A stretch of 59,879 nt of DNA, filler included, from Sphacelaria rigidula (Eukaryota): assembly GCA_964200075.2 (NCBI GenBank). It is 5 parts of 5 records of this genome, joined end to end, with 100 filler letters (N's around TTAATTAATTAA, not from the genome) between each part and the next. Parts side by side here need not be neighbours in the genome. Positions count along the whole stretch, not along the records: positions 35,992 to 47,886 come from CAXNAA020004363.1; 4 more parts are not named here. The stretch is one strand, 5' to 3'. A program made the position numbers and the translations under genes. The notes beneath the pieces are model-generated. The model did not search any database. It saw only the letters and a list, made by a program, of their open reading frames with translations, and had not been told where the DNA came from. The stretch's first letter is position 1; each line of letters begins with the position of its first letter. Below are positions 1-59,879 of this stretch, piece after piece.

Positions 1-485
1 GTGACGTGAGTTAACGCGGTGCGGGAGTGCTGACCCAATCCGCGAGACCAAAATGAAAGGCGCGTACCGGGGGGGAGATGGATTGATCCCTCGAGACCAC
101 GGACTCATCCCGAGGAAGGGAAGGGGTTCAAGGTGCGAGAAAAGAAGAAAAAAGTGGACGTGACGTTGAGGGGTCCCATGGTCCCACGTACCGATTGCCT
201 GCTCGTTTGGTCGCCGGCATATACTCTGATTTGTGTTCTCACGTCGTTTTGATCTTCGGTATTTGGTTTCGAGCAAGATTAACGACCGGCGACCATGTCT
301 CGCTCTCGCATCATGTTGTGTGTCTATCTTTGCGTCTGTCTCGGCCTATGTCATTCTCTGGTTCTCTTGCCTTCCCCATTTTTTATTGCCCCACTTTAAC
401 TATGCATCATGTGCCTTTTCTCCCGTATCATTCTCTCCCTGTACCTCTGTTCATGTGTCACTCCCTCGCCGCGTCTCTCACCCAG

Positions 486-737
486 TGGTATGGAGGAGAG
501 CACAAGGCGCCCGCATTACAGAAGGAGGCGGTGTATGGTCTGACAGAACTTGCGAGGGAAGAAGTGAAAGGAGCAAGACTCGTGGCTAACCCTGGATGCT
601 ACCCGACTGCCGCCCAACTCCCGCTGATAGCCCTGCTGAAGGCCGGTATCATCCTGCCTGAAGATATCATCATCGATGCGAAGTCTGGAACAACGGGCGC
701 CGGCCGTGCGCCGAAACAGGGCACCCTGTTCTGTGAG
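486..737 (+). CDS. argC: N-acetyl-gamma-glutamyl-phosphate reductase, internal exon (5' part of gene is outside this piece)
   Basis: Boundaries cccag|TGG...GAG|gtgagg. Encodes WYGGEH...AVYGLTE...ANPGCYPT (catalytic Cys motif)...DAKSGTTGAGR. 84 codons, phase 0-0. Confidence 0.95.
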
Positions 738-1246
738 GTGAGGGAGGCGGCGCGCGGGGGGGGGGTAAGTATGGTTGGAAGCAGTATACACGGATTCATT
801 TTCCAACCAAACGGACTAAAATAGTAGCTCGGTGCAGGTGAAAATTTTGGAGATAAGAGAGTAGCCACGTTAACGCCCTGCGGGTTATTAGGGCAGATTT
901 TGACCGTGAGCTATGTTGTTGGTGACGTGGCTAATATTCAAACGTACTGCACCCTGCCCAGCTCAAGGTTTTGTCCTCGTCTCGCGGCGCCGTTATCCCT
1001 GACTCTTCGCATCAAGGCTGATTGATGCACGGGTTTTTTTCTCTTCAGGTCCACTGTGATCGCCGTTTTATTTGCGCTTTGAATCAATGTTGTTTACGAC
1101 TGCACCTACCGTCTCGACACGCTCGTAGGTTTTCATTTTTCTGCCGATGTTTATGCTGCCCGAAGCAGTTGATGTGCTAAGTATCCTGCTGGTTGGTGCG
1201 TACTGTAGTTATTTGATCGCCCAATCCTGTGACGATTGCTTGGCAG

Positions 1247-1390
1247 GTTGCCGACGGGATCAACGCGTATGGAGTGGGGATGCATCGCCACGCCCCAGAA
1301 ATCGAGCAAGGGCTCGGCGAAGCCTCTGGCAAGGACGTGATTGTGAACTTTACTCCGCACTTGATGCCCATGTCCAGGGGAATCTTAGAG
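1247..1390 (+). CDS. argC: argC internal exon
   Basis: Boundaries ggcag|GTT...GAG|gtgaga. Encodes [23 protein letters not shown]...[14 protein letters not shown], containing the ArgC HRHxPEI and FTPHLxP motifs. Confidence 0.95.
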
Positions 1391-1892
1391 GTGAGATTTT
1401 TCCTTGGTTGTTCGATCCATCCCAGCTATGGTACACAACAATAGTTGTTTCTCGCGTTGGTGACTTGGGGCTGACTCGACTTCTTCGGAGAGCTGCCCCG
1501 TGAGATGGGGTTGATCATGTGACCTTGAGGTCGTGCTTGAGAATCAATGGAACGGCGTAGCTGCAGTGTTAAGAGTACGTGAATGACAGTTGCTACTGAT
1601 TATTGCCCGTTCGGTTCTGTACGTGTAACTCCGACAGGTTGCCTTGCCAGATGGGGGTTAATATTCGACACCTTCGCATAACAAACCTCCGCGCTTGATT
1701 CTCGCATCGATACAGTGTATGCAGTTCTTCGTCCGCGAAAGATTGGGATATACGGTGCTTTGATTGTTACAATCCGCGCCCACTATGATCCGAATGCCTC
1801 CGATCACAGTCCTTCGTTTTTGCTTCCATCGTCTGTCCGTCCGTCCGTCCGTCCTTTCTCTTGTGCGCGGCCCTTTAAAATACTCCGTTCAG

Positions 1893-2029
1893 ACGATCTA
1901 CGTAAAGTTGTCCGATGGTAAGACGGTGGCCGACGCGAAGGTTGCTCTTGAGAAGGCGTACGCTGACGAGCGGTTTGTAACGGTCCTCCCGGGAGCGGCC
2001 GTCCCGCATACGCGACACGTGCGAGGGAG
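1893..2029 (+). CDS. argC: argC internal exon
   Basis: Boundaries ttcag|ACG...GGG AG|gtaaga. Encodes TIYVKL...AYADERFVTVLPGAAVPHTRHVRG. The phase-2 end joins the next exon to give VRGSN. Confidence 0.93.
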
Positions 2030-2124
2030 GTAAGACGTGAATCGCGACACCGCGCCAAACAAAAACGGAACCTGTTTTACGGCGATGCGTATAGAGAAAG
2101 TTACTGTACGGAAGTAGTGCCGCG

Positions 2125-2320
2125 CTCCAGTGGTGTGGCTGAAACCGATTAGGTCGAAAAAATGCGGGTTCAATTCCCACCGGATGCAATTGGGTTCTTG
2201 TTGAGAAGAACCTGGTACTTGCTGTTGAAAGTGTGAGGGTATGAGTACAGCAGCATTTTTTTCCATTTTTTGACGAGAGTCGATGCCGTGCAGGAGTGTG
2301 CTGATCCAATCCGCGATACA
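2125..2320 (+). repeat. degenerate tRNA-derived SINE-like repeat in argC intron
   Basis: B-box-like gcgggttcaattcccaccggatgca at about 2164-2188. The downstream segment (gtgcaggagtgtgctgatccaatccgcga) resembles positions about 16-50. Confidence 0.35.
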
Positions 2321-3528
2321 GAAGTAGGTGAAGTTGTGCACACGTACAGTATAACTGGCTGACAATGCGGAGTGCGATGCACGTGGGTTGAACACGTCCG
2401 CTTTGCCGATGAAACGCTCAAACTGTAGATAACCCAGAGGCGCAGCGCACATAATCCTATTCCTGATGCTTCCATCCTTTTTTTTTCTCGTTTGCGTGTA
2501 CACAAAATATACCGGGTTGTGATGGTCACGGGCTTTCCAGCCCGGCTTGTGTAATATATATATATATATATATGTCTTCAAGTTCCCGTGACGCTCTCAT
2601 CTTTGTGGACGGGCTTTTACGTCGGGACAGTATTGCCACTGACAGTGCCATGAACAGGTGGGGAGGAATATGGATGTTGTTTCGTGGGATTGGAGGTAAG
2701 TTGCGCCTCTGTGGACCATCACTGAGCCGAGATATTCACAAAACATGAATTCATTTGAATATGATGTGCCGACAGAATGAACCGTCGTGTCCCCTGCACA
2801 GAGCATTTTTTTGTCGTGGCATTTTCGCATGGTCTCGCGCCCAAGGGGTCAATAATGACGAGCGTTCATCAATGCAAGCATACGCGTCGTTCAACATCTA
2901 GTTGAACTCTGTGCCTGTATGCTTGCGTGAGGTGACGCGTTAGTCTGTTCTCCGGGTCTTGCATGTTCACACGGTATGTCTGTGGTGTAGGCGCTGTCGC
3001 GTTGTACAGGTTGGGTCAAGTTAGGTTTTGCCTTCTTGGCGCCATCCGGCGGCGCGCGGGGGAGAGGAGTTACCGAGTTTTTGCCCGGAGTAGGCACTGC
3101 GGGACGTTTCTGGAGGCAGTGACACTCTTAATTGTCTTGTTCCTGTCCCTTTCAAAAATGTGTTGTACTCCATATCGATGGGCCATATCGTTTCGGCAAC
3201 AATTGAACACCTCTATACGGTGGGGTGACTCCTTAGTTCGTACCTGTTGCGTGCGAGCTGTCATGATTTAGGCAAGACCATTCGGTCCGTACCGTTTTCA
3301 CCCCCTCTCTTCCCCTAGCGAGCCCTCGATGGCGTTGGCGTCGGTTAGCGATGATGCTATGTAAGACGCCACTCACTGCGTAAGCTAGGCAACCAGATTA
3401 CCGATGTTTTTGCGCGCTTGCTTTTTTTTCTGCGGTAATCATGATGGTAATCGAGCTTAATCATGTTGTGCGGTGTGGGAGAACCTCAACTCTGCACAGT
3501 GGCGATGTTCGTACTACATCGTGAGTCA

Positions 3529-3775
3529 ATGGTGAGACACCCATGAGGCAGTGTAATAAGCCGTGGTTGTCTCTGGAAGTGGCAATACCAGAAAATAAAA
3601 CAACTCCTTGGAGGCTGCCATCCAAGTGCAAGACAAGCAGTAGACTTCGGGCCGAACAATCTTAGCAGGATGCAGCTCACCCTTCATGCTACTCGCCGGA
3701 CACACAACGGTGCTTCACGCTTGGTGATTGAGGTGGAGCCTGGTCCGGTGAACACCCGGCGTGCTCCGTCCCGGC
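3529..3775 (-). repeat. dispersed repeat (partial copy of the non-LTR/SINE-like element at 17189-17656)
   Basis: About 245 bp alignable by eye with 17412-17656 (cccatgaggcag...tctctggaagtggc...gcaggatgcag...cccggcgtgctccgtc). Confidence 0.85.
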
Positions 3776-3894
3776 TTTGTAGGGATGTGAGGTCAATGAT
3801 CTCAAGACTATGGCATGCATTATCATGAGTACACCCCTCCTCCCCCCCTCCTCATTGCCAACGATTGACGTCTCCTTGATTTTTTCTTCTGCAG

Positions 3895-4066
3895 TAACCA
3901 TGTCTTCATGAACATAATCGAGGACCGCCTGCCAGGCCGCGCCATGGTGTTGGTGTCTATGGACAACCTTGTCAAGGGAGCCAGCGGGCAGGCGATACAA
4001 AATATGAACGTCATGTTCGGGCTCCCAGAGGCCCGAGGAGTGGACATGGCGCCAATGTTCCCCTGA
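3895..4066 (+). CDS. argC: argC terminal exon
   Basis: Boundary tgcag|T AAC... Encodes (S)[59 protein letters not shown], with the hallmark DNLxKGAxGQA motif. Missed by the ORF track. Confidence 0.95.
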
Positions 4067-5429
4067 CGGGTACTGTTTATTATTGTAGTCATGTTCACTG
4101 TGATTGGGCAGCACAGTTAGGTGGTCCGGGGCTATGGTGCATGTCGCTGCGTAATTGAAATAAATACTGTAGTATGTGCTGGAGTTTTCCGCCCCTGATT
4201 TTTATCACCGTGCGAAGATCTAGGGGGGGGTCTATGAGTAGTTATCGCCGTGGTTATTTTGCTGCGACCTCTCGAATATTTTTTTTGTGAGTGGATAACA
4301 AACGGCGGGATAAAGCTCGCTGCGTGGTCGCCCATGCGTCTGCAGCCCTAATTGACGGCAAGTGGTTCACCTTTGCCCCGCCTGTACGTGAATGCGTAAG
4401 TTTTTAGCTTTTGAAAAAGGAACCACCACAGCGTCACAGATAAACATGATGAATGTTGAGCACTACTGTAGTTTGCAATTGACGCGGGCGCGATCACCGA
4501 GCGGCGGCAGCGACCGTGCTGTTTTTTGTTGAGCCTGTGTCTGTCTACGCGTTTGTGTTTTGTGGCTCGATTGTTGAACCTTTTTCTGCACCGGTAGAAG
4601 TACGGTTGCGTTGTGGCTAGGATAGTGCCTACATGAAGAGTGCACTTGTGTGGTGGTGAGACAGATGGACCGCGACTAAGATTGCTGCATCTTTGCGATA
4701 CTGCACTCGTCTTCTTTGCTTGGCGTCGGGTTGCACAATACAGTGTCCTCTTATTTTGTTCCTATACTGAGTCGTTTGAAGTTGTCCCCCGGGCTCTTCG
4801 GCAATAATAGCAGTGTCGCAACAGGATAGACTGGGATTGATTCGAGTAGATGCTCCGAACGCGCCTCCATATGCTCGCGGTGGGTCTGGAATATCAAGTC
4901 TGGAGACTTGATACAGATCTAACGAGGAGCTCATGGCAGTTGTGTACCAGATTCACAACATAGCGACCGTGATGAAGCAGATGACCGCTGCGGACAGCAT
5001 CGCGTCGTTGATGGAAATGAATCATAGGGGACTGACCGTGACGATATTTTCGACGACGAATTGCCGGCTGCTTTGGCGCTGCCTCCTGTCCTCGCGATGC
5101 AGTGTCTGATGGCCATGCCATAGGCCCTCTGTGCGACACGGTGCGTTTGCTATTTATTCTGCCTTCTACACAGTTCGCTTGCAATCTGCAAGTGTGTCCA
5201 TGACCAAAGGATGACCCCCTCCGAAAAGTCGCGCTTGCCAGCTGGCGTGAAACTTGAACTCCATAGGAAGTGTTGTGAAAAAAAAAAGGAAAGAAAGAAC
5301 AGATATACATATTAATATACATTTATCCAACAGTCATACAGCCCCCCCTCAAACTACCGCATTTGTCCAACCCCGTAAGGGGTATTATGGACAGGACTTT
5401 CCTCCCCGAGTTTTCCCACGTGTCCCAAA

Positions 5430-8300
5430 AAATTGAAGTTTTTATCTCCGACTTCTCCAAAAGTAAAATTGCTGGAAAAAATCCGACGCCAGATTGTCGA
5501 AGGTGTCTGTAGCCAGTCTTGAAATGATATATTGCTTGACCCGGTGAAGATATCTGCTCTCCCGTTTTCCGGAGACGGTCGTTTTTGAGAACAGGTCGGT
5601 GATTTCGTCTGAGAAAGTCTCTTCAATAAAACCATGAAAGGGGGGTTTAATCGTCCGCGTCTCACATCGACTTCTCTGCTATTATATTTATATTTGTACG
5701 GAATACGAAGTATCTCGACGGCCCAATGTTCGAGCTTGCTTATGGTGATGAAAATATCACCAAATAATCTGCGCCATCATGTTCACCTGGAAGGGCACGG
5801 TGTGCGCGCTGATTTGAAGAAATCAAGCAACGCAACCCGGATATATTTGTGTGCTGCACCCTATGTTGCTGGTGTCATTATTCGATGATTTGCTGGCAAT
5901 TTTTTCCGATTGATCCATACGGATGTTGAACAACAACAGAAGATGTTATCTAGCGCGCTCTCTTTCTTCGCCCGTCTGCTGTCTCATCGGTGACAGTGTT
6001 CATTATGTCTTCTACAGACTTTAGGCATTTGCACAAATGCATCATTCCCTCCTTCCTGTTTCATCCTCCTCTGTTTATCGATTTTCCTCCAGAGGGCGTT
6101 TCCATTCGTTTTTGTCAAGTTCAGGTACAGTGTCTTGTTATCGTGAGCCGATCCCGAGTCTGTAGCACAACAATTCGCGACGATCGAGCAATAGATCACT
6201 TCCAACAAATAGGGTTAACTCTAAGTAAATTAAAAAAAAAACGTACGAAGCGTTATCATGGCCGAGTTTAAAAACGGCACCCAAAATAAATGAGGACCCG
6301 TTCGAAATGGGGGAAATAACTGAAACATTGGCCATGACCACCGGGATTCACCCAAGTTGGTTGATCAAATATTTAGAGATAAAACAACAAAAACGTGTGA
6401 GTTGATCTTCACAGCATCGGCTTCGGCACGCAGTCAGCGGAGCAGCTCTTGTGAGAAGCCGAGTTTTCAAACCAAGGCGATGATGAGAATGAATAGTATA
6501 AGACTATGTTGCCGAGCGGTTTCATCTATGCATCAACACCACGTACATCATCAATGTGCCGCCTTGCCAACAAGGTATGCGTATGGGTGCCCTACACTAC
6601 GGAGGATAACACCCGCGGTTGATCACCCTTTCCACTTCGATTTTATTGAACGTTTCTATGGCCATGTATGGGACGTGAAATCGTTCACAATCTCTCGCCT
6701 GTCAAAATACTTGAAATATTTCCATCTTTAGGGGCTTCGAGGTCTTGGTTAATGAGAAAAGCACGGTAAAACAACTTGTCACACGGGGGTGTTATAGTCC
6801 GTGCTGCCCACGGTTACTGATGATACTGTATTTGTGTTCTGGGCTGCCGGGGGCTACGTGTGCTATTTCGTGTCGTTCTCGCGACGTAAGGGTTGTACCA
6901 ACTTGGCTGAATCAGGTCCACTCGATTGCGGATACATGGGCGAGTTGGGGGCAGGCTCGCTCGATTTAAAAGAGGAGCAACGTTGAGAGCTCTGTACATT
7001 TGGCAGATGTTCAGGTGTACTTGCGCATGACACCGTACTGGCAGTTCCGCACCTGTTCTTGTATGTGTCACTATCTGTAGCGCTGGTATCTGTACGCGTA
7101 CTCGTTGCCACAGCATCTTTCATTACCTAAGTTGGCGCGATAAGCATATAAGGCGGCTTGCTCGGTGAAAAAATCACCCCCCGAGCGTTCAACAATCACC
7201 ATGCACTCACTGCACTCAATACAGGGTGATTTGCACCACCACGTACGTACCGTAGACAACGACTGGAAATCCTTCAAATACAGTACGCCATGAAGACATC
7301 GTCCCGGCCGTATCGTACCTGCCATCATTTTCTGTCGCTTTTTTTTTTCGCCCGCCTTTGTTCTTGCTCCGTGGCGCGGTCTGTTTTTGTATCCATCTTG
7401 CTCGAATGTAGATCACTCGCCATTAAGGAGTTTGCCACCGACTCCACCGGTGGGGGGGCAGGAGGGCTGCCTTCTGACGAGGATGCTGCGGCTGCAGCGA
7501 GAAGTGGGTATACGCATGCTCCCTTGTACCGTGTTGCGGTGATGCGTACGGGTATTACAATCGCGACCTTGGCGACACAAATCAAGATAATAAGCCGCAC
7601 ATGTCCCGCTTGTGTGTTCAGTGGTGTGCTGTAGTGTGCCGCCACTCGTTTTTGCGGCTTTTCAATTTTCCACGACGCCCTCTTTACGTCGAGGTTGAGA
7701 AGAGCGGGGGCAAGCTCTGTGCGTGCATCACTTTCCTGGGCCCAAATTCTCGGAAAGGCCAGAAGAAATCCAAAATACGAACATATCAAACAGCGACAGC
7801 CAGACGAAATTCTTCGATCAATGAGCAACCCTGTCAGCGTCGATATTTTCCCCACAATGCCGTTGCAGTACAACTGCTGGACACTGAGCAAGTGATTCCA
7901 CACACGATGGTTTCTCCCATATTGCCTACTTCCTCTGTGCCATAAGTGAAGGTCCTCATGATTGCACGAACCCCCTAACGGTGTGATATTATATTCCGAT
8001 TTTTTTATTGCAATCGTCGGCGTTTTTTAAAAGTAAATCCAACATTTTTTCTACAAGGTGGGTGCTTGACCCGTGCAGCCGTGCGGCCGAGGAAAGTAGG
8101 TCGGTCCAAAACGGCCGTTTTTCGCTCGTTTTCCCAAGGAACATTCTCTACTTCTCCGAAAACTCTGAGAGTAGGTTTCATCACCTGTTCAGGCAATAGA
8201 TCCATCCAAGATTGACGATTGATTTTTCCGGAAAGCTAGCGCCGGATTTGTTGTCAACTTTTTTTTTCCACGGAGGAGTCGGAGAATAATCCAACTTTTC
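5430..8300 (-). mobile_element. highly decayed DNA transposon, possibly hAT-like
   Basis: Imperfect inverted similarity between about 5435-5495 and about 8235-8300. Broken minus-strand reading WRRLFGDIFITISKLEHWAVEILRIP near 5700-5780 resembles the hAT C-terminal dimerisation motif. Confidence 0.3.
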
Positions 8301-8392
8301 GGAAAAGTAGAAACAATGCGAAGAAGAAAAGAAAATGTCCGCTAAATAATGCTCTTGAGCTCAATTCCCTTTTCCGAAATGTGTTTGCTTAG

Positions 8393-8518
8393 GAGCGGCC
8401 CTGCTCAAACGATATGGTGACCGGACGACATCCGAGCCTGTGGCGGTGGAAGCGGCGGCAGAGGATGCCGAGGGTGCGGCGAAGGAAGAAGCAGATCACA
8501 ACGAGATTTGGGGTGACT
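8393..8518 (+). CDS. candidate orphan exon, unknown protein
   Basis: Boundaries ttag|GA...CT|gtaagt, 126 nt, phase 1-1. Open frame AALLKRYGDRTTSEPVAVEAAAEDAEGAAKEEADHNEIWGD. Confidence 0.3.
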
Positions 8519-10779
8519 GTAAGTTTTTTTTTTTCATCACCTATTTTTCAGTCTGCACCTCGTGAACATCGTTTCTCTTTCCGGAGGACGGGGCCAGCCA
8601 GACGACATTTAGTTGTTTCTTCCGGGGTAGGAACACAACTTGCTTGCAGTATTACCCTTGGTCGGTCGCACTCGTGTATTAAAGAGGTGCTGCGGTGGGA
8701 AATAACTACTCACAGTGATGACGTAAAATTTGGCACACCTGCTGCCAACTTGCCACAGAGCGAACAATGTTGCAATAGGCGTTGCATAACAAGAACCCTT
8801 CCTCACCATGACAAGCATACTTTCACAAGGCATCGATAACAATTGTCATATCGTACTGAATTAAAGTAAATATACAATTCGGCCATCATCAGGTGACATA
8901 TACCATCGATCACCACCCAATATAACACGACCAAGCTAAACTCGAGAGGATTGGTTTAGATTATAACTGTTTTCTCCTTCTACGTTACGTGAAAAACCTC
9001 GAAGCCCATCATGGATGACAGGTTGAGCCAAAAAAAAAGCCCTGTATTTTCCTCTTCTTCCTCGCACACCTCGAGTAGAGCCTTGCCAACGATAACTTGG
9101 ACCTACGGCACCGCACTAACCCGCCCATTAGAGTTGTCACTCCAGTTTTGGTGCAAACAAGCAATTTATTGAATGCATTTAGTGCACGCCATCATATGAA
9201 TCTTCACAGCGCCAGCAGACCAAAAGTGTTCACCCGGCGTACGCGCAGCGTGGACAACATGCGTCTTGGCTTTTAGTCGGTGCGTCAGGCGCCGGTTTGA
9301 GCCAACACTTGGTATACAAGGCGCGTCTTTGTTTAGGGCACACGCTGTGCACATCCCTGGCCCGAAGGTTCTTGGTCTTCCTTGATATGTTTTCTTGGGG
9401 GTTTGTAGGGGTACGAGTAGCCTTTATGATTGACAAAAACGACGTATATGTCAACCACCGTGTTTTCGTTTCGCCGAAGTGGGGCAGGTGAACCCGCCTC
9501 AACCCGCATTGCCCGAGGGTTTTCTCTCCGGCTGGCTCGAGTTTGGGTTCGGCCACAGAGTCGCCATTGTAGACCGTTTCTCTCAAGAAAGAAGCCTGTA
9601 GGCAGGTTGGTCCTTCAGTTTTCCGTGGCCAATGCATGCAATGCGGAGGAGTGCTTTTTGTGATTACCCATGATTCTCCCGACCATATTTTCCGTCTTTC
9701 ATAGTTTTTGCATGCGCGCGACTCTTTTCATGACCCGGCAGACGTACAGTATATGCAACATCAGCGAAAAAAAGGATGGAAGACGTGAACAGAGGACCAG
9801 ACCAAGCGAGCAGCATAGCGAGAGGCCACTCGAAAATCGTTCACTATATTCTAGATTTCCCGAGTAAACAACTTCGATTCAAGGATCGTATGCTTGGTAT
9901 GCGGTGCGGCACCCTCTGCAGTAGCATGGAACGCGCTACGGTACCCTATTCCTTTGAGTACAAGGACCAAGAACTGTGTGTTTACCTGTGTGTTTGGACA
10001 AATCCTGGGAACTGCTTCGTACCCCGGTTGTTACATTCTATACCAAGCCAGTCTGTTCTCGTGTTCGGTCATGTGTGGTGTTTACGTGGCCTGCTCAAGC
10101 TGCTGAGGTGGGAGCAAGGCCTCGCTGCGCTTTTCTCTATGTTTGCCTGGTCACTTGGGACCTCGAGCATTCTACAGAACCTGCTGTGATGATAAGCTGA
10201 GAGTCAGAACGGGTTGGGGTCGTTCAGTATGGAGGGTCATGTACGGCCAAGTACGGTACGGCAACAAAGTGAATATCACGACCGTTTTTGCTTCGTGGTT
10301 GTTGGTGTTTATTGCCGGAAGGTTCAACGAGTAGGGCAATGCGTACATTTGCATCTGGTGCGGCGATTCGACGTTTACGCCGATTGATTGTGTTGTGTTT
10401 TGTTCGTCTAGGGTGAGCAGTTTCCTTTGTAAAACCTGTACGTAATGCGACCGTTTTGTCTTGTCGCTCGTCGATAGAATGCATGTATAAGTAATTCATG
10501 GATGGGAGGAACGCTCAAAATGAGCTGTGAATTGTAAAAAAAATATTTAGTTTTTGTGGAAACCAGGTGTTCGCGAGTTTGATCAGTCGTCACAGAGACG
10601 TCAAGGTGTCTATAGTCTATATAATGGACACGTGCGAATAGTAGAATTTCTGTGTTGAGACCAACAAACATTCGTCAGTGTCAATACACAGCTGCAATGT
10701 AACAAAATCGATCATCATGGGTACCAATACATACTGCATTCTGTCCGTGCAAATGTAGACCGTTGGACCTTTTTCCCCG

Positions 10780-11240
10780 GTGTTTTTTTCCGGGGGGAGG
10801 CGCGAGTTCTTCAGTTTTGGGGCATTTGACACGGTTTTTGGACCCCAAATGAGGAATATCATCATGATCTTTCTTCGAAAATTTGCATCACCTCACTGAG
10901 AGGAGTCAAGCTAACTTTTCCGATTCGCTTGGCTCTCGAGGTTTCGAGATTGGCGTCTGAACAAAAATCCAGTTAGCTATTATGGAGATAAAGAAATGTG
11001 GTTTCGCAGTGATGTGTGATGATTTTCATTTTTTCCACATCGTGCTCACTTTTTCATGTCCAATGGTTTTTTGTTCAGAGGCCATGGTCGAAACGTCGGA
11101 CCCAAGATGTCGGGAAAGTGGGCGGCTAGACTTCAGTCGGTGGGGCAATGCAAAGTGTCCAAGACATCTGATTTCCTGTTGAGGACCCAAAAACTGCATA
11201 AAATGCCCCAAAGCTGAAAATCCCCCGCCCCTAAAAAACA
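10780..11240. mobile_element. diverged copy of the foldback MITE family seen at 32162-32591
   Basis: gcatcacctcactgagaggag...gattcgcttggctctcgaggtttcgagattggc matches 32277-32346. A weaker inverted counterpart lies at about 11095-11235. Confidence 0.6.
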
Positions 11241-11694
11241 TGTGCAAGATCATGAGTACTCCCCCCCCCCTACCCAACCATGAAAAACAAATAATACTAC
11301 CGTAAATAACATTTTGCAACCACCCTTCAATATATGTTTTCAATAATTTCTTCGTGCTATGACCATCTTTCAGCTATGAGCGTGATATACAGGGGGTTGT
11401 TAAAGCACGCAACTCCACGCGCGGGAGAGCAGGGGCATGAACAGTACGTGAATGGAATGCAATGCCCTAGTAAACGGCACGGAGCGAACCGACATGCTAT
11501 ATATATTTTGCTCTCTTCGTTCCTGTGGCCTCTTTTTCCTCGTCGAACTTCACCCTCACTCGCGCGGAGCGGTCCCCTTGAGCGATTGCGAGGTGAAGTG
11601 ATTTTATGGAGAGAAGCCGACATGCGCACATACTTTCTCGCCGGGGGCTTCTCGTCAGTAGGCGGGGGACGGGGGGGGGGCGTATACTCATTTG

Positions 11695-11764
11695 ATGCTT
11701 GCCTCAGTCGTTTGACCACTGACCACCCATCCTCTTCGAGACGGAGCACCGTCCCTACTCCTAA
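11695..11764 (-). repeat. short dispersed repeat (other copies about 14096-14140 and 35818-35887)
   Basis: Reverse complement of taggagtaggaacggtgctccgtctcgaaagggatgcgtggtcaatggtcaaacgactaaggcaagca at 35819-35886. Confidence 0.8.
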
Positions 11765-11898
11765 GAGAAACACCTCCAACATTCCCGCGCTCATTACGTT
11801 TCTTCTATACATGACACAAGAACCTTTTACATATCTTATCCCCGTCCTGTTTCGCCGTCTCTGGCCACCATCTATCTACTAGTAGAGCCATCGTTTTC

Positions 11899-11998
11899 NN
11901 NNNNNNNNNNNNNNNNNNNNNNNNNNNNNNNNNNNNNNNNNNTTAATTAATTAANNNNNNNNNNNNNNNNNNNNNNNNNNNNNNNNNNNNNNNNNNNN
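11899..11998. other. artificial contig-joining spacer
   Basis: N44-TTAATTAATTAA-N44, which places stop codons in all six frames. Confidence 0.97.
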
Positions 11999-12177
11999 GG
12001 TCACCGATGCTTATTTCTGAAAACTCTGGAAATGCAGTCCCGGGACTGACCCTCTCTCTCCTCCCCCCCCCCCCCCCCCCCTCTCATGCTTTGGTGCTAC
12101 ACCCGGTCAACTGGACTTCCCCTTTCCCCCGTGGGTTTACTTTTTCTCCTCTTGGGGTGTACTCGTACTCTCCGCAG

Positions 12178-12272
12178 AACCAGCTGCAGATGGATAATTG
12201 GGAGGGCATGGGTGTTGGGCTTGCTAGCGACCTGACTTCCTCCGCGAGTGCTGCAATAAGCACCATTCGAAG
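12178..12272 (+). CDS. COG4: COG4 exon (probable)
   Basis: Boundaries ccgcag|AAC...CGA AG|gtcagc. Encodes NQLQMDNWEGMGVGLASDLTSSASAAISTIR. The phase-2 end matches the next exon. Confidence 0.65.
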
Positions 12273-12910
12273 GTCAGCTTGTGTTCGTTTCACGATGACA
12301 TTCAGCCTTTGCGTTTGTTGTTCTGTCTGAATGATTTTCTACGACAGCGTGGTCAGACAGGATATATTAGTAAGGGTATGTGTAGTACTTCGTACACCAG
12401 CAGCGATTTTGAAAAATGTTGAGTTTGCTATTGCGGTGCTCTTGGTGGTCGCTTTCCCTGATCGTGCATACCCTGATCGTGCATAGAGCGCGGGCACAGA
12501 AGAGGGAAGTGTTGAGCTCATCTTTGTCCGGTACGAGTAAACGTAAGCTGTAATCATCATCGTGTAGTCGCTCATGGCGCCCGTGGTGTAATATCGCGTG
12601 CCGATGTCAAAAGTACGTTTTGTCGTCGCGAGATAAAATGGTTCCATCGAAATATTTTCGGATATCTGCGCACCAGGTTGCTTCTCAACACTCACTGCCC
12701 CGCTTCTCCTGTCACACACGAAAGTGTTATCACAGGGGTTCTATAATATACTCCAGCGACCTGACAAAATACCAAAGATCCATCCCTCCTGCATGAATTC
12801 ATCATCGTCGCTATTCCCCCCACCACATGTACGCGGTATGACGAATCGCTTTCGTTGTGCTGTTGTTCCTTCATTGCCGCATCTGAACAATTGTCCGTTC
12901 GCAAAACCAG

Positions 12911-13274
12911 CGCGGGGGCCGTAGCAGCGACGGGCCGTCCCGCCGGAGGCGTCGGCGGGGGTGTCGGGATGTCGGGCGGAGTCCCCGGGGGAGGCGGTTT
13001 GGGTGGCGCGGGGGGCGGCGGCGGCGGCCCGGGGGGGAGCGGCAAGGGTTTGGTGGGTGGGAACGGAAGCTTGAGGTCGGAGTGCTTGGTGTTTGTCAAC
13101 AGTCTGGAGGTGTGTTCCAAGTTTGTGGCGCACCTGAAGGAGTCCTTGGCGAGGGACGCAGCGGCGGCGTTTGGGGGTCGGGGTAATGACGAGGAGCGGG
13201 TGATGTCATGCCTGCAAGAGTTGGGTTCGACAGGGGCGCTGTTCGCCCGAGCCGCGAGCGACTGCTTGGAGGAG
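12911..13274 (+). CDS. COG4: conserved oligomeric Golgi complex subunit 4 exon with Gly-rich insert
   Basis: Boundaries aaccag|C GCG...GAG|gtgtgt. Gly-rich stretch, then ECLVFVNSLEVCSKFVAHLKESL...RVMSCLQEL, which resembles the COG4 helical region. Confidence 0.85.
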
Positions 13275-13275
13275 G

Positions 13276-13310
<35 letters not shown>

Positions 13311-13333
13311 GTTTGTGTGTTTGTGTGTTTGTG
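13275..13333. repeat. imperfect (GT)n microsatellite beginning at the intron donor
   Basis: Direct reading of the sequence. Confidence 0.95.
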
Positions 13334-13910
13334 TGTTTGTGTGTGTGTGTGTGCATGATATGGGTCTACTATCCCCCTCACTAACTACTCCTGTTCATCT
13401 ACTGTGGAAAACACGCTCCTGGCCTTCGTGAGTTTTCGTATTCCCGGTCCCCTGAAGAACATCTATATGCATCATGTCTCACGACCAACGGCTTGCTAGC
13501 TGTCTGGCCCACAACGAGAGGTTCACTCTCTCAAGGACAATCAACCTGCGTGGCCCACGCTACATCTTCGAGCCCACAATCTACAACCAGAGCACCGACG
13601 CAGCTCCCGCAGTGTGCAGTCTTCCGGGAGAGCACATTGTTTTCAATACCACCACTTCTACTGCTGCTACTGCTGTTGCTGCTGCTGCTGCTCCTCCTCC
13701 TACTGCCACTACTGCCTGCTTGTGCTGCTACTATCGCTTCGCTTCATTTTTTTTTTTTCAGGAAAGAGCTGGCACACTTTCGTTTGTTATTTTGTTTTCC
13801 CCCCTCATTCCGTCGCACTTTTTTTGCCCTTTCGCCCTTTCTCTTGTTGTTGTTGCTGATCTTTCCCTGCGGCATTGCGTGTGTGCATGTACATGTACTG
13901 TCTCCATCAG

Positions 13911-14059
13911 GTCCTGAACAGACTGAGGCCCGTGGTGCGGACGGTTGTCTCATCTAATCTTGGCGAGAAATCAGCGGTGTCCTACCAGCTGAGCGAGAAT
14001 CAGTACGCGACCAACGAAGCTGAAGATCCTTTTGCTCACGGCCTAGTCGAATACCTCAG
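13911..14059 (+). CDS. COG4: COG4 exon
   Basis: Boundaries catcag|GTC...CTC AG|gtatgt. Encodes VLNRLRP...VSYQLSENQYATNEAEDPFAHGLVEYL, matching the COG4 SYxLxExxYxxxEAxDP motif. Confidence 0.92.
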
Positions 14060-14873
14060 GTATGTATTGTAACCCCCCCCCCCCCCGAAGTGTAATGCTT
14101 CGTCTCGAAAGGGATTCGTTGTCAATGGTCAAACGACTAACAGTGTTTTCGTGAGATTGGGAGTAGAGTGCTGATTGAGAGTGGGTTCTATCATTCGCTT
14201 TAACGGGGCAATTTTCCATCCCGCGTGTGCTTTTCGTTGCCTTCACCACTGGCGTGCGGTTACAGCTGCACGTCGATATCCTACTCAGGGATGTCAAGGG
14301 CTTCAGTGGCAAGCTATAATGCTTTAGAAAGCATATCGGGTCTCGTGGAGCGGCATTTCGGAACTGAAACGATTCATTCATTCATTGAACGCTTTTCACT
14401 CTCAATCGTATCCTCTACTCTCAATCTCACGGAAAAATTGTTCAAGGCAAGCGACAAATGGGTACGCCCCCCCCGTCAAGTGTAATGTGACGGCGCAGTA
14501 TGTTTGTCAGACACACTTTGTGTGTGTTGTGGTCAGTTAAGGTACAACAACCAGTCAATCAAACTAGTCAAATCAATCTTTTTGTGGACATCCCTTGTGG
14601 TTGTTGGTGTACACGTGAATGTGCGAGTAGAGATCCACGCGTGAAGGAGGGCGTTGTGCGCCCGCAGTCGTGGCCTCAGTGCCGGTGGGATGGCCAGAGA
14701 CAAGTCGCGCCGCGTTGCTCGTAGTCCAGAGGCCATTCTTCGACTTCGACAAGTCGGCGGGTGGCACCAACCTGCACGTCTCTCTGTGAGATGATTTGCA
14801 CCTGTAACCCCAGTAACCCTAACACTGACGTTTGACATGTTTTCATGCGTTTGTTCGAAACAACACTCCGCAG

Positions 14874-15018
14874 ACTGCTGCTTGAGCCTTACCGGCCACC
14901 TGATGGGCTCTCGGAGTCTCTTTTCCTAGAGCTGTTGACGCTCGTGGCCGGGTACCTAGCGAAGCGCTTAGAACTAGCCCTGAAGAGGCGATTCTTTACA
15001 CAGCTAGGAGGACTACAG
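14874..15018 (+). CDS. COG4: COG4 exon
   Basis: Boundaries cgcag|A CTG...CAG|gtactt. Encodes ...YLAKRLELALKRRFFTQLGGLQ, matching the COG4 FxxLGGLQ motif. Confidence 0.93.
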
Positions 15019-15715
15019 GTACTTCCCTTCGTTGATATACATTTGTTGTCAGCCATCTGAAATTGCTCGACACCTGACCCCACCTCCCCCCTCCTCTTCA
15101 AAGAATGTGCACGACAGTGGCGTTACAATAGGGAGGCCTCTCTAAAGTATCATAACACAGTATCGGTCCCCCGGTAAGAAAATGAGTCGAAAGAAAACGA
15201 GGCTGACATTTTGGAGGAAAAATCATGAAGGTATCCAGGCTCGGCACTGCCTTGAGCTCAAGAAAGTTTATTCCTTTCCCTGTCTGTCTTGGCAAGAGAT
15301 ATCAAACCCGCGCGCATACGATACGTGTGGTGTGGTTTCCCGCTTGCGTAGAAGAAGAAATTCAGACTGCTGAGCCTGTTTTCTGGTTGTTTGTCACGGG
15401 GGCGATGGCTTCTTGAGTATCGGGCTTGTCCAAGGTATCTCTTTGGTGGGTATATCGCTCACGTCTACATCAGGCTTGTGTGTAGGTGCGGTCTTCGAGA
15501 AGAAGTTTGGTGACGTGCTTTGAGCATATTTTCTTTGCAGACACATCCATACTTGATATAAAGGCAGCGTGTTGAGCTGCTCGTACAGTACTGCTCTTAC
15601 TGACTCTCAAATGGTACGTCGGTTATTGGAACGGGTATCCATGCGGGAAAGTAAACCCATCTGAAATGATAATGAAGCTGACCTTGAGTGCGTTGTTTTT
15701 TTATCAACATAACAG

Positions 15716-15802
15716 TTGGATAAAGACCTTCGGTGCATCATGAGCTTCTTCACCGAACAAGCTGGGAGAGGAGCGCGAGAGCCGTTTGCCAGGCTAGCCC
15801 AG
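15716..15802 (+). CDS. COG4: COG4 exon
   Basis: Boundaries aacag|TTG...CAG|gtgagg. Encodes LDKDLRCIMSFFTEQAGRGAREPFARLAQ (compare FDKELR...RDKFARLSQ). Missed by the ORF track. Confidence 0.93.
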
Positions 15803-16046
15803 GTGAGGATTTACACCACTCGGGATCACACCGCCCGTACTGTATGACGGACGGCACGGCGGTAGCATTCTTCTCGCGTGGTATTTGAGGTAACTGCACA
15901 GGTGTGCGGCAGTTTTGGGATGTGTTGACCGGAGTGCTATACACGCAACTGTCAATAGTCGCCGTGCATTCATGCACACTGCTTCTGAACCCGGACTGTT
16001 CAGGTTCGCCATCTCTATTTGTTTTTTGTGCTTGAACGTTTTGCAG

Positions 16047-16139
16047 ATGTCTCTGCTGCTCAACCTGGAGCGACCGCAGAGTGCGGCAGACTACTGGGAG
16101 CCGGGCTCGCCCCTTCAGGCACAGCTCACGGCAGATGAA
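16047..16139 (+). CDS. COG4: COG4 exon
   Basis: Boundaries tgcag|ATG...GAA|gtgaga. Encodes MSLLLNLERPQSAADYWEPGSPLQAQLTADE (compare MATILNLERVTEILDYW...LTPAE). Confidence 0.93.
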
Positions 16140-16373
16140 GTGAGATCTCTTCTACGGAGGGAAATTTCTTGTTGATTTGTTCGTTTTCCTGCACGCAGTG
16201 TTTGTGTCTGTGTCGAGTGTGTGAATGTGATTTTTTGCGCGCTACTCGTCAATACGTGTATTTCCTCAGACCTGTGATCTAGCGTACCGAGAGCGGCCCT
16301 CCTAGAGATCGAATGCAGTTTTGCTCAGTGTTTTGATATTGGCACCGTCGCCTTGCATAATACCCTTGTATAC

Positions 16374-16416
16374 ACGTCTGTGACCACGGGCTCGCGAGAT
16401 CGGACTAATGTGCGGA

Positions 16417-16482
<66 letters not shown>
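16374..16482 (+). repeat. non-LTR/SINE-like 3' end with (AAT)n tail
   Basis: acgtctgtgaccacgggctcgcgagatcggactaatgtgcggaa followed by about 22 AAT units. An inverted copy lies at 17189-17270. Confidence 0.8.
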
Positions 16483-16484
<2 letters not shown>

Positions 16485-17186
16485 CGTTGGCAACCGTTAC
16501 GCCGTGCCTTCTGGTGTTCGGTCTATGGTATCGACGTTTGTTGCGTTGTGAGGATCTGTAACATCATGCCCTGGTGACTGACGACACGGCAAAACATGGA
16601 TTGTTGTACAGTAGTACTTTACGATGCATACAACACGTCAAACCTTGGTTACTGTTTTCTCAAAGATGCCTCCGCCCCCCGTACGCTTCGAGGTTAGTGA
16701 GATTTGTGTCCCGTCCGTCACTATCGTGACAGAACAAATTGACGTCGATCTGCGTGTAATACTTGAACACGAACCCACGCGGCATGCTTGATTCAGCTTT
16801 GTTTTTCATCTCTTCATCTGTTCGAAGAGCTGAGAACGGACAAAAGAGGATTGTATGTGGAGGCGGAGCGGACGTTTTACCGCGCCCGAACAGTATTCGC
16901 ATGATGAAGATACGTCTGACATTCCATGCAAGCGCCCACTGCAAACCGTTCGAGTGGTTCATCAAAGTTTTACCGCCAGCAGACCATTCTGCAACACGTT
17001 GATAATATGCGCATTACCGTATAAATTGTCACACACAATCAAGATTGAAAACCGTTACCAGCTTGGAAAAGCTGCACAGAGATGGGCGTATCCCAGTGGG
17101 TGTATCCCAGTGGGCGCTTGCATGAATATTCGGGTGATTTCCTGTGCGATCACTTCATTGGTGGGGAACGCTGGAAATCGTTGTGA

Positions 17187-17188
<2 letters not shown>

Positions 17189-17227
<39 letters not shown>

Positions 17228-17656
17228 TCCGCACGTTAGTCCGATCTCGCGAACCCGTGGTCACAGACGTAGGCTCAGTTCTGCTAAAACAACCTACCGT
17301 CTCTTTTCAAGCCCTTGTATTCTGCTTGAAGAACTACCATTTTTTCCAAACCTGGCTGTCTGTTGTTCTAGTTTTCAAGTGGTACAGGCTGCCCCCCCCC
17401 CCCTACCTCTTATGGTGAGGCCCCCATGAGGCAGGGTATAAGCCGTGCCTGTCTCTGGAAGTGGCGACACCAGGAAATAAAGCAACTCGTTGGAGGCTGT
17501 CATCCAAATGCGAGATAATCAGTAGGCTTCCGGCTAAAAAATCTCAGCAGGATGCAGGTCACCCTTGATGCGACTCGCTAAACACATCACTGCGCTTCGC
17601 GCTTGGTGATCGAGTGCGAGCCTGGTCCGGCGAAAACCCGGCGTGCTCCGTCTCGG
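17189..17656 (-). mobile_element. SINE/non-LTR-like element with (AAT)n tail; 5' end runs into the 10-N gap at 17657-17666
   Basis: Minus-strand 3' end shared with 16374-16482. Body shared with 3529-3775. Confidence 0.6.
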
Positions 17657-17846
17657 NNNNNNNNNNTCTTTTTTTTTTGGTTTGAAGTTTAAATTTTTTT
17701 TTTTTTTTATATTAACTTCCATTCTCCCCCCCCCCCCCCCCCCCCCCCCCCTTTCACACGGACGCACACACACGCAACTCTTCCCTTCATCACCCTCCCT
17801 TGGCGGTTTTCGTTCCCTCTTCCGTGATGATGCTCGTTCGACGTAG

Positions 17847-17921
17847 GTGGTGGCCGTACTTCACCAAAGAGAGGATTTCACACGAGAAGACCTATCGATG
17901 CTGGTGTTGCCGCAAGCGTGA
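17847..17921 (+). CDS. COG4: COG4 terminal exon
   Basis: Boundary cgtag|GTG. Encodes VVAVLHQREDFTREDLSMLVLPQA-TGA, matching the COG4 C-terminus VxxVLxxRxDFxxEDI. Confidence 0.88.
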   Translation: MVAVLHQREDFTREDLSMLVLPQA

Positions 17922-18502
17922 CAGAAGAAACTAACTACACGGCAACATCGGGAGAGATGTTTCCTGGAATTTGTCGAGACGTGAGAGTAGTGCGCTTTGT
18001 GTATGTATTCAACTCTGTCCTCTGTTGCATTAGCTGAATGTGTGTCATGGTCCGGTATCACGCTGGGAGAGCGGTGTCAGTTTATTTTAATAATGTTGTA
18101 CTGTTCCACGGTGAAACAAGATGGGGCCTCCGAGACGGATAGCATCGGAAGTTTGGTCTTATCGATGGGACTGTCTCCACCATATCGCCTTTTTCGTGTT
18201 TTCCTCTGGAGAAAGTCGCATGGAGGTTTGCGCTCTGTCCCTTTGATCGGTAAATGGCCACCCGGGTGTTTCAGTAACTTTTCAGGTAAAACCAACGCCG
18301 ATTCAACGTATCACCTCTCGGTTGGTCGAATGGTTGTGCTCCATATCGGCAATCCCTCCACCACTTCATGCTTGACTCTGCAACGTTGCCCTTCTACAGA
18401 GGGAAACCGCTCATTTTGTTAGGCTGCCGTGTCTCTGGCAACTGACGCACAACTGCTTGAAGCTGTAAGACCAAGACTTCGAAACAGCGTTGTACCCTTC
18501 AT

Positions 18503-18616
18503 ACCCTGGACAATAGAATACAGTCAAAAAGTGTACTGCGTACAGTATCGACTATTGCGCCTATTGCAACAGACAAAAGATTCCATACTGTACGCAGTAT
18601 TTTTTTTTGCAATATG
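18503..18616 (+). repeat. dispersed repeat (second copy about 46261-46395)
   Basis: cagtcaaaaagtgtactg..tacagtatcga.tattgcgcctat.gcaa.agacaa.agatt..a.actgtacgcagta is present at both sites. Confidence 0.8.
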
Positions 18617-18699
18617 ACCTGTTGTCATCACCCCGTGTGTGGTACCCCTGGGTGTTGTTTCGCCTCACCATCTTGGCGACACTTTCGAAAGACCCACGA

Positions 18700-19780
18700 C
18701 CCCTATATGTATATTACTAAAGGGGGGTCACACAAATATTGACGGAGGCGTCGCCTGCCCCAAACGACTACGCTGGCCTCTTGTTCCCATGACCAACCGT
18801 TTTTTGTGCGTTCGCGAGAGCGGCCCGACTCAGACATCGAGTGGGACGAACGCGAGCATCTCCTTGCCCTTGTTCTAACGTACCGCCGAATCCAACCACG
18901 GAAGAAACCGTGTGTAATCGGAAAGGACGACGTGAAGCGTTTCCCGCAGCTCGTCAATCTGGAAAGAACAAGATGGAGGGTCACGGAAGACTGTCAAGTA
19001 GGCTACTTACGATTTGTTTCATTTCCGACCTTAACACGAAATTGACACCTTGAATAGGGTGGTGAGGAGTTTCGGCGTATGGGCAAGGTTTGGCAATAAG
19101 TACTGTCGGTAGTCGCTCAAACCTCCGAAGAAGTGCATGAGAGAAAACATCACATGGTATGGGCATATGGGCAAGCGCGGAGATCTCGTTAAAGTACGAC
19201 CTTCAGGTGTGATCTATCGACCCAGAACGTGAGTATGAGTCGCGCTAAGGCGGGATTTGGAGGGGATGGGTTTGAAGTTGTGTTGTTCAAACCGTCTGAA
19301 AAAGCATGCCAAATGTTCGACGTGTTCGGCCGGTGTGCAGTCGTGACATACCGCATCATCGAGGTATGCGTGTGACAACATGTGGGCAGTCCATCGGTCA
19401 CACGAAACTTCACCTGTTGAACAGCGCCGGGAGCGCCGGCGGCAGCATGCGATGTTACCAGCCATCATTCATACAGTGCTGGCGGCGTGATAAAAAACGT
19501 GAGTTCATTAGAGTTCGGGTCCATCACGAGTTGATTTTAGCCGGATTACATACATCAAATTTTGATGAAAGCTTATCCCACCAAAGTGTCGGTACTTTCA
19601 TCTATCCGTAGAAGAGGCAGAGGGATGACTTTCGTGACCGCGTTTAACCGTTGGTAATTGACCGTCAGTCTGGTCTTGCCATTATTCTCACGGGCAACGA
19701 CTTGAGGCGAGGCCCAAGGGGACGTCGAATGCCGAATTAAGTCAGTGGCTGAGTGACCGTCGACAACTTCAATTTTCAAA
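18700..19780 (-). mobile_element. Ty3/gypsy pol relic (RT and RNase H), frameshifted
   Basis: LIRHSTSPWASPQVV...RLTVNYQRLNAVTKVIPLPLLRIDE. AYLDD with YLDD at 19355-19366, then EHVEHL...SKSRL...VLGR. RNase H-like GFGGTLEQ and WGRRRLRQYL. Confidence 0.9.
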
Positions 19781-19831
19781 TTGGTTGTCGTCTCAGGCTA
19801 TTCCACATCCGGTATTGGATTTCTGTGACAG

Positions 19832-19955
19832 AAAAACGAGCAGAACTTTTCGACAACTTTTCAAAAAACAAACATAATTTTGCAATAACCGCCAAAAAAA
19901 CGAGCAGAGAACTCTTCGACAACTTTTCAAAAAACAAACAGAACTTTTCAAAAAC
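19832..19955 (+). repeat. short tandem duplication (about 65-bp unit)
   Basis: aaaaacgagcag..aact.ttcgacaacttttcaaaaaacaaaca occurs twice. Confidence 0.8.
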
Positions 19956-20224
19956 CGCTCGAAACATGACCCCATTTTCTGGAGTACAGGGTGGTACACT
20001 CAGCACACGACAACACTGCAGTGGTACATGAAGTGCAGAGTACTACACTGAACATCAGACAACACGGCAGTTCTGCAGTGTTTTCTCGTGTTAAAACCTG
20101 AAGACGAACTGTATACAGTATGACACCGTCACTACTGTACTCTCTATGCTTGCAGAGTACAGCCTGTGCTCGGACAGGGGAGGTGGTACCCGGACAGGGG
20201 AGGCGGATAGCACGCTATCACTTG

Positions 20225-20595
20225 TGAATAGATACACTGCAGTAGCTGGGAATGCTTTGTTATTTATTGTTGGTGATAACTTGCGCGTCTTCTCTCATGA
20301 TGAGCATCAGCAACAAAACTGCGTGGTACGGTTGGCAACCGAGTTGCGTGCACGCTCATGGATAGTGCAGTCTGTACAAAGCTGCACGTTGCTGAAGTCC
20401 TCCTCACATCGAATTGTAAGCAGGGAGGACTGATAGTCCTGGGCTTTCTGCACTGCATGTTGCCCACTTCTCCTTCATATCTTCCTGAACGAAACACTCA
20501 CACACGCACTCAAGACACCCTGCTTGCAAGCGGTGCAGACAGTACAGACTTTGTGTATTGTACACGAGTGACCATGTCTACCGTCACGAATTTCA
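20225..20595 (+). repeat. dispersed repeat, inverted copy at about 57160-57530
   Basis: About 370 bp alignable, including gcaaccgagttgcgtgcacgctcatgga, ctgatagtcctggg and gacaccctgcttgcaagc. Confidence 0.9.
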
Positions 20596-21499
20596 GGCAC
20601 AGGACCCATACATAGGGACAATTTAATTTACAATTATTTGCGCGAAGGGCGATCACGTCCGAGCGTTCAACATCGGCACCCTGCAAACAGTGAGGACCCG
20701 TTTAAAATCAGCCGAAGAACAAAAACATGGGACGTGTCTTGTCTCACTGTACTGCAGCACAAACACACTCACTTCCGCTCTCAGGTGCTGTAGCTATCAC
20801 TGTTCTGGGGTGTGTTTAGACCTTGCGAAGACGATTTGGTCTCCGCTGAGATTGAGCGTACACACAACAGTCTTTGTATGACAGCAAGTCGAGCCGTAGC
20901 TGCTCATCAGCTGTGCACGTTGTGCGTGACCTCGCTCACATCTGTTCGGAATTCAGTGAGAAATGATGATTTGTGTGAGACGCGCGCGCAGCACACGCTT
21001 ACAAACCGGTCAGCAGCGACGCGTTTTCGGTTGTTCTTGGAACGCCTGCAGCCGCCATTCGTCCAATACAGAACGGATTTCTGTCAAACAAAGACTGCCG
21101 TGTGTAGATCAGTAAGGGATCGCAGTGAAACGAATGCGCGTGAGTGGTGGGTGTCTGTGCGTGTTTTTTCGAGGCTGGGTGTGTAGGTGTTGTGTTGCCT
21201 TGTTGTGTCTTTGTCTAGAGCATTATTGTACACAGACCTTGGACCTCCATGGACTATCGACCAATTCCGGACCCGCCGCATTTCTCAACCTGCGTGCAGA
21301 ACTGGGTTCGAATCTGTACAAAACTGCTTGTCGGTAGGACTGGGGACTGGTCGTTATGGGGCCAATCCCCTGTTGAAGTGGATTGTAAATATAGAGCCCT
21401 AAAAGCTCTAGCACTCTCTCTCCTTCACGCCGGTGGCTCAAATGCCGCCAAAGAAGGCGAGTCCCATCGCTCTTCATTGAAGGCGTCTGTCTCTTCTGT

Positions 21500-22560
21500 C
21501 CCTTTTCCATTACATTCCAATGTTAGAAAGGATAGCAAAATTGGAAGCGCGATGCGAAGCAGAGCGATCTATAACTAGGATCTTATCCACCAGTAGAGGA
21601 CTCGTACGGCATGGTCGCGTAGGTATAAATTGCGCGGGGTTTCTTCTGGTATCTTGCTTCTGAACGGTGTCGTGTTTCTGTACATCTCAGTCTAAGGACG
21701 ACGTGGAAAACCTTTCAGAAGATCGAATCAAGATGACTCTCAGTCTATCAAGAAGAGAACAGTGGGCTTCGAATCATCACCAGATAGACAGAAAGCAATG
21801 TGCCGCATGTAATGTAGAAGGCCATCCCACAGTGGCGGAAAGCCACCATACATTTTTTCTGGGGTCGAAGCCTGGCGTATCCGGCTGATCAGTTACCATC
21901 ACAGGTCCAGCAATATCCAACAGAAGGGTGTAGGTTTCTCGTGTTTTTGATCGACAACTCGGGTTTCCCGGGAGGACATGCACCTACGGTAAGGGTATCT
22001 GACAAGGTTTTCCGGAGTAGGGGTGCTTGAGGATAACCCAACAACTGATCGTGGGTTAGATCGAAACATGCAGGGGGCGTGAGACAGATGGCTTGCTGGT
22101 CCTCCATGCACAAATACTGCGGTCTATTCAAACGCACCATCTTGTGACTAGTTGGGTTTGGGCAAATCGACAAAGAATCGTTCGGTAAGGGTTGAGGTAC
22201 ATTGTGGCTCACGAGGTTAGCATGAATAACTTAGGGATTACGAGGAACGAGGTAAAATCTCCGACAACATGGCACTGTCGACAAGTATCGTCTGAATGCG
22301 TGTGGTCTTCCATGTAGGCGCGAGCCTCCGAATCAGAATCAGAGTCGAAACATTCCAGCGGCGGTTTGCCTATAACTGGGCGCCATTTGGTACAGATTTG
22401 TCTGACGTTACGTGCGTGTGGAGGAGCGAGCCAGCAATCTCGTCCCCACAACATATCGAAAGCCATAGAACTATCGGGAAGATTAACGCCCATACCCCAT
22501 AACCGAGTGGTGGGACGAGCATTGTCGAAAAATTCTATTCCAACTGGAGCCATGAATATT
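21500..22560 (-). mobile_element. decayed retroelement ORF: possible NADAR-like segment followed by aspartic-protease-like segment, probably upstream part of the gypsy relic
   Basis: ARPTTRLWGMGV...LW/GTRLLARS at about 22400-22525. LLLDIAGP at about 21903-21930 resembles LLDTGSP. Same strand as and upstream of the gypsy RT. Confidence 0.4.
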
Positions 22561-22571
22561 TTGTGAAAACA

Positions 22572-23043
22572 TGTTTCCACAAGGCGTGGCGAGCTTTCCC
22601 CAGGATCACAATCGAACGCGACGTTGGTTGTATTCGAATGATCGTGTTGACCAGACGATCTTGCAGCGACAATAGCCCCTTGCTGTGTGCCCAAACAGAT
22701 TCCTGTCCTCTTGCAGTGAGTGAGAAGATAATGAAGATGTGTTTCAAGTATTTATTTCTACTATCCACACGTAGGAGATTGGGTGAAGAGGGGTGAGGAA
22801 GACAAGTGAGAGAGTAGGGCGTAGAGCACTACCCTGTCTCGACTGCCTACGATCCAAAATCTACTGTCGGCGTCAGATCCGCGGCAGATACGCTTACAGT
22901 TTCCAAGTTACAGGAACTCGGGACAATGTGCTTTTCCTCAATCACAAGGAACCTTCTCAATAACATTCTTAGAATAATCGAATACTCCACAACTTCCCCG
23001 CTCATGCTTCTGGCTTCTGTTCGTAGATCAACTGTATTGAACA
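22572..23043 (-). mobile_element. probable 3' LTR of the copia relic
   Basis: Minus strand begins TGTTCAA directly after a polypurine tract AAGGGAGGG (23044-23052) and can end at ...GGAAACA (22572). The far end is inferred. Confidence 0.55.
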
Positions 23044-23189
23044 CCCTCCCTTAGCTTTATCGACTAACAAGCCTAAGCATGACCTTATTGTTATCGAATG
23101 AACTACATTAGATCGAACTCTCTACTATAATCGCTTAGCTCAAATAACATGATCCACCACAACAAGCGTGAGAACGGTGAAATCTACAT

Positions 23190-23845
23190 CCTGCCTAAGA
23201 AGAAATCACGGTGCCTTTTGAAACTCTTTCTTCCAACGGCTTTCGTTATCAAAGCCGCACGCTGATCTTCTGACTGAAGATATAATTCACAGATATATCA
23301 CCACTAGTATCCAGCTCGCTGAGAGAATGGTGCCGTACGTCGGTGTGCTCGCTGTTGGACGAGCTCAAAGGTTTTTCAGCTGAGTCTATCGCCCCCTTGT
23401 TATCCTCAAAAAACGCCAACGCCTTTCGACTCCAAGCTAAGTATAAGGAACTCGAGAATCCCCCTCACACACAGGGCCTCCTTGACACCGTCTGCCATTG
23501 CTACGTAGTCTGCCTCCGTAATGGATAGGGTGACGCACGTTTCTGCGTCCTAGAGAACCAAGACACTAGCGTACTTCCGCAGCAAATCGCTACACCGGAA
23601 ACGGAAAGTCGGAAAGTCTGTCCTCCATCTTATTATGGGCGTAGTCTGCGTCAACGTACGTATCCGAATCAAACTCCAACTGAATATATCCCAACTCGCT
23701 ACTCTTCTTGAGAAGTAAACCTAAGTCCGACGTAGCATTCAAATACTTCAGTATCTTCTGTACCGCCTTGAAATGAGTCAACTTGGGTTCATGAGAAAAC
23801 CGAGCGATTGCTCGAACGGTATTCGCGATATCGGACCTGTGACGC
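23190..23845 (-). mobile_element. Ty1/copia RT C-terminus and RNase H relic
   Basis: RSDIANTVRAIARFSHEPKLTHFKAVQKILKYLNAT...YVDADYA, then VSWFSRTQK, VTLSITEADYVAM and EDNKGAI...EHTDVRHH. Confidence 0.93.
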
Positions 23846-23895
23846 TAGCCAGCGCTAGAATGACAGCGTCAATATGCTTGTTCGAGGGACTCCCC

Positions 23896-23995
23896 NNNNN
23901 NNNNNNNNNNNNNNNNNNNNNNNNNNNNNNNNNNNNNNNTTAATTAATTAANNNNNNNNNNNNNNNNNNNNNNNNNNNNNNNNNNNNNNNNNNNN
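23896..23995. other. artificial contig-joining spacer
   Basis: N44-TTAATTAATTAA-N44. Confidence 0.97.
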
Positions 23996-24060
23996 ACGAG
24001 TCGAAACATTTTACTAGAACCAAGTAATTTCCAGACGAATCATTATTTGTCCGACCCTTG
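23996..24060 (+). repeat. 65-bp inverted repeat pairing with 28855-28919
   Basis: acgagtcgaaacattttacta.aaccaagt.atttccagacgaatcatt.tttgtccgacccttg is the reverse complement of 28855-28919 with three mismatches. Confidence 0.9.
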
Positions 24061-24173
24061 AAACTTTGATCGACAGCTCGGAACATATTCTTCAGCGGCC
24101 CATTCCTTAGACTGCGATGTATTATGCCACTTTTGGGGGTTCAAAACAGCTGCTTGTTTGCTACAGAAAGCGC

Positions 24174-25064
24174 CAGGACTGTGAACTGAACCAGGTAACA
24201 CTGTCGTCTGAACTGGAGCTAGAGTTGAACCGGAACTAGTGACGAGGACGCCAGTTGTCGAGGTAATCTGAAGTTGGCCGTTGGGTTATTTGGATTGTTC
24301 CGCTCCGTGAATGCGAAGAATTAATGCTTCATTCTCACGAATTTTAATCCTTTATATCAAGTTTTTTTTTTAGTTTTTTTTTTAGTTTTTTTTACTGTTT
24401 ATATTTTCTTTTCTTATTTTTTATTCATGTATGGGATTTAGTAACTCCCCCCCCCTAAAAAACCCTCCAGGATTGAAAGAAGGGGCATAATGTCTTGGAT
24501 TGTTTTTTTGGAGCACTCTCGGATGGCATTCAAATCCTATTCAAAGCGGTGAGCGATTCGAAAATCATTAATCTGTAACATGCAGCAGCAGACTCCCCGT
24601 GAGGAGAGGGAGATGCAAACAAGCCGAGGCTGGCAACACGCGGGGATAGGAGCGCAAAATGATTCACTTCCGGAACCACAAGCACGCATGCTGTTGAATT
24701 GCAAGCCATGGTGTACTTTGTGTTTTGTGGTCGCGGATTACCATTCGTTTGCTATTTTTTATTCTAGATGTATGTCGTGCGATGAAACGACAAACCTGAC
24801 ACATATCTGCAATAATATCACTTCGAGGTGTAGTGACCACGAGTACTGTACTGTCCGTACCTACACTGTTATCAGGTGCAGAACCCAATCCTACTGTCAT
24901 TTTGTTCGTAATCATGTACGCATCTTTGTTATAATATCACCATACTAAAAAATGGTATAAACATAGCCGGTAACGGCAAACTTCAAATAAACTGGATAAA
25001 CTGGAGTTCTCATCACCAGTTCCAGCTTAACTGCCAGTACAAACTGGTCCAGTTCACAGCCCTA
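24174..25064. mobile_element. non-autonomous DNA transposon with hAT-like ends
   Basis: Ends caggactgtgaactgaaccag and (rc) tagggctgtgaactggaccag, with imperfect inverted similarity over about 110 bp and aactgg subterminal motifs. No intact TSD. Confidence 0.65.
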
Positions 25065-25168
25065 ATATACGAGGGAACTCACGAAAACCAAAATTTGACA
25101 TGTGTTGCATCATAATACATGAACAGCCTGGGTGGACCCTGATACGGGCGGGGTGGTGCATGCAGTAG

Positions 25169-25479
25169 AGTTCACCGCTTGGGATGATGAGAAATTTCTC
25201 AGATAGTTCGACTTGTTATTTGTGTGAACAGCGAAAATCCGGATCTTAAATGGGACTTTCTCCAAGCGTGCTCTCAGCTTGCGCAGAACGCGTTTTGGTC
25301 GAAATCGGCGCCTGGGGCGCCGATTTGAGGTCTAGCAACGCACCCTTTGCTTATGTAACGCTGTCTACCCCCTCGCCCGAGGGTTCTCGGCGTGCCCTCG
25401 TGGGAGTTAGGGTGAGTGTCATAGTTTGTTCGAAGTTATAAGTTTCTGAGAATTTTCTCACCATCCCAAGTGGTGAACT
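25169..25479. mobile_element. MITE with about 34-bp TIRs
   Basis: agttcaccgcttgggatgatgagaaatttctcaga versus (rc) agttcaccacttgggatggtgagaaaattctcaga. Confidence 0.8.
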
Positions 25480-26379
25480 GACCTCGGTGCATGGTGGCGC
25501 AGGGGACGAGAAGATAGCCGTCCCTGGTAGTGCTCTCTACCGTGAACTAACGGGCGGCATCCACCCTTTTGGCCTATACCATGCGAATGGCAATACTTTT
25601 AGATGAAATATATATTTTCGAGATTCTTGAAATGTGGAAATAATATTTTCTTATCCAGAAATTTAATGCATGTATCACCCTAAAATGAAGTATCACTCTG
25701 ATGATATCTACCGTTTTGGCCTGTTGAACACGAGTGACGATGTACTAGAACACACGAACACATCGATAGAACGTGTGAACAAAAAAGTACTTATCCCCGT
25801 CCACCCATTCTTCTTCACCCGGGGATTACAAGAACTGTATCCCCTCTCCCGTTACGAACGCACTTACACACGGATGGCGATGCCACCGAAAACGCGGGGG
25901 GGTATCGGTACAACCTATTCGCCACATGATAATCCATGATGACGCCCTCCTCCCCTCATCCCCTTCCGGGAGATGAAATTAACGCATCCTCTCCTTGAAC
26001 AGTCTCAGCAGGAAGGGGGTGTTGTCCGACGTTTTAGCCATTCGCGGCCGGACAACAAAAACTTCGAGCATCTGACCAGTACCAACAGAAATACTGCAAT
26101 CTACCCTAGCTTTTTTTTTTTCTTCTACAACGGGGATATAGATACCATGGGCAACTTTTTGTCCGATTCCCCTTGACCGCCCTACAAGCTGGGCCACCTT
26201 AAAAGCGGCTAAAACTTGCTCACAACACAGCTTTCCCAGTTTCCCGAATGAGCCCGATGTAAGCATATCACTGTGAAATGTAGACCAACCTGGTATAATA
26301 GCACACGGCACCGCCGCCGAATATAAACAAAAATTGAAGAAAAGTGTACTGCATAATGTATGAACTTAACTACGGACGA

Positions 26380-26455
26380 AAAAAAAAGAGGATCTGTCGG
26401 GATTCGAACTCATGACCTCCATAATTGGAGTCTCCCATCACTTGAATTATAGGGG
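26380..26455 (-). pseudogene. degenerate tRNA-like sequence / SINE head
   Basis: Minus strand reads ggaggtcatgaGTTCGAATCCcgacagatcc followed by a T-run. The stems are broken. Confidence 0.3.
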
Positions 26456-29400
26456 TGCAGCACCGTCACGAAAAATGTTGAATGCACGGCCCAATTCGAC
26501 GACTCTTGGGCTAAAATTTTAGGTAAACCTTCTGACCCAAGGAAACGATACCTCACGTGACCAGCTGCAGATTCTCGTTTTTTTCCTGTACTCACGACAT
26601 TATCTCGTTTTTACTAAAATTTCAAATGCCCATAACTTTTTTTTTTCTTTGCTGCTGACGTGATTCTCTGCATTTCGATCATATAAGGCTGCTGTCAAAA
26701 TTTCAGCGTCCGACTCCTAATATCGCGCCGTGCGTCGCCTGAGCGAGATTCACACCTCCTCTTGGCTGGCCCAGCTGGTAGGGAGTGGGTTATATGGGAA
26801 TTCATCGTCAAAATTCATGTGGTTGGCATATTCTGAATTGTTGGAATCCCGTCTCCAAAGTTATGACTTATCGAGACAGGTAGAATCTGTTTACGAACAA
26901 ATTTGTGCCTACAACGACCATTTTCAGTCTTCTCCAAAACATTTTTTAGACCAATGGAAAGCAAACGTGTGCTCAAGTGATCAGCGGCTACGGCGTGGGC
27001 ATGTATAGGAAAGTGCCGATTAGGTCCACCTTGAGCCACCCCTGACGCCAATGACGGGTTTGTCGGCAGTGTTTCGACTTGAACCGACATATTGGTATTC
27101 AACGATAGCTTAGACTACTCTCCAACATCCACCTAAAAAAGGAAGAAAAAAAAAGAGTGATATGGAGAGGCGGTAGCGGCTCTGCGGTTCATGGTTCCTC
27201 CGCGCAAAAGAGTCTAGAAAGTACGACTGCTGTCCTATTAAGCACATTTTTGCGTATAACGCGATTACCTGCGTTCTGGGACCTCTCAGAATCCAATATT
27301 TGGTGTGCACATCATGTGTGTTCTTGACATCACTCTCGAAGAAAAAAGCACACTCATGCCCACATCCGGGGACAAAAAACACACATCCCCGGGGTTCAGG
27401 ACTGTCGATTTCGGGGCAATTTTTCGTGTATTTTACTTCATGCGTGCCCCGTGCACGGCAGGCGATGGAAAACCAACAGTTTGATGCATTGGTTGACTGT
27501 TGTGTGGATATGTGAAGGCTCCCGAAAATAATCATGGATTTTGTGCCAGTTTGTTCATTTTATCGGGGTTCAAACATGAGCACACGCTCCTGATTTCGCC
27601 CGCGTCGCACTTGAAAGCAGTATAAAAAAATCTTGTCTGGTCAAAACTGCTGTAGGACCGACTGCTGTACCCTTCTCACATCCGCTCTTCAGGTGGCGAG
27701 TGCAGCACAACGCTAAAACAGCCTTCTCAGCCGCCGTAGGTGTCGTGTGCTCGCTCCTGTCAGTGATTCGGGCCGCTTGGGCCACGCTCAAGTCTATATG
27801 TCGTGTCACCTTTTGCTTCGTTTTTAGCAGCACGATCGACACCAAACCAACATCAGCCTACACGGCCAGACCCAATGTGGCTGCTGTAGCTCGTGAGTGA
27901 TGAGGTCGATCTGCACGCTGAAGAGCGCAAACGAAGGCTAGAGATGTAGACTCACCGTTGCGAACGAAAAAAAAAGAAGAGTTCCATGTACGAGTAGTGA
28001 GCGTCATTTTGTAACCGTTCTTTCCCAAGTGTGCTTGATATGGCACTGGGCCTAATAGGACACTTTCCTCTAATGTCTGTCGTCCGCGGGTGTAGTGAAG
28101 AGTGAAGCTCTCGGTTGCATGTGTTGTTGTGTTGGGCTGTGTGTCACATGTATGAATGTGCCCCTGTGGTGATAACGTTTTTTTTTTCCGCTTCGAGCGA
28201 ACAGATTGCCGTTTCGTGCAAACCGACGCTTTTTCGATATTCTTGGGGGAGAGGGTGATATTACCCAGATGCATTACTGGTGCACAGATTTTGAGCAAAC
28301 AGGGGTTTCCGCCTCGATATCACACCGTCTAGCCTCAAGCATTTGACGGTCAGGGTGGGTGGGTGATCCGTTGGAAGATAATGATTTTCCACAATCACTA
28401 ATTCCACCCGCACGGATCCCTTTTGTTTTTTGTGGGCCGTACGTTGTGAAGAGCCTGAAAGGAGAGGTCGGGGAGTGGTTCTGTACTTTGATGATGATTC
28501 ACCGTGATTTTTTGCTTTTACCGACAACAGTGAGTCTGGAAAAACCGACCGCGTGCTTGATTCCACCACTACTACTACTACTACTACCGTAGATTGGATA
28601 ATATATCACACTTATACCATGTACCACACTCGTGTGTTATTCAGTGTTGTTCCTTCTCAATAATTGTGGAGGCATTGTACTGAAATTATAATTCATTATC
28701 CGCGGCGTCAATTGGAGACGGTCATACTCGAAGGCCATGAAATATGGTGACACTAAGGGAGCAGACGTCCTCGGAAGAGAGGTCTCCACATCAGCACGGA
28801 TACCTGGCGCTACAGACCAGCCATCGCGCGTTTGGCAGCCGAATGGGGAAGGATCAAGGGTCGGACAAAAAATGATTCGTCTGGAAATCACTTGGTTTTA
28901 GTAAAATGTTTCGACTCGTGACGCGTCAATCCCTAGGCTTTATTTCAGCGTTGCAACCCAGGTACACGCAGCCCACCCAGACACGTGGAATGGCGCACAA
29001 GTTGCGTGGATACCCCTTGGACCAGCGATCAACTTTTTTCTCCTTTTGGGGCAATCAGGCCGAAGAAATCGTGAATTAGGTGATTCCTAGTCGTGATGAT
29101 TCGTCCTAACCGTGGAAAGGATAGATATCACCACGAAAGGGGGGAGCGTTTATTGCACGAAATGTATTCGCGCACGGTAATGCCCGACGAAGTTGACACT
29201 GTGTCCCTAGTGCCAGTACAACGATTACTGAAGTACTAACTGTACGATGCGAGCCACGCCTCGACAGGGCTTGAATACCCGCCATCCATCCGTGAAAAAA
29301 AATCATATTGCAACTCGCATTCTGTCCTATTCAGGAACCAAGTGAAAATTTTGCCCGAGAGCGATCACGCGCCTGCCAGAGAAGGGTGAATATATTCACG

Positions 29401-29981
29401 TGGCAGTACACCACCGAAGTGTATCCGATTGAAGTCTGGCACTGTGAGGGAGGAGACGTTGCCCCCTGCCCGAACAGGTCTCTGACAGAAGACACTCTTT
29501 TCCTTGGCTGCGTTGTGCTCCTGCGTCTTGCTCGGCACGGCGTATAAAACTCGAAGGCATCTGCCTCCTTCATAAGGAGAACCTAAACTTGTGATTATTT
29601 CCCGCCTTGGTGTCAGCCTCGACCAACAGGGGGCCGATGTAAACAACAAGGATGGCAAGATCTACTCCTGCCTCCGCGCGGATTTCATATCGCTACCCTC
29701 TAGGATTGTCATCGAAAACTGTCTTTGTTTTCGGAATCACTACAGCATCGTGCATAATCATCCTTTGAAGACACGCAGCGCACAAAACGCCTTGGGTCGC
29801 CGAAACTGCTGCGTCAACACCTACCTGCGGCTTCAGTCCGCACATACGTCAAGTTTCAGTATCATGAGGGTTAGCGCCTGGCGTACTGTGTTGGGGCGCC
29901 TTATTTTTCCAAAAATACCGCCTCCATATTATTGAAAAGGGATACCCCTGTATTCTTTTCAACTCCGAAACAGTGCCAATT

Positions 29982-30470
29982 CATCACACGGTGACGTAAG
30001 ATATAACACCCTCTGGGTTGAGACGCACATCATCCACGGAGCCCCGGCTCATCACACGGGTATGATATAATGCGTGACAACGCACACAACCACACGCACC
30101 TTGCTGGCCATAGCTGTGGAGACCGACAATATCATGGAAAAGGATGCAGAACATAACCCTGCCGAAAGCTCCGCGCTCCAGACTGTAGTGCGTCAGACTC
30201 CAGCGGCAACTCCACGGTCCATAGAGGCGTTTTTTCAACTCGCTGCAGGGGAAATCTGTCCATCACACCCATTATTATCACACCCCGTGTGGGGATATCC
30301 TTATAGCGCCCTTATTACAGGCGATCTTATCACACCGCTGCATGTGGGGTCCTGTGGGTGCGCATTTCATCACACCGGTGACTGAGGATATCACACCCCA
30401 TGCACAATACCTCACCAGTGTGGGGCCTTTTTTACGCCCGACATGTTATCACACGGGTGTGATATCTTAC
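29982..30470. repeat. cluster of ATCACAC/GTGTG motifs (transposon subterminal-type array)
   Basis: At least eight (c/t)atcacac copies, plus inverted gtgtg copies. Confidence 0.6.
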
Positions 30471-30756
30471 GCAACTTATGGTACCACCATACAGCATGTT
30501 TATGTTCCATAGTGGTTACCGTCTGTACAGGGTCGAGATAATCAAAAGAGTGAGTAAGGAGAACACGAAAGCTCGTGAAGCCTCCACGGCGTGTGTGAGC
30601 GCGCTGTGTGTGCTGGCTGTCAAACGGACAAGAAAGCTCTGCCACCCTGTGAGATGTCGCCGTGTCTTTTTTTGTTCCCGTGACACAACAAGGGGGTTTG
30701 GAAAAGCCGCGGCGAGTCTGCTTCTTTTCCAACCGTATTCTTGTTCAGTGGCCTTT

Positions 30757-30915
30757 CTCGAAACCTTGGAGCTAAGCGAATGTAAAAAGTGGACCAGACT
30801 CCTCTCGGCGCGGTGATGCAAAGTGTCCAAGGCGTGTCATGGCTATATTCCTTGTTCAAGTACCAAAAACCGTGTCAAAGGCCCAAAAAGTGGAAAAATG
30901 CGACCTCAAAAAATG
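30757..30915. repeat. single arm of the foldback MITE family (32162-32591)
   Basis: ctcgaaaccttggagctaagcgaat...ctcctctc.gcg.ggtgatgc.aagtgtc matches 32414-32484. Confidence 0.7.
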
Positions 30916-31007
30916 CCTGCCGTACGAAACGGTCTAATCCCGCACCCTAACAGTATTTTAACCGCCTAAGCTGTTTCCCGCTCATGTTTTCCCGTGCTGT
31001 CTGTCAG

Positions 31008-31121
31008 ATACACCAAAATGCGTGTGTGGCCCAGTTGGAGGTTCAGACGAAGAACGGATCCGCAGCACAAGGATCCAGCGCCGCCCACGCTGCGATGTTG
31101 GAGACACGGCTTAACGATGAG
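31008..31121 (+). CDS. candidate orphan exon, unknown protein
   Basis: Pyrimidine tract and tgtcag|ATA...GAG|gtgcgc. 38 codons, phase 0-0: IHQNACVAQLEVQTKNGSAAQGSSAAHAAMLETRLNDE. Confidence 0.45.
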
Positions 31122-31131
31122 GTGCGCATTT

Positions 31132-31197
31132 ATTGTCGTCGTCGTCGTCGTTATTGTTGTTGTTGTTGTTGTTGTTGTTGCTGTTTTTGTTGTTGTT
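31132..31197. repeat. (GTC)n(GTT)n microsatellite
   Basis: Direct reading of the sequence. Confidence 0.95.
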
Positions 31198-32161
31198 CTC
31201 TCCGCGCATCGTAGACCCATGTGTAGACGACATGCGGATGACCGGTTTTTGTTGGACCCGATAATTTGTTACCCGAGGGTAAGAGTGCGTATCACCCTCA
31301 GGCTCGGGTGAAACCGAATAAAGCCCGGTCTTGAACAAAAGGAGAAAAAGCGAGGGCGAGGTTTTGAGGAGGAGAATAAGAGTGGCGATTCAACTGTTTT
31401 GAATCCTGCTGATTGGTGATCGGTTGCTGTTCCGTAATTATCGCCCTCAGAATAACTCCCACTAAAAACGATCATTATTTCATGTATTTTAGTGAGAAGG
31501 GGCGAACAACCCGATGATATTGCGGTGGTTGCTCAAACGGCCGCAGCAGATCCATCGTCTATGGCAGCGGGACTGTTTGCGTATAAAGCAGTGATCCATC
31601 CACCTCTCCGCGTGTAGTCATGCTCTCATTTTGTTTTTTTATTGCCGTCGACAGGAAATGCTTCTCGTGATTATGACGTTTTCACGACTTCATTATCGTT
31701 TTTCATTCCGCTGCAAGACCCGGTCTAACACCCCCTTGTGATACGTCTTGGGTGGTTGTTTTTAGTGGACATGTCGGTTGGTACCTGTAGAGTGCTCTTG
31801 TATGTGGAGATATGCACAGTATTCGTAACGACTTTTGGTGTAATTGACGTTGTCTTCACATTGAAAACCGTTCCCATATCTGCGTAGTACTCGGTATTGG
31901 GTTTCTGACGCAGACGTCTTCCGTGATTACAGGTCGGTGTTTTGTGTGGAGGTCGCTGGATATCGTCTTTGGGGAGTGATCACTTGTATGACATGTAAAC
32001 CGGTGCTGAAGCCAGTATAGGAGCAGATCCAACCGTGGACTGTTGGAGGTGTCTGAAACTCTCATATCTGTACAGCCGATTTTTACGGGACCCTGTGCAG
32101 AAGTTCTCATCGGTGCAAGAGCTGCTAATATCAAGGGCCACCGTCGAGCCCTGGGGAGTTA

Positions 32162-32591
32162 GGCCGGATGTTATAGCGAACGTATTTTTGGCCCACGGAT
32201 TGTTCACTTTTGGGACGTTTGACCCACCTTTTGACCCCCAAACCAAGAAAACCGCCAACACACAAGTCGGACACTCTGCATCACCCCACATAGAGGAGCC
32301 TAGTCTGCTTTTCAGATTCGCTTGACTCCGAGGTTTCGAGATTGGCCGCTAAAGAAAAATTCGTGCGCAAAAATCTGAGCTTGTCGACCCCCGCCAGTTT
32401 AGTACGGCCAATCTTGAAACCTCGGAGCCAAGCGAATCTGAAAAGCAGACTAGGCTCCTCTCTGCGGGGTGATGCGAAGTGTCGGAGACACGTGTTGGCG
32501 GTTTTCTTGATTTGGGGATCAAACGGTGGGTCACACGTTCCGAAAGTGAACAATCCGTGGGCCAAAACTCTGTTTGCCACAACATCCGGCC
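32162..32591. mobile_element. PIF/Harbinger (Tourist-like) foldback MITE
   Basis: Inverted arms of about 187 bp (32162-32348 and 32405-32591) starting GGCCGGATGTT, flanked by TTA at 32159-32161 and 32592-32594. Confidence 0.88.
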
Positions 32592-34642
32592 TTAGAACTC
32601 TGACTGCATAACAGCACAAGGGAACACGAGCAACTATGCTGTACCCGGTGCAGGTTGACCACTAGAGCCCACCCCTCGACTACGGCCAATACTTGCCCAA
32701 ATGACAAGGAAGGAAACCATCGTCTAGCCTTAGCGATTGCTACCCTCCACCGTAGGTCACGATAGTATCACGTTTGAAATCCGAAATCTCGGTAGCCCGA
32801 GGGGTAGATGCAACGTATCCTTCATTGCAGAGTGCAGTACTGTAGATGTCAGCATATTGGCGAAAATACTCCCAGGCCTCTTCACTCAAGGCTGTCAGTT
32901 ATTCAGGGTTGCCCAAGGATGACGTATTGTACAACACGGCCTCTTGTTTTTGTTACAATGTGATGAATATACCACGTGGCACCGGAAATAGTGGGGAAAA
33001 TGATGACTCTGGACAAGGGGTGCCAGATATATGAAGTCTGGTACCACATCCTCCTCAGTTGCTCTTCGCCAAAATCTTTTATATAGTAATTATATTTTTT
33101 CACAGGGATTCCGAGTCGGTTGTTTTCCTTCTCTTCAAGTTTTTCATCGTATTTTTCGAGGGGTGTGGTGCGAATTTAAAATTTCCAAGGTTGGGTGTGA
33201 CCGTAGACCCTTTGACCGTGTGCGAGGATCATCTGTTGGAACAGCATCGATTTTGGTTCAAAATTTAGTGCGTGACCAAATGACCTACCCTCGCGGTCGA
33301 ATAGTTAAGGGTACCTATTCTCCCCACAGCTGCTCGCAACGCGGCATGGTTTACTATTTGCACGCGTCGGTGATAGCCACCGTTGTCCAGGTTACGATGA
33401 GGAATCAAAATACTTGGGGGTTGTTCGGGTTTGTCTTTTCTGCCGCTTGTTGTTCATACTCGAGTTTGTGACTTCGTGGCAGGGTGCGCTTGTACCGCGT
33501 ATGTCGAAATGTGTGTCATACTCCAGTCTTTCATGCTTCCGTGTGTATTTAGAAATCCTGTAACGGCTTTCGTGCTTGACACATGAGCCCTCGGTGCAGT
33601 GAATTAAAATGTGCTGCTTTCACGGGCTGCGCGTGTTGTACAAAACGAATCGATTGTCGAATTACGCGAAGCGCTTTCATGCAATCGATGGCCCATTGTC
33701 GCGCTAGCGCTCGTCGATTTTTCGGTGTTCTCATGCAAGTGTGTACCGACCTCTTCGTATATCATCATTGTTGAGAACCAGCTGGGCACACCGTGTGTTC
33801 TGCAGCAATGTTTTTCAGTATACACCGTTATGGGTAGGAATGGAGACCGATTTTGGGTACCATATTCATGGAAAGTGTAAGCTGAACGCTACATGCGTCA
33901 AAAGTGGTCCGTAATCCAACGAATCATATCAATGGAAAATACACGCGTCACCTACAAATGGCAATTTGGCTCAAAACAATGAACTATATTTCTAGTACAT
34001 TTATTCAAGCCTGGGAGTGGTCGGTGTTGAGGTGATTTTGTTCCTCCGGGAAGCTCGCTCCACATCAGTAGATAGACAATCTTGTTGCACTAGCTAATAG
34101 TGTCCTTCCTCTGTGTACCAGTCGGGGAGCACACGCCCGCGAGCTGCCATCCCACGTTTACCGTCCTTGCGAGATAACAAAAAAAGAGCGCAAACAGCAT
34201 CTGTTGTGGTCGCTACACACCAACGTAACTGCAGTGAAACGCGTGGCTGACATGGTGCTAGAACGAGAACGTACGGAAATTTGGAGATCATGAGCAGCAG
34301 CGTCGCGCATCTGAAAGCTACTGAGAACGATGCTTATGATGTTGGCGATCAAGAGGTTCATGCTGTGCGGATTGGCTACGCGCGGCATGTCCTACACACA
34401 GCTATGACTGCGGGATTGGAGGGTGAATTTCTCATTGGCCCCATGGGGTCAGGGTCATGGCATGAGTAGAGGGAATCCCACCTTGTCAGTCCCTTGAGCA
34501 CGGTCTGGTTCTCTCTGTCCAGATCAACATCTTCAACGTCGTTTTCTCGCTATTGTCGGTATGTACGAATATATGTACAGGCAGTCACTTGAAACATCGT
34601 GGCCCTGCCGACCTAGGCATACATGGTGCGCAGTCTGAAATT

Positions 34643-35140
34643 AAAATCACTCTTTGCGCCTTGACTTCTCCGCTGGAACCCTCAGACACAACAGCCGAAG
34701 TTCATGTGTGACCTCACTCTCTGCAACTCAATACATGGAGGGTACTCGCTGTTGAAAGGCGAAGTTGCCCTTCGTGCACGGCCGTACAGAACAAAGCAGC
34801 AGCACCTGGTGGCATGCCACAAAGTGAAAAACGAAGCTTCTCAAAAATTGCATAGTTTGCATCTCATTCTGATACGATCAATATAGTAGTACATACAAAC
34901 AGTTACTAAATATATGGCCGCGGTCACCAGCAGATGTAACGCACATACTCGTGTACTAAAATCACTCTCGACGCCTTGGCTTCTGCACTGGAGCCCTGAC
35001 ATGAAGCAGCCGGCAGCTTTGTCCTTCTTCTGTCAACTCTCCCTCTGTAATTCGACGCTTCAAAGGATACTCGCCGTTGAAAGGCGAATTTTCCCTTCGT
35101 GCACAGTCGCTCAGAACAAAGCAGCGCCTGGGGGCACGCA
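34643..35140 (+). repeat. diverged local direct duplication (about 34643-34818 and 34958-35140)
   Basis: aaaatcactct...tactcgc.gttgaaaggcgaa.tt.cccttcgtgcac...cagaacaaagcagc is present in both. Confidence 0.8.
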
Positions 35141-35891
35141 ACCCAAGTGCATGCTGTCACAACTTGCCTGCAGGAAGAAAAGTAGTATGCGCACCGATTT
35201 TTTCGAATTTGTCATCTTCGACCTCGAAAGACGCTAGTGATCCTCAACCCGAAAGTGCCGATCGCACACCGCTTACAACTCGGCAACGAAGCGAGGGATT
35301 GGACCGCGGTTTCTTGCGTGCGCTTCCCACACACCCAAACTATGTCGCAACGTTTAGTTGTTGCGTTTGCGCGTGATGCTGACTCGCAAATTACCTAAAT
35401 ATACTAAAATAAGGTGTTTTCTGCTCTGGGAGGGGATTTCGTGCCGCTGACGCGACGCCAGCAAAATACCAATTGTGAGCCTCTAGATCTTGTGTGTATG
35501 CGGGGGGCTGTCAAGTGCCGTGGACCGGCTTGCTTCCTGTGTCGAGAACCGCGCGATCTCCAGTGCTACAGCTTTCCCATACTACACCAACTGAATAAGT
35601 GATGGAAGTGTGTATTCTGTTCGTGAGGGCCTCGGCACAGGTCCGACCACCTACTGACGTGTTCATTATTCCTCCGCGTTATTTCTTATTTTTAATCTTG
35701 TGCCGATTTTTGGTCGTTAGGGCCCCCATTCCTACCCATAACAGTGCTGGGGCATCCTCAACCGGTATGCTCGTCGATCACGTGATCCACAACTCAATTC
35801 ATAGCCCCCCTTCGGATTTAGGAGTAGGAACGGTGCTCCGTCTCGAAAGGGATGCGTGGTCAATGGTCAAACGACTAAGGCAAGCAACAAA

Positions 35892-35991
35892 NNNNNNNNN
35901 NNNNNNNNNNNNNNNNNNNNNNNNNNNNNNNNNNNTTAATTAATTAANNNNNNNNNNNNNNNNNNNNNNNNNNNNNNNNNNNNNNNNNNNN
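35892..35991. other. artificial contig-joining spacer
   Basis: N44-TTAATTAATTAA-N44. Confidence 0.97.
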
Positions 35992-36094
35992 TCCCTCAGG
36001 TCATGAGAGTCGTTTTAATTCGGTAGATGTAGTTAAGAAAAGCCAAATCTTTAGTTTTCATATCTATTGCGAACTTCGCTCGACAGTAAGTACG

Positions 36095-37033
36095 GTAGAG
36101 CAACGAAAGCTAGCTGTGATCGGGTGTGCTTGCCGTAGTTGCGTAAAAGCCACAAGACCTTTGCTGTCGGCGGTTGATGGCGTGGGTGTCAAATGCAACG
36201 AGAAGTAGTTGATCGTAGAGCACGCTCGTCCCAGCTTGTAATGCATGATCTACTCACATCGCCATAGTTCTGGAAAGCTACTCGTACTGTACCGAGGTGT
36301 TCACGCGACCAGCGTGTGCTCCAGGTTGCAGCATGGACGGACTCCTATGCACCACACTAGCAACAGTTAGGTCGCCACAATAGGTATATTTGTTCACTTC
36401 GCATGTTAAAAAGGTCTCTACAAGTGATTGATCTCTCATATACTCCCCTAAACTGGCGTGTGGCACACTGCTGTGGTCGGGCACTCAGAGGGTCCGATGT
36501 GGGTAAAATCAATGGTGAATAACACCCCGCCAAGGTCAAATTGAATCCATTTGTCATGGCCGCACCCACCGCCCTTGCTGGCATGTGTGTGACAGAGAAC
36601 AGTAGCAGCGGTGACGGAAACATTGCCCTGTTTTTCAACGGCATGTTTTTCAGCGCACATAGGCGTGTCCTGTTCGAAAGGAGAGGCAGAGAGAAATCCA
36701 TCTTCGCATTGGTGAGCTCGACAGGGAATTGTAAGAGGAGTGGAAATCTCTCCGCAGCTCGATGTTTCGGCATATGGAAAATTGGACACATGGTAACATC
36801 GATGATGCCAGTCTCTCGAGCGTTTGGTAATCGCCGAGCGAGGACACACAAAGGACACGGGCGAGGAGCTTCCTCTCTGTCGTTGCTTCTCTCTCTGGTG
36901 ATTTCGTCAGCGACGCGCGTGTGCACCGCGTTCGTTAGGTGCACCCAGCCACAGCTGCTTAACTGCTGGGGACATTTGGGGGGAGGGAGATGGCTCCGCT
37001 CGGTCGTAAGTGTTTGGCGTCATCCCTGCAAAA
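36095..37033 (+). repeat. about 940-bp repeat, copy 1
   Basis: Collinear with 39580-40534. Shared blocks include tagagcaacgaaagcta, gtgtgacagagaacagtagc, tccatcttcgcattggtgagctc and tttggtaatcgccgagcgaggacacacaaaggacacgggcgaggagcttcctctctg. Confidence 0.92.
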
Positions 37034-39579
37034 CAAACACCATTTCAACCTCATTTTCGATATGGACCCCATTTTTCAGGATCCACTGTTTTTTGGTCTC
37101 GCGGGTTGGGTCAACACTCCCGTACCGCGTCAACGCACGTCACACAAACTCAGTCGGCTACTTTGTTTACTCACGTTCTCATGCTTTGCACGGTGGGAAT
37201 CATAAATTACGAAGATAATACTCAACGCGTCGGGAATCGAACCCTTGTTCTCTCCACCCTGACGGTTACAGTCGGACAATGACACCACCGGGTCGTAGCG
37301 GCATATACTCGGATTAGTAGGGTTCAACTCATGAGTAATTTCGGCCACATCTATATGCACGATCTCATTTCTGACATGCTTCCATAATGCGCCGCTATTC
37401 GTGTCTACAGTGAAAGCACGTCATTCGCATCTGTGCCTGCATGCATGAAGAATATCATGCCCCGGCAAAATTTTCGACAGCTAAAGCACATTACGTTCGT
37501 CTGTAATTCCGGAGAATGATGGTCGTAACATTTTAACCAACAATGCATGTCGTTCACCAAACCGCCATTTTTTTCACACCATCACTACCTGTCATAACGG
37601 TAGCGTGTCATGATGCTGCAGGGATATCATAGCCAACCGGTCCGAGGTGAACGTCACTTTCAAGCCTAGCTGGCGTCGGTAAACGGGCCTGCCGAATAAA
37701 CAACGCGGTTTTGCTTCAATTGGATTGCACTGCAAACTCCCGTGTGGCAAATACAGTAAGCGCAAGCTCGATGGGTGAAGGCAGCATAGCGTTGCTCCTT
37801 CCAGCTGCATCGTACGGTGGAAATCGAGCGTACAGCAGCTATTGGAGGGAAAGATATAGCAAATCAGTGTAGAGAACCATGCTATCTTAGCATCAACCGT
37901 GACTCCTGCCGAATGAGACCTACTTGAGAAGATCTGACTCTGCATAGTAACAGTATCAAATCGGACTGTGCACGCATCTCGCAGGGTTGCTTCATTCAAA
38001 TTGCATTGCACGCAGGGACACAGAGTGCGGCAGCAACCGCTGCGTGGTGTATAAAGCAAGCACAACGTTGTCTCATCACACGGCAAAGTCATAGCGTACA
38101 GTAGCAGCGGCGTGAGTTGTGAACGCGTCCAGCGTGGCTTCATCAGATACAGTACAGTGAGTGGTGCAATACGCAGGTAGTTCGTTTTGCGTTCAACCTG
38201 TAAAATGCCAACCCACCTGCAGCACAAAACATTAAAGATCTGGAGTATCGCGTATAATAGTTCCAAGCTCAAAATTCTGCGGAATTTTGGTTTCCTTCGG
38301 TCAAGCTCTTGACAGCCAAACCCCCTACAGCTCTTCTGTGATTTGCAAGACTGGCAAGTGCAGGACTTGCACGGTGTTGTATGTCGTATATATTATAGTC
38401 CTATATTACACACCATGGTTACAATTCACAACTGTAGCATCATGGAGCTGAAAAGGTACCCTGTTTTCCCTTACGTACGCAGAAAAACATGATTATCAAC
38501 TCAGGGGATCTCGTCAAACGAGACTGTAAACTCGAATGATTGAATGGCGCTAGTTTGAATATCCACACCGCCAAAGTAGAACATGAGCCCACTATTGTGT
38601 TGCTCACTCGAGCTGTCTCACACGGCAGGAGCTGAGCATACAACAGCTGCTACTTTGAGCATCAAGCTGTCTAATCTCACAGTCATAGGGTGGCGTACAG
38701 CCACACCTGCGCAGTGTATAGATTTGCGTTGTTTGTTTCATCCACATCACGGGGTGTAAAGGTTCATCTCTCCCACGTTTTCGTTGATGTGTGCAAAAGA
38801 GCTTCCCTGTTGCGGCGTGTAAAGCAAGCATAACGTGATCTCCTCATGCAGCACCATCATAATCCACTGTATCCACTGAGTGGAAATTGGGGTAAAAATT
38901 GCCCTGCTTTATCACACGGCGCAAGAACCCCGTAAGCCAGTGTTGCGGTTGCGATGTCGCGGTATGCGGTGTAGCTTCTGTTTCGTGCCTATTTGAAGCA
39001 ACACTGGCGGCAGTATAGCAGGCAACTTCGATCATAGCTAGCGTTTGTTGCTCTACTGTACTCACTGTCGTCTGCACAGTCACGTTGACAACATGCACGG
39101 AAATTAACAATGACTGTGAAAACCAAACAGTTGAATTTTTTCAACTAATTTCACACAATTTGAGGGACTCTTAAGAGCTGAGGGAAAGTGGCCGCTTTGG
39201 GTCTGGTCAAACGTGCGAAGATACTGCCGAACAGCGACACGAAACTTTGCTGGGATTGGCATACGGCAATCAATACAGAACAGAACAGAAATCGACAGCT
39301 TAACGTTCTTATTTGAAACGAATGCGCATGAAACGGCTTGCAGGTCGGGAAGCGCGGGTTTTCATGGAGTAGAAACTCTCTGTGCCCCCGTCAGTATTAC
39401 ATGCGCTTGAGAAAGGTCTATCGTCGTTCTTTAATACCTGGCGAGGGGATGAATAGCAACCCTTCCTCAGCTCTTGACCGTCCTTCAAGTTGTGTGAAAC
39501 TAGTTGAGAAAATTCAACTGTTCAGCTTGTACAGTCCGTGTATGTTGTCAACGTGACTGTGTAGACGACAGTCAGCACA

Positions 39580-40534
39580 GTAGAGCAACGAAAGCTAACT
39601 ATGATCGGGTTTGCCTGCTGTACTGTCGCCAGCGTTGCTTGATAGCCACACTACCTTTGCGGCCGGTGGTTGATGGCGTGGGTGTCAAAACTAACGACAG
39701 GTGGATGATCGTGGAGCACTCTTGGTACTCGTGGGGTCATATTTTGCCCCAGCTTGTGATGATACTGGAAAGCTGCTGTACCGTGAGGTTCACGCAGCGG
39801 ATGTGTGCTCTAGATTGCAGCATAGAGGCACCCCTCTTCGCCACGCTACCAACAGTTAGGTCACCACCATAATAGGTATATTTTTTCACTCCGCATGTCA
39901 AGAAGGTCTTCACAAGTGTTTGATCTCTCATACATTCCCTCAACTGGCGTGTGACACGCTCCTGTCGTCGCGCACCCAGATGGTCACATGTCGGGTAAAA
40001 TAAACGATGAATAACTCCCCCCAAGTTCACATTGGATCTGTTATTGCCGCAGCAACGTCCTTGTTGGCATGCGTGTGACAGAGAACAGTAGCGGTGACGA
40101 GAATTTTGCCCTGTTCTTCCACGACATGCACTGCAGCGCACAGAGGCACGTCCTGTCGAAAACGCAAGGCAGAGGGAGATCCATCTTCGCATTGGTGAGC
40201 TCCAAAGACAAGAAGAGACGGCATCCCTCCGCATCTCGACGTTCTTTGGGGGGCTGTGCCTGGCTGTGCAGCGATATAACATGCCTACCGGCACATGAGA
40301 AATAGGGTATGTGCTGGTAACATGCATAATGTTAGTCCCTCGAGTATTTGGTAATCGCCGAGCGAGGACACACAAAGGACACGGGCGAGGAGCTTCCTCT
40401 CTGCCGTTGCTTCATCGACAGGCGTGTACACCGCATTCATTCTGTGCACCTGGCCAAAACTGCTCAACTGCTGTAGACATTTGGGGGAAGATATGGTTTC
40501 GCTCCGTGTAACTGTTTCGCGTCATCTCTGCAAA
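39580..40534 (+). repeat. about 950-bp repeat, copy 2
   Basis: Direct diverged copy of 36095-37033. Confidence 0.92.
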
Positions 40535-40759
40535 AAAGGTATGCTGCTTGATCCTCATTTTTCATACCAACCCAGAAACTTCAGATCCGCTGTTAAGTAT
40601 TGCATCAAATACTGCATCGACTACTGTACTCTCCAATAAGCAAGTTCAAGACACCAGCCGAACGTCAGCTTCAACAGTGACTGATACATGCCCGTCATCA
40701 CGGGGTTTAGGCTTTACTTTTGGGCTTCACTGTTTTTGTTGGTCCTGCGAACAAGGAGA

Positions 40760-41982
40760 GCACTCGGACATCCGTTTCTATACCATTCGAGATGGTTTGT
40801 GGTTCAGGGACTTCACACCACTACTTGGACTCCTGCCCAACAGAGAGGAATTGTTTGACTACGTGAAACTTGATCCTCCCATGAGAATTCTTACAGCAAG
40901 GCGCAATCTACTTCACGGCACAAGCAAAAGGGTGCTCCACTTCATCTTCTGTGACCAGCAGGGTAATCAGCACTCCGTCCACCTTGCAGCCATCATTGCT
41001 TCCGGCCTAGGAACACACCTCTTCTCACCCGTTGAACCATTGACGAAGGATGTTGAAACCGTTTTTTCCGTTAACTCTCCTATGGATCTTGGAAAAGTCA
41101 ACATTCAAATCCGCACCGACAACAACGGTATGCTTCACTTCATCAACATGAAGACTATTTGGGATCCAAGGACCTCCAACACAAACACCGGGTCAGCACT
41201 CACGACTAAGGTCGTGTCCAGGGAATGTATAGGGATGGGCACAGCATCACCAGCAGCAACATCTCCACCGGACATTAAACCGACAGGAGCAGTCAAGATA
41301 GCGGAACCACCTCCAACAGCTCCCGGCAGAACAGTGAAAATAGCGTGCGATCCACCGGGGGGAATGAAGAAGAGTCCAAATCACGAAAATAAAGATCTTC
41401 ATGGGTCAAGCCTGCAACTGCACACAACAACACAGATAGTGAACAGAAGTTGAAATTTCACGAAAAGAAACAGCGCGCCAACTCTGCAACCGCACACAAC
41501 AACAGGCGTGGACACTACAGAAGTAGGGGTACAGGAGTTGAGGCTATCTCATTTTCTACAGCAGAAGAATTGACAACTTGACGGCAGAAGAACCGTAATT
41601 ATCTTCCCCTTCGCGGTTATGATCATCAGCGGCACCAGAAGTACCAGCGCCAGCAAAATCAGCAGCGGCACCAGCGTCAGCAGCAGCAACCCAAGGCATC
41701 ACCCCAGGGTAGTTCCGGCATCAAATTTACAAAATCAGGATACATCAGAGAAGTGCTTGGCACCAAGAAAACCGATTCATCGGTGCTGCAGCAGATGCTT
41801 GCTGCACCACCTGCACACGTGAAAAGCGGGGCGGTTCTACGTCCCAGGAACATCGAGCGTAGAAGGCGCGGTGCTGAAATCCCCATGAGCCAGTACAAGC
41901 AGCACAAATGAAAATCACCTGATTTTTCAAGAAGCAACCATCCCAAGTGACACCACCTGTAAGCCCGAGAGCGGCATCCACT
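40760..41982 (+). mobile_element. Ty1/copia relic (protease region and low-complexity linker), interrupted by the LTR element
   Basis: MVCGSGTSHHYLDS at about 40792-40833 resembles the copia VDSGASxH motif. After a frameshift comes DYVKLDPP...GLGTHLFS. The frame QVTPPVSPRAAST continues as IEKPAPIFSALEHH after 45764. Confidence 0.7.
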
Positions 41983-42402
41983 TGTTACGGTGAATACTGA
42001 CTGTATATGTAATAGGTGTTTCGAAGTGCACATGACATGTACAGTAGGTTTTATTCCATTCGCATATTGGTGTCGTGTTCCAATTAGACGTGATCAGTCG
42101 GGGCCCTGGCCTATCACAACTTTTCCAGCACCCAGAAATTCTGGTTCTAGCTAACCAGTAGCCAAGCCTAATGACGAAAGCTATCAGCCACACTTGGAGA
42201 CATCCCGCTTGCAAGCAAGTCAAGAGCACCTCACTGCACGTGAACGTGAGTCCCTGTTTGACCTTATGATGCAGTGCTGGTTAGACTATCACTCCTCTCG
42301 ACCGCGATCGTTCATTGCGGCCAGCCGCTGGCTTCGTGCCACCCCTGGCCTGGTATGTTCCTCTAGAGTGATACCAGTATCACGTCGTGGCTAGACCACA
42401 AC
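41983..42402 (+). repeat. 5' LTR
   Basis: TGTTACGGTGAATACTGAC...GACCACAAC, collinear with 45335-45759. Confidence 0.92.
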
Positions 42403-42403
42403 T

Positions 42404-42440
42404 TGGTGACCAATCCGAGAATCGAACTCGGGTTTCCACG
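42404..42440 (+). promoter_or_regulatory. extended primer-binding site, complement of a tRNA 3' half (His-like)
   Basis: Reverse complement is CGTGG AAAC CCGAG TTCGATT CTCGG ATTGGTC A CCA: 3' anticodon stem, variable loop, perfect T-arm, acceptor strand, discriminator and CCA. Confidence 0.85.
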
Positions 42441-42528
42441 CAGGAGGTAGTCGTAAGACCAGGAGACCCGCTACTGCATATGTTGTCGACCCTTTGCAAG
42501 TCAAGACATCAGGTAGGGTGAGCACGTC

Positions 42529-42765
42529 CCATTGGCTTTTGGAACCAAGCGCACATTGCCTGACACGCTCCTTCCCTCCCCGACTTGCCGTGTCGACGCA
42601 AAACCACGCATATATCTAACCTGACTTGCACCTATCTCACAGAAACGTCTCATTGGCTCTTTGAACCAAGCGCACATTGCTTGACACGCTGCTTCCCTCC
42701 CCGAGTGCCGTGCCGACGCAAAACCACGCATATATCTACAGCTGATTTGCACTTATCTCACAAGA
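42529..42765 (+). repeat. two tandem units of about 120 bp in the element leader
   Basis: cattggct.tt.gaaccaagcgcacattgc.tgacacgct...cgacgcaaaaccacgcatatatcta...tgcac.tatctcaca occurs twice. Confidence 0.9.
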
Positions 42766-42799
42766 AGCAGAACCACGTATAGTACTGAATTCTTGCGTA

Positions 42800-43400
42800 G
42801 AATAGAGCGAACAGCACCTATGCGAGGTAAGACTGGTGATGGATCCGGAGAGAGATCTCAACGAGTCGGGATGGCAACCGCAGGAATTGCAGTACTAGAA
42901 CACGGTACATGGAAAGTTGACAAGGATCGATGACGGCACGCGGTCCGAAGGTGGTGATGCCAGGACACAAAATACGTACGCGCAGGATAGCCCGCCATAG
43001 GTCGAACCGTATCTCGTTACCCGCCTCACCTAAGATAGTCAATCGCAGACGCTTCCGCCTCGTTTGCCTGAACACTATACTTCAAGGCGACGCCAACGTT
43101 TGACCAAAAACCTTACCTCCTCACCCGGAAAAACCGACGCGAGTCTCAATCAAGAAAATATCAGATTGGAAAAAGCGAGGAAAGACTCAGGATGGAGCAA
43201 TGTCGGAGGGGCTACCAGCAAGCGGAATGCTGGAAAGCCTCACGCTCCCACGAGTGGACGGGTTCCACGCCCTTCGGCACCTACACCACCGGGCCAAGGC
43301 ATCAAGTGTGCCAACCCGCCGGAGCACGCCATGTCCCTCTGTCGCGCAGTGATACTCTGAACTTGTCCTCCATACGTTCCGTATTCTGAGAGGATTTTGA
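42800..43400 (+). pseudogene. decayed gag-like region
   Basis: Lies downstream of the PBS. Broken basic/Pro-rich frame ending KCANPPEHAMSLC, a possible eroded zinc knuckle. Confidence 0.35.
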
Positions 43401-43749
43401 CGGAACTGAGCGAAAAAGACAGGTCTTCGACGACGTCAAATGCTGCGGGAGAGTTATATAAGACGGCGAAGACTACGTAAAGTCTTCAAGTGAAGAGTTC
43501 CAGCAAATGGCCCACACGAGCGAGCCTATGGCATTGAGCGAACAAAGCAGAAAAAAACATTAATTTTGTACGAAGGAGATAATAGGAGATCGTTTTGTGC
43601 TGCATTACATGAGCGAGCACCGTTTTGTCTATTTTTTTCTAAGTAATGAGTAGTAGTTCAGTACTATTTCTTCCATAGAAGATCATTATTTTGGAACGTA
43701 CGCTTTCTGCCCCTTACCCGTACCTTCGTCCTTTTATCCAACATTAACC

Positions 43750-43808
43750 TCTCCCTGATGAGCTCAAGCCGGGAGTCCCGCTCTTGCAGCAAAACTAGTC
43801 ACGGCTCC
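43750..43808 (+). ncRNA. degenerate type I minimal hammerhead ribozyme motif
   Basis: CTGATGA at 43755-43761. Stem II gctcaag..cggg-agt-cccg..cttgcagc. Then AAAAC (GAAAC with G12 to A), TA, GTC (palindromic ACTAGT stem III). Stem I is weak. Confidence 0.6.
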
Positions 43809-45334
43809 TTCATCAAAATCGCTCTCGCCTGCTCGAAAACGGTCTGAGGGCTGCCACAAAAACCGAGGAAAAGCCCCGCGAAGTTACGTTGCCAAACACG
43901 ACTAAGTGATGATTGAACTTTTATGTTCACGTCAGAGAAGGCTTCAAACCGTCATTTTCATACTAAAATCTAGTTGTTGGCGGTTTCACCGTGGCACGGC
44001 AACGCTCATCGCACAAACACGAAAAACTTCAAGCCATGGTGCTTTTCTTCTACCTTCGTCGGGTCTGTTTTCACCCGTGTTTTCCCGTTGATCAAGAGCT
44101 AGACTATATATTTGGTCATCGTTTGCGGCTTAATTACCTCACTTCAAAACGATTGATCTTGATTTAGTTTTGGGGGCATGGTCCGCCTTCTTGATTTTTT
44201 CGCCTCGTTTTTCTTGGGATGAGATTTTCCCCTCAGGACCTTATGGTTTCTTATTTGTTCGGTTTCCTGGTCTGGATTCCTCCATTTGTTCCTTTTCCCT
44301 AGTCCGTTTTGGTTTCTCTGGCTTTTGTAGGACCTGATCCTTTTTCTCGTGTCAGTTTTTTTCATTCATCATTTGATTTTCATGAGTTTTTTCATTGCAT
44401 TTTGAACCTGGTGTGAGTGTTTTTGTTTTCTTTCATATTCCAATTTCCTTTTCCCCGTTCTCTTTTTTTGTGGGTCTGGTTTGTTACTCCGGCACTTATA
44501 TTTCGGTTTCTCTTCCTTTCCACGTTTTCGTGGGATCAATCTTCCCCCGCTCTTTGCTTTTTTTCCCGGTCTTGCATTCCGTGGAGATTATTTAATTCTC
44601 CGTTGTGTCAGACCTGATTGCGCCCTTTGCTTCAGGCACCTGGTCCGTTCATCACGTTTCTTCATCCTCGGAGAACGTTAATCCGATTTTAGGGTGCCCC
44701 ACCCCTTCCGAGTAGAGATCATGTCGTGGAGTCAGCATTGTACGAAAAGGGTGGGGAACGAGTATCTACTCGGACACTGTACCATGACGGAACTGTTAAT
44801 CTGAGATGTAGGAGTCCCCCGGTGTCCAATAGGTCCGTTGCTGCTGGCGGGTGAGAGAAAAGCCTACGCACCCTCATCAACTAGTGTGCGCTTTCTTGGG
44901 GTTTGGAGTGGGTCAGCTTTTTTTGCGAGTCCTACACTGCTCAGCATTGGTGTAATCAATCAGGGGTGTCTAAGCGCCGTTACCATCGGAAAATAGTCAC
45001 CGGCTATTCTCGGTGGTTTCTGTTCCCAGTGTAACTGGGATCCCGGAACGACATAGCACATGCGAAAGCACTCGCTATGATCCGAAGGGGCGTGAGAGAG
45101 CTTTCCCCCAAAAATGAGGCTTTCCCCCCCCTGAATAACAGGTTTCCCCCATCTTTTTGATTTTATGACGAGTTTTTCCCGCGGTCATCTCTAGCCCCGA
45201 AATTCTGCGGTTTTCTCGTCTTTGACCTTATATTAGGCTGATAGCAAAGAAACTTGAGTGAATCACCTGGAGTGAATCGAGCTGTGTCTTTCCTGGTCTT
45301 GCATGAGCAGCCTGCACAAAGCCAGGGAGGAGGG

Positions 45335-45759
45335 TGTTACTGTGAATACTGACTGTATATGTGGTAGGCGTTTAGAAGTGCACATGACATGTACAGTAGG
45401 TTTTATTCCATTCGCATATTGGTGTCGTATTCCAATTAGACGTGCTCAGTCGGGGCCCTGACCTATGACAACTTTTCCATCACCTTGTACCTTCGGTTCT
45501 AGCTAACCAGTAGTCAAGCACCATGACAAAAGCTATCAGCTACACTTGGAGACATCCCGCTTGCAAGCAAGTCAAGAGCACCTCACTGCACGTGAAAGTG
45601 AGTCCCTGTTTGGCCATATGATGCAGTGCTGGTCGGACTCAAGAATCAGTCCTCTCGACTGCGATCTTTAATTGCGGCCAGCCGCTGGCTTCGTGCCACC
45701 CCTGACCTGGTATGTTCCTCTAGAGTGATACCAGTATCACGTCGTGGCCAGACCACAAC
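45335..45759 (+). repeat. 3' LTR
   Basis: TGTTACTGTGAATACTGAC...GACCACAAC, directly after the polypurine tract. Confidence 0.92.
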
Positions 45760-46709
45760 CCACCATCGAGAAGCCAGCACCCATCTTCAGCGCACTGGAG
45801 CATCATTCACCAGAAATATTGCTCGTCACGGAGCATAGGACGTACTACAGCATGACATCGGTTGAACTTTTCGTGTTTTGTTTGAAATGGAACCCTACTT
45901 TGTGCGAGCAGGTCCTCGTACTTCACTTTGCAGGATTTTAACATCATCATGACAACCACAGCAACTACGATCGAGTGAGGGCGTGGACAGAGGCGAGCAG
46001 TTACAACATCACCGAAATCGGACCGAACAAGATCAACGAACGCTACAAAAGTAACAACATCATTATCGAGTACAGATCCAGTGAGATATTTGTCAATGAC
46101 TGCTTGACTGGTACAGTAGCAGCGCAGTAGAGCATGGTATGTACGTACATCTTTTTTGTTTGTTTGACCATACGTAAGTACCAGAAATTTCCCCGAGAAA
46201 TTATTTGAGGGGATATTGGCTGTGCACTTTAGCGCATGGTTGGCAAGCACGTCGAAATCGATGAAAGGTTTTGTTATGACACCCTGTTCGATACAATACA
46301 CAGTCAAAAAAGTGTACTGAATACAGTATCGAGTATTGCGCCTATAGCAATAGACAATAGATTTCACACTGTACGCAGTACATTTTTCTACAATAATAGA
46401 AGCTTTTGTCCAGGGTGTGTTCGTTATACTGTTTTTAATGCATGGGCCTGTATGAAGGACCAAGCTTTATTTGAAACTTATGTGTCACGAGTACCGTACA
46501 CCGTACGTACCGGATTTGTTTATCAACCTGTGTACAAAAGTTCTTGATGACGCACCATGGTCATATGCCTTAGGTCAAATTCAACTGGCGATAACAGTCG
46601 CGCCCATAATAAGCGTTGGAGCACAAAAACGATATATCAAAGACATTGTTGGAAATCTGACACACAACTTTTAGTTTGGATGCATTTCCCATGTTCTGGG
46701 TTTCGGCTA

Positions 46710-46896
46710 CAGTGGGGGCCACGGTTCAAGAGAGCTCAGTTGAAGAGAATTGCCGGTTCAAGAGAGGTAAAAAGAGCTTGGCACACCACTTTCCTAAACC
46801 GGACCCTGGTTTCTTTTAAACCGGACCCATCTTTTTAAACCGACCTCTCTTTTCTCTCAAACCGGATCCACCCCCAAACCCCTCGCTCTTTCACTG
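46710..46896. mobile_element. small Tc1/mariner-like MITE
   Basis: TA|CAGTG...CACTG|TA ends. Internal ggttcaagagag motifs oppose aaaccg-type motifs. Confidence 0.4.
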
Positions 46897-46902
46897 TACA
46901 GT

Positions 46903-47138
46903 ACTGTAGTTGGTAAGCTCGAAACCTTCTGACGGTTGGGTCGTGGGTTCAAATCTCGGAGTGATCTGGGATTTTTTCTCACGCCATGTCCAACAGTGGA
47001 GAGCGACTATGTCGTAGGTACACAAAATTCGACTCAATGGTCGACAAGGGAAAGGGACTGCTGAACCCCTCATGCGATAAAAAATAAAAGGCAAGCACCG
47101 CAGAAGGTAGAGTAGTAAAAACGAATAAAAAAGAAAAG
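46903..47138 (+). mobile_element. tRNA-derived SINE-like element
   Basis: A-box-like tagttggtaa, B-box-like ggttcaaatctc at tRNA spacing, non-tRNA body and A-rich tail. Confidence 0.55.
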
Positions 47139-47886
47139 CTCCTGTGTTGACCTTCCTCCTATGTGACACTCCTCCTATGTGACCCCGGCTGGTGCGACCA
47201 CATATACCGAAAGGTGTAGACCGGCGTCCAGATTAGAAGAGAAACACACACACTGTAGCCCGAAAAGAACATCTCCGAACGTTCAGCAGTTGTAACATAC
47301 GAACAGCTTCAAGCTCCACTGGCTGCGAGCATGATGCCGTGTGTGGCGGGTATTACAGTGTTCGTACAGCAGTATAACTGCCTAGAGGTGTCACATGGCG
47401 GAGGTGTCGTACCATCTTCGTAAGGCCAAGCTGGCCTGGATGAACGAGTTTGGGTCGAGGAAACCAAAATAAACTTGCATGGCAGACTTCATGCATGTAG
47501 CAATGCAGAAGCTGCCGATGAGCGCATGTCATATGTCTATTGCTGGGCAAGACGAGTGTAGGTACTTGAGTTTCACTGGTGGTGGGAGAATCACTTATAC
47601 AGCAGTACAAAGTACAGTACTGTATGTGTGGGTTTCTGTCTTTTTGCCTTACTTTGTTTTTTGCTTCCGAGATGTGACGTGTGCGTAGCGTGCACGTGTT
47701 GGGTTGACCGCTCTGTTCAGGTGATGTGGGGATAACGTTGATAACGCGGAATATATTGATTTCTTCACAACAAGGGGGGATCGTACTGGACGCGGGTCCC
47801 GTAGCGCACAATAATAACAGGGTTGCCAGAAAACTGAGAAGGTATTTTGAAATGAGAATTCACCGCTCCCCGGGATTGTGTCCATT

Positions 47887-47986
47887 NNNNNNNNNNNNNN
47901 NNNNNNNNNNNNNNNNNNNNNNNNNNNNNNTTAATTAATTAANNNNNNNNNNNNNNNNNNNNNNNNNNNNNNNNNNNNNNNNNNNN
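47887..47986. other. artificial contig-joining spacer
   Basis: N44-TTAATTAATTAA-N44. Confidence 0.97.
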
Positions 47987-48153
47987 TGTTTGGGCGGGGG
48001 GGGGGCGTTGGGTACGGGGCGCGTGGGGGTTGGGGGGGGGGGGGGGGGGGGGGTAGACAGCACATTGTCCCACTGCCCCCCACCCCCACCCACCACCCCA
48101 CCACCCCACCACCCACCACACTCCACTCACCACACACACCACACACCACACAG

Positions 48154-48421
48154 CCACTTGCTGCGAACCACACCGATCTGCAACATGAGCCGCCTTCAGA
48201 CTTCCGGCTTTGTAAATGGCGGTAGCGCAGAGTCTGCGGCCGACGTTCCTGCCGAACCGTCTGTATCTGTGTCTGCTACGGCGGCGGCTGCTGCACCAGT
48301 GGCCGCCCCAGTGCCCTCCCTCTACCAAGAGTGGAGAGAGCGGGCAAACAGAGTTACCCGCGAAGGTAGCGGATCCTCTAGACTTCCCACACAACCCATC
48401 CCTGCAAGCCTACGTGTTCAA
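48154..48421 (+). CDS. candidate exon of unknown gene
   Basis: Boundaries cacag|C CAC...CAA|gtacgg. Open Ala/Pro/Ser-rich frame ...PSLYQEWRERANRVTREG...ASLRVQ. Confidence 0.45.
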
Positions 48422-48647
48422 GTACGGGAAATGGAGACGTTCGGTCGACAGGAAATCAGCTCTCATCATACCCAGTTTTTTCTACAAGCTTTGGAATTCT
48501 ATTACGTTGGCGTTTAGGTGTCTGGAGAGTATACTTCGTTGTGTAGCCGACAATACAAAAAAATGGTCCTGCTGCCGACTTATCCCTTGTTTGGTATGGA
48601 GAAAAGAAAAAGCAAGCGCGTATTTGCAGTCATCATTTTTCGCCCAG

Positions 48648-48712
48648 TTTCGACGTTTGGCGCGGTTATTGAATAAGGAGTGCGTTCGCAGTTCGCAGTG
48701 CGCAGAGCCAAG
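48648..48712 (+). CDS. candidate next exon of the same unknown gene
   Basis: Boundaries ttttcgcccag|TTT...CCA AG|gtaaat. Phase-compatible with the previous exon. Encodes FRRLARLLNKECVRSSQCAEP. Confidence 0.4.
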
Positions 48713-49049
48713 GTAAATGCTCCAATTCGATAGAAACGTGGCGGAATAGTGACCGCGGAATCTACTTTGGTATATCACCGACTTGAACAACACACTATTC
48801 ATCGTGATTCACACCTCGAGTTGTGATCAACAACCTCTTTAGCGACTAACCCTTGCACGATGAACCATCTTTGTCAAACCGAAGCATCACGCCGCGTGTT
48901 GTGCCGCCACTTCTATGATGTCAGGTAGCAAATCACAAATCACACACCGGTGCTGCTGTACCTTCATACAATCAGGCGTGCACTCCGTTAGGTTGCTAGT
49001 GTCAGTGTAGTACCGTGAAGTCTTGCGAACCGTGACCCCACCAAAACAG

Positions 49050-49702
49050 CCGTATCGTATCGTAGCGAGTATCAGTATCGAGTATCAATACGTATCGGCC
49101 CATTTTCAGCGTATCGCAAAAATATCGATATCGACGTCTTGAGACCGATACGTTGAAATATCGTATCGAGCTTTTTTTTCCGTTCGATATTCAACACTGG
49201 CGCGCATATAATTTCGCATAAAACGTGGTTTTGCGCATAAGCATATGCAAACATATGTTTTTGGAGATTTCAGCATAACAGAGGCAAAACAACTCAGTTT
49301 TACGCATAACTTGGCGCATATAATACTCTAACGGGATTATGTACCCCATGTCTAGTAGCTAGTAGCTGCCCGCGGGTGCTCCATGTGGCGTGGTTCGTTG
49401 AGTAGTGGCGTTTTTGTTCGTAATTTCTTTTTTTGAACTTCGTTGCGGGTCTGATATCGGTTATGGTGCTGTATCTGAGCTACTTTATGTTCATGTGAAA
49501 CTGAAAAAAATACGTGTCATATTTCACATCAAACAGAGGAACCCGCGAGGAACTGCCTCAAGAAGGGCGCGAAAAAGGCGCATAAGTCGCGCATATTTCA
49601 CCCTAAAACGCATAAATCGGCGCATAATGCTTACTTTTGGACATAAAAAAATGGAAAAACGCGCATAAATAAAAAATAACGCACAAGAAGCAAAAGCCTA
49701 GC
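49050..49702. mobile_element. two adjacent hAT-like transposon ends with subterminal motif arrays
   Basis: GTATCG/CGATA array ending caacactg (rc CAGTGTTG) at about 49199. CGCATA array ending gcaaaagccta (rc TAGGCTTTTGC) at about 49700. Confidence 0.5.
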
Positions 49703-52700
49703 CGTCGGCACAGGATTGCCTCGCGCATTTCTGTCCAAATCGGCGCTTCTGATCCTCAACATCTGCGGCACCTCATCAATGGTGAGCAGATAGGCGACGG
49801 TTTCGAACTATGCCGCCGTATCTCCCCCAAAGAAGAAGTATAATGGAACCCGAGTCGACATACAAACACACATACACTTAGACACACTCACACACACTAC
49901 TATCGTAGTACAACCAAGTACTTCTGTACCCACGGCCAAAAATCCTCCTTCACGCACAAAAAACACGAAATGGCTTGCGCAGCCCTCATACCCGAATTAT
50001 GAGGCAAGGAGTCACCAGGGCCTTGAAGACTTCAGTAACTAAACGTTGAATGGACGTTTGAAAGTTGTCAGCTTTTGTAATTTGGATCGCCAGATGTTTG
50101 GATTTTTTTCCTGTTTGAGTCATCCGTCGATAGGGAGGGCGGGGTTGGTATGTTGGGGAATTTTCTTGCACGAAGGTGCCATTTCATATTGTCGTTTAAA
50201 GCAGTACCTTTTGTTCGAACGCGCTCGGTACCAATAAAACACACTCCTTCATCCTCTTTGACACCGTTTTCACCAGAATGTTCGAGGTTCTCTGACACAC
50301 CTGCCTGGGAGCTCCTGATTTTGTGCAATCAAGTACTTCTCCCTCCCGGAGGATCCCTCGTTGTCGAATCCGCCGAACTTTGGAGTAAGGCCTCGATAGT
50401 CCCCCCGCAAAAACGTGGCGTGTTGAAGAGGAAGTATCTACATGCAGATCAACATGATAAAAGCCGAGCGCACCGAGCAGCTGGGAAGCTCCCACGGTTG
50501 GGAGAAAACCCGCAAATGTCATTCATATGAGGCACTTTATGCAGTCTGAACGCAGCTGCCATGCGCTGCACAACCATTTTTTCGTGACAGCTTTTGGAGC
50601 TCATGTGGGAGTCGGTTTTGGTGGCATCGCTCATGTGCCGATTATGATAAATCGAGTCCAAATGGCTTCGACTTTGTGGTCATGTTTTTCTGGAGAACTG
50701 GGGCCACTTTTTGCGCATTGATGGCTTGACGTGCAAAGTTGATCGAGTCAAAGAAAACAACCGTCGACTAGCCCAGGTCGTACAGCGGTTCCAAGCGGGG
50801 CAGGCACATCGACCAAGCTCATCAATGGTCGAGTGGATGGTATCACAATTAATCACAGACCGCTACTCGCACCTCGCGCACATGCATTCCTGAAGTATAT
50901 TAAATAGTTCAACAGAACACCCTGCACATACAATCGCATGTACCAGCGCAAATACTGTAGTATCGCCCCTTTCAATTGCAGACCTCGAGAAGCATTTTCC
51001 TGCACCGGCAACCGGAGCTCCGAGCAGAGATTATTATCGTCCGTAAGCCTCACAACACCAAGTCTTTTCAGAAACGCCATGAAAAATCTACCGAACCAGT
51101 CGAATAAATGCATGAGGGGAGTCATACAGAAGCATCGCCCGTAATATCCACATGCTCATTTTGCACCCCACATGATTGTCTTTGGGGTACACGGCGATGC
51201 TCTCGACGACGCGATCCACCGATGTGCGGTTGATGGCCTAGTTCTCGAGCGCTTTCACGAGGGTCACCATGAAAGCGAAGGAATCACAGCCCACCATGTT
51301 CAGAGAACGCAAGGGTTCTTCTACTCGGAGTGGCTCTGCTCACGAGTAATGAGATTGACGCCCGCCAACTCGTCGCATGTCTTGATCCCAACAAGCAAAG
51401 CTCGACACCCCGGGCCGTGATTTATTTCGTCAGCTCCTTCGGGGATTGGAACAGTCCGGCGAAATTTCCAAGAAGCGGATGAGGTTTCCGAACGTGGGAG
51501 TTTGCGGCCGGCTTGGTGTTGAGGGAGAGGTGGTGGCCTTGAAACCAGTCCCCCCTCACTGGCACTTTCTCAAGAATTGCAGTCGGATAGTGCAATCTAC
51601 AAGCACTTCAGAGCATGGACGGGGGTTCCAAACCCCACCCCACCACGTATAAAATGCACTGCAGGAATGATCACGGGAGCATGTAGCGATTTTCAGCAGG
51701 AGAAGAGAATGTAAAACGATATCACGGAGGGAGCGCTTTTGAACAGCAGGATAGTACCTGACGTAGATTATGACGAAACAGGAACTACACACATCCGCAG
51801 GAAACAAAGCAGACGAGCGTGACCAAATCTTTGCAGCTTTGGATAAAATAGAAAGGGGCAACAACAGCATCCAATGCCGGCACCTGGATTCTTCTTCATG
51901 CGGTCATTGGCGGGTCCTATCGCAACAGCGATAAAGCTCACCGTGGCCTGCACCGAAAGTACGCCCGGATTACCGTAGGTCGGTGACCCAGGAAGTAACA
52001 ATGCTCGCAGGCGTGGAACGCACTCTGCATGTCACGCCAAGAAACACGCTGCGTCCCCCTCAATGCACTATGTACCGATCGGGCCAGCACGTGTGGCCGA
52101 TAGATACTAACTGGGCCAGCCTAAAATTTCAGCTCATATTTCGTCAGCACACCATGACTTTTTCAGTTTTCCGTGTTGAGCTGGATTAAGTAAATCGCTG
52201 TGAAGTGCGGACCAACCTACTAATGTACGTTATGCCGCGAGAGCAAAGGGCGGAGCAATGTACTGATGAATCATGTGTGGCCTCAACGATGGAACTAGAA
52301 AACACGGGACTTTACAAGGTGAATATGTTTTTTTTCCCGAGGATGTGCCTTGGGAATCTTCGTAAGCATAGAATTGTTTCGAACAAAATATGCAAATGCA
52401 CTGTGCGACTGTGACGTGTGCCCCCCCTCATTCTCGGAAGAATCCAACCACATTTTGTCAAATCTTTTTTTTACACCGAGCAATTTCGACGTCCGTTTAT
52501 TCCCGAACAAAAAACTGTTTCTATATATTAGAATGCCCTGTTAACACGGGAGTTCACAAATTGCGGATGGATTTGTCTCTAGGATGAGCGAGGCCACACA
52601 TCACGGCCGGGTAGTGCATGTGCATTTTGTTTTCGCTAATACTTTGATGCTTGCTAAGGTTCTCAGGTTTTCTCTCAATAAACCGGTGTCACACAAAAAG

Positions 52701-54978
52701 TGGAATGCGCGGCCCATTTGGAAGATATTTGACCTAAAATTTTACACATACGTTTTCGACGTCCATACGCAGAGAATGATTGCGGTCGTTAAACATATAT
52801 ACATGCACAAGTCGCTAGGGACCGTCGCTGCGCGCCGGTCCCTCACGCCGTATTTCCAGAAGCGGACAAGGTTATTTAAGAAGCGGAGAAAAAGGGCGAT
52901 ACATATCGCCAAGCCCTCATGAGAGGAAAACCTGTTCCCGATAGCCACTTTATCAAATAGGCTCGATTCTGTGTTAGGGAAGATGTTTTGTGCAGAAGCG
53001 GGAAGAATTTTCCCAGATGTTTATAGTGGTTGCAGTATCTAGAAGCCATTTCAGAACACATTGACATGCAAGATTGCCTGTGTGATGAACCAAGTGAGTC
53101 AGTTCAGTGTGGGAGAAGCAGTAAGGTATGAGGGCAAGTGCATCCACGATGAAGTGACAATAATGGTGTCTGGGTTGAAGTCGAGGTTGATGAGATCCGG
53201 GAGACGGGTGTGGTGCGACCATCAGGTGGTGACAGCATCGCGAATCGATGTTGTCTGAGATTTTTACAAGCGGCGTCACCAAGTCACCAAGTCAGGACGG
53301 CATCACCGAATCACGAAATCAGGCCGCCGGGGTGGGCGGACAGGGCAAACACAAGGTTAGGAGGAGAGAGTCGACACATCCCCAAGTCTACCCTCCTGTA
53401 AGGATCCCACATTTACGTTCACGGCGTTGATACACGGGGATAGTTCTGCGTCAGTTCCAGGCTTTTGCAGTTCTTTGCCAGCAAGGCGGATCGTGTCGAG
53501 TTGAACCGAGGTTACAGCAGTGGGCCTTTGATACCTCGGACAATCGCGTTGGATAAGCAGGTTGTTGAATAAAATGACTTTTGGACAACGTGGGCAGCCG
53601 CGTCGATCAGACCGAGACTAGACTGGACGATACCAATGCAGGTGTAGAAAGCTTGGCGATGCAGTGATGCGGCTCGCGAACATTGCGGCGGTTCGTCTGG
53701 TGAAGGACGTGTTGAACCGAGGAGTGTTGAATCGGCTGGCCTCCCGGTGCTGACTCTACTACACCAGCGGCTACAGCAGGTCGCATGTATCTCATGATGT
53801 GGCACCGGCGTAGCTCCGCCGTCCGGCCGTGGTGCCGTCAGGCAGGCCGGCTGCACGATAAGAGTAGCCTGGCGCGCTAGCCGGGCGCTGACGCGGCACG
53901 ACGAATTTGCAGGTCCAGGACGACAGGGCGAATCTGCAGGTGCTGGTTGGGATGATAATGGACACTGCAAGTCCGGTTCGCCGGTCGTACCGCCCTCGTT
54001 CCCGCTGGAGGTGGCGCGTGGCGCTCAGGGGCGGCAGCAACGGCAATCGCCACAACAGTGAGCTGCTGATGCCTGGTTCCATGACTCACCTACATTCTGG
54101 TATGTTGGATGTACGTGTCGATGGTGGTTTCGGCGTTGCCGGGGTGTTCAAAAAGGTATGAAATGACAATTGCGTATCCTGACTGTGGAATACCGGCTGT
54201 CCCGCACCTCACCAAGCTACCTTGTTGCGTATGTATGACGGTGATGTTGGGATGCTTGTCACCCGTCCGTATAGGCGAGGACTTATTTGTGTCTCAGGTG
54301 GATGTGCAAAGCACCCGTCCATAGTTCCGCGACTGGAAGAGGTTTCTTCGGATTTGTCTGTTGGTGTGTGTGTCACAACGGGGGGTACCCAATGATGTCA
54401 TGGCACATGAGAATTTGGCTCATGCATTAGGGTGTGTGGATCATATGATGGCGTGTGCGCCTAAATGAGGCATTTGCGCTGGCGTTTGACGTGAGGCGGG
54501 TCTTGGATATTACAAATTTCCGTGTCTCCACGTTGGGGGTTGTAGTGCACCATATATTTCGTATCATTTATGATCTCACTTTTTCCCTGGTTCATCGCCG
54601 CACTCGAGTGTTGACGCGGACCCCGAATTTCTACAGGCACTACCTTGTGGGATAGGCGGGAATTGTACTTCGTCCTGCTACTTATTGTGTCCTTGCGGTA
54701 AAATTTGGCCCCTCCGCGCGCACTGTGATTGGTATACTGTACTCGATGTCAAAGGGGCGTTTTCGCCAGGTGCTTTGGACTCGGCACGCGCCGCGTATTT
54801 CGGCTGTGCATTCGGGGATATGGCTGTAGCTACCTGTGTTTAGAACTCGGGTGGCGCAGGCAGCTCTTCAAGTCTCCTCTGTTGTTCTGTCCTACCTTTT
54901 CTGTTCCTCCTATTTTCTTCAGCAAGCGTTTCAGTTGTTTTGTCTCAGGTACATCTATCATGTAACCGCCGTTGGATC

Positions 54979-55125
54979 CTTGGGGGGTCGGTTAATTTGC
55001 GGCTATCAAATCAAATCGAATCAAATCTTGGGGGGTCGGTTCATTTGAAGAAATCAAATCAAATCAAATCAAATCAATTCTTGGGGGATCGTTTAATTTG
55101 CGGCAATCGAATCAAATCAAATCAA
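54979..55125 (+). repeat. three minisatellite units of about 50 bp containing (AAATC)n
   Basis: ttggggg.tcg.tt.atttg followed by aaatc repeats, three times. Confidence 0.9.
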
Positions 55126-55711
55126 CTGGCAGCAGTCCCGGACTTCACGGCTTGATGACGGCTGCCTTTGAATATTCGTACATCAGCATCCCCTTCTTTT
55201 TTCCGCGCATGCGGTGACAGACATCGGCCGCCGTGCAGCTCAGTCTGTCAAGATAGCACAGCGGCGACAGGGGCGTATTGCCACTCTGTCCGTGAACGGT
55301 AAGGCAGTTCCGAGAGGGTGGCGGCAGGGTTGGTCATTCCTCTTGCATGTGCATCTATGTTGATGACGGTATACTGGTGGAAGTTTTTTTTCCCCAGACG
55401 GCGAATGATGTTTGGGGCGAGACCCTTATCATATGGTCATGTTCGTTTTCTGAGCGAGCCTTGTTTGATGCAAAGAGCAAATGTCGGCCTTGGGTACACT
55501 ACACGATTGGAAGTAGTGAGTTTGGTGATTGATGCTGACTCCTTCGCTATTTTGCATTCAGAGGCAAACAGCAACAAATTGCAAAGGCGTGGTTGCAGTG
55601 GCCTCGAGAACGCAAGGGTGGATCAGAGAGAGACATTTCGTCGTTGACTGGTTTTCTGCTGCACGTCTCGTTCATTTCACGCCCGGGAAAGTCCTTTAAT
55701 CACCGCATGCT

Positions 55712-56010
55712 CGCATCGGCTGGGGTGCGCCGCCCCTCCCCGTCCAGTGTTGTGACGGGGGATGATTTTCAAAGAGGACGGCAACGATGTCGCGGGTGGT
55801 GATATTGGACCCGCATCGACTGGGGTGCGTCGCCCCTCCCCGTCCCGTGTTGTGTCGGGGGATTGTTTCAAAGAGGGCGGCGACGATGTCGCGGGCGGTG
55901 ATGTCAAGCCCAAATTGGCTGGGGTGCGCCGCCCCTCCCCGTCCCGTGTTGTGACAGGGGATGTTTTCAAAGAGGGCGGCGACGAAGTCGCGAGCGATGA
56001 TATTGGGCCC
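55712..56010 (+). repeat. three tandem 99-100-bp units plus partial copies to about 56250
   Basis: ctggggtgcg.cgcccctccccgtcc at 55720, 55820 and 55919. Confidence 0.93.
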
Positions 56011-57159
56011 GAAATTTTATGATGATTCAGACGTGCGGCGTTGGCTGGTTGGCGATAGATTGTCGCTGTATAGAGCAGCATCATCGTAATCCCTTGTGTG
56101 TATATCCTCGTCCCGAGTTGTGACGAGGGATGCCTAAACAAAGGAGAAGAAGAAAAGGGCGCCGACGATGGCGCGGGTGGTGGTATTGAGCCCGGAGTGT
56201 TATGATGATCCAGACGAGTGGCGTTGGTGGTGGTATTGAGCCCGGAGGTTCACGGTGATCAAGCGTGTGGCGTTGCGTCGTTGACTATGGATTGTCACGG
56301 CGTGGAACAGCAATAACATCCCTGGTACAACGGTTGATGTTGCACCCGCCAATGTTGTCCTTGCCTTCGGATGCGTCGGACGCGGCTGTCAGGGGCTATT
56401 GTTTGCCGTCGGGCATGTGGCGGCGGTGTGACTTTACCGCCGAGGAAAAACCTGTTCCCGATAGCCACGTTATCAAATGAGATCTGTGCTGGATTAGGAA
56501 AAACGAGAATGCACGAAGGACGCACCTTCAGTTGGGGTAGCCGCTCCTCTGCGGATCCCCGCGACTTCCGTCGAATACCGGACAATGAGGCCGACAATGA
56601 TAAGGAGGTCCTTGTCAGAGGAGACATGTTTTCCACAAGGCATTATGCTATACTTGGAAAAAAGTGTACCAGCTAAGCCTTTTACGTCTGTGGGTGTATT
56701 AATACTGAAATTTGTACGATTTTCATGAAACTCAGAATTTTGGTGAATTCGGACATTCGGCAAAAATTTGCGCTATTCAGATTCTCCTATAAATATTTTT
56801 GTAAAGAAAAGAAAATCTGGCTCTCCTATTTCGTTCTGCGTTCAGAAGTGTATCCTGCATGCAGGTTAGCGGGGATGAGGGTAGGGAGCCAGTATGTTGT
56901 ATTCCCATGCTGATACCCGCAGATAAGAGGTTTTCCGCAGGAAACAACACGTTCGCGAAATTTGGAACGGATTTTTTCGGAACGGGAGGCCTTTCGTGAT
57001 TTACACCGCGACAGTTATGGGCGCGCCTGAGGGCGTGTCTTCGCACTTTTCTTGTCGATCGAAAAAAACGGAGCGGTGGAATCGATTTGAGCGAAAATTT
57101 CTCGTTTTAATGCGGTTGGGTCCTGATGGATTTTCAAGCTTTCGATCGAAACAAGGCAG

Positions 57160-57530
57160 TGAAATTCGTGAAACGGTACGCGGTCACTCGTGTACAGTGC
57201 AGATAGTCTGTACTTTCTACACTGCTTGCAAGCAGGGTGTCTCAAGTGCGTGCGTGCGTGTTTCGTGCAGAAGGATATGAAGGAGAAGGGGGCAACGTGC
57301 AGTGCAGACAACCCAGGACTATCAGTTCTCTCTGCTTACAATGCGACGTGAAAATGACTTCAGGAACGTGTAGCTTTGTACTACCTGCACTGTCCATGAG
57401 CGTGCACGCAACTCGGTTGCCCACCGTACCACGCGGTTCCGTAGCTAATGCCCACCATGAGAGAAGATGAGACGATTTTCGCCAACAAAAAATAAACGAA
57501 GCACAACCAACTACTGCAGTGTATCTATCC
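57160..57530 (-). repeat. inverted copy of the repeat at 20225-20595
   Basis: Collinear reverse complement. Confidence 0.9.
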
Positions 57531-57835
57531 CTGAGTTCAACTCGTGGTCTATGCTGCAGGGTTGCGGTGGTAGCTGAGAATAAGTTGGATAGAGTTCGCA
57601 TGGTCCTGTAAGAATGTGTTATTTGACGTCGTGGTCTGTAAGATAGGAGTCAAGTGCCGTTTCGTGCCTTTCGACCGCATGTTTTTGATCGAAAACGATT
57701 ATTTTTTACCTTATTGCATTCTTCTCCGCGCGTCGCTGATTATAATTTTGAGTTGAAGCCTTCAAGGAACATAAGTGCGGCGGACCTATCAGATCGGCAG
57801 AAAAATATTTTGAGGTATGCACGTTACACATGCCA

Positions 57836-59050
57836 TAGTGTTACACGTTACGTTCACGTTACGTTTTGGCCGAAACGTAACGTGAACGTAAATATTTTTC
57901 CACGTGATGAATGTAACGTGAACGTAACGGTAAATTTTCAAATGAAACGTTAACGTAACGTTGATTTTTTTTCAAGTGACATGCGTAACGTAACGTGAAC
58001 GTGAAATTGCCCGAACGTTAAAAAAACTTGATATGAAACGTTTCGTTACACGTTACATGAAACGTCATCAACACGTTCTATGAAGCGGGGACACTTCAAG
58101 TCTGCGATGAATTTTCAAATTCTAAAAGATTGTGCTTGAATGAACCAGTGAGTTTGGATGACCATGGTACAGGATATACAATTTCAGCAAGTTCGCGCGC
58201 TCGGCGCCACCTCACACATGTAAGCTATCGTGACAAGCGATGGGTTTTCAAATCCTGAAGATTGTGCTTGAATAAAAACCAGTGAGTTTGAATGACCATG
58301 GTATAGGATATACTATTTCAGCAAGTTCGCGCGCTCCGCGCCACCTCACACATTATAAGCTATCGTGACAACATATAACATCATAACATTATAATTGTCT
58401 TGACCACACTCGTATCGAGAGATCGGGTGTAATGTACACGTGCACGTGGCGTTCACGTGCACCAGTACATGACATGGATCCAGGGGGGGGGAACGGCAAG
58501 TCCACAACGAGCGGGTGCCGCAGCAGCCTCCAGCCATTTTCGTCCGTTGCCGGTAGCTGCAGCATCTGATGCGGGACTCGACTGCCCCGTGGCCGGTGAC
58601 TCGCAGTGTGCAGTTAAGACGTATGTAGTGGGCGGGGATGAAGAAGCGGTGTATAGGCAGTTGATCTCGGTAGCTGAGAATTGCCCAGAACGCCCAAGGG
58701 AGTGTGCAGCGGCAGCTGCTGCTGCAGTCGGAGAGGCGTACTGTACTGCACTGCACTGTACTATACTGTATGTATGGGGCCGCAACGCTGATACCCTTCC
58801 AAGATAATTTTCTGCATGCAGCGAAGAGGGAAATGACGGCCCACCCTGACCACAAAGGACTGTGTGGCAAGGTGATGGGGACAATGATGTCATCCAAGGC
58901 CACAAGTGGTGGGCAGCCCGCTGATCGCCGCATCCTGTTCGGAGCTCTTTACCGCGACCCATCGTGCTTGCTACATCAGATGTACAATACCTAATGCGCA
59001 CCTTGCACCTGAAAATAGATTGGGTGAAACTTTCGGTCTTCCTCATAATC
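57836..59050 (+). mobile_element. decayed hAT-like transposon
   Basis: TAGTGTT start with dense CGTTAC/GTAACG/AACGT array to about 58065. Fragments KWWAAR, ASCSELFT, AHLAPEN and KLSVFL at about 58900-59045 resemble the hAT dimerisation domain. Confidence 0.5.
58112..58372 (+). repeat. tandem duplication, unit about 133 bp
   Basis: ttttcaaat.ct..agattgtgcttgaat...atttcagcaagttcgcgcgctc.gcgccacctcacacat..taagctatcgtgacaa occurs twice. Confidence 0.93.
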
Positions 59051-59879
59051 CTACCCCTGCGGTTACATATGCGGATTTTCAGCAACACATCACTGTTTCG
59101 TGCAGACGCCAGACAAGTCATTCCAAACCAGCCTCATTCGTCGTTCTGGAGGTCCGGTCCCAAAAGGGTTAATGCATGTACCGTATGCATATATAGAAAC
59201 AAGAGTACCCCATATAGTTATGTCTGCGAAATGCCAGGACGACGCAAACCGGTTTTCAATCATGTTCACGAACCGTTGTGTGTACAGTGTGTGCTATCGT
59301 GCGAATGACCGAGCATTCGAAAATTGAAAATTGAAGTTTGGCAACAAAAAGATGAAACGAAAAGGGGAGATACGGAAATAAGACGGTCAAAAAGGAATGA
59401 ACGAACAAGACAGGCTGTCATTCTCCAGCAGAGTAAACAAAACAAATTCTCCGCCAATCGGCGAAAGCTCTTCGTACCGCACAATTGCAGTTAGAGCAAC
59501 CAAAACGTGCACACAACCTTCACTCTGAACAGTCAACGGCACGTCTCTCGGTAATTCAGTCAGACTTGGACGAACAACCTCGGCGTCCCCGTTTACTGAT
59601 TATTGACCCCTCCACGACCATGGATGAACCCCGAACTTCATCCATGGCTACTAACATGGTCAATCCAATCAACGACACTGAATCACCCACACGTGCCCCT
59701 CTAACCGCGGGACTCCCTCCTTCACCACAGCAGGTTCTTCCAGCGGTACACAAACATAATCGCTCAGTCACTACGTTTCAGACCGCAGGTGGCCGTGAAC
59801 AACCCCCTCCCCCTTCGACTCCCCCCCCACGCAACAGAGGTGATCGATGACACGAAATTCGACGAGATTATATGGATAA

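Follow-up and report, generated by a model that had tools for sequence, protein, structure and literature searches.

A putative tRNA-like primer-binding site of 36-37 nt shared by an old algal LTR retrotransposon and a large repeat population of the same organism

How far into its tRNA primer can the primer-binding site (PBS) of an LTR retrotransposon reach? In the part of PMC13191261 drawn on here, the primer anneals to the PBS with its 3′ 18 nt and is then used as template for plus-strand strong-stop DNA until m1A58, and PBS lengths are quoted as 18 nt for retroviruses and 8-18 nt for retrotransposons in the corresponding part of PMC7773854. A locus of Sphacelaria rigidula, contained in the stretch of 59,879 nt that was analysed as a whole (hereafter the window), was described in an earlier note as carrying a site of about twice that length. 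This raises the questions of whether the site is a PBS at all, whether it belongs to one copy or to many, and by what mechanism it could arise and be maintained.

The element in question occupies positions 41983-45759 and is an old, non-autonomous, LARD-like algal LTR retrotransposon. Its two direct repeats on the plus strand, a 5′ LTR of 420 nt that starts with TGTTAC (41983-42402) and a 3′ LTR of 425 nt (45335-45759), are 90.8% identical over 425 alignment columns. They are flanked by the target-site duplications CCACT (41978-41982) and CCACC (45760-45764), both read directly from the sequence, which agree at four of five positions; the single mismatch is consistent with the 9% divergence of the LTRs, which marks the element as an old insertion. 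Being old, the window copy is uninformative on present activity. An 11-nt polypurine tract (PPT), AGGGAGGAGGG, was likewise read directly at 45324-45334 (plus strand) and abuts the 3′ LTR. The structural hallmarks of an LTR retrotransposon, i.e., two direct LTRs, a target duplication of 4-6 bp, a PPT and a PBS, are all found, and the LTR pair, the PPT and the target duplication bear out the earlier statement that the PBS adjoins a real LTR.

The internal region of 2.9 kb (42441-45323, plus strand) carries no recognisable gag or pol in ORF and Pfam scans: no internal plus-strand ORF is longer than 98 aa, and none of the seven plus-strand ORFs of at least 60 aa matched Pfam at E up to 1, in a scan that covered the plus strand and left out three minus-strand ORFs. 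Judged by its plus-strand ORFs, the element thus lacks the gag and pol (PR, RT, RH, INT) of an autonomous Ty1/copia or Ty3/gypsy element, and is therefore classified as non-autonomous and LARD-like. Just 3′ of the PBS, the leader contains a tandem duplication of 119 nt (42524-42641 and 42645-42762, 90% alike); joints in contigs of the sequencing runs described below skip or repeat this unit, which indicates that its copy number differs among family members.

Several other features of the window were observed. Two direct repeats of about 1 kb (36081-37033 and 39566-40535), separated by 3.5 kb and only 72% alike, could be an LTR pair of much greater age or stem from a segmental duplication, and no tRNA complement of the TGG type was seen immediately behind 37033. 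Two inverted repeats, each about 370 nt long (20228-20595 and 57160-57528, 84% alike, with 36.5 kb in between), represent another dispersed repeat family, and there are a near-perfect palindrome at 32161-32592, with arms of about 190 nt that are 82-87% complementary and 56 nt apart, and a tandem array at 55712-56016 with units of about 99-100 nt that are 83-89% alike. An ORF fragment at 195-824, which matches the dimerisation domain of semialdehyde dehydrogenases (Pfam PF22698, E 5.8e-15), probably represents a single exon of a host gene; the protein clusters listed for it are mostly bacterial and point to no lineage.

Aligning the two LTRs places the end of the 5′ LTR at 42402. A single spacer base at 42403 (plus strand), T in the window copy and A in nearly all related contigs, separates this LTR from the TGG with which the putative PBS begins. 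The sequence at 42404-42440 (plus strand), 1 nt behind the LTR, is exactly the 37-nt tRNA-like site that had been claimed. Its reverse complement parses without a gap into 5 nt of the 3′ strand of an anticodon stem (tRNA positions 39-43), a 4-nt variable loop, a T arm, the 7-nt 3′ strand of an acceptor stem, a discriminator A and CCA, 37 nt in total. The T arm has a 5-bp Watson-Crick stem and a 7-nt loop with the usual conserved bases, and its hairpin was recovered by RNA folding; the earlier note had drawn attention to this perfect T stem and to the CCA. By its form, the site appears to mirror, in one unbroken complement, the final 36-37 nt of a class-I tRNA in its mature state (positions 39/40-76, CCA included). 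The complement of CCA reflects a mature tRNA, in line with the origin first proposed. With a canonical PBS the site shares its place next to the 5′ LTR, its TGG start and a PPT before the 3′ LTR; it differs in that its 36-37 nt of unbroken tRNA-type complement lie outside the quoted 8-18 nt (PMC7773854, in the part drawn on here), and the description of it as about twice the usual length is upheld.

The site is also difficult to obtain by chance when its full form is considered. The 37-mer on the plus strand has a single match in the window, and with up to 3 mismatches allowed it was matched in none of 100 shuffles. A loose descriptor (TGG, 12 N and the T-loop complement) is not rare, as it has one match in the window and at least one in 27 of 100 shuffles, whereas a strict descriptor that adds a 5-bp Watson-Crick T stem has one match in the window, at 42404, and any match at all in one of 1000 mononucleotide shuffles. 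No other long tRNA-type PBS was found in the window. A tRNA gene or tRNA-derived SINE at 42404 was considered as well and rejected: only the 3′ 37 nt of a tRNA are present, antisense to the element and without a cloverleaf. ARAGORN found no tRNA gene in the whole window, and Rfam gave nothing at gathering score in the window nor at E up to 10 in 42300-42560, from which it follows that 42404-42440 is part of a tRNA and not a tRNA gene.

Whether the long site is peculiar to the window copy can be judged from sequencing runs that were found by words of the element's sequence and are labelled 'algae metagenome' and 'organism A'. X1, X2 and X4 are DNA runs of the same organism and X6 is presumed to be RNA; no RNA run is listed among those carrying the element's words. 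Contigs of these four runs were aligned to 41950-42900 at 80% likeness, which showed a highly repetitive region (645-768 contigs per DNA run), and statements on individual contigs refer to the matches listed, which come from longer tables. In contigs of the three DNA runs, the summed depth over the block 42404-42439 is about 40-fold that over the flanks, summed contig depth not being a copy number. The mean summed depth in X1 is 3094 for 42366-42397, 15317 for 42398-42429, 5523 for 42430-42461 and 268 for 42462-42493, and the shape of the jump is alike in X2 and X4. According to our own arithmetic, a uniform block from 42404 to 42439 fits both central bins with nearly one depth (approximately 18.7k and 17.1k in X1, 61k and 49k in X2, and 9.3k and 7.5k in X4), whereas a block of 18 nt fails the fit because the second bin would then be at flank level. 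Since the individually listed contigs are 13-82 deep, the block corresponds to some hundreds of depth equivalents.

The contigs themselves show where the common sequence begins and ends. Among the matches listed, about two dozen contigs per run match nothing but the block, with its TGG, and are unlike the window to the left and right of it, and loose ends fall exactly at the ends of the block: 23 before 42404 and 26 behind 42439 in X1, and 19 and 24 in X4, with no such rows at 42404 or 42439 among the matches listed for X2 and X6. The left-flank consensus of the loose-end contigs ends in ...CGATCTGTGACA in both X1 and X4, an LTR-like ...CA end that is unlike the element's own ...CCACAAC(A), and the TGG-initiated block of 36 nt is thus also found behind at least one further LTR family. 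Closer relatives are present too. Base 42403 is A in related contigs of X1 (14 contigs, 468.5 of 468.5 depth), X2 (21 contigs, 1819.9 of 1819.9) and X4 (18 contigs, 906.1 of 920.6), and this A in DNA contigs that run across the junction identifies true relatives and leaves the T as private to the window copy. Contigs that cross the PBS at 94-95% identity include, among the matches listed, record 20 of X4 (42341-42590, 14 differences in 250), and record 28 of X6, also among the matches listed, crosses it over 42250-42849 with 29 differences.

These contigs bear directly on the simplest alternative, namely that a single aberrant read-through or the capture of a tRNA fragment produced the long site in the window copy only. 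The presence of a single copy in the 60-kb window would agree with such an accident, but it would account neither for related contigs at 94-95% identity that cross the PBS nor for two dozen differently flanked contigs per run in which the block has the same two ends; a one-off capture was rejected on this run-contig evidence and is considered extremely improbable. The possibility raised earlier that other members have a normal short PBS is likewise not borne out, as the long block is found in many copies and in differently flanked elements. The long PBS is thus a property of a large repeat population in the organism and not of the window copy alone, and the conserved block (42404-42439, plus strand, as defined by the run contigs) opens with the complement of CCA and reaches as far as tRNA position 40. 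Whether the last base of the window copy's site, 42440 (tRNA position 39), is part of the PBS is uncertain, since other copies share the block only to 42439; the span of positions 39-76 given in the earlier note holds for the window copy, whereas position 39 lies beyond the common block.

Conserved pieces of the LTR and leader reach a depth equal to or higher than that of the block (69,258 and 38,896 in X1), which makes the PBS island part of one abundant population. The most conserved LTR island, at 42174-42237, has a summed depth of up to 69,258 in X1 and 172,561 in X2, far above the remaining LTR; a very large LTR population may have it in common as the core of a promoter or R region.

A different reading of the same depths is that the high-copy block comes mostly from tRNA genes or from a tRNA-derived repeat (SINE-like or a retro-pseudogene), in which case its conservation across families would be overestimated. 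The total depth listed for X1 at 42406 is only 503, as against about 18,000 inferred for the block: either a high-depth contig goes uncounted near its end, or that contig is without TGG, and in the latter case tRNA genes or a tRNA-derived repeat would contribute to the block. The X1 flank AGCCTAAATGTGG... would, in our own reading, also complete a perfect anticodon-type stem of 5 bp with a 7-nt loop, as such a source might be expected to do. However, the 19-23 loose-end contigs per run before 42404 carry TGG, which is absent from eukaryote-type tRNA genes, and their left flank has the LTR-like end ...ACA. A block that starts at 42404 also fits the two depth bins better than one that starts at 42407, and the depth of the block is in line with that of the LTR population, as given by the LTR and leader pieces of X1. 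Considering both sides, we regard a predominant contribution of tRNA genes or tRNA-derived repeats as very unlikely.

The right flank of the loose-end contigs deserves a separate description. Behind 42439, X1 and X4 both have the consensus AGCCTAAATG, to which TGG is joined in X1; overall agreement is only 0.41. Read as a tRNA complement, AGCCTAAATG would add the pair 31:39, a loop of 7 nt and the 5′ strand of an anticodon stem. This stem, perfect over its 5 bp, uses the last four bases of the PBS, and the apparent anticodon, UAG, is a misfit with the class-I body. A sister family in which the tRNA copy runs on to position 27 may be represented here, or the resemblance may be due to chance.

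The identity of the tRNA from which the block would derive was sought in sequence collections. The exact 25-mer of T arm and acceptor had no match in 241 million metagenome records (metagenome_contigs), two 24-mers of the PBS had none in viral_contigs or genome_contigs, and a 74-aa minus-frame translation across the PBS yielded no candidate among proteins of 40-130 residues. A degenerate pattern that fixed the acceptor strands and the T-loop consensus only (15 of 34 positions) gave 105 matches in metagenomes, from 83 loci and with 32 distinct sequences. The majority (71 of 105) are eukaryote-type tRNA-Glu(CUC) genes, with 26-29 of 34 positions identical to the PBS-derived 3′ part, whereas other isotypes with the same acceptor (Cys, Lys, Arg and bacterial-type Glu) reach 19-24. 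Within Glu(CUC), 14 of the 19 free positions agree with the PBS complement, including the whole variable loop and T loop, and two differences in the T stem form one compensatory pair (52:62, G-C to A-U), which supports real tRNA ancestry. The 3′ strand of the anticodon stem agrees at only 2 of 5 positions, so the isotype is not fixed as Glu. The commonest trailers printed for the Glu(CUC) genes are T-rich and not CCA, which is among the commonest only for bacterial-type genes. Often two of these tRNA-Glu(CUC) genes stand in tandem at a distance of about 97 nt (loci L009, L012, L013, L016 and others), and the contigs that carry them measure up to 3 Mb.

The primer had first been assigned to tRNA-His. 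Among the metagenome matches no tRNA-His has the acceptor of the PBS, and the closest is Glu(CUC) at 29 of 34 positions, of which 15 are fixed by the pattern. An ungapped comparison with the 238 ARAGORN tRNAs of the 83 loci, which were chosen by acceptor pattern and hence cannot exclude His, gave 29 of 34 for Glu(ctc), 22 for Arg(acg) and Glu(ttc), and 6 for the single His(gtg). The assignment to His is therefore not sustained by these data, and Glu is, from sequence likeness, the best lead for the primer isotype.

With regard to the mechanism, minus-strand synthesis would, as is the case for other LTR elements, begin at the 3′ end of the tRNA. In making plus-strand strong-stop DNA, RT would then copy the attached primer to about position 40, without a stop at 58. 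Two routes could lead to this end: the primer might be a 3′ tRNA half that starts near position 40, which RT would copy by run-off, or it might be a full tRNA in which A58 is no block and RT halts at the anticodon stem. The element RNA would already hold the matching 36 nt, complementary up to position 40, which would allow the long strong-stop DNA to make the second jump. In this way the block would be rewritten from the host tRNA in each cycle, and such rewriting would explain an island of identity between diverged LTR ends and leaders. We put the chance that templated copying to about position 40 is a continuing mechanism, by a 3′ half or by an unblocked A58, at roughly even; priming of the alga's LTR retrotransposons by a 3′ half in particular (approximately positions 40-76) is regarded as unlikely. 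The halt at a modified base 37 that the earlier note had hinted at fits less well, as it predicts copying through position 38, whereas the common block ends at 40 (39 in the window copy). No hard RT block is known at position 39-40. Plus-strand products of HIV-1 can end, depending on modification, at m1A58, psi55, m5U54, position 37 or the tRNA's 5′ end, according to the part of PMC13191261 drawn on here.

The main competitor of continuing templated copying is selection, a reading that is absent from the earlier note. The long pairing could be kept only because it serves primer choice, annealing or packaging, while strong-stop DNA ends at the usual place or the tRNA copy is not inherited. A conserved block across diverged families would be equally expected under purifying selection, and Ty1 and Ty3 offer a precedent: their PBS is not renewed from the tRNA, and a mutant primer is not reflected in the PBS of the progeny (PMC5371799, in the part drawn on here), so the copying of primer sequence into progeny is not universal. 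In those elements, too, element RNA pairs with the primer's acceptor strand and T arm, as it would in the alga. In Ty3, however, they pair with separate short boxes about 4.8 kb apart, in a bipartite arrangement, and Ty1 has extended contacts (same source). The known extended contacts are split and short (as far as the same part of PMC5371799 describes them) and their tRNA copy is uninherited, whereas the algal stretch is contiguous. Moreover, a gap-free complement of 36 bases that begins at CCA would arise readily if a tRNA is copied, but only with difficulty through point mutations, so that the origin of the block is better explained by templating. Maintenance by selection alone is seen as possible, although somewhat unlikely.

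In the full text of open-access PMC and bioRxiv papers, neither a contiguous PBS of about 36 nt nor priming by a 3′ half was found described. Among known devices, the one that comes closest is the primer over-extension sequence (POS) that lentiviruses and spumaviruses carry, which lies directly 3′ of the 18-nt PBS and accepts over-extended products (Muthuswami et al. 2002, via the part of PMC13191261 drawn on here). In both cases the complement to primer bases past 58 is contiguous with the PBS, a likeness that in the alga is one of form only (58 to 39/40, without a gap). The products served by the POS have their ends at psi55 or m5U54, which is a few bases beyond 58 (same part of PMC13191261), whereas the algal site extends 18-19 nt further, covers the whole T arm and the variable loop, enters the anticodon stem, and belongs to an LTR retrotransposon rather than a retrovirus. 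By analogy, the algal block looks like the POS principle taken much further.

Primers that consist of half a tRNA are the other relevant comparison. The copia primer reportedly consists of the 5′ 39 nt of a tRNA, a finding ascribed to Kikuchi (1986). In half-tRNA priming as described for copia, Osser, Bryco, Bianca and Ty5, a cut in the anticodon stem or loop gives the primer (PMC6317226 and PMC5371799, each in the part drawn on here). The end of the algal block at position 40 lies in the region where half-tRNA primers are cut. A PBS for a 5′ half is without the CCA complement, whereas the algal PBS starts with TGG and the complement of the discriminator, runs inward from position 76, and would correspond to a 3′ half.

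If the population of 36-nt sites is what it appears to be, its significance would lie in the origin of the PBS length rule. A PBS of 18 nt is accounted for by an RT stop at m1A58, and a 36-nt population would tie that rule to the modification of the host tRNA or to the fragment used for priming, so that elements would co-evolve with one or the other. Encoded in the genome, such sites would serve as a natural read-out of the point at which RT stops on a native tRNA, or at which the tRNA is cut, and would widen the over-extension of primers from the few bases known in lentiviruses to half a tRNA. Should 3′-half priming be true, it would be the mirror image of the copia-type 5′ half and a fourth priming mode; the 36-nt PBS would then be a run-off copy, and the genome would record the site of tRNA cleavage in vivo. 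Should the copy in a sister family indeed run through the anticodon arm, the anticodon of its primer would be preserved. There may also be consequences for host defence and for annotation: tRNA fragments of 18-22 nt are known to target PBSs, and a target of 36 nt would be open also to silencing by 3′ tRNA fragments and halves, while annotation tools that seek short PBS matches would under-describe such families.
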